From Piedraia hortae CBS 480.64 (lineage: Eukaryota): a stretch of DNA of 41,863 nt. Position 1 is the stretch's first letter. The number at the start of each line of letters is the position of its first letter. The notes beneath the pieces were generated by a model, which saw only the letters and a program-made list of their open reading frames with translations, did not search any database and was not told the DNA's origin. The position numbers and the translations under genes are program-made. The DNA lies in the NCBI GenBank assembly GCA_010093745.1, contig MU006041.1, forward strand, positions 3,854 through 45,716, written 5' to 3'. Positions 1 through 41,863 of this stretch are shown in pieces.

Positions 1-645
1 GTCAGTTCCGATTCACACTTTGCCTATACAACCCCTATGACCATCATGCAGCGGCTACCTGCCACAAGCCGCGAGGGCTTCCCTAGCCTTCCATATCTGA
101 TAGACCAGGCAAGGGCGTTTGCTGATTTGGTGCAGCTGTGGGTCGAAGTGACTACGGGCACCGATGAAGCAAGTGTTGCGCGCGCGAAGCAGATTGTAGC
201 TGACGTTGAGGCCGCGGGAGGTCCCCTGCTCGCCTTCCACGAGACGTGTCTGCAGCTGCACCGACGCACTCAAGACTGTCTCAACCGCGCCGAGCGGGCC
301 GAGCGACCGCCCAGCGCCGGCAGTTTCCAGTGGGAACACATGATCGACCAACTGCGCATGGTGGAGGACTATCCCGAGCGGGCGCCGTCGACGTCGCCGC
401 AGCGACCGGTCACGCGCGGAATGTACGAAACGAGCACGATGACGAGTGACAATGATCTGCTGACCACAGCGCTGCCCAGCTACGATCGTGAAGCCGGCCA
501 CCGTGAACGGCGGGAGGCGGCCAAGATCAAGATACAGCAGCAGCTACAAGCGCGGTCACGCGAGCACGAACATGAAAAGCGGCGCAAGATGCCCCTCGCA
601 GCGCTGAGGAAGGGTAAGAACTCGCGTAAGGAAACGACCGAGTAG
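1..645 (+). CDS. C-terminal part of a Ras GTPase-activating protein (Bud2/Cla2-like); 5' end lies outside the window
   Basis: The frame is open from base 1. TPMTIMQRLPATSREGFPSLPYLIDQARAFADLVQLW resembles the conserved post-GAP segment of filamentous-fungal Bud2-like RasGAPs (recalled, not searched). Stop TAG ends at 645. Confidence 0.7.
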   Translation, partial: VSSDSHFAYTTPMTIMQRLPATSREGFPSLPYLIDQARAFADLVQLWVEVTTGTDEASVARAKQIVADVEAAGGPLLAFHETCLQLHRRTQDCLNRAERAERPPSAGSFQWEHMIDQLRMVEDYPERAPSTSPQRPVTRGMYETSTMTSDNDLLTTALPSYDREAGHRERREAAKIKIQQQLQARSREHEHEKRRKMPLAALRKGKNSRKETTE

Positions 646-773
646 ATTTTTCTTTTTCTGCGTGCATTATTACCAGATACAGGAGGCGGCGATGGGCACT
701 CATGAGGATTGATGTGTATTAACAAATGCGTTATTGTCTTAATGATTCATGTTTTTTTTATAAAGAATGCAGC

Positions 774-1508
774 TCACCCTCCAGCTCCAACCGTGGCCGA
801 ATGTCTCCAATGGAACCTCTCACAGTCTGCCCTGACATCCTCCCTTGTATCTGCATCAGAGGCTTTGTCTACGGCCATTAATGCTTCCTCAAAACTGCCG
901 CCAAAACCCCGCAGTTGCTCCTTCCCCATCCGTTCTCCCCGTCTTGAAACGGCTGTAAGCTTTTTAAGGGCCTGCTCTGCCAGATCGCCCTCCACCGCTG
1001 CGTGTTCCCTCATCTTGACTCTATCGTGCTCCCTTGGCGGGAAGACGGGTGTGGCCATCCACGCGTGCTTGGGCGGCAGCGGCGGAAAGCCGCTTGGGAT
1101 ATAATCAAACTTGTCCACCATCAAGTTCTGCAGCAGCGCCGTTTTCGCTGCCTCGTCTGCTTCTGCTTGTGCAGAGACAAATTCTTGGCCATCTGCTGCC
1201 CACATCTGATAGTTTGGGTGAAGGGCAAAGTCGGAGAAGCGGACGTCCAGCTGCGGGGAGAGGTTGGATGAGTGTCTAGTTAACGGCAGGCGGCTTAGTG
1301 CCACGGTAAAGTCAACTGCATTAGGCTGAGCACGTCGACATGAGAGCATTGAGATGCGTACATCCCGGAGGAAAGCCAGCATCAAGGAGTCCACCAAGCC
1401 CATCAACGATTCTAGAGCTCCGGGCCCCGCTGAGCTGTAGCCAATGCCTGTGAGCAGTATGGCGAGCGAGCGCTGTAGTTGGGCTTGCATTTGCGGTGGT
1501 AGGTCCAT
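774..1508 (-). CDS. TAF8: TFIID subunit TAF8 (bromodomain-associated histone fold plus TAF8 C-terminal domain)
   Basis: Histone-fold-like N-terminal region (LQRSLAILLTGIGYSSA...ALESL...CRRAQPNAVDF) and TAF8_C motif YIPSGFPPLPPKHAWMATP. The first in-frame ATG is at 1508; the ORF track starts upstream at a non-ATG codon. Confidence 0.85.
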   Translation of the reverse strand: MDLPPQMQAQLQRSLAILLTGIGYSSAGPGALESLMGLVDSLMLAFLRDVRISMLSCRRAQPNAVDFTVALSRLPLTRHSSNLSPQLDVRFSDFALHPNYQMWAADGQEFVSAQAEADEAAKTALLQNLMVDKFDYIPSGFPPLPPKHAWMATPVFPPREHDRVKMREHAAVEGDLAEQALKKLTAVSRRGERMGKEQLRGFGGSFEEALMAVDKASDADTREDVRADCERFHWRHSATVGAGG

Positions 1509-1746
1509 TGTGTTGTCAATATGGAGGAGTTGGATCGTTTGTCGTTGTGTTTTGAGCGTCGCGACTGGTCTGATCGGTGGTTGCGCCAAGGTGAAGTCAT
1601 TGTTAGCGCCGCGCTAGAATAACATAGCGTGTGACACGTGGGAATTGACACTGGGGGGGAGGGAAATATTCCGAGTGAGGGACATCGATAAAGAATGCTA
1701 CTCTCGTCGATGTAGTTAAGCTCTGTTGCCATTTGACTGCCTGTAA

Positions 1747-2124
1747 TTACTCTTCCCATTCTGTAGTCTCCACGGTGAAACCTTCGCATCTATGGATTTG
1801 TTAGTCAAAGAACCTTTGCAACCGATTAGCGGCTCACATCCGGAAGAACCTGATGACAGGCTCACAGTAGACCTTTGACTTCGGATCCTCCCTTGGACCG
1901 CGCAAGTCACACTCGTACTGGACCAATTGCTTGAGCGGGCAATTTAGCAGTTTTTCTCTCGTAGTCGGAGGCGTGTTTTGGCTCTGCGAAGGCTTTTTAC
2001 CATCAGAGCGACTCTCGCGCAACGCATCTGCCATCTTCTTCTCCTTTTGCACCTTTGCAAACATCTCTCCCACCTTCTCCTCCAACCGCGACGTACTGAA
2101 CGCGTCGCTTGCGCCCCACAACAT
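1747..2124 (-). CDS. SOM1: Mitochondrial inner membrane peptidase subunit Som1-like protein; 2 exons (2124-1838, 1789-1747)
   Basis: Cys pattern CPLKQLVQYEC...VYCEPVIRFFR. Intron 1837-1790 (GTGAGC...GACTAAC...TAG, 48 nt) splices in frame to ICEGFTVETTEWEE*, matching the Som1 C-terminal C...VETT.WE motif. Confidence 0.85.
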
Positions 2125-2136
2125 TGCTGTCACCCA

Positions 2137-2974
2137 ATGTCAGGCGCGACAACGGGCAGACTCCTTCTCGAGCAAACCCGCAGCAACACGTATTCGCTCC
2201 TCGATGTATGCCCCTCTGCGTGTGTGTGTGCGCGCGTTCTCTGCCAAGATCTAATGTAAACGTGTTAAGCTTGTGCGACCTCTGCAGCCCGGACGGGGAG
2301 CGTCGATTGAGGTCCTCTCTCCCGCCTCAACAGGCCACGGAAAAACTTTTCTACTCTACCACCTCATCGCCCTACTCATTACCGGCCAGCACTTACCTAC
2401 CTTTACAGGGACCATTTTCCCAACCTCTGCACCGGATAAAACGATCATCGTAATAACAGACCACACATTCAACGTCCTGACCCTCGCGGCGCATATATCA
2501 TCTGCCGACCGCGTCCGATGCCTCAAACACCTTCACATCTTCACTCCCCCTCCAAGCGACCATGCCGCCTTACTCGCAACCATCGAGTCCATAAAGGGCT
2601 ATATCTTAGACACTTCGCGCCACGTCTCCGGAGACAGAAATTTGGCGCTCATCGCGCTCGATGTCTCGGCCACGAGCAATGTGGGTCCTATAGTCCTTGC
2701 AAGGCTGCTCAAAATATCCAAAGATCTGGGCGCTGTCGCGCTTTGGACAAGAAGGGAGTACCGCGATGAGGCCGAGGATTCTCTTCCGCAGCCTACGCTG
2801 AGGGTTTGGATCAGAAGGGAGGGTCGCGCTAAGCTGCCGTCAGCGATCAGTGTGGCAGATGCGAAGGCCCTCGGTGCAAGAGGTGAGTTTTTCAAAGTTG
2901 AGAATAGGACGTGGAGGGGGGTATGTGTTATTAAAGATGGTGTCTGGACGACCTTGGAGGGACCGAAGAATTGA
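2137..2974 (+). CDS. Rad51 paralog, XRCC2/Rlp1-like (RecA-type P-loop, no N-terminal HhH domain); 2 exons (2137-2205, 2270-2974), ~257 aa
   Basis: Exon 1 reads MSGATTGRLLLEQTRSNTYSLLD. A phase-0 intron at 2206-2269 (GTATGC...CTAAT...AAG) joins it in frame to the 2273 ORF. Walker A is ASTGHGKT after IEVLS, Walker B is LALIALD, and there is a 'CLKHLHIF' segment typical of Rad51 paralogs. Confidence 0.7.
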
Positions 2975-5547
2975 GATCTTTGTGTTTCAACCTAGGTGGT
3001 ATCGGCTTGTCTTCGCTTGGGGTGCCCTTCCCAGCAGCATGCAGATATTATCGCGTCGATTGCTTGTTCCGAGCAGTATGCAAGAATGTGGAAGGGGTGA
3101 GGAGGCATTTGCAGAGGCGTCAGTAGTGTGGTTGAGTTAAAGTTAGACCTTTATCTGACAGGCAGGGAGATGTGGTGCACCGTGTTCTAATTGAGAGAGC
3201 TGTAGTATATCAACTTCTCAACATTCAAGCTCGGGAGATATATCAAAGCACTGCCCATAAACATCCTACAGACATGAGTGTGACTTTCTCTTCGATTCGG
3301 TGCTACCGTATGCTGTGGTTGCTCTGCTTCCATCAAAGGTCCAGATATCCACCCTTCAAACGAGTTCAGGTATCCTTGATGGGGAGGTTGTCCATGTGAA
3401 TGGAGCACAGGGTGGAGGGGTCTGCTCTTCCATGCACACTATAAATACTTCCCCTATCTCCTTGAAATGCACATTCGCAAGAGGTAACAAACGTCTTTCC
3501 TGGCGATACAAGGTCCCCTGAAAAGATCCCGCAGTGGACGTGTACCCATTATGCGGTCACCATCCCTCTTTGATGCATGATCCGCGTACCGTTAAGGCCA
3601 ACTCATTCTATGTGGATTATGGCCTGCTTGACATGAACCTCTTACGATACCTGATAATCGCAAATCAAGCTGATTGCGTGGGTCACAGTAATGTGATTTT
3701 CGAGAGGTAGGTATGGGGTGGTTATTTCGGCCTCCGTCTCCTTGTTCATTTACTGGGGTGGGTAGAGGGATGCTTTAGCATTCATCCCGTATGGAGCCAA
3801 GGTGATGTCAGGATGACATCCAGTAAATGTAAAACTTCTCTGGGATAGAGGTATCAGACAGTATGGAGGTATTACTGCTGACTTTTTGGCAAAACTGAGG
3901 GAATTCTCAATATCTTTTCGGTTAGATCTTGGATAAAGGAATATTGCTGACAGCAAGCTTGCGGATATTGTTGACTATCGGCTTTAGCAGTTAGCAAAGC
4001 ATTCCTTTCCGCGGCTCGATTGCCGTTTTTGTGATGATGTTTTTGCATCTACTTTTACCTCGGTAAGGTTTTGTGTCGTGAAGGGCAGCATATCGTTGAT
4101 GTAAAGAGAGTCGACTTGCGGGGTTTTGTATAACAGAGTCGTAATTGTTGAGTACTCCCATACGGAACGGGCTGGTGCTAATGCTGGCTTGGGGAGTTGC
4201 AGATATTTCCCTAATCTCATAGCAGGAATCCTCGAGAAGCAATACAACACCAATACCCCTGTCTCGATGTTCAATGGTAATGGCTCGTGTAAGGTGGACT
4301 TAATGTGAGATTGCTTGAGAGCCTGGTTTGGTCGCAACGAAGGAATTGAAGCATAGGAAAAGCATGGCTAGTCCTCACCCGACTGGTTAGACGAATCTTG
4401 GCGAAATATCCCACCTTAGCAAACTTTGAACGTTACCTGTGCTTCGGTGGTATCTCGTTCTCGAACACTTGCAGAATTAACATGGATGGAAAACTTGAGA
4501 CCTAGCTTTATTGTAGAGGCAGGTAAGAGTAGCGATGCCTGAATTGCAACGATACGTGAATGGAGGAGCTGATGGCACGCAAGTCTCGCATAGAAACCCT
4601 ACTACTCTATCTCCCAAACTCATTGTTAACGACGCGTATACACTGTCAACTAATTCACATCGTGCAACACCATGCACTATGTCTCGTACAAAGACGTAAA
4701 AGTAGTGGCACCGTATAGCGTCACTGAGTGAAAGTTGAAATTGCTGCCAATGAACACTGTTTTGGCACGGATCAAATTTACCAAAAAGACAGAGTAGGAT
4801 AAGGTAGGCCTTTTCCACCTCATAGCAAGAAAATAAAAAAAAATAAAAAAAATCATAGGTCTTGTTTCCCATCTCTTACCCCTACTGCCTTCAACATTGC
4901 GATTCGTTGCATCTTACCTGGGGAATTGTGCCAGTAACGTATCCAGGTAAGTTGATGAGGAAGGGACCGAGAGTTTGGATTACCAGCGACACTGTATCTC
5001 CCGAACATGAGTAGACGGAGAAACTTTTCAAAAATGACTATCAGAGAAGAAGCACCCGCGGAGGCGTTAAACTGCAAAGAAGGGAATACCACAGTTTAAC
5101 TAAGCCAACGGTAAAAGAGAGAGAGCCGAGGGAAAAAGAATGAGCTTGGGAAAGTTTCCATTGGGCTGACGTCAGCGACTGATCTTCCGCTGATAGGTAG
5201 TATGATGTGATCAAATTTCAGACTACCGTAAAGATGGCAAACGTGCTTGATAACAAATTTTAACCTCCCCCCTTCCCCTCATCAAAACGACTGCCAACCG
5301 CAAAATCAAGAGCCTGTGAAGTTTTCGTGACGATCTAGACTGTATTTTCCAAGTCCGCTGCCAGTTTTCGAGTAAGCATAAACGAGAAAAGCACAATTCA
5401 TTCTAGAAATGAGTTATCATTTGCAGTTCGACATGATATGATAGGCAAACACGTTTTGCTTAAACATGAAAAAACAAGCACACAGATCATACACAAGAGC
5501 CCAGCTCATTGGATCATCGTTAAGAAGACAGACTCCTCTGCGAGCCC

Positions 5548-5573
5548 GGGGGAGGGGGGGGGGGGGGGGGGGG
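5548..5573. repeat. G homopolymer tract (G5AG20) downstream of the OPY2 stop
   Basis: Read directly from the sequence. Confidence 0.9.
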
Positions 5574-5646
5574 CTATCAACATCCGAACATGTATGACCC
5601 TGGGGCATAAAAAAACACAAAGCCGGGGGCGAATTGTCTGGTAAGG

Positions 5647-6741
5647 CTATTGCGCAGCGTTCTCGTCGTCAAAAGGGCTTTTTGCACCAGTAGCTGGACG
5701 AGCTTCGGAGATGCGGCTGGTCCTGCCGTCCGAGGACATGCGGCTGGCTCTCCGAGTCGCTTCTTCGATGATGTCGGAGAGGACCCCGAGGTTGCGACCG
5801 CGTTTGGTGCGCTCTTTTGAGTTCACTGTCGACGCCATTGTGGCATACGGGTTCGGCCGCAGTGATGACGACGCCGAGGGTGATGTAGGGGATGACGACG
5901 ACGAAACTCGTTCGGAGCTGTCGAAGAAGGGACTATCGGCGGGTTGAACGAGCGGTGCGTCTTCGGCCGATCGCTTACCGACCGTTACCTGCTTCGCTGT
6001 GACAGGCTTCGCCTTGGCCACACGCACAGCGCCTTCTGTGCTCTCAGAGGAATCCTCGGACGAGGCATTTGATGGTTGCGGAGACTTTACCGAGACCATG
6101 CGCGGGGCCACGCGCGTCAAGGTCTGAGCCGGCATGGGCACCTCGCTGGCATCGTCACGGTAGACGCCGGTGTCAGATGAAGCAGCCGAATAAGTGCTTT
6201 CCGGGCGGAAGAATAGGGCGTCACCCTTGTTGCTCAGCGGACTGCGCGTAGGAACACCGTTGCGCAGTTGAGCGGGAATAGGCGGCACAGGCGACTCCAG
6301 GCCGTCAGCGTTGCGATTGGTGACGCCGGGAATATACGCGATAGGAATGACATTGCTGGCACGGCTAAAGAAACTGTTGGTAACGGAACCGCGGGTGCGG
6401 GTACTGCGCGCATCCTCATTTATCTGGCTGGACCGCGTCTTTTGCTCGTCGCCCATCCACTCGGCCTCTTGCTCCGCCCTCCGCTTCCGGATGTGGAACC
6501 ACCAGACAAGAAAGACTATCAGACTGACGAGGAAGATCCCGCCCAAGATGCCGCCAGCCATGGCACCGACATTGGGGCGCGAGGCCGGCGTCGCATTGGG
6601 ATCCGGGATGCAGACAGCGGAGACACAGCGGTCGCAGGTTTGGGGGAGAAGAGAGCAGATTTTGCCGCTTCCACAGGACGGGCAGGAGGGGGTTTGCGGC
6701 GGACACTGGACGCATCGCTTCTCCAAGCGTGCGAAGGTCAT
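5647..6741 (-). CDS. OPY2: Opy2-like membrane anchor (HOG/filamentous-growth MAPK pathway)
   Basis: N-terminal 8-Cys domain CVQCPPQTPSCPSC...CSLLPQTCDRCVSAVC, a single TM (GAMAGGILGGIFLVSLIVFLVWWF), then the conserved ASNVIPIAYIPGVTNR motif and a disordered tail. Confidence 0.9.
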   Translation of the reverse strand: MTFARLEKRCVQCPPQTPSCPSCGSGKICSLLPQTCDRCVSAVCIPDPNATPASRPNVGAMAGGILGGIFLVSLIVFLVWWFHIRKRRAEQEAEWMGDEQKTRSSQINEDARSTRTRGSVTNSFFSRASNVIPIAYIPGVTNRNADGLESPVPPIPAQLRNGVPTRSPLSNKGDALFFRPESTYSAASSDTGVYRDDASEVPMPAQTLTRVAPRMVSVKSPQPSNASSEDSSESTEGAVRVAKAKPVTAKQVTVGKRSAEDAPLVQPADSPFFDSSERVSSSSSPTSPSASSSLRPNPYATMASTVNSKERTKRGRNLGVLSDIIEEATRRASRMSSDGRTSRISEARPATGAKSPFDDENAAQ

Positions 6742-7223
6742 TATGCCGGGCCGGAGCCGTAACCGTGTTTAGCAAGGAATAAGGCGGAGTCGAGGTGTCG
6801 TCGGTTGAAAGGAAATTGGGTGTCCGACCCGCTTTGTTGGCGTTCCCGCGTGAAACCGGTCACGTTTTGCCCAAAATAAACATCACGTGCGGCGACTTGC
6901 ATCTGCAGCCCAACAGTGCTGACTTGCAGAGTCGAGTCTGGACCAAAAAAGCAATGTCTGAAAGAACAAGATTAGGCAGGTACAAAGAGTGTATCGTGGC
7001 GAGTGGCCTCTTGTTTACCTAACAAAAAGGCCTTGCATCGTCATGAACGCCTCTTCACCTAACCGAGCGAAGAGGACTCGTGGCGCTCATTGCCAATGAG
7101 AGATGCTCCTTTGTGCAGGCAAGGCGTTGCAGTTTGTTGACATGTTCTATGCAGGCTGTAGTACAGCATCTCGTTCTAAAATAGCATATCGTTTATCGAA
7201 CCAACACTTTAGATCATATCTCA

Positions 7224-8273
7224 TCACATATTATCACTGTCATCTTTGAACAATTTCGCCAGGGCTTCGACCGTTGTATTGCCTCCGCTGAGCACAACAC
7301 CGATGTTCCACCCTTTGTCCTTAATCAATTCCCTAAACTCTTGATTAAATAGCACAACAGCCAGCCCCAACGCTGCAGTAGGCTCAACGAAAACCTTTGC
7401 CCTCTCCATCAACAACCGCATGGCCATTTTGATCTCATCCTCCGAGACACTATAGACCCCAGCAAACTTTTTCTTATCCGTCAAAATCTTCCAAGGGATC
7501 TCACCCACAGGCGTCCTTGCCCCATCCGCAATCGTTAGACTATTAACACTCTCCACCCTCTTCCCTTCTCTCAATCCCTTCTCACAATCATTTGCTCCCT
7601 GAAATGCCGGTTCAGCACCAAAACATCTGATCCCGGTTCCCTCCAGTGCCGTACAAACGCCACCCATCATTCCACCCCCCCCAATAGGTGCAATGACCGC
7701 ATCCAAACCCCCAGAGACACTCAATGCCTTAACTTGTTCCTCAAACTCAAGCGCAAGCGTGCCCTGTCCAAGAATGATATCCGGATGATCATAAGGCGGG
7801 ACAAGTGTGGCACCCGTCTTGGCTCTAATCTCCTCAACCAATGCCTCCCTCTCCTCACTATTCGACCCACTAAACGCAATCCGCGCACCAAGCTGTTCCG
7901 TACCCGCAATTTTCGACGGTGCCGAAATGCTCGGCATGACAATATGCGCAGGAACGTTAAAAGTTTTAGCCGCGAGGGCAAGTGCCTGCGCATGATTTCC
8001 CGACGAATGCGTGATCACACCGCCGGAAGCGCAAAGCGCCTCATGTCCGACGTTTGAGAGGAGGTGTGATAATGCATGAAAGGCGCCGCGCGCTTTGAAT
8101 GCGCCAATCTTTTGCGTGTTTTCGCATTTAAAGAGGAGTTTGTTCCCGTTGCTGAGGGCATCGAGGGTTGAGCAGGTTACCACGGGGGTTAGGTGAACAT
8201 ATGGTTTGATGATTTCGTGTGCAGTTTTTACGCTTTCCCGTGTGAGAGGCGGGCAGGTGAATATGTCTGCCAT
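7224..8273 (-). CDS. PLP-dependent serine racemase / threonine dehydratase-like enzyme (fold type II)
   Basis: Motifs FKCENTQKIGAFKARGA (PLP lysine), HSSGNHAQALA, PYDHPDIILGQGT, PIGGGGM and VLSGGN. First ATG at 8273. Confidence 0.9.
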   Translation of the reverse strand: MADIFTCPPLTRESVKTAHEIIKPYVHLTPVVTCSTLDALSNGNKLLFKCENTQKIGAFKARGAFHALSHLLSNVGHEALCASGGVITHSSGNHAQALALAAKTFNVPAHIVMPSISAPSKIAGTEQLGARIAFSGSNSEEREALVEEIRAKTGATLVPPYDHPDIILGQGTLALEFEEQVKALSVSGGLDAVIAPIGGGGMMGGVCTALEGTGIRCFGAEPAFQGANDCEKGLREGKRVESVNSLTIADGARTPVGEIPWKILTDKKKFAGVYSVSEDEIKMAMRLLMERAKVFVEPTAALGLAVVLFNQEFRELIKDKGWNIGVVLSGGNTTVEALAKLFKDDSDNM

Positions 8274-8462
8274 AGCTTTTTTGACATGCGTACACGATTG
8301 GTGGTCGTGCAAGTTCTGCAAAGTTTAAGTCTCAAAAGGGGAAGTCGGTCAAGACGTCAGACCCGGAACTCGGACATTTTTTGAACGTTCGGCCACATTT
8401 AGCTGGAGTGTTGGCGACGATTTTCGCAGCAAGTGTTGTTTTGAGTGTTCGCCTTCCACATA

Positions 8463-9287
8463 ATGACAAACCTTGACTTCAGCGAAGGGGAGAGCAAGAG
8501 ACAAGCACTTCGCCAGCGCGCGTCGGAATATGACTGTCTCCCTTGCCGACTCATGGGTAGCCTTCCCAATTAAGCAAAATTTCCCAATAATATCTCACTA
8601 ACATTCTATTATAATTGTGAGCAGATGTGTACCTGCATACAAATCTCTACGGAAAACTAGTTGACGCGTGAAGTCGAGAGCCGAGCGACGGTTACTAANN
8701 NNNNNNNNTCCTGGTCTTCTTCGGCTCTTTTCTGTGGCTGAGGGCGAGCCCGAACCGCTGGGATGTCGTGAAAGACATGTCCGACCAAGGTCTTGTCTGT
8801 TGCCAGGCTCAGAGCGCCCTGCAAGTCAGCGTTCCATGCCTCGAATGGCGTTCCAGCCTTGAGAATGACAGCTCTTTTTCTTTCGTAGCTCATGGTCTCT
8901 GGAAGCTCCGCTTTCGCTTCGAGACTCAATTTGAATAGCGCTTGTTAGCGGTAGAGCCCGGGCTCATAACCTATTATAATTGTGAGCAGATGTGTACCTG
9001 CATACAAATCTCTACGGAAAACTAGTTGACGCGTGAAGTCGAGAGCCGAGCGACGGTTACTAATAATGCGCGTAATATACCGCATATTCACAACACATTC
9101 CCTAGGCAGCCTCGCATTCACAGGGCTGGGAATATACACGTACGCATCAGGGCGAAAGCAGCTGAACCTACGAGCAGAAGAGATTCGAAGATCGGGGTCG
9201 CGAATTGGGGTGATGCCACGCAGACTGGCCACATTAGGGCTATCAGCTTCACTGGTGGGTATCGGCGTCTATCGACTTATCAACTAA
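8463..9287 (+). CDS. Small DUF4536 / DMAC1-like membrane protein (~91 aa); exons 8463-8556 and 9106-9287, with the intron interrupted by an LTR element
   Basis: Exon 1 is MTNLDFSEGESKRQALRQRASEYDCLPCRLM-G with donor GTAGCC at 8557 (phase 1). Acceptor CCTAG ends at 9105. Exon 2 continues in frame: GSLAFTGLGIYTYASGRKQL...LATLGLSASLVGIGVYRLIN*. The DCxxCR-G plus two-TM pattern is characteristic of DUF4536. Confidence 0.8.
8607..8698 (-). repeat. 3' LTR, partial (remaining 32 bp fall in the N gap)
   Basis: Identical to 8972-9063 and flanked by TSD CATTC at 8602-8606. Confidence 0.85.
8699..8708. other. Scaffold gap (10 N)
   Basis: Run of N; the true size is unknown. Confidence 0.99.
8709..8893 (-). 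CDS. N-terminus of copia Gag(-Pol), truncated by the assembly gap
   Basis: ATG at 8893, shortly after the PBS. MSYERKRAVILKAGTPFEAWNADLQGALSLATDKTLVGHVFHDIP... stays open up to the Ns; the W...L...GHV spacing resembles copia Gag N-termini. Confidence 0.7.
8960..8971 (-). promoter_or_regulatory. Primer-binding site GGTTATGAGCCC (internal tRNAiMet-fragment, Hemivirus/copia-type priming)
   Basis: Lies directly 3' of the 5' LTR on the minus strand. It resembles the Drosophila copia/Ty5-type PBS complementary to the anticodon arm of initiator tRNA-Met. Confidence 0.75.
8972..9095 (-). repeat. 5' LTR, 124 bp (TGTTGTGAA...ATTATAATA on the minus strand)
   Basis: Bounded by the TSD on one side and the PBS on the other; begins TGTTG. 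Confidence 0.85.
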
Positions 9288-9328
9288 ACTACTTTTTTTT
9301 TTTTCCCATTGTAAAGTAATGTCTCATG

Positions 9329-10645
9329 CTAAAGCAGCTCTAGCATAGCCCCCATCTGGAGAGCCGACATTTCCATTTGCTTGGCAGCCTCTTCGGCCTC
9401 CGCGGTTTTGGAAGGTTTGGTCTTGCACTTTTCGCTGCGTGCGACGATGCCTTGTGCAATCGCGTTTTGGAGGCTCCTATTGGCGGTGAGTTTTTGGTCG
9501 GTGTATAGGGCAGTTAACATGCTTTCGACAACAACGGAGACTTTGGCGTTATTAATCGCCTTGGCCGTGTTTGCTGCGTGCGGCGCATAGTGAGCTATGA
9601 AGTCGGATTGTGTGAAATTTACTTGGCCTTCGGGGACGATGAAACCAAGTAGACTGACTACTGTGTCTCTTGCGAGAGTGTATACGTCTTTTGGGGACAA
9701 CCATCTTCGTCTAGCGAGGAGGAAGCGCTGGAAGCTGTCTAGGGGAAGGGGTCGGATGTAATCTGCCATGTCGAGGAAGAAGTCGTCTACGCTTTCCCAT
9801 ATCGTTGTTTCTTGCTCCCTGCAGGCTCTGACCAGCAAAGCTAGGAGCCGCTGTCGAAGCTCTATTGATTTATAATCGCCGAGCGAGAGCGTTTCGTTCG
9901 CCTTGTCATCATGGTGTCCGTTCTGATCGACGCCGTTGCCGTTACTATCTACTTCGGGTAGCTCTGTCTCGTTGAGCCAAATTTCCCCAAACTCCTCCAG
10001 ACTCTTCCGCGAGCCATCAGCAAAGATGGCCCGCAGGATTTGTCTCCTTTCCGTGCTATGTTCTGACTCAGCGGCGCGAACATAATTCTGAATCCCTGCA
10101 AGATCAGACTCCAAAACGTCAAGTATCACTTCCAGCCAGGGAAGCCACACTTCCCACCGTTTACGGTGTTGCACAGAGCAATTGAAAGCCCAACCGACTA
10201 CAGTCCAAAAGTTAGGAGCTCTTTTCCAGAGACTATCGTCTTCAAAGAGGAACAGGGCGTCTTTGACTTCTTCTGCTCTTACACTCCCATGTCTGGTGCG
10301 TGAATTAGATTTGTTTCCTCGTGAGCCGCTGGGGTTGGGTTCGAAGACAAATGCTTCCTTCAACGTTACGCTACCCACGCGATTCAAGACGGCACGTAGG
10401 TACTGCAATGCGAGAGAAGCCCCGTGTTTTTTGTCCTGCGAGTTTGTGCGATTGGTCATTTGCGGGTGAACAGCTAGAGATGCGGCCCAGGCCAGATAAG
10501 TGGGCGGCGGAAGCTGCGCTGGACGGGACGATGCGAGGCCGGAATCAACCGACACTTTGAGGATACTGATTGCATCTGCATAGAGCCCTTCATTTAGCTT
10601 GTTATGTATAGACTCTAGAAGCCGCGTCGGGATCCGTTGTGCCAT
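9329..10645 (-). CDS. Conserved filamentous-fungal hypothetical protein (438 aa, apparently helical)
   Basis: Long ATG-initiated ORF with conserved-looking blocks LPPPTYLAWAASLAVHP, SLWKRAPNFWTVVGWAFNCSVQHRKRWEVWLPWLEVILDVLE and NAKVSVVVESML. Confidence 0.8.
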   Translation of the reverse strand: MAQRIPTRLLESIHNKLNEGLYADAISILKVSVDSGLASSRPAQLPPPTYLAWAASLAVHPQMTNRTNSQDKKHGASLALQYLRAVLNRVGSVTLKEAFVFEPNPSGSRGNKSNSRTRHGSVRAEEVKDALFLFEDDSLWKRAPNFWTVVGWAFNCSVQHRKRWEVWLPWLEVILDVLESDLAGIQNYVRAAESEHSTERRQILRAIFADGSRKSLEEFGEIWLNETELPEVDSNGNGVDQNGHHDDKANETLSLGDYKSIELRQRLLALLVRACREQETTIWESVDDFFLDMADYIRPLPLDSFQRFLLARRRWLSPKDVYTLARDTVVSLLGFIVPEGQVNFTQSDFIAHYAPHAANTAKAINNAKVSVVVESMLTALYTDQKLTANRSLQNAIAQGIVARSEKCKTKPSKTAEAEEAAKQMEMSALQMGAMLELL

Positions 10646-10775
10646 GTTATCCCTGAAGAGTTGCCTGTTTCCCGGATAGGAAGGAGGGTGACTAAGCTGT
10701 CGTGACTCGCGGGAACACCTCTATGATTTGATTGCCAATTTATACTTAACTAGCATACCAGAAGTCACCTCGACA

Positions 10776-11519
10776 ATGCCCAAATTCTTCTGCGATTACT
10801 GCGACGTCTATTTGACGCATGACTCCATGAGCGTGCGCAAAGCGCACAACAGCGGCCGTAACCATTTACGCAACGTAACAGACTACTACCAGCAAATTGG
10901 CCAGGCCAAGGCGCAATCCATTATTGACAGCATCACCAGCAGCTACAGTGCAGAAGGCTACAGCAATCCAATGACGCAAATGTACGCGCCTGGCATGGGG
11001 GATATGGGAATGACACCGGGGATGGTACCGGGGATGGGTCCTGGGATGGATGGCAAGGCTCCACCTTTCATGGGCGGACCATCAATGGGCATGCCTCCTA
11101 TGCCGTTTGGTCGTGGGATGCCACCTTTGCCTCCTGGGTAAGTACTTCCTAACCGTTTATTTGCGTCAAGACTTACGGTTTGCAGGTTCCCAGCACCACC
11201 TAGTGGGTTCCCACCAGGCTTTAATCCGAGCAATTTACCGCCGATGCCTCCTGGAGGTGGAGGTGGAGGTGGTGCCAATATGCCATTTCCGCCTTCAAAT
11301 ATACCGTTCCCGCCAGCGCGAAACGGCCCACCAGCCCCCGCATCTGCGGCGAGTCCAGCGCCTGGTATGCCGCCAGGAACGCCCTTGGCAGGACCGCCGG
11401 GCGTGGGAGGCCCGCCAGCTATGTCAATGCCAGCAATGCCAGCACCACCAGGTGTACCACAAGGAATGCCGCCGGGTATGGGTAATCCACCGGGCACGAA
11501 CAGTGCATCCGGTCGGTAG
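10776..11519 (+). CDS. SNRPC: U1 snRNP protein C; exons 10776-11137 and 11186-11519
   Basis: Matrin-type zinc finger [30 protein letters not shown]. Intron 11138-11185 (GTAAGT...CAG, phase 2) joins in frame to the Pro/Gly/Met-rich tail. Confidence 0.95.
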
Positions 11520-11810
11520 GAGGTATCATAGCACAAGGTAAAGTAGCATGAGGTAAAGTTATTTCCATGTCTTGAATTTCTATCCGACTTGCATGTCGAT
11601 GCTGACAACAGCGTAAGAGACGAGGATTTTGTTCCAGTAGCTTGGCTATGATATTCTGAATGGCGCCTGGTGGACGGATGTCACAACGGGAAGTGCCGCG
11701 AGACGTCACATCCATCTCGACCTCACATTTATCTTTTTTAGTTGGGCGTGGCGCGAAGGCATTTGCCCGAATTTTGCCGAAAGCTCCTGAACCCCGCAGA
11801 GAGCGTTGAG

Positions 11811-13115
11811 ATGGCTTTAAGACTGGCAAGTTTTCAGCGGCCGGTCGTAAGAAGTAGTTTGTACTCTATACAGCGAAGAAACATGTCCAAGATCAAGGTC
11901 AAAACGCCGCTCGTCGAGCTGGACGGCGACGAGATGACGCGCATCATCTGGAAGGACATCAAGGACCGTTTCATCCATCCGTATCTTGATGTGGACCTTA
12001 AATACTATGATCTCGGCCTAGAGCATCGCGATGCGACCGATGACAAGGTCACCAGCGAAGCGGCCGAGGCGATCAAGAAGTACGGTGTTGGGGTCAAGTG
12101 CGCGACCATCACGCCAGATGAAGCGCGCGTCGAGGAGTTTAAGCTGAAAAAAATGTGGTTGAGCCCAAACGGCACAATTCGCAACATCCTCGGAGGCACA
12201 GTCTTCCGCGCGCCAATCGTCATCCCCCGGGTGCCGCGCCTGGTGCCCGGCTGGAAGAAACCGATTGTCATTGGCCGTCATGCGTTTGGTGACCAATATC
12301 GGGCCAAAGACCGCGTCATCGACGGGCCGGGCAAGATAGAAATGGTATTCACGCCCAAGAACGGTGAGCCCGAGCGGATCGAAGTTTTTACTTTTGAAGA
12401 TCACCACCGTGGCGGTGTTGTGCAAACGCAATACAACACAACCGAGAGCATTTCGGGGTTCGCGCATGCGTCCTTCAAACATGCGCTGGATCTCAAGATG
12501 CCCATGTACATGTCCACCAAGAACACGATTCTCAAGAAATACGATGGCCGATTCAAGGATATTTTCCAGGAAATTTATGAAAAGGACTACCGCAAGCAAT
12601 TCGAGGCCCAAGGGCTCTGGTACGAGCATCGGCTGATTGACGACATGGTGGCGCAGATGCTGAAGAGCGAGGGCGGCATGCTGATTGCCATGAAGAACTA
12701 CGACGGTGACGTGCAGTCAGACATCGTAGCGCAAGGCTACGGATCCCTCGGCCTCATGACGTCGGTGTTGGTGACGCCTGACGGTAAGACGACGGAAACG
12801 GAGGCCAGCCACGGCACCGTCACGCGCCACTATCGCGAGCACCAAAAGGGTCGTCCGACATCGACGAACCCTATTGCGTCAATTTTCGCGTGGACTCGCG
12901 GTCTCGTCAAGCGCGGCGAGCTTGATGGAACGCCCGAGGTTGTAAAATTTGCAGAGAGCCTCGAGGAGGCGTGCATCTACGTTGTTGATCAGCAGGGCAT
13001 CATGACAAAGGATTTGGCCATCAGTTGTGGCAAGAAGGATGATTTTGTCACGACGACAGAGTACATGGAGGCTGTTGAGAAGCGCATGAAGAATGTGCTG
13101 TCAGCGAAGCTATAG
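11811..13115 (+). CDS. IDP1: NADP-dependent isocitrate dehydrogenase with a mitochondrial presequence and C-terminal PTS1 (AKL); intronless
   Basis: Motifs [48 protein letters not shown] and HGTVTRH. An Arg/Ser-rich presequence precedes a second Met at 11883. Confidence 0.97.
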
Positions 13116-13475
13116 ACTACTTGGCGAATCATAGACTTTTGTTCATCAAATGCGTCCATCCACGTGTTTGTTCCAAGTAGCCACGTGATGGATCCAGAGG
13201 GAATGAATGACTCATTAACGAACACATCACGCGATTAATGGGATGAATCACGCTATTCCCTGCTGCCGTTAACCGTTGTGCGCTAAGCCGTGTGTACCCA
13301 GGAAAAGCTCCTTTTTATTTACCCCGACCGCATTCCACCAGCAACACTGAAGGATCCTAATCAAAGAAAAAAAAAAAAAACCCCTTAACAATCTCCGAGC
13401 AGTTCGGACACCCTACCAAGACCGCGCACGTGTATGTCTATATCAATGGAAGCAGAAACAAGACATGTCATCCGC

Positions 13476-13478
<3 letters not shown>

Positions 13479-13507
<29 letters not shown>

Positions 13508-13508
13508 C
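13479..13508. repeat. C30 homopolymer upstream of the DUF3602 gene
   Basis: Read directly from the sequence. Confidence 0.9.
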
Positions 13509-13576
13509 ACCCACCAAAGGGTTAAAGTAACTAGTAACTACAAAGCAAAGAGCGTCCAACTACTCCCCTCAACGAA

Positions 13577-14170
13577 ATGGTCTCAATAATCGAACCACAT
13601 CCCTCGGTCCTAACACCGCGCTACCTCCCCTCCGGCCGCGGTGGAGCGGGAAACCAACACTACTACACCCCCAACGAGCTCACCAACGGACAAACAGCCA
13701 CAGGACCCGCTTCGAAAATCAGTCTTACCCGCAGACAATCAAGCCCACTGGAGGAAAAGCTACCCTCCAGTGCAAATCCCTCTAAACAACAGGCTTCTAA
13801 ACCCCACGCTACTTCTACAGACGCCAACGGAAGTCGTGCTCGCCATCCACCCAGTCCCTTGCCCCCTGCCCAATTGACAGGCCGCGGCGGCGCTGGGAAC
13901 ATCACGCGCCACTCCCGTCGGGAAGATGATTTAGCTTCCCGCGAGCTCTCGAGCAGGGAGAGAAGCAGGGACGCTTCGCCGTATGTGCTTTTTGGACGGG
14001 GAGGCGCGGCGAACGTCATTGCCCCCAAGTATGAACGGGAGAGGGAGGGACGCTTCGGGGAGACGGGGTCGGTTTCTTCAAAGGGTTCGAGGGGGAGTGC
14101 GGGTAGTGCGGGCAGTGTGAACAGTTTGAGGAGGGTGCTTGGACGGATCGCGTCGGGGGGAAGGGATTGA
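13577..14170 (+). CDS. DUF3602 / Par32-like GRGGAGN-repeat protein
   Basis: Three GRGGA(G/A)N motifs in a disordered Ser/Arg-rich 197-aa protein. Confidence 0.85.
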   Translation: MVSIIEPHPSVLTPRYLPSGRGGAGNQHYYTPNELTNGQTATGPASKISLTRRQSSPLEEKLPSSANPSKQQASKPHATSTDANGSRARHPPSPLPPAQLTGRGGAGNITRHSRREDDLASRELSSRERSRDASPYVLFGRGGAANVIAPKYEREREGRFGETGSVSSKGSRGSAGSAGSVNSLRRVLGRIASGGRD

Positions 14171-14296
14171 ATGTCACCGGGCTTTTGTCGTTGGGAGGGT
14201 GGGTGGGTAATGCTCTTTCTGCCTAGCAATGGACGGGTAATTATGATTGATGACTACTGAACAGGTCTTGGATGTATGATGATGGTGATGGTGACG

Positions 14297-15439
14297 CTAC
14301 GCAAACTTCTGATGTATTACGTCCGGATTCTCGTGCCAATCGTCGATGCTGACGTACATTTTGCGGAAAGTGCTGAGCCCGGCCAGGATGCTGCCTCCGA
14401 TCCAAGTGCTGTAGAGACGCTCTGGGGGCGCAAAGATTTTGATGCGCATATCGCGGACGGCGAGTCGCTGGACCTCGTGTAGCAGCCGGTCGCCGAAGCC
14501 TTTGGTCATGGTCGACCCGCCCGATAGCACAATGTTGGCGTACAATGACTTGCGGAGGTCCATGTCGGTGCGGCCAATGGCATCGACGACCATCTGGTGC
14601 AGACCAGACCATTCTTGTCCGATAATCTCCGGGTCGAATAGGATCTCGGGCGCCCGGAACCGCTCCGCCCCGATCTTGAGCTTCTGTCCGTCTGGTAGGG
14701 TGTAAGAGACTGACTTGCCCTCGCCGCCGCGGCTGCTCGTTGTGAGCCATTCCTTTTCTTCCTTTTTCGGGTCTAGGGCAATGTACGACGTCTTTTCCTT
14801 GATGGCCTTGACCACCTCTTTCTCAGCGCTCGTGTGGAAGACACTGCCCTGCTTCCGGAGCAGCGTTTGTAGGTATTCGGTCACGTCCCGTCCGGCAACA
14901 TCGATGCGGCGGATGCTGTTGGGTATGGCAAATCCTTCGTAGACCGGCACCGCGTGCGAGACTCCGTCGCCGGCATCCAGCACGATGCCCGTCGTTCGGC
15001 CCGATGCATACAGCGACAGCACCGCTTGAATAGAGGTGTAGAGGGCCGGCACGTTGAACGTCTCAAAAAGGATCTGGGCGGCCGTGTCGCGGTTGCTGCG
15101 CGGGTTCAGTGGCGGCTCCGTCAGCAGCACCGGATGCTCTTCGCTCAGCGTCTTGAGCTCGTCGGTGTAGATGTGCTGCCAGATTCGCTCCATGTCATCC
15201 CAGTCTGTCACCACGCCGTGCTCCAGCGGATAGCGGATCTTGAGCAGGCCGCGCAACTCCTGCGCCCGGCTGCCGATGAACACATCTCCCTCCAGGCCAC
15301 CGGCCAGCACGCGCAGGTGCTTGGGGCGGCCGACAAACGAGGGAAAGAAGCACTTGGGAAGGTCCTCGCCGGCGTAGCCTGCGCGGATGGTGCCGCTGCC
15401 ATTGTCGATGACAACCGGCGTGTTGTGCAGGTCGGCCAT
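14297..15439 (-). CDS. ARP1: Actin-related protein 1 (centractin, dynactin complex); intronless
   Basis: Actin fold with Arp1-type signatures [35 protein letters not shown] and [16 protein letters not shown]. Confidence 0.93.
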
Positions 15440-15619
15440 GCGGGTAGGACTAGGCGTTCTGGATCATCTGCTTGACGGGCTGAAACCGACCCTAACGGCA
15501 TCAAACGGAGGCCGTGTTGACGGGCGGGTTCTTTGTAGATCACGTGCCGGTTCAGGCTGGACGATCAGATAGAAAACTACATCAGGAGCAGAGAAAGCGG
15601 CAGTAGATTTCATACGGTA

Positions 15620-18275
15620 ATGGCTGCCATAGAACAGCTCGTCGTGCATTCAAAGGTAGATAAGCCACGCTCTGCAGCCAGCCGCCACTGACTCCCAGGA
15701 CTACATCCTCCGCTGGATCCAGGTGCCCGACCACCAGTCTCTCTCGTGGTCGGTGCAGCCAAACAAGAAGAGCATCAACATTGGCGTCTTCAAGCACCCG
15801 GGCACCAAGCGCGCCGCGTCGCTGCAGGAAAAGGACTTGCCAGATGCGCCTGCAGACGCCAAACGGGACCGCAACGGCTCCGTCAACGACGCCAGCGTGG
15901 CGTGCGAGAAGCTGCAGAGCAAAGGACTGAAATGCGTGGCGTGGATCGGCCGCTGTGAGCCCGACAAGGTCACCACGGGCCACTACAATGTGCCAGAGGG
16001 CGAGGGCGGCATGTACGGCCTCGTGCTGGACAACACCTTCTCCAAGCAGACATCCAAGACGGTGCAGTTTATGCTGACGGCGCATCCACTGAACGTTGTG
16101 CCCAAGACCAGCAGCAGCCTGCAGTCGGTGCCGGACAGATCAGTTCCCCCAACCCGGGACACCAACGATTCCGCCTCGCCAGTGGACCAAATCGACACCA
16201 GCTCGGGCTTTTGCACTGGAGTTCTACAGAAGAAGAGGCGGAAAAGGGGCCAGGGCTATGCGAATCGCTTCTTTTCCCTCGATTTCACCACTTGCACGCT
16301 GTCATATTATCGGGACCGCCACTCTTCGGCCCTCCGGGGAGCCGTTCCTCTCTCTCTCGCGGCCATAGGCGTTGACGAGGACCGCCGAGAGTTTGTCATT
16401 GACAGCGGGGCCGAGGTGTGGCACTTGCGAGCCCCAAACCGCAAAGACTTTGACGGATGGCGGGAAGCTTTGGAAAGGGCATCCAATATCGAATTTCACA
16501 ACGTCCGTTCGGACCATCTGCCAAGAGCGCCCGTGGACAACACAGAGTGGCAGAGGCTGGAACAGCTCGTTAGCAAAGTGTCTGGGATCCGGGATGCCCT
16601 CCGTGAATTGGCCAGGGATACCGATCCCAAGTATCTTCCCACTGCCGACTCGTCGCTGGCCGCCGAGCCGTCGGAGAACCCGTTCTTTGCCGACGAGCAG
16701 AGGCCGTTCTGGAGACGCCGCACCATAGGGCCACCACCCAAGAGGTCCACCTCAGGCCAGACGGGCTCGTCCACGCCAGTCTCGCTTCATCCCGTCAAAA
16801 CTTCGGCCTCGGATGAGGTACATCAGCGGTGCATGGCACTGCTGCATGACCTGGACGGGGTAACAGCTGGACTTGCCACGCTGGTGTCGGACGGCAAGGC
16901 CAGGAGACAGACCAGTAGCAAAGCGTCCCGCCGCATCTCGCTAGAGTCTGTCGATGCCGAGTTCTTCGACGCACCAGATACGCAATTGTACCACCTAAGC
17001 GGTGACGATGGGGCTGAGCCCGACGTCGCCTCGGACGCCAGTAGCGATGGCGGCGAGGACGAGCCCGTGGTGCAGAACGCCCAGTATCCCGCAAAGCCTG
17101 CATCCCTCTCCCCTCTTCCGCTGAGCCCCGTCAAACGGAGGACTACGGTGTCGCCGCCCAAGCAGCCGCCCCCCAGCATCATTGGCTTTTTGCGGAAGAA
17201 TGCGGGAAAGGACTTGTCGACAGTGTCGATGCCTGTGACGGCCAACGAACCAACCTCGTTCCTCCAGCGGCTTGCCGAAAGCTTGGAGTATTCCGCTCTG
17301 CTCGACCAGGCCGCCAGCTCAGAAACTGCGGGCGAGCGGCTCATGTTCGTAACGGCATTTGCCATGTCCTACTTCGCCAACAGCCGCGTCAAGGAGCGAG
17401 CGGTGCGAAAGCCGTTCAACCCCATGCTTGGCGAGACGTACGAGCTCGTGCGGGAAGATCTTGGCTTCCGTTTCGTTGCCGAAAAGGTGTCTCACCACCC
17501 GGTGCGTATGGCGTGTCAGGCGGAGAGCCTTAGGAACGGCGGATGGACTTTTACCCAATCACCGCGGCCGGACCAAAAGTTCTGGGGCAAGTCGGTCGAG
17601 CTGCAGACGGATGGCCGCTGCCGCGTTGTGCTCCACGGTCGAGGTGAGCACTACAGCTGGAACCAGGCCACCTGCTTCCTGCGCAACGTCATCGCGGGAG
17701 AAAAATACGTCGAGCCCGTGCAGACGATGACTGTGCAGAGCGAAGGGAACCAGCTGAGCGCGCGCGCGACGTTTAAGAGCGGCGGCATGTTCTCTGGGCG
17801 GTCCGAGGAAGTGTCCGTGGCTCTTTTGGACTCTGGCGAGGAAATGTCCCTCGCCTTGACGGGCAAATGGACCGAGAACCTCAAACGCACCGATACAGGA
17901 GCCGTCGTCTGGACTGTTGGTGCCCTTGTCCCGGACGCGGCCAGGGTCTACGGGTTTACGACTTTTGCAGCCAGCCTCAACGAAGTCACCGAAATCGAAG
18001 CTGGGAAATTGCCGCCTACGGATTCGCGCCTGAGGCCGGACCAAAAGGCGCTGGAGGAGGGTCGGGCGGACGATGCAGAGGAGCTCAAGGCGCGGCTCGA
18101 GGAACAGCAGCGTGTCCGTCGTAGGGAGCTGCAGGGCGAGTACCAGCCGCTGTTCTTCGATCGCGTCTCTGACGACGATGGCCTATGGATGCTGAAACCT
18201 GGTGAGAACAGTTATTGGAGACGGAGAGAGACGGGTGATTGGAAGGGTGTTGTTCCTGTCTTTGAGCTGCAGTGA
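15620..18275 (+). CDS. OSH3: Oxysterol-binding protein homolog Osh3 (GOLD + PH + ORD); exons 15620-15655 and 15699-18275
   Basis: Exon 1 is MAAIEQLVVHSK. A 43-nt intron (GTAGAT...CTGAC..CAG) joins in frame to DYILRWIQV. GOLD motif YGLVLDNTFSK, PH motif LQKKRRKRGQGYANRFF, and OSBP motifs KPFNPMLGETYE, EKVSHHP and PTDSRLRPD are present. Confidence 0.93.
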
Positions 18276-18748
18276 TTTGCTATGTGACCTGCGATAGCCT
18301 ATTTCTTTCGCTGCCTGGCTGGCTCTTCCTATTCTAAGAACACCTTGAAATTGATGTATCTATTTGAGCACTTTGGGAATGTGGGGTGTCGCTTACGGAC
18401 GAGTACTGGGGCACTCAACCAAGTCCATCCACAGCAATACGCATGGGTGGGTCTGGAAGGTGACCCCAGAAAGGAAGGAGGTCAGCGCTGAGGCGGTGTG
18501 GGAGAAGACTTCGAATGTTTCCGTCTCGCTGAATATTATTATCTGTTTGCATGTGAAATTTCTCACATGCAGCAGAACTGTGCAGGGTCCTACCCGGCCC
18601 CGGCCCGGTCCGTCAAGGGTCTTGCTTCGTAAGCAGATGCCACGGTCTGTGACTCATGGGATGAGGCGAAGGAAAATCGGTTGGCGACACCCAACACCAG
18701 CAAAAAAAAAATAAAATAAAATAAAATAAATAAATTTTTTTTTCCCCA

Positions 18749-21292
18749 ATGGCACCAAAACGCAAGGCAGCAAGCAGCGGCGGGCGACCAGCAAAGCGCG
18801 GAACATCAGCGACGGGCACGCCCGTTCCCTTGGACAGCGACGATGACTACAGCGCCAGCTCGTCTGACGGGCGCACGCCCACGCAAACGACGGCACGACA
18901 AGCACCAGACAAGCGCCAGTTTGACGAAGTAGTGAAGAAATACCAACCGTCAACATACAGCCAGAAAACAAATCGGGCGGCAGACAAGTTCAGCGGCCTC
19001 TTCAAACAGGACCACGACTTCTCGGACGAAGCACTGAAACCGGACCACGCCGTGCGTCCGCTATGGATCAACCCCGTCTCGGGACGCGTCGTGCTGGAGA
19101 CTTTCTCGCCGAGCTTCCGGGCTGCGCAAAACTTCCTGATCAACATAGCTGAGCCGCAGAGCCGCACGGCGCACATGCACGAATACACCATCAGCCCGCA
19201 CAGCCTATTCGCTGCCGTCTCCGTGGGGCTGACGGAGAAGGACATTATCCGCCAGCTGGACCTTTTTTCCAAGATGAAGGTGCCGGAGAGCATCATCGAG
19301 TTTGTGCATCAGGTTACGCAGTCGTTTGGGAAGATTCGTCTCGTTTTGAAGCATAATCGGTACTACATTGAGAGCCCCGATGCGAACGTGCTGCAGATGC
19401 TGCTGCGGGATCCCGTGATCATACCGTGTAGGGTCGAGAGCTCGACGGAGGCGCTGCGGACGGAAAAGGCGTCGAAACGGGCGGGGTTAATCATACCCGG
19501 GACGAAAGATGCGACGCAAAATAAAGAGGCTGCGGCGAGGATGGAGCAGAAGAAACGGGACGAGGAGGATTCGGATGACGAGTACGGAGGCAAGGAAATG
19601 GAGCAAGATATGCAGCAGCTTATGGTGGAAGACGAAGAGGAGGAGGAAGAGGAAGAGCAGGAACGGGTGCACTCTTTTGAAATCGACGGTAGCAAGATCC
19701 AGATTGTGCAGGAACACTGCAACGTGAAGCTCAAGCTGCCACTGACCGAAGAGTACGATTTCAGAGCAGACGAGCAGAATCCGACGCTGGACATTGATTT
19801 AAAACCCAGCACGTTGATTCGATATTACCAGGAGCACGCCCTTAGCAAGATGTTTGGTAATGGTCGCGCACGGAGCGGCATTATTGTGCTGCCCTGTGGA
19901 GCGGGAAAGACGCTCGTAGGCATCACGGCAGCGTGCACAGAAAAGAAGAGCGTAATTGTGCTGTGCACCTCAGCCACCAGCGCCGGCCAGTGGAGGACAG
20001 AGTTCATCAAGTGGTCCAACATCAACCCGGACGATGTGATAATCTTTACTTCTACCGAAAAGGGAAGAGTGCCGGACCGCGCGTGCGTGATCATATGCAC
20101 GTATAGTATGGTGACGCAGCGGGCGGCGCGGGCATACGACAGCAAGAAGACCATGGACGAGATCGTCGCTCGCGAATGGGGGCTCATGATTCTGGATGAA
20201 GTCCACGTCGTTCCTGCAGAGATGTTCCGCAAGGTCACTAACCGTATCAAGACACACTCGAAGCTGGGGCTGACGGCGACGCTGCTCCGCGAAGATGACA
20301 AGATCAAAGACCTGAACTTCCTCATCGGTCCCAAGCTGTACGAAGCCAACTGGCAGCAGCTCAGCGAGGAGGGCCACATTGCTCGGGTTCAGTGTGCAGA
20401 GGTCTGGTGTCCGATGACGACCGAGTTCTACTCGGAATACATCAAACAGGGCACGAGCGTCAACCGACGCAGTCTTCTGTCCACCATGAACCCTCGCAAG
20501 TTCCAAGCATGTCAGTTCCTCATCGACTTTCACGAGCGACGTGGCGACAAGATCATCGTCTTCTCCGATAACGTTTACGCCCTACAGCAGTACGCCACTG
20601 GGTTAGGTAAGCCGTACATTTACGGCGACACGAACCAACGCGAGCGCGAAATGGTGCTGCAAAACTTTCAGTACAACGACCGCGTGTCGACCATTTTCCT
20701 CTCCAAAATCGGCGATACCTCGTTGGATCTGCCAGAAGCTACCTGTCTCATCCAGATCTCGAGCCACTACGGCTCGCGAAGACAAGAAGCGCAGCGACTC
20801 GGACGCATCCTGCGGGCCAAACGACGTAACGACGAGGGGTTCAACGCGTTTTTCTATTCGCTCGTCTCGAAAGATACGAACGAAATGTACTACTCCTCCA
20901 AAAGACAAGCGTTTCTAGTAGACCAGGGGTACGCGTTCAAAGTCATCACGCATCTGCGCGATATGGACAAGTTGCGGGGTTTGTGCTTTACAACAGCCGA
21001 GGAACGCAGATCTCTGCTTACAGACGTGTTACTTCAAGGCGAGATGGTAGCAGACGAGGAGAAAGTTGTTGACGATTTGTTCTCGACGAAGAGAACGACG
21101 AGGAAAAAGCCCGTTGTAAAAAGACAGGCGGCCTTGCTGTCTAGTCTCGCGGGAGGAGAGAGTATGGCATATCAAGAGCGTAACAAAAAGGCAGTGAATA
21201 AGATGCCTCCCGCACCGACCAACGATTTCTTCAAAAAAGAAGAGAGAGACAGAATAAGAAGAAAGAAGGCGGCGAGGGATATGATGGGATGA
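18749..21292 (+). CDS. SSL2: TFIIH DNA helicase/translocase Ssl2/Rad25 (XPB); intronless
   Basis: Motifs RSGIIVLPCGAGKTLVG, ILDEVH, LGLTATLLREDDKI (RED) and QEAQRLGRILRAK. Confidence 0.97.
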   Translation: MAPKRKAASSGGRPAKRGTSATGTPVPLDSDDDYSASSSDGRTPTQTTARQAPDKRQFDEVVKKYQPSTYSQKTNRAADKFSGLFKQDHDFSDEALKPDHAVRPLWINPVSGRVVLETFSPSFRAAQNFLINIAEPQSRTAHMHEYTISPHSLFAAVSVGLTEKDIIRQLDLFSKMKVPESIIEFVHQVTQSFGKIRLVLKHNRYYIESPDANVLQMLLRDPVIIPCRVESSTEALRTEKASKRAGLIIPGTKDATQNKEAAARMEQKKRDEEDSDDEYGGKEMEQDMQQLMVEDEEEEEEEEQERVHSFEIDGSKIQIVQEHCNVKLKLPLTEEYDFRADEQNPTLDIDLKPSTLIRYYQEHALSKMFGNGRARSGIIVLPCGAGKTLVGITAACTEKKSVIVLCTSATSAGQWRTEFIKWSNINPDDVIIFTSTEKGRVPDRACVIICTYSMVTQRAARAYDSKKTMDEIVAREWGLMILDEVHVVPAEMFRKVTNRIKTHSKLGLTATLLREDDKIKDLNFLIGPKLYEANWQQLSEEGHIARVQCAEVWCPMTTEFYSEYIKQGTSVNRRSLLSTMNPRKFQACQFLIDFHERRGDKIIVFSDNVYALQQYATGLGKPYIYGDTNQREREMVLQNFQYNDRVSTIFLSKIGDTSLDLPEATCLIQISSHYGSRRQEAQRLGRILRAKRRNDEGFNAFFYSLVSKDTNEMYYSSKRQAFLVDQGYAFKVITHLRDMDKLRGLCFTTAEERRSLLTDVLLQGEMVADEEKVVDDLFSTKRTTRKKPVVKRQAALLSSLAGGESMAYQERNKKAVNKMPPAPTNDFFKKEERDRIRRKKAARDMMG

Positions 21293-21321
21293 TCCCATTC
21301 ATCCCAATAGGCATGGATATA

Positions 21322-22323
21322 TCACGCAACCAACCTCCCCTTAACCCTGTTTAACTCCCCCTCAGAAACGCCACACCTCCGAACCAAATACGCCTCCACC
21401 CCCCCTTCCTTCTCGTCCAAAAACCCACACACCCTGCCCTCCCACCCGGGTTCACAATCCGCAAACCCCTCCGGAAGACCCATATCCCTCAACTCCACAA
21501 CCTTCTCCTCCCTCTCACTCACCAACCCATCCTCGCTCGACGCATAATCCCTCCCCACATCCCCAACCCCAACTCCCACCAACCTCAAAAGCAGCAGAAC
21601 AACCAACCCCGTTCGATCCTTCCCTTGGGAACAATGCACAAGTACGGGCCAATTCCGCTCTTCACTGAATAGAGAAAAGAGGTGTCTAATTTCCTTGGTA
21701 GAGGAGAGGAGGGTATCGATCGCCAAGCCCCCTAGTCCGCGGGGTGTCATGACTTGGCTTCCCAAGATGGAGATGGCGGGTTTGGGGGAGCCGGTCACGT
21801 AGAGGAATGCGAGTTTGGCTTTTTGAGGGAAGGGGAGGTGGGAGAGGAGGCGGCGGGTGTAGGCTGGGCCGTTGAGGTTTATCCGGTGGGTGATTGCTGT
21901 CAAGGGGGTGGGGGGTTGGTTGGGCTTGTGGTGGTGGTGGTGGTGGTGGTGGCGGTCGTCGTCGTCGTCGTGGTCGTGGGATTTTGAGGATGTATTGTTC
22001 TCGCCCGCGAGGGGCGTTGTGTCTACCTCCGGCACCGCATCAGGCCTCGCATCGGGCACAACCCCCGGTGTGGGGGCATTACTCTTCTCCGCTTCGGCAT
22101 GTTCCGTAGGTGTTCGGAGGTCGATGATGGTTTTAATCCCCAACGTGTCGCGCAGGAGGGAGATGTCATGAGGCGTTGCCGCATCTGGGCGCGCGCTGCG
22201 GAAGAGGATGCCTTGTTTTAATACCGGTCTTGTGGTGGTAGAGTCGCTTTGCGCGGGGAGGGAATTGATTGTTGCGCCGACGTCGCGGAAGTTGAGGATT
22301 CGGTCAAAGTTTATCTTGGACAT
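21322..22323 (-). CDS. Tyrosine/serine protein phosphatase (Y_phosphatase3 / IphP-like)
   Basis: Motifs ILNFRDVG, LFRSA, GIKTIIDLRT and the catalytic loop VLVHCSQGKDRTG. Confidence 0.9.
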   Translation of the reverse strand: MSKINFDRILNFRDVGATINSLPAQSDSTTTRPVLKQGILFRSARPDAATPHDISLLRDTLGIKTIIDLRTPTEHAEAEKSNAPTPGVVPDARPDAVPEVDTTPLAGENNTSSKSHDHDDDDDRHHHHHHHHKPNQPPTPLTAITHRINLNGPAYTRRLLSHLPFPQKAKLAFLYVTGSPKPAISILGSQVMTPRGLGGLAIDTLLSSTKEIRHLFSLFSEERNWPVLVHCSQGKDRTGLVVLLLLRLVGVGVGDVGRDYASSEDGLVSEREEKVVELRDMGLPEGFADCEPGWEGRVCGFLDEKEGGVEAYLVRRCGVSEGELNRVKGRLVA

Positions 22324-22508
22324 GCTTATCTGGGTTGACTGGTGGATCTCTGACGTCGAAGTGACGAATATCTAATACCAGAATGGCGGATTAAGACGGC
22401 GGGATTCCATCGCTCCATCGCGTACAGTCCGCTGTCATCAATCAATTAGGGTTGGGTCCCACTCGGAAGCCCGACCTCACCTCTTTCCCCCAACACCACA
22501 ACACGACA

Positions 22509-23044
22509 ATGAACCGCGCTCTCCGCATCGCAACGCGCATCCGCACGCCCGTCGTCCCCCGTCGGGGCTATGCCGACGTTGCGCCGGATAAGCTCCGCCT
22601 CACCTTGGCGCTGCCGCACCAGTCCCTCTTCAAGTCGACCGACGTCGTGCAGGTGAACATTCCCGCCGAGAGCGGCGAAATGGGTGTCTTGGCATCGCAT
22701 GTGCCCGTAATCGAACAGCTTAAACCCGGACTCGTTGAGATTGTCGAGGAGAACGGCGGGGTCAAGAAATTTTTCCTTTCGGGTGGATTCGCGACCGTGC
22801 AGCCGGGAAGTAAGATGCACATCAACGCTGTTGAGGGGTACGAATTGGAGAATTTTGATGAGGGCGCCATTAGGGCTCAGCTCGAGGAGTGTAGAAAAGT
22901 AGCCAATGGACAAGGGAGCGAGGTTGATAAAGCTGAGGCTGTTGTTGAGATGGAGGTGAGTTTTTTGATGTCTCTGTGGATGAATGGGTAGGGATGCTAA
23001 CGCGGCAGTAGGTGCTAGAAAGTTTGCAGGCAGCGCTCAAGTAG
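22509..23044 (+). CDS. ATP16: Mitochondrial F1 ATP synthase delta subunit; exons 22509-22955 and 23012-23044
   Basis: Presequence ending RRGYA, then VVQVNIPAESGEMGVLASHVP and FFLSGGFA. Intron 22956-23011 (GTGAGT...GCTAAC...TAG) gives the terminal VLESLQAALK*. Confidence 0.95.
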
Positions 23045-23124
23045 ATTCTCAGAGACGTGTATTGTATTCGAGTCAACATATCTAACAGTCACAGCATCAG
23101 TCGTAATTACTTGGTATCAACAGT

Positions 23125-25881
23125 CTATTGAAACTCCACCCTCCCGCCGGTATTAGAACCCCGCGAAGCCTCAAGCCTCCTTGCTCTCTCCGCTCTACGT
23201 CGTCTTCTATTATCTGCAAAGGCGGACACGTCCGTTCCCGTGCCCGCCGTGCCCGGTGAACCAGAAAGCCCGCTACCTATGAACGGTGGCGCCGGCGGGC
23301 TCAATATGCCCTGTTGCGAGGGCATGTGTTGCTGCCGCGGACTCGCGTGTTGCGGTGGGAGCGGAGGCATATGAGCCACCTGAGGTGGAGGCAGCGGACC
23401 TCCTTGCGAACCTCCCTGCGTCGGGATGCCCTGTGGAACGTTTGGCTGGACGTTCTGCTGCACATTTGGCGGCGGCAAGTCCAACTCGCTGCCCTGTCTC
23501 ATTGGCGGCGGCCGCGGAACGGCTTGTATCGGCTGCTGGCTGCTTGCTTGGCTTCTCCGTCTCCTACCATGTCTTCCCGAAGGCGCGTCCGACTCCACGT
23601 TACTCTGACTGCCGTCCCCTACGCGCTGGAACGTGACGTGGTCTCCGTCGCGATGCATCCTCACTCGCACGTTGACCGGCAGTTGGGCCGTGCCCACCGC
23701 TGATGCGCTTTCTGCCGTTAGAGGCATGCTGCTGACGTCGCTGCCGCGTCTGTTATGTCGATTGCGCGAAGGTGAAGAGTCTGCCCGTGACGACCGTCTT
23801 CGTCTTTGACGGCCTTGTGCGTCTGTGAGGATGCGGCTAGGGTCGGGTTGGGCGGGTCCCTCGGGCATTTGTACGCTCCCAGGCACGACCGGGTAATCCG
23901 GACGCTGCTGCTGCATAGGTGGGGGACCAGGCGGAGGCGGTGGCAGAGAGTAGTTGCCCTGTCCAGCGTTTGCCGTGTTGGTATATCCACTGGCTGTCGG
24001 GGCACTGGTGTAGCCGCTGGTGGGACCACTGGTATATGCACTGGCAGTACCGGTATAGCCACTGGTAGGTCCGCTGGTAAAAGCGCTCGGGGAACCCGTC
24101 GTATATGCACTGGGATTGGTTTGTCCACTCGTCGGGACAGTGCTCGCCCCCGTGGGCAGCGGTGGGTGGAACGAATTCGGCCGGTTCAGAGCCAATTCAG
24201 GATTGCTTCCTTGGAAACCTGGACCGGGATCCTGAGTTACGCCCGTCATGACTGTGCCGTCAAGGCTCGGTCTCGGACGGGTGGCATCGGACTGCTGAGG
24301 ATAGTGCCTCCCCGTTCTCCGGTTATAAAGTTCCTCCTCCTCCAGCTGCTGCCGCCGCAAGCGATCATCCTTTTGCCATTGCTGACGCTGTCTTCGGTGC
24401 TTGTTCCACTCTCTGAAGCCAGCCACGGCGCCAAAGGTGGCTATGCTCTGACGCAGTGTTGGACCGCCTTCTTCGTCAAAGTAGCTGGATTCTGGGCCCG
24501 GAGATATCATGCTCTCCTCCTCGGCCGGTCCTGGAGGTCGACGCATTGGCGTCTGCGTGGGAGACATTGGGCCCACGTTATTCATCGGTGGCCGCGCATT
24601 TCCAGGAGACATGGGAACTTGGCCCTGTTGAACTCTGGACACATCGCCTTGGCTGACCATGTTGTGCACTCCCCCCGTCGGCGGCTGGTACGGAGTTTCA
24701 TCATATTCGTCTCTTCTTCGACGGTTGAAAAAACTCCGCCATCCGCCCACAGCCGCTGCTCCCGCTCCTGCACCTAGCAACCTTTCCTTCCACGAGTCCC
24801 TGTGTCGTTGGCCATGCTTTTCTCCATCCCAGCTAGGCGTTATATCGCTGCTTATGGACGACGGCAAACGATTCCCTCTGGCGGGCACGCTGCCTGTGCC
24901 ATAAGACACACCGGGTGGCGGGCGGGTCGAGCTGGACGTCACGCCAGAAGGTGGAGGTCTGGTCCGCGGCGGCGGTGTCATGTCAGAGCCTTCCCAATCC
25001 GAGGCCGCATCCCTCCTGTTCCGCCGGTGCTTATACGCCTTGTACGCGCCCAGTGCACCGCCTGCTACCAAAGCATCCCGTCCCCAGTGATGTGAGGATT
25101 CTGGGTGATCAGATGGTCCCGTAAAGTCAGTCCTTGGCCCCGAGCTTGACACATAACTCGAAAAGTCGGACTCGGCGTTGTCGTAGCCGTATCTCAGCGG
25201 TCGCTTTTCATAATAATATCGGTCCAGGCCGAGGTAAAGCAGCAGCAATAGCGCAGACCAAATGGCGAAGAGAATAAACAGCACCTTTGGGCTGCCGTAG
25301 ACCGTCAGGCCCAGCGCAATCTCCACGATACCAAGCAGTGCGATGGCGCGTCCCAGCAGACGATGCAGCCAGACTTTCATCGGCACCCGATTCGGCACTG
25401 CGCCTCGTTTCATCTCTATGCGGCTCATCATCAGTCCGTACAGGAACTGGAACCATATGGCTGCGTACAGCGCGAGGCCGACAACATGATGGGGATTTGT
25501 GAGGCTCCGTTTGGGGCCCACGGCGAACCATCCCAGCACAAACGCGACAGTCGTCAAAAACAGCGTCAGGATCTGGAGATTGATGTGCATCTTCACTGCT
25601 CTCCGGCCCCCCGTGCGCCAGTATTTCGCGCTCCATATGGCCAGCGGCACGATGAACAAGAACACCAGCGTCGCAATGACTCCATGCGCGACAATCAAGC
25701 GGTGATATCCCGGCTGGTTGTGAAATCGGTTGCCCATGCCGTTGTAGCGCATCGTCTTGAAGTTGACGCCGACGAGCGGCGGCAGCAGAAACGTGTCGCG
25801 ATCATGATCCCACGTCCCGTCGCCAATGTGCAGTGTCGGCGAGTCGTACGTACTGCTGCCGGGGGGAGAAAGGTTCGACAT
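23125..25881 (-). CDS. Cytochrome b561-like multi-TM domain protein with a long disordered Pro/Ser/Arg-rich C-terminal tail (918 aa)
   Basis: Five hydrophobic segments with spaced His residues (IVAHGVIA, KMHINLQ, NPHHVVG, WLHRLLGR), as in b561 heme ligation, followed by a ~690-aa low-complexity tail. Confidence 0.75.
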   Translation of the reverse strand: MSNLSPPGSSTYDSPTLHIGDGTWDHDRDTFLLPPLVGVNFKTMRYNGMGNRFHNQPGYHRLIVAHGVIATLVFLFIVPLAIWSAKYWRTGGRRAVKMHINLQILTLFLTTVAFVLGWFAVGPKRSLTNPHHVVGLALYAAIWFQFLYGLMMSRIEMKRGAVPNRVPMKVWLHRLLGRAIALLGIVEIALGLTVYGSPKVLFILFAIWSALLLLLYLGLDRYYYEKRPLRYGYDNAESDFSSYVSSSGPRTDFTGPSDHPESSHHWGRDALVAGGALGAYKAYKHRRNRRDAASDWEGSDMTPPPRTRPPPSGVTSSSTRPPPGVSYGTGSVPARGNRLPSSISSDITPSWDGEKHGQRHRDSWKERLLGAGAGAAAVGGWRSFFNRRRRDEYDETPYQPPTGGVHNMVSQGDVSRVQQGQVPMSPGNARPPMNNVGPMSPTQTPMRRPPGPAEEESMISPGPESSYFDEEGGPTLRQSIATFGAVAGFREWNKHRRQRQQWQKDDRLRRQQLEEEELYNRRTGRHYPQQSDATRPRPSLDGTVMTGVTQDPGPGFQGSNPELALNRPNSFHPPLPTGASTVPTSGQTNPSAYTTGSPSAFTSGPTSGYTGTASAYTSGPTSGYTSAPTASGYTNTANAGQGNYSLPPPPPGPPPMQQQRPDYPVVPGSVQMPEGPAQPDPSRILTDAQGRQRRRRSSRADSSPSRNRHNRRGSDVSSMPLTAESASAVGTAQLPVNVRVRMHRDGDHVTFQRVGDGSQSNVESDAPSGRHGRRRRSQASSQQPIQAVPRPPPMRQGSELDLPPPNVQQNVQPNVPQGIPTQGGSQGGPLPPPQVAHMPPLPPQHASPRQQHMPSQQGILSPPAPPFIGSGLSGSPGTAGTGTDVSAFADNRRRRRAERARRLEASRGSNTGGRVEFQ

Positions 25882-26361
25882 CCCGGCGACAGTCTGTCAA
25901 ACCGAGCCGTGGACACTCTGTCCGTTGAGACCAATCGATTCCAGTGTATGGGGGCGAGTCTACTGTCCCATTACGTGTGGCGCAGTGGGTCAGCGCAAAA
26001 AAGTTGGAGGGTGGAGCTGCAGCCAACAACAGCGTACCGTTGCCAAGGGTGATTGCCATCATGTCGTCATCGTTGCCAATTTTGGGCTTTAGCGCAAGTC
26101 ACTCATCCATATCGTGCTGCGCCTTTTGATGTTGCGCATTTGATATTTGTGTCTTTGGTGCGGCTCACCTACATACTTGGTCGATTCAGTCATCCCTTTC
26201 CTCCCCATAGTTTACAGCACAACAATGAAAGATACAAAAAGTACAAATGTCCTTCCGACAGCGCTGATTAGGATGAAAATGTTTCATTACACCGCATAAA
26301 GAGTCGAAGGGGAACATTTACAAGTGTTTTGAGGCAATGTGCAACTGTTCGATTGAATTTG

Positions 26362-26455
<94 letters not shown>
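26362..26455. repeat. (TCA)31 microsatellite
   Basis: Perfect trinucleotide run of 94 nt, intergenic. Confidence 0.97.
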
Positions 26456-27785
26456 GAGTGCGTATTCAATGGTCAAGTATTGTAAAAGCTGCCAGGAAGT
26501 GGAAATGTCTATACATCGTGCAGGTCGCCGTAGTACTAAGTCAATTTACCGACATGATGCTTGCACGTCCGTTTTGTCGCTATTATTACACTCACAACAG
26601 GATATACTCCTCCCGTCGGAGATTGTTTACTGTTCTATCAACTCACACCTCTTTTCCTGCAACGCTTTACCGGTATTAGACCCAGCAACGCTCCGAGCTG
26701 ACCGATTTCGAAAATCTTAAGTTACGTACGATAGCGTGAAGGTTTCGCCTGATGGTCTGATTCACCCTAGAGTGTTCGCGAAGGACGGTTCATATATTTT
26801 GAACCTTTTGTTTGGAGGTAGCCTGCCATTGACCCCGACGCAGCCTCCAATGGCGCACGCCTACGACCCTACACGTCTACAATGCAAGAATTGGTTCGCA
26901 TGGATTACGACTTTCACATGGAAAGTTTTGAAGATAGCCAGCTACTGCCCCCTGGCCTAATACTCTCGTTGCGCAAATGTATTTGAACCATCCACATGAA
27001 GACGCCGGGCATCGTTTAACAACATCACAGGCACCCCGGTGTCTAGTAATTTAACGCTAATCCACGCATATGTCGGCCAGTTTTTGCTTCGGCCGTCTTT
27101 GCCTCTGAGCCTCCAGGGTTTGTACAAGAAAGATCAAAGAACAGTTATTCTTGCGAACTTTAGACTTGAACAACACACCGGGCGATTTCTACAACAGACA
27201 TGCGCTTTGTATAGATGTCGATGAGTGGATGGAAGCGAATGAGTACGCTACTTGCATAGTAGATGACGATGTTGAGGGTTGGACCCGTCACAGGGACGTT
27301 ACTCGACAGGCGTGGTTAGATGGTACTATGGTCGATCCTGGTTACAGCGGACCCATCTGGCGCGGTGACTCAGTCCACTAACAGTGGAGACAAAACAGGT
27401 ATGGGGCGCTGAAAATCCGCTATAAGTTCCTCATGGTCATTTGTCCGCCACGTTGTCCCCACGTGCTGCTGTCTCTTGGAAGGTGTTGGAACGAGTAAAA
27501 GGAACCAGGGGAAGGTTAAGAGGACAGGAGCACAGCGTCGGAGTGTGACGAAGTAATCAGATGTGAAAGGTTGTCCACCCTTTAGTGTCTTCTAACGCAA
27601 ATTGTATCCCCTTTGGCATGACTTGGCTCTCTGCTTCTCGGCTCTGGTCCATGAAGCATGTTCCTGAAGTTAAGTCGCTCCAGCAGCTAACTTCATCGGG
27701 ATGAGTCTTGGATGTCCGCAGAGGTGCACAAAAAAAAAAAATTTTTTTAAAAAAAAAAATTAATCACGTATGCAGTCTTCCACAA

Positions 27786-28427
27786 ATGCATTACCAGATT
27801 GCAGCCCTTTTGGCCGCCACTCTTGTTGCAGGCAAGTGCCCATCCAATCTTTACATGCCTTACGCTAACCAGTCAGCCGCGCCTGGTGTGCCGCCTGTTG
27901 TCCCCACGCCAACTATGATCGATGCACCTGATGTGCTCATCACAGCCCAAGTCATTACATACGTAGTCGAGCCAATTCAAGGCTCAGCAACGATTGGCGT
28001 CACACGAGTGCCTGGGGCTACAACTTTTGTGCGAACGATGCCTGTCGAGCCACCATTTCCTCCTCAAGAGTCCATTCAGACGGTTCTTCTAGGACCAAAC
28101 ACACGTCCACTACCGATGCCATGGGAGAAATGGCCATTTAACGAAGAACACCCGTTCATAGTTGACGGGCTCAAAGTAATCAAGCCCTACTCGCCAACGG
28201 GAGACAAACTTTGCGACAAGAAGAATTGCTGCCTGTTGACCAAGTGGGAGATGCTGAAACCAAAGTGCTTTTTTAGGCACTGGCATGGCCTTCGACGCAC
28301 TTTTGGGAAAAACAAGGAATTCGGCGACTTTCTCCACGGCTTCTATAAGGGATTCGAGGGAGACATAACGATCTGGAAGGGGTGGCAAAAAGGCGAGACT
28401 TGGAGAGAGGATCGTCTTCCACTTTAA
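27786..28427 (+). CDS. Putative secreted protein of unknown function (213 aa)
   Basis: ATG followed by signal-peptide-like MHYQIAALLAATLVAG, a Pro/Thr-rich middle, and a Cys/Trp/Lys-rich C-terminal part. No recognised family. Confidence 0.65.
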   Translation: MHYQIAALLAATLVAGKCPSNLYMPYANQSAAPGVPPVVPTPTMIDAPDVLITAQVITYVVEPIQGSATIGVTRVPGATTFVRTMPVEPPFPPQESIQTVLLGPNTRPLPMPWEKWPFNEEHPFIVDGLKVIKPYSPTGDKLCDKKNCCLLTKWEMLKPKCFFRHWHGLRRTFGKNKEFGDFLHGFYKGFEGDITIWKGWQKGETWREDRLPL

Positions 28428-28589
28428 CTGACAAACGATCACATGTGGAGGCATGTAAAAATAGTTGCATCATCAGCCTTACATGTGGTTGCTCGTGTAG
28501 CTGCTCTCACATGTTCCGCTGGCAGATGACGCTAGCCTCCGAAAAATGTGCGGAGAACCATGAAAACCTTGTTGCAAGTCCCGGGCTTT

Positions 28590-28621
28590 GGGGTCTGGGG
28601 TCTGGGGTCTGGGGTATGGGG
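28590..28621 (+). repeat. (GGGGTCT)3GGGGTATGGGG tandem repeat, G-quadruplex-forming motif
   Basis: Five GGGG tracts with 3-nt loops. Confidence 0.85.
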
Positions 28622-28964
28622 TTCGGCCCGCACCCCGTACCGTAAGCGGTTGCCAGAAATGAGAAACGCCCAATAGTTGGACATGGACCAGATACGAAGA
28701 GAGATCAAAGACATGCCGAGGGGTAAGAGTGACACTTCAACATGACAGACGCATCCCCACCGTTTCACCGCCATCTCGCATGCGAACAATAGACACGTGC
28801 GTGGCGGGGACAAAAGGCGGAAAGCCCGAGATCCTCGGCGCCACAGTAGGCATGGTGTCCGGACCTGCGCCGTGGTGGCGGCACGATTTACGGGGGGGGG
28901 GCCCAGAATATAATAGAAATGGCCCTCATCAGCTCGTTCATCTCCTCTCGTTCAACCCACCGTG

Positions 28965-29909
28965 ATGATGCAGAAGACGGCCACGACGCTCGCTCTCTTA
29001 CTCACAGCCGTCGCGGCCGAGTGCCCGGAAGGCCACAAGCCGGGACAGCACCATGTCTCATTTACATTGCCCTATCGCTACGAGGATGTCGTGAACGTCG
29101 TGGGCGACTACAGCGACCTTTCATGGGCGGGCGCAACAAGCGCCGTCGATGTCGAGGATGAATGGAAGCCGGGCACTTCGCGGTCATACACCATGTTGGG
29201 CGAGAAGTTTGTCGACACACTGACGACCTTCATGCGATCACAGAGCGGACCTTATATCCAGGTTCACAGCGTTGGCCCGGTTGAGTTTGCGCATTCGGGG
29301 TTGAAACTGCGAGCCGAGAGCAGTGCACAGGCGTGGTGGCCTGCGTGCGAAGGCCGCGCAACTTGGGCAGACATCAACGTCGACTACTGCGCCACAGACC
29401 TTGAGGATGCAGAGAAGGTGTGGTCCACGCTACACTCACACGCTGCGGCATCAGTTCGGAACAAGCTCGGCGGGCAAATGTATACCGGCTGTGAGGCACT
29501 TGGCGTTTTCGCAAGAGACGTGAATGGGACCACCAACGGCACCAATACCGTGCAGCCGTTGCATACCGTCGGGAGCGGTACCGTGGGAAACACGGTCGGA
29601 AATACGGTGGGCAACACCGTCACCGGCGGCGGCTCGTTCAAGACGTCGGCAACTGGCAGCAGGATCGGCAGTGCCACGGCGACGGCCTCTTCGGCAGCCA
29701 CGTCTAGCGCAGGCGGTGCTGGAGCTGGGGCTGGGGTAGGCGCTTCGTCTACGGGTGCCAGCTCACCAGCGGAGACCGGCGGCAGCGGATCAGACGAATG
29801 CGGGCCGCAGTCCACCACCACATGTGCCCATAATGGGGCATCGAGCACGAATATAAACTCTTTCATGGCCGCTGCAGCTGCTTTCATCGCTGTCAGTCTT
29901 TTTATATAA
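28965..29909 (+). CDS. Putative GPI-anchored cell-surface protein (possible SRPBCC/polyketide-cyclase-like N-domain plus Ser/Thr/Gly stalk)
   Basis: Signal peptide (TLALLLTAVAA), a Cys-containing globular domain with WAG...PGTSRSY, TVGN repeats, an S/T/G stalk and a hydrophobic C-terminus (FMAAAAAFIAVSLFI). Confidence 0.8.
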   Translation: MMQKTATTLALLLTAVAAECPEGHKPGQHHVSFTLPYRYEDVVNVVGDYSDLSWAGATSAVDVEDEWKPGTSRSYTMLGEKFVDTLTTFMRSQSGPYIQVHSVGPVEFAHSGLKLRAESSAQAWWPACEGRATWADINVDYCATDLEDAEKVWSTLHSHAAASVRNKLGGQMYTGCEALGVFARDVNGTTNGTNTVQPLHTVGSGTVGNTVGNTVGNTVTGGGSFKTSATGSRIGSATATASSAATSSAGGAGAGAGVGASSTGASSPAETGGSGSDECGPQSTTTCAHNGASSTNINSFMAAAAAFIAVSLFI

Positions 29910-29949
29910 ACCGTCTAATGTATCTAAGCGTCTAATAATCATCATGTAA

Positions 29950-30993
29950 TCACCTCCACGGCGCAGGCATAAACTCCCTACCACTTCCCACCAGCTTCGG
30001 TAGCACATCCTCAACACGCATATCCAACCTCACACTCTTGTCTGTCAGTAGCATCTCCTCATTCCTAACTCCGCCCAGATTTACAATCGCAATAGGAGCA
30101 TTTCTATCCCTCACCTCCTTGACAAGTCTCCAAGCCGAATACGTCGCCAGCGACGTTCCCAGCACCAATAGACGATCACACCGCTGCGCTAATTCCTGCG
30201 CCTTCCTCCTTCTCTTCTCGGGTATGTTCTCCCCAAACATAACCACTGCAGGCTTCAACACCCCTTTCCCCTTTGATACAACAGGATCATACTCCCCGTC
30301 CGAACCCGTCACGGTCCTCCCGGCCTGCACACAATGCGGGCACGGAGGGTACCTAAACCTCTCGTACTCCAAGCCAGGCACGTCAAGATCCCCATCCGGA
30401 TTCATCCTCAGACCCTTCTTCTCTCTCAGCGCATAATCCTCCGTCTCCAACCCTCCCTCCCGAACCACTCTCTCTAACAGATCCCCCCACGCGGGATTCA
30501 ACTCGCTCAGCATCTTCTGAAACCGCAAGCGTGAAAACTCCTCCCCACAAGTCCCACAAACCGTCTCCCTCAAATACCCATGCAGCTCGACCGTCTCCAA
30601 CCACGGATGCGCCTTGACATGCAATGAATCAACATTCTGCGTCACAATGCCCGCTACATCGCGCAGCTGCCCTACCGCCTCATGCGCAGCATTAGGAACC
30701 CGCTGTGCAGTAAGCGGAAACCCGAAAAACGACCGCGCCCAGTACCTCTGTCGCGACAGATGCGAGCGTAGGAATTGGGAGTGGAAGATTGGTACGTAGG
30801 TGGGGTTTAGGGAGTAGGTTCCTTGCGCGCCGCGGTAGTCGGATAGACCTGAGGGAACAGAGATGCCGGCTCCGGTTAGGACGGTCAGGGACTGGGACGA
30901 GGTGAGGAAGTCGGAGAGCGCGGAGAGTCCGGATGAGAGTGTCGTGTGCGTGCTGAGTGCTGCTGGGAGGGGTGAGGTATAGGGTATTCGCAT
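29950..30993 (-). CDS. Sir2-family NAD-dependent deacylase, class II (SIRT4-like)
   Basis: Motifs GAGISVPSGLSDYRG, RQRYWARS, TQNVDSLH, ELHG, CxxC...CxxC, NPDGD, LKPAVVMFGE and LGTSL. Confidence 0.9.
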   Translation of the reverse strand: MRIPYTSPLPAALSTHTTLSSGLSALSDFLTSSQSLTVLTGAGISVPSGLSDYRGAQGTYSLNPTYVPIFHSQFLRSHLSRQRYWARSFFGFPLTAQRVPNAAHEAVGQLRDVAGIVTQNVDSLHVKAHPWLETVELHGYLRETVCGTCGEEFSRLRFQKMLSELNPAWGDLLERVVREGGLETEDYALREKKGLRMNPDGDLDVPGLEYERFRYPPCPHCVQAGRTVTGSDGEYDPVVSKGKGVLKPAVVMFGENIPEKRRRKAQELAQRCDRLLVLGTSLATYSAWRLVKEVRDRNAPIAIVNLGGVRNEEMLLTDKSVRLDMRVEDVLPKLVGSGREFMPAPWR

Positions 30994-32588
30994 TGTAGGT
31001 GCATTTTGGAGGAGGATCGAGCCGTGGCGTGGTGGCGTGCGTGCTTGGAGTGGGCAGATCGGGCCGTGCCGGAATCAAAGACATCCTCTGAGGTGGTGGA
31101 TTTGCTCAGGCGTAAAAAACAATTATCACCCCCATCATTTGGAGTAGATTGAGGGTTGATTCGCTAATGGAAGCTGAGGCGAGTGCAAAGTGTTGCACGG
31201 GTTGAACTTTGAAGCTTGGAGTTGAGCCTTTGATGGTCAGACGCCATGGAACGGCACCATGCAACATGTAGCTGGACAGATCATTCTTCCGCAGAATCAT
31301 CATGCAAGCTTCATTGAGAAAGTCACTGTCTGCATGTGTAGACTCGGTGTATCAGATCGTACTGTTACGTCTGGATATAGAAGACATTGGATAGCTGATC
31401 CTAAACATAGCGGACAGGATCCTCGTGCCAGATCGATTCACTGTATCCAGGTCCGACTGCATAGCTCGAAATTAGAATGAAAATGTGGATGACCTGGTGC
31501 ATTCACGTCGTGCCAAATCATGTAGCATCGCTCATCCTGAAATGTGCAACCGCAAGATCGAGCACTTGTCCGTACCAAATGGCCCACGATAGGGAAGGCA
31601 TAAACCCCATTGTGGATCCTACTTTCCTACCCCGTACTGATGGCTCTCTTTTGTGCCTCCCCGTTTCCAGGTCAGAGATCAGCATGTACTTCACTGGTGT
31701 TCAGATCCAGCTGCAGATGGCGGAGAACGCACTAATTTTTGGATGAGGGGATAGAACTGCTGATATGTCCGCTTGACGAGTGCACTCTACAGTCTTTTGA
31801 GCTTTTACATGGACAGGGTAATGATCGTGTCCACAACTAATGGTCTCGCTGCGGATTCCAAAATCTCTACCGGTAGCTGAAGATCATACGCTTATCTTGC
31901 CGATTTGCAGCTTGGATTCTGTAAAGTAATGCATGTGTAAAAGCACTGACTTTGTGATGCTTTGGTGTGATAGATCGGAGGATCAACTTCCATCATGATT
32001 GGAGAGATGCAACAGTAGCAAGGTTCAGATAAAGCTGCCTGAGTGCAATAAGTTATCAGCAATATGGCCTACAAGGCGATCCTAATAGCAGAGAGCTGTG
32101 TAGGCAGTGATACAGATCACGTAACTTTCAGAAAATGTCATGCAGTTGGATGCAGGGCCATGCAGATAACACTTCCGAAAGCAATTAACAGTATTAATAG
32201 ATGCGAGGAAAAAGCAGAAAAGGGTCCGATAGATGCATGTTTAATGAACGGTCGTGCATGATTGGTCCATTGCCACACCCTGGTCGATCAAACGGGTGAC
32301 GCAAACGACAGTTATCGCAGGGTTTCATACATCAGGCGGTAGAGATAGACAGTGAAAACTGGCTATAATGCCCCAAGTGCTGGGCAGTAAGACGAGTGGG
32401 AGCCTCGATGAGTTCCTTGACTCTCCACATGCGGCTCTGCCCGTAAGTCATGCAGGCACCCGCCTTCAACTCTGCACCTGCACCACCACCACCACCGCTT
32501 GGCTTTTCTCCCGCACATGGTTGCTTTCCTCGTGCCTCTTGGGCCCTCGGCGTTTTAACGTTCTGCTTACTTCGCCTTTGCTCCGCGC

Positions 32589-33678
32589 ATGATGGGCTCC
32601 GGCAACTCCAAGCGTGATGGTGACGCAGCTCCTTTAAAACAGCTGATGCGCCGCTTCAAGGGCGGCCGCAACAAACCCGAAGTACAAACGAGCGTGCCGC
32701 GTAAGATAGAGAAGCCAGCCGATTCACCACTGGACGCCGTTGTCTCTGAGGCACAAGCTTCCGCAAAACTTCCCACACCGCCTCCGTCCGGCCGTGCTGC
32801 TGCCGTTGTTCCCTCAGTCTTTGGCGACAACCGTGGCTCCTCGCGGCATTCGGCTGTACCTCCCCCTAAGCGCGGGTCGTCACCCGTCCCTTCCACCCCC
32901 GCCGAATCTAGCGAGTCGGCGGACACACAGCTGTCCAAGCCTAATAGCAGCGAAGAAGCCATTCCGCCCATCCACTCACCGGCCATCACAACTCTTGTAC
33001 TGCTTCCCGACGAAGGGCCGCGGGACTACGGTCTTGAAAAAAAGTCATCGCGCTCGCCTTCGCCCTCAAAAGAGGCTCCTTCAACTGCGACTTCAGATCC
33101 CTCTTCACCTCCACCCAAAGCGAATCCGCAGGCCGCAAGGGTTAATGACCCTCTTCGTTCTCGATTAACGGGGCGAGAGCTATTCTACGTCGGTTTCCAA
33201 CTCCTTCATCAGTGGAAGCTAGCTGACAATCTACTAGGACGCCTTATGCCGCTTCAAGGCTACTTATGCTCCCGAAGGTGAAGCTCGCCCAGACACATCC
33301 GCGAGCGCACTTTCAGGGCAGGTTCCCGCGCACTCGCTCGGCGAGCGTTGGGAGAAGCCCTTCAAGCCGAACTACTTTGCCTACAGCCCGGCTCTGGACC
33401 GCGTGCAACTGACATGTCAAACCGACCACAAGAAGTTGTGGACAAACAGCAATAAGAGCTGCCCCATTGAATGCGCAGTCTGCCACGCGGATGACCCTGG
33501 GAAATACCACACTTGTGCGAACTGTTATCTACGTATCTGCACCAATTGCCGTTCCGAGCTGAACCGCGGCGGAGTTGCTTGGCTACGGGGCAGGCTTAGG
33601 AGACTGCTAAAGGACATGCCAGAGGAAAAGAAGAAAAACCTGTATCTGCATGATAAACGAGGCATTGAATGGCTTTGA
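32589..33678 (+). CDS. Hypothetical protein (~346 aa): possible N-myristoylation site, disordered middle, C-terminal Cys-rich putative zinc-binding domain; exons 32589-33188 and 33238-33678
   Basis: Intron 33189-33237 (GTCGGT...GCTGAC...TAG, phase 0) joins two ORF-track ORFs in frame. The C-terminus has C-x3-H...CxxC...CxxCxxxxCxxC. Confidence 0.7.
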
Positions 33679-33904
33679 AAAACGAAATGAGTTGGGTTTA
33701 CTAAAAGCTTTTCTATCTTGGGTGGGAGGTTCATAGGCTTAGATGTCTAGGTTCGTAGCATTATCACTACCTGCCAGGTATACATGTATAGTTTAAAGAG
33801 AAATCCTTGTCTATATACCTACCAATTGTTCGAGAAATAACTCCTTTCACTCCAAGTACGCCAAGAAAAATAAGGTCAGTCAGTCTCACCCCCCCTTCTT
33901 CCTG

Positions 33905-35442
33905 TCAACTTTTTTCTCTTTGCCCACCGGCGGCCTCTTCTCCAAGCTCCTCCTCCTCCTTTCTCTTTTCCTCCACCTTCTCACCTTCCTCCTCTTCAAG
34001 CTCCTCTTCAACTTTTTTCTCCTCCTCCTCCTCCTCCTCCCCCATTTCCAAATCCCGCACCGCATCTTTCTCCTTATCCGGCTTCACCACCTTTTTTTTC
34101 CTCCACTGCATGCCCCCCTCCCAGCCGAACCAGCCCTTTCTCTGGGGCCCCTAGCAAGAGCAGCCGCGGCAGCAAGAAAAACCATGACCAGGGCGGACAG
34201 ATCAGCGACCCTCCAGCCTTTCCACGCCATGAGCTGTGCGCCGGTAAATGTGCCCGTGACCTGGCCCATGAATGTGACGAACATGTAGGCGGTGTTGATG
34301 CTGCTCTTGGCGGTGGGCTCAGCGGCGTAAATGGCAGCACGGTTCGCGACTTGGGATGTCTGGCGGCCAAAGTCCGCAAACATGGCCTGCAGGATGGCGC
34401 CGGCAATGGAAATTGGCGCAATGGCCATGCCCATGCTGACGCCGAAGAGAGCGTACCCGAGAGCCAGGAAGACGACAACCGTTGGTGTGAACCGGTCGGT
34501 GAGTCTGCGGGAGTAGACCGGGTTCAGGAGCATGGTGGGCACGGAGACGAGGGCGAAGGGGGCGATGTGGATCGGGTTGAAGTTGAAGGGTGGCTTCGAG
34601 AGGAGGAAAGTCACCGACGTCCAGAAACTGGTGAATACCGCCGACATGAAGAAGGAGATGACGCTCGCCTGGACCAGCACCGGGTGCTTGGAGAACATTT
34701 GAACCATTTTGATGAGGAGGCGGTAGTACGGCCCCGAGTTCTTGTTCGTGACCGGATAGTCCGGCATCAGGAGCCAGAGGAGAGCAAAGATGAGGTATTG
34801 CATCGCCGTTGACAGCCAGTACACGTTGCGCCACGAGACGTACTGCGTCATGATTCCAGATATGAGTCGGGCGAAGATGACGCCGCACTGCATCGACGAC
34901 GTGACGATAGCCAGGCTGGATGCACGCCGCTCCGGGGCCGCAAGGTCGCCTACCAGCGCTGACATGATCTGCGAGGTGATGACTACGATCCCGATGAAGA
35001 ACTGGTTGGCTTGGAAGGAAGGCAGGTGAGGGATGAGGGCTGGGCCCATGGTCAATGTTGCCGCCGCGAAAGTCAGGCCGAGAACGAGCGGACGCCGACG
35101 GACCTGATCGCCGAGCGGACAGATGAAGATCAACCCAAGGGCGTACCCGACTTGGATGAGAGCGGGAATGTTGGCTACCATGGCGATGGGTACGTGGAAA
35201 TCCTTGGCAAGCACGTTGAGGATGGGGTTGGTGTAGTAGAGGTTGGCCGACGAAAATGCACCAGCGAAGCCATACAGGATGTTCAACGCTAAAGTGAACT
35301 TGGGCGGCTTGGCTTCATCGTAGCGTGCTCTGTGAGGCGTCCAGGCGAGGAATTTGGCCACTGATAATACCAGCTTGCCCAGACATGTGCGCTTTAGCTT
35401 CTCCACGCCGGTGAGCGTTTCCGTTGCGATAGAATAAGGCAT
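33905..35442 (-). CDS. MFS transporter (YnfM/YfcJ-like fungal family) with an apparent 1-nt frameshift at ~34137
   Basis: Motifs ANLYYTNPIL, QVGYALGLIFICPLGDQVRRR and GVIFARLISG, ~12 TMs. The as-read stop is at 34084. Restoring one base gives RGPREKGWFGWEGGMQW and an acidic tail ending at 33905. Confidence 0.85.
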
Positions 35443-37119
35443 TTTCTGGCTGTGAAGATATGTTATCGATGCAGATGAATGTTTCCGATGAATTATAGTA
35501 GCCAATAAGTATGGTTGACAGATGTCTGGCGTGTCAGAACTCGCGCTAAAGCTTTGCGTTGAGCCATTGGACTCAGTGTTCTGTTCTTGGCGACTCGCTG
35601 TTTCCTAATCCATTTCGTTAGACGGATAACGTGTCTATACCCGCGCATGAAGACGTCACTGCAGTTAGCCATCAAGTTTTGGGGTCATATGATGAGATCG
35701 AACGTGTCCAAAAATTCAAGTATGACTGCATAACCGTCGCCGACTTCACAAAGCGACAAAAGGTGTACAAGTGCAGCAATGAGATGTTCTCTCGAGGAAG
35801 TGCCAATGCAGTCAACCCTGAATATAGCAGACATTGGACACAGCGATTTCAGCTTGATAGCGGACTGTTAGCACCCCCATCTGGTCTCCGTTCATCTGTA
35901 GGCGTTTGGACACAACGAATTTCTCTGTATAAAGTGCTGCCATGGTTCCAAAACACCTGCAGGAATCTGGATTCAGCGGATTCCTTAATACAGCAGATAA
36001 TGCCCCATACCAGATCGATCTGCCTTGTTCAGATTCGACTGTTTACAAGACCTGTTTTCGCTTGCAAACCTACATTGCAACTGCTCCTGGGGACCATTTC
36101 TCATTCTCCTCACCATCCTTCCGACGCTTCTCCTATCGAGTCATGTAAAAGGATATTGTTTCCAGTTCGGCGGTAAAAACGTCTTTCATGTTATCGATGG
36201 CAGTCGGAATTCGCCGAGCCGTTGTTGAAGTGCGCTGGGTTATATAGGTAGTCGTGACGTCATAATTGCCCATCTTCCTCGCTTGGCAGATCTCTTACGT
36301 TCATCATACGGATAATTGGCTGGATACGCATTCAGCACAGATATACGGAGCAGCCCAATCATAGACACAAAGCCAGGCAAGCTCTACCTTGAGAATCATG
36401 GGTTAGGAGCACCAGAAGTATTTCCTGTGGTCCAACTCACGCTTATAACGCGGCGAGTGCGCTTCAAGTGACAGATGTCACGGAGCTGTCGTACCAGCTG
36501 TTATCCCAAGATGTGAAAAGGAGGATGTAACAAGGATCTGACTCCTCCGATGCTTCATCGGAGTGACGTTGGTGTTGTCAAAGCATAGCCTGCACCCAAC
36601 AAAAATGAGTCTTCACAATCCAGAGCAGTGGGCTACTGCTCCGTCATCGAGGGTTCGCCATCGGAAGTGGTGGCGAGTCCCTTGTCGGCGGATTTCCGGC
36701 TTCCGTGAGTATAAACGCTTCGTAGTCCCCGATTCCAGACTCTACCTTCTACACGCTTCTCACTCCCACAACCTTTGTCCATCCATGCACACACCACGCA
36801 CCGGACACTATGTACACCAACGGATACCACACTAAGAAGTACAGCAAATCCTGAATTCTAGAGGTGTTTCAGGTGAGTGGGTACCAAGTTTGCTGACAGT
36901 CCGCTATAAAGTCATGTTTCTCCATATAATGGATGCCGGACAAGGAGAAAGATCACGACTGAGAGGATGGCTAGCGCTTCACCAGAATTTCCTCTGTGAG
37001 AGGAATGACGACCACGCGTGGTGAAAGTCATGAAACAGGCGACTCTCGTTGCGTTATGTGACATCTCAAGTCCATCTTCGCTACAACCCCCGCCCCACAT
37101 TAATTTTGCTGTCGTCATC

Positions 37120-39340
37120 AGGAACAAGCCATTTCTTCTCAAAAAAGGCCATATCCAGACCCCACATGGATGATATCTTGGCCGCCGCAAAGTTGAAGTA
37201 CGGCGCGCTAAATTGGAAAGGACACGTAGAACGAGGTCCTTAGTTACCCAGAAATGCAAATTTTCGCAGATTTTCAAGGTTAAGCCAGATACAAGGCCAG
37301 GTGAATCAAAGAACAGCGGGATGCGGTTACATGAACCTGCGGGATCGGACAGTAGAAGAGTCGTAATAGCCCTGACTACAAGGTACAATCTGGCCACGTA
37401 GCAGCCGGGTGCCATGAATGTATACCTCAATAGGGAGATCAAAGAGGCGGTTTACAACACAGTTGCAAAGATCGTTGAGGATACCACATCTAGAAGCCGA
37501 TCGTCAAGGCCTTTCGAGGCGCAGGGAGTGCTTTCAAAGACGATTTGTCGAGGATAGTAATATACTGATTTGCTTTGCACGGGCGTTTACCCGACCCCTA
37601 AGGGACCTGTTGTGGGTAATGAACGAGGATTCCCTAATAGCGCCGATGACATGCTTGATCAGAAGCACCTGACGAGAATGATAGGATCATTTTGGACAAA
37701 AGTTTTTGATGGTGTATGACCTGAAAGTGACAATTTTGAGAGTCTGTGAGAGTAGCGGAAGAAATCAATGTAAGACAAGGTCCTGGGAGATGAACATGAG
37801 AATACGGCAGCTACCAGGTTATGAACCAAGCTCAAGCTACCGCTGGGGGCGAGGACTCCCACCAACCTGCTCATTGGAAAGGCCATACGGTATCGCTATC
37901 TCCCCCGAACTCCCACCTTCACGCCATCTTCGAAACTAGATCTGGAAAGCCTACCCAGGCTGAAATTCAATGGTTCCAATGGCCCAGATTGGCGTTCTAC
38001 ATGTGCCATCGCCTTTCGTTGCGCAAACCTGTGGCCAGTTGTTCACGGACTTCCACCCTTGTCACTAACAGAGCATACACCAAGTGACAAAGAGACATCT
38101 TTCCAAATGAAAGCTACGACTCGATATTTCTGGCTATTAATACTCGGTCCAATCCTTTGTTGAGGATTGGAAGCGAGTTATCGTCAATCAAGAAGCTTCT
38201 GATTTCCATGTGCGGCTGACATGCAGTATCAAATCCGCCAAGGCTGTGCGACATCGATCACTCGCCTATTGCTCTCGTTTCTTGTCCCAGTAATGGGAGG
38301 ATTCGATCGCTTTGGCGACATATACAGACCGATTGGCAGTGCCTAGGCTGGCAGCAATCAGAGAGCCGATAATTGCGAGGATGTGTCACCTCGTGGACCT
38401 TTGGATCACCCGAAGCGAGGATATGATACTTCATTCGGGGTGGCAAACTCAACAATCAACCGAGATAAAGAGGTCATCGAGTATCGGGGAGATCTTTAAA
38501 CATCGTCAGGGGCCCCATTTAATCATCGCAGTGCCTAGAAATGCATATACGCCCGAGTTTGGTTGCTGGACGGCGAATTCGTCCGGAACAAACTCGGTCT
38601 TGGAATCGAGGAGGAGCAGCTCCTCAGCGAGTCGAAATCTTAGCGGAGTCGGGCTTTACGGCGGCCGCCAGCAGCACCTCTTCTGTCTATGAATGTGCCG
38701 TCACCATCCGATTACAACGATCTGAAAATCTGCTGGCCTTCATTGGACAACAGCCAGATGGTCTAGCAGAGAGTTCAGGTAAAATTATCGTTGAACGACC
38801 CCGAGCGATGCTTTGCCAATTGGGTATTCCAGAGATTCCGTAGGCCAAACTGGCAGAATTGTCCTACTGGCTCCTAAACAGGACACCCACGAAGGCCGTA
38901 GATTGGAAAACACCATATGACATGCTATATGGACAGAAGTCCAACTTCTTAGTGACCAGGACGCTGGGCTGTACTGCCTATGTCCTGAACAAGGGCATGC
39001 CTAAGCTCGAAAAGTTGAAAGCCAAGGCACTGGTGGGCTAATTCGTGGGAATTACGGCATCCAATATTTTCGACGACATTTGGCTACCAACTGGCTGCCA
39101 ACCTTGAATCGTGTAGTCAAAGTAAGGGATGTGGTGTTTAAAGAGCACTTGTTCCTCACTCAAAAGGAAGCCGTTCCACGGCCTGTTTTTGAAAAAGTAC
39201 ACGCATTACCGCGTTCATGCGAGGAGCACCCAAAGTCGGTTATGACGAGGATATTTTGAAGGCAAGGTTGGACGTCAGCTATCCTAGGACGCAGCGAAGA
39301 AGTCAGCCTGGATGAAGATGCGGTCTGTACAAGACTGTGC
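37120..39340 (+). mobile_element. Decayed Ty1/copia gag-protease-integrase relic (best-supported part 38748-39145; boundaries approximate)
   Basis: The integrase C-terminal core and SH3-like region are readable across stops: QQPDGLAESSGKIIVERPRAML..IPEIP*..SYWLLNRTPTKAVDWKTPYDML..LGCTAYV..KLKAKALVG*FVG..IWLP..RVVKVRDVVFKE. There is a weaker Gag-like stretch near 37125-37240. No LTR or RT is visible. Confidence 0.75.
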
Positions 39341-39439
39341 ACCCATCACTGGTTGGCTTTCACGCCGACTTTTGCGTCCTATCAACCTATTCTAAACATA
39401 TATCCGGCTTTACATGCACATTGAGCGCAGGAGAAGACA

Positions 39440-41863
39440 TAGTTGGGTACCGGTCCTTGACTGGGTACTATCTGATCATTGCCGGCCTAAACCATGTTGA
39501 GCGAAATGGACGTGCTAATGTTTGTCCCCTAACGTTGGGTCCGCACGCATCAAATTTCTCCGAGGTCATAGATGCTCTCTACCATCCAATGCATAAGTTC
39601 AAGGAAGATGGGCATTTGATGATTCGCGGCAAGGACACGGTGGTTTTCGCTTTTGCCTTTGCGTTCTTGGGCGACATGCCCCAACAACAGAAGAACGTTG
39701 GTATGTTGTTTTAGCGTGCTAGATTTGGTTGAAAAAACTGCATTGCACAGCAAAAAAATCGTGGCAATTCGAAATTCAACATTCTCCGATTGAACCGATA
39801 CCATTGCACGAACATGGCCACGCGTGCCCACATGAACAGCTTGTCCTCTGCCGCAGCACGAGAAAGAAATGCTACCGCTACTAGCCTTGACCCGACGCGG
39901 AAATACGGCCCCTTCGGCGACTTGCTCCGGCATTGGATATCATTCTTTTCCGGCCCGCCGATCCTGCGCATTCGGAGTTCAACCACATCACGAAGCTCCT
40001 GCACCAGCAGCTATTGAACCAGATTCTGAAACCAACGCCAGTGATAGAGTACGCTTGGGCCATGAGAAAATTCTAGGCACCGCCGGCGTGGCTACGCCTG
40101 AAGAACCCAAAGCGCTGCGCCGAAGGCTATACTCTCTCAGAAAGCGGGCTCTGGTCAATCATCGCGCCCGTCCTCCTCCGTGGTTGACTTCGAGATGCAC
40201 ACATGAAGCCGCTCTTCCGAAATGCTGTTCGCCAACAATTTGTCGCAGAAATGGCCGCGACTGAGTCGCAACTGGGCCTGAATGCAGGCACATCCACATC
40301 CGCGCAGATGATCACCATGATCTTTTTTCTGTCACGCAGAACAACTCAATGCTGATGTCGAACGGGTTTCTATCTCCTGACAAGCGACAGTCCTTCCCGT
40401 ATAATCTTGAGCAGAGCAGACATCTGTTCCACATTTTGAACGAGGCTGCTGCGATAGCTTCGATCAACAATCCCATATCTCGCGCCGCGATGCCCCGACC
40501 CACCGAGAGGTCTGGTCTTTCAAGGCGTGGATCGCCCCTCCGTGGCCGCCCCAGGAGTCATAATGTGGACATCAAACTCGTCCGGGCAACGAAACAGTTC
40601 ATCAAGCTTAGCCAGGGCCAGGAGCATCCGAATGTGCTCGTAGGCCTCCACTTCTTTGAGCAGACAGAGGGGTGCGGGTTGTCTGCCAATCGCATTGTGC
40701 TAGGCAGGGAGGTCATGCATAGGTAAGCAGTGCAAAGTTTTAGCCCTGTTCCTTGGCTGACCAATTTTTAAGGACCTTCAAAAGCTTCATATATGGCACG
40801 AACCTCTACAACCCAGAACGTGACCTCTTGAGGAAGCTAGATGTGCTGATGACTCTCCATTTTGGGCTCGAGAACCCATTACGCACCACGTACCCGGAGT
40901 TCTCAAGCCAAGTATGTCTTGCATATCATACGATCGCATGCCGGGAGTACTTTGCAAGGTCCAGCCCCCATCTAGAACAAATCATTGACGATTAAATCGA
41001 CGCAGCAATGGTCAATTACATCGCTTCGGTCTATTTTCAACTTACATCGCTACAGAAACTGTCAGGCTGCAGATGCACATTGAACTGAAAAGTGTCTTCT
41101 CTGATCCAACGAGCTGTGGGACAGCAACTCATGGCTGTCTTCAATTCGCATCTCGTCGGGCCATTATGCGCACTACTCTGGGACACATGTCTTTGGCCGC
41201 TCTCAAGCAAGCCAGTCCATACGCCGAATCGCAGAAGTGAACGGCGCGCCCTCTACTGTCGCGAAGATCATCAAGAAATACGAGAATGCCGGGTCTCTTG
41301 AGGACAATCCAAAAGCCAGCATGCCGCCAGCGAGCTCGGATCGCGATAGAAGAGCCGTTTTCTTCTGGGGGCTTCACTGCAGGCTTACTGGCAGTGTGGG
41401 GGGATGACCTCCCTGGAATGTGTGTACGTCTTAAGACGGTTCTTGCACAGTTCATGGAGTACTGGTTACTTCTCAGCCCGCAATGTGCAGGTGGCAGGCA
41501 CACTGCGGGCGGCACGTTTCTGGGCCTCGGAAATAAGCAAGCGTGGTCAAGTCCATATTCGCGATGTATTACATTGCTGCGTCGCTGGCTGCAACAGACG
41601 AAGTCTAGTGCTCGTGTATTCTTCGAAAGATGCCATGGAACAGCAAAGGGTTCAAGTCAAATGCTGTTGCGCTGGCTTGGTCGTGTTGATCGCGAATCTC
41701 CGCATAATTTGCATTCAAGATACCAAGTCAGCCAAGCACTCTTCAATTGTATTCCACCATTGGAAAGGGTTTATTATCTTCTTCTGCAGCCGGGATGACA
41801 ACGTCGATTACGGGTCAACCCCCAATGTCCACACTGTGAAAAGCCCTAAAGAGGAATAACGCA
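39440..41863 (+). pseudogene. Decayed CMC (CACTA/EnSpm-Mirage-Chapaev or Plavaka-like) DDE transposase; N-terminally truncated, may extend past the window
   Basis: Ordered motifs across stops and frameshifts: NVCPLTLGPH..FLGDMPQQ..G*KNC (CxxC), DPAHSE (39960), HPNVLVGLH..REVMHR. Intron 40723-40772 (GTAAGC..GCTGAC..AAG) continues in frame as TFKSFIYGTN. The order fits the CMC D-CxxC-DxxH-H..H-E signature. Confidence 0.6.

What the first reader, a model, noticed from the sequence alone, without database searches (positions are those of the whole stretch)
8463..9287. Copia element inserted between the branch point and 3' splice site of a hidden DMAC1-like gene, with an LTR-donated substitute branch point
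Seen in sequence: removing 8607-9100 (element plus one TSD copy) restores a normal 55-nt intron, GTAGCC...CACTAAC-ATTC-CCTAG, joining two in-frame exons of a 91-aa DUF4536/DMAC1-like protein. The insertion separates the native branch point (8596-8602) from its acceptor (9105). On the host-sense strand the distal LTR carries TACTAAT (9058-9064) followed by an AG-free stretch to the native AG, 42 nt from the branch A. The proximal LTR offers cryptic GAG/CAG acceptors (8621, 8624) just after the old branch point, and both lead to a stop at 8669-8671. Established: DMAC1 is a complex I distal membrane-arm assembly factor in mammals. Inference: the LTR could let the whole element be spliced out, making the insertion tolerated, in competition with a truncated product, so the retroelement may act as a splicing switch on a mitochondrial gene.
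Basis: partly seen in the sequence, partly recalled or inferred. Interest (0 to 1): 0.8.

Follow-up and report, generated by a model that had tools for sequence, protein, structure and literature searches.

The report
Polymorphic copia insertion in DMAC1-like intron
A jumping gene really does sit inside the only intron of a small mitochondrial gene in this fungal assembly, but sequencing data from the same fungus also hold the gene without the insertion, so the correctly spliced message needs no special rescue by the jumping gene.

Summary
They are a 5-bp target-site duplication (CATTC), two identical LTR pieces, a 55-nt intron restored when the insert is removed, a 91-aa product of the DMAC1/Dmo2 family (PF15055, 42.4 bits against a cut-off of 27), TACTAAT 42 nt before the native AG, and cryptic AGs leading to a stop at 8669-8671.

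Two things were missed. The "element" contains the window's only assembly gap (10 N, 8699-8708), so its true size is unknown; full-length relatives encode polyproteins of about 1500 aa. The gene is also already in NCBI as a partial model of Piedraia hortae CBS 480.64.

Laying two public runs was the key test. An RNA-like contig carries exactly the 8556->9106 junction. A DNA contig from the same organism carries the precise empty site.

The spliced mRNA is therefore most simply the product of the uninterrupted allele with its ordinary intron. The LTR-donated branch point and the splicing switch are unsupported, though not excluded.

Most likely this is a recent insertion of an abundant Ty1/copia family that is not fixed in the strain. 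The scan holds notes on copia elements elsewhere in this genome, none on this locus.

The parts
8463..8556 (+). Exon 1 of the DMAC1/Dmo2-like gene (31 codons plus 1 base; contains the Cx2C motif, C25-C28)
   Evidence: Translation. Script. The RNA-like contig covers it up to 8555/8556.
8557..8606 (+). 5' part of the native intron: donor GTAGCC, branch-point-like CACTAAC at 8596-8602, and the left copy of the target-site duplication CATTC at 8602-8606
   Evidence: The DNA contig of X1 runs through it to 8600 and then continues at 9095.
8607..8698 (-). Visible 92 nt of the element's 3' LTR (element on the minus strand), cut off by the gap. It holds the cryptic host-sense acceptors ending at 8621 and 8624 and the stop at 8669-8671.
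   Evidence: 92 of 92 bases identical to the other LTR.
8699..8708 (.). Assembly gap of 10 N, the only one in the window. It hides the rest of the 3' LTR and nearly the whole interior of the element.
   Evidence: Eleven RNA-run contigs carry loose letters before 8709 that continue the gag frame as in P0006.
8709..8893 (-). First 61 codons of the element's gag (ATG at 8893 on the minus strand)
   Evidence: It is 100% identical to the start of P0006, a 160-aa protein from another P. hortae contig. P0006 scores 20.5 bits to copia-type gag, below the cut-off of 27. Long relatives are Ty1/copia polyproteins.
8894..8971 (-). 78-nt leader. The 12 nt next to the LTR (8960-8971, GGTTATGAGCCC on the minus strand) look like a primer-binding site for the anticodon stem-loop of initiator tRNA-Met.
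   Evidence: Sequence. The likeness to tRNAiMet is recalled, not tested. Ty5-type priming from within the anticodon loop is described in PMC5371799 (passage read). No tRNA gene lies in the window.
8972..9095 (-). Complete 5' LTR, 124 nt, TGTTG...ATAATA on the minus strand. On the host-sense strand it carries TACTAAT at 9058-9064.
   Evidence: Contigs of other copies stop matching at 9095 or 9096 (loose ends).
9096..9105 (+). Right copy of the target-site duplication CATTC (9096-9100), then the last 5 nt of the native intron, CCTAG
9106..9287 (+). Exon 2 of the DMAC1/Dmo2-like gene, including the stop codon
   Evidence: The RNA-like contig resumes at 9105/9106.

Best explanation
The assembly records a genuine, very recent insertion of a Ty1/copia LTR retrotransposon. 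The element lies on the minus strand, antisense to the host gene, and its interior is unassembled. It sits in the only intron of a DMAC1/Dmo2-family mitochondrial inner-membrane protein gene of Piedraia hortae, between the branch point and the acceptor.

The insertion is not fixed. The ancestral empty site, with its 55-nt intron, exists as DNA in a near-identical genetic background. The correctly spliced mRNA seen in the RNA-like run is most simply made from that empty allele by ordinary splicing.

By inference, the interrupted allele would mostly be spliced from the native donor and branch point to the first AG inside the LTR. That 65- or 68-nt intron gives a 47- or 46-aa product that ends within the first hydrophobic segment and lacks the second, so the allele would be null or strongly reduced.

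Shown: the anatomy, the family assignments, the empty-site DNA contig and the spliced RNA contig. Inferred: which allele the mRNA comes from, the fate of the interrupted allele, and that the polymorphism arose by recent transposition in the strain.
For: - The 5-bp duplication and the exact LTR ends lie on both sides within contiguous sequence.
- The LTRs are identical at 92 of 92 comparable bases, which points to a recent insertion.
- The gag start is identical to another P. hortae copy. The search found 63 relatives at E<=0.001. I scanned 5 of the longer ones (705-1573 aa): all 5 carry gag_pre-integrs, 3 carry RVT_2 and 2 carry rve.
- An X1 DNA contig of 8190 nt joins 8600 to 9095, skipping 494 nt with 6 ambiguous letters. 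This is the precise empty site.
- An X2 contig of 2817 nt joins 8555 to 9105 with GT..AG ends, which is the exon junction.
- No differing letter was reported in either run over 8300-9500. X1 holds 0.97 of the words of a 10-kb stretch, which indicates the same strain background.
- Single DNA contigs of the element have depths of 2427-3636 against 12.9 for the flank. Summed RNA depth reaches 776,580 against 190.8. This fits an abundant, transcribed family (the tool warns that contig depth is a poor measure).
- In the interrupted allele the first AG lies 20 nt after the native branch A.
Against: - The reference assembler chose the interrupted path, so that allele cannot be very rare in the material it was built from.
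- Contigs cannot give allele proportions. They also cannot show that no mRNA comes from the interrupted allele.
- I could not see any contig carrying either filled junction. The depth in bins 8546-8586 and 9120-9160 equals that of the single flanking contig alone. This leaves room for an assembly error, or for X1 being a different subculture.
- The kinds of X1 and X2 (DNA, RNA) are the tool's guesses. They fit a 94.8-kb longest contig in X1 and a GT..AG skip in X2.
Confidence: 0.65

Rival explanations
1. The interrupted allele is transcribed through the antisense element. The whole element is removed as one giant intron using the LTR's TACTAAT (branch A at 9063) with the native AG at 9105. This competes with splicing to the LTR's cryptic AGs, so the insertion is tolerated and acts as a splicing switch.
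For: - TACTAAT lies 42 nt from the native AG with no AG between, and TACTAAY occurs only once in the window on both strands.
- The 8556->9106 junction exists in RNA-like contigs.
- Whole copia (ONSEN) insertions in introns are spliced out in Arabidopsis (PMC12112155, abstract and passages read).
- Introns of 5-10 kb can be removed in Arabidopsis (PMC5575664, title and abstract start seen in the listing only).
Against: - The empty-site allele exists as DNA in the same background, so the junction does not need this route.
- The insert is not 494 nt but of unknown size, probably several kb. The native intron is 55 nt. From my own recall, not a tool result, filamentous-ascomycete introns are mostly under 100 nt and recognised across the intron.
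- The native donor, the native branch point and an AG 20 nt downstream remain a complete short intron in the interrupted allele.
Confidence: 0.1
2. Assembly artefact. No nucleus carries the element at this site, and the assembler threaded ends of a high-copy repeat into a locus that is really empty.
For: - A 10-N gap lies inside the insert.
- The DNA contig shows the empty site, and no filled-junction contig adds depth next to the junctions in either run.
- The Illumina assemblies of that genome set were built with Velvet and/or AllPaths-LG from short inserts. Which class applies to this genome is in a supplementary table I did not open (PMC7082219, passages read).
Against: - Both junctions lie in contiguous sequence, not at the gap.
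- Both junctions fall exactly at the LTR termini (TGTTG... and ...ATAATA) and are flanked by a perfect 5-bp duplication. This is the signature of integrase action. A repeat mis-join, which needs long shared words, is not expected to produce it; only 6 nt are shared here.
Confidence: 0.1
3. The insertion is fixed in the sequenced stock and X1 comes from another stock or an earlier state of the same strain. The gene would then simply be knocked out in the reference stock, and the RNA would come from material without the insertion.
For: - X1 and X2 are coded as different samples and studies, dated 2015 and 2019.
- No filled-junction contig was seen in either run.
Against: - This cannot be told apart from the best explanation with contigs alone. 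It is a variant of that explanation: polymorphism between stocks and not within one.
- Identity of the flanks shows the same clone.
Confidence: 0.1

Closest known systems
Ty1/copia (Pseudoviridae) LTR retrotransposons, especially those primed from the anticodon stem-loop of initiator tRNA-Met (yeast Ty5)
   Same: - The target-site duplication is 5 bp and the LTRs start with TG.
- The gag is of copia type. Full-length relatives have gag_pre-integrs and integrase before an RVT_2 reverse transcriptase.
- The 12 nt after the LTR read like the complement of a CAU anticodon loop with its stem. That likeness is recalled. Ty5-type priming is described in PMC5371799.
   Different: - The LTR is short at 124 nt and ends in ...ATAATA, not ...CA.
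- The interior is not in the assembly, so protease, integrase and reverse transcriptase of this copy are unseen.
Intronic copia insertions removed with the host intron, such as ONSEN/ATCOPIA78 'intronization' in Arabidopsis (PMC12112155)
   Same: A full-length copia-type element sits inside a host intron, and a correctly joined host mRNA exists in the organism (paper passages).
   Different: - Here the correct mRNA cannot be assigned to the interrupted allele, because an empty allele is present.
- The host is a fungus whose native intron is 55 nt.
- The insertion lies between the branch point and the acceptor, which leaves a complete short cryptic intron.
Drosophila white-apricot, a copia insertion in white giving a leaky allele
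   Same: A copia-type element inserted within a gene gives a leaky allele (PMC3362299, passages read). That the element lies in an intron, and that the allele is leaky because some transcripts escape, are recalled.
   Different: - From recall, the w-a copia is in the sense orientation, and the defect is mainly termination in the LTR.
- Here the element is antisense, and no leaky expression from the interrupted allele has been shown.
DMAC1 (human TMEM261) / yeast Dmo2 = Dbi1 family, Pfam PF15055
   Same: It is a small protein with a Cx2C motif followed by hydrophobic segments, and it scores above the Pfam cut-off.
   Different: The function is untested here. In yeast the homologue acts on Tim17 disulfide formation and Cox2 stability (PMC11850723 passages; bioRxiv 10.1101/2023.06.12.544600 abstract start). 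The human protein associates with complex I assembly intermediates (PMC11850723 passage). A complex I role in this fungus is therefore only one possibility.

Membership tests
DMAC1/Dmo2-like (Pfam PF15055) | Match to the family profile above Pfam's gathering score | tested here: met
   P0004, the NCBI partial protein that spans the exon junction and is contained in the spliced product from residue 16, scores 42.4 bits (E 8e-11) against a cut-off of 27. Exon 2 alone scores 21.1 bits and exon 1 alone gives no hit.
DMAC1/Dmo2-like (Pfam PF15055) | Conserved Cx2C motif just before the first hydrophobic segment | tested here: met
   C25-x-x-C28. It aligns with the same motif in the Teratosphaeria destructans homologue, at 63% identity over 76 residues with no gap across the junction. 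The Cx2C as a family feature is taken from the abstract start of bioRxiv 10.1101/2023.06.12.544600.
DMAC1/Dmo2-like (Pfam PF15055) | Two membrane-spanning segments and location in the mitochondrial inner membrane | tested here: inconclusive
   Two hydrophobic stretches, about residues 25-45 and 70-91, appear in a simple Kyte-Doolittle window. Localisation cannot be tested with these tools.
Ty1/copia LTR retrotransposon | Two LTRs in direct orientation flanked by a 5-bp target-site duplication | tested here: met
   LTR copies at 8607-8698 (cut by the gap) and 8972-9095 are identical at 92 of 92 bases. CATTC lies on both sides.
Ty1/copia LTR retrotransposon | LTR termini TG...CA | tested here: not met
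   The LTR starts TGTTG but ends ...ATAATA, with no CA. The 3' boundary is placed using the duplication and the second LTR copy. Departures from TG...CA occur in known elements (recalled), so this weakens the assignment only a little.
Ty1/copia LTR retrotransposon | Copia-type gag | tested here: inconclusive
   P0006, the same family's gag from another locus and 100% identical over the 61 aa present here, scores 20.5 bits to PF14223 Retrotran_gag_2, below the cut-off of 27.
Ty1/copia LTR retrotransposon | Pol with integrase before an RVT_2-type reverse transcriptase | not testable with these tools
   The interior lies in the gap and no whole genome is held. Indirect support comes from relatives of the gag, of which I scanned 5 of 63 for domains. 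P0010 and P0012 have gag_pre-integrs at about residue 500 and RVT_2 at about residue 1100. P0047 has rve at 565-657 and RVT_2 from 1065.
Ty1/copia LTR retrotransposon | Primer-binding site next to the 5' LTR complementary to tRNAiMet | tested here: inconclusive
   GGTTATGAGCCC lies directly after the LTR. The likeness to the anticodon stem-loop of tRNAiMet is recalled only. No tRNA gene in the window was available for comparison.
   The junction exists, and so does an empty-site DNA allele. Contigs cannot link the mRNA to an allele.

The most novel reading that the evidence does not exclude
In nuclei that carry the insertion, the several-kb antisense copia is still removed as one giant intron. 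The spliceosome would use the TACTAAT that the LTR places 42 nt before the native acceptor. The allele would then be leaky instead of null, and the ratio of full-length to truncated DMAC1/Dmo2-like protein would depend on which branch point wins. This would be a transposon-supplied branch point in a fungus whose introns are normally about 55 nt.
Probability: 0.1. Interest if true: 0.55.

Novelty: new member of a known kind. Interest (0 to 1): 0.27.

Why it matters
As it stands this is an ordinary event: a recent, unfixed copia insertion in an intron, with the intact allele still present.

Three modest points remain.
- The type-strain assembly of Piedraia hortae carries an insertion allele that another DNA run of the same background lacks. 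This suggests a retrotransposon family that is still moving.
- Contig depths hint that this family is far more abundant than a 16.95-Mb assembly (PMC7082219) would suggest. The smallest Dothideomycete genome may be undersized by collapsed repeats.
- The locus offers a natural pair of alleles. They could test how a fungal spliceosome treats an insertion placed between branch point and acceptor.

The gene belongs to a family now linked in yeast to disulfide formation in Tim17 and to Cox2 stability. Loss of it would probably affect respiration.

Tried and rejected
- **Whole genome.** None is held for this window, so other copies of the LTR and their positions in introns could not be surveyed. The window itself holds no further copy.
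- **RNA holders.** No RNA holder is on record as such. X2 is only guessed to be RNA.
- **Truncating junctions.** No junction 8556->8622 or 8556->8625 was listed in X2.
- **Filled junctions.** No contig of X1 or X2 adds depth beside either filled junction (bins 8546-8586 and 9120-9160). Contigs drop rare variants, so neither of these two blanks counts as evidence.
- **Intron in relatives.** The metagenome scan for relatives of the host protein matched 337 pattern stretches, and none was confirmed by tblastn. Conservation of the intron in other fungi was therefore not tested.
- **Earlier notes of this scan.** Nothing was found near the locus, by the element's DNA, by its gag or by words. Genome-wide notes on copia elements exist but were not shown to be the same family.
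- **tRNA scan.** The window holds 0 tRNA genes, so the primer-binding-site idea stays untested.
- **Exons scanned singly against Pfam.** Exon 1 gave nothing and exon 2 scored below the cut-off. The test passed only with the junction-spanning database protein.
- **Chance origin of the 'duplication'.** Considered and rejected: the match is 93 nt at 100% identity.
- **Gypsy-type element.** Considered and rejected: the relatives scanned carry RVT_2 and gag_pre-integrs.
- **Supplementary Table 5 of PMC7082219.** This table gives the assembly method per genome. I did not open it, so which Illumina pipeline built this assembly is not known to me.

Full report
**What is in the sequence**

Reading 8100-9600 and the repeat scan confirm a 93-nt perfect direct repeat at 8606-8698 and 8971-9063.

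- CATTC lies at 8602-8606 and at 9096-9100.
- The donor is GTAGCC from 8557.
- CACTAAC lies at 8596-8602.
- The acceptor CCTAG ends at 9105.
- Deleting 8607-9100 gives a 55-nt intron.
- The spliced reading frame is 276 nt, 91 aa, without an internal stop.
- TACTAAT lies at 9058-9064, and the only AG up to 9105 is the native one.
- The AGs ending at 8621 and 8624 both lead to TGA at 8669-8671.

One contig stops 92 nt into an LTR. The next begins at codon 61 of an open frame on the minus strand.

The 494 nt are therefore the two ends of an element whose interior was not assembled.

**The host gene**

The exon 2 peptide is 100% identical to an NCBI protein named 'hypothetical protein K470DRAFT_195703, partial [Piedraia hortae CBS 480.64]' (P0004, 76 aa). 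That protein spans the junction ...CRLMG|SLAFTG... and is contained in the spliced product from residue 16. The gene is therefore already annotated, as a partial model, with an intron across the element.

P0004 matches Pfam PF15055 (DMAC1_Dmo2) at 42.4 bits against a cut-off of 27. The exons singly do not pass.

It aligns at 63% identity, with no gap across the junction, to a 96-aa protein of Teratosphaeria destructans.

It has the Cx2C motif at residues 25-28 and two hydrophobic stretches.

On function, the human DMAC1 associates with complex I assembly intermediates. The yeast homologue Dbi1/Dmo2 introduces a disulfide into Tim17 (PMC11850723, passages read) and is needed for Cox2 stability (bioRxiv 10.1101/2023.06.12.544600, abstract start seen). 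A complex I role in this fungus is one possibility, not a given.

**The element**

The anatomy on the minus strand runs in this order:
- TSD GAATG.
- A 124-nt LTR, TGTTG...ATAATA, at 9095-8972.
- The 12 nt GGTTATGAGCCC.
- The rest of a 78-nt leader.
- A gag ATG at 8893, followed by 61 codons.
- The gap.
- The last 92 nt of the second LTR.
- TSD GAATG.

The gag start is identical to a 160-aa P. hortae protein on another contig (P0006). P0006 continues exactly as the loose ends of 11 RNA-run contigs before 8709 predict.

P0006 scores 20.5 bits to copia-type gag, below the cut-off of 27.

A search of 1.84 billion representatives gave 63 relatives at E<=0.001. I scanned 5 of the longer ones (705-1573 aa). 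All 5 carry gag_pre-integrs, 3 carry RVT_2 and 2 carry rve, with integrase-side domains before reverse transcriptase.

This is the Ty1/copia layout, and a full copy would be several kb long.

The 12 nt after the LTR resemble the complement of the anticodon stem-loop of initiator tRNA-Met. That likeness is recalled. Ty5 primes this way (PMC5371799, passage read). I could not test it, because no tRNA gene lies in the window.

**The decisive data**

One search for public runs found two holders from the same coded organism:
- X1 is guessed to be DNA, holds 0.97 of the words and has a longest contig of 94.8 kb.
- X2 is guessed to be RNA and holds 0.88 of the words.

Their contigs were laid on 8300-9500.
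- X2 has a 2817-nt contig that joins 8555 to 9105. It skips 549 nt with GT..AG ends, read one place to the right. This is exactly the predicted exon junction.
- X1 has an 8190-nt contig that joins 8600 to 9095. It skips 494 nt with 6 letters fitting either side. This is exactly the empty site with one CATTC.
- No differing letter was reported in either run.

The ancestral, uninterrupted gene therefore exists as DNA in the same genetic background. LTR retrotransposons do not excise cleanly (established knowledge), so the empty site is the older state and the insertion is new and unfixed.

**What this does to the interpretation**

The 55-nt intron of the empty allele yields the same mRNA.

In the interrupted allele the native donor and branch point are intact, and the first AG lies 20 nt after the branch A. 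That is a complete 65-nt intron. By inference it should be favoured over an intron of several kb in an organism whose native intron here is 55 nt. Its product stops after 47 residues (46 for the second AG).

The TACTAAT is uncommon. TACTAAY occurs once in 2 x 41,863 positions, and a looser CTRAY with an AG-free run fits 137 of 5063 AGs. It was, however, found by looking for it. On the element's own strand it lies in the first third of a very short LTR, where it may serve the element.

**Limits**

- Contigs cannot give allele proportions or prove absence.
- I saw no contig with either filled junction, and none with the truncating junctions. The tool warns that such blanks are not evidence.
- The assembly must have had reads for both filled junctions, because both lie in contiguous sequence at exact LTR ends with a perfect duplication. 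That argues against a plain mis-join.
- The genome paper says the Illumina assemblies were made with Velvet and/or AllPaths-LG. It gives 16.95 Mb and 7572 genes for this species (PMC7082219, passages read). I did not open the per-genome method table.

**Comparison with what is known**

- Whole copia (ONSEN) insertions in Arabidopsis introns are spliced out with the intron (PMC12112155, abstract and passages read).
- White-apricot is a leaky copia allele of Drosophila white (PMC3362299, passages read; further detail is recalled).
The supplied branch point and the fungal setting would be the new points.

**Verdict**

The functional part, a substitute branch point and a splicing switch, is unsupported and made unnecessary by the empty-site allele.

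My odds are:
- Unfixed recent insertion with mRNA from the empty allele: 0.65.
- LTR-aided splicing: 0.10.
- Assembly artefact: 0.10.
- Difference between stocks: 0.10.

Interest is low to moderate.

Noticed in passing
window 8607-9095 (element), as seen in runs X1 and X2: Single DNA contigs of the element have word depths of 2427-3636 against 12.9 for the unique flank. Summed RNA-run depth reaches 776,580 against 190.8. The family looks very abundant and strongly transcribed, so the 16.95-Mb assembly may hide many collapsed copies. The tool warns that contig depth is a poor measure.
   Followed up: partly
window about 7220-10580: One RNA-like contig of 2817 nt runs across three genes on both strands: the ORF at 7224-8273 (minus), the DMAC1-like gene (plus) and the ORF at 9329-10645 (minus). 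This suggests overlapping transcripts in a compact genome, or some DNA in the run.
   Followed up: no
window 8871: One X2 contig carries a loose end that, by eye, looks like a sequencing-adapter tail. It is a library artefact, not biology.
   Followed up: no
window 10776-11141 (+): By eye, this ORF begins like the zinc finger of U1 snRNP protein C, followed by a Pro/Gly/Met-rich tail. I did not test it against any library.
   Followed up: no
window 23996-24113: A degenerate direct repeat of three 49-nt copies at 69-71% identity, spaced 45 and 24 nt apart, lies in a GC-rich stretch. It probably encodes a repetitive peptide.
   Followed up: no
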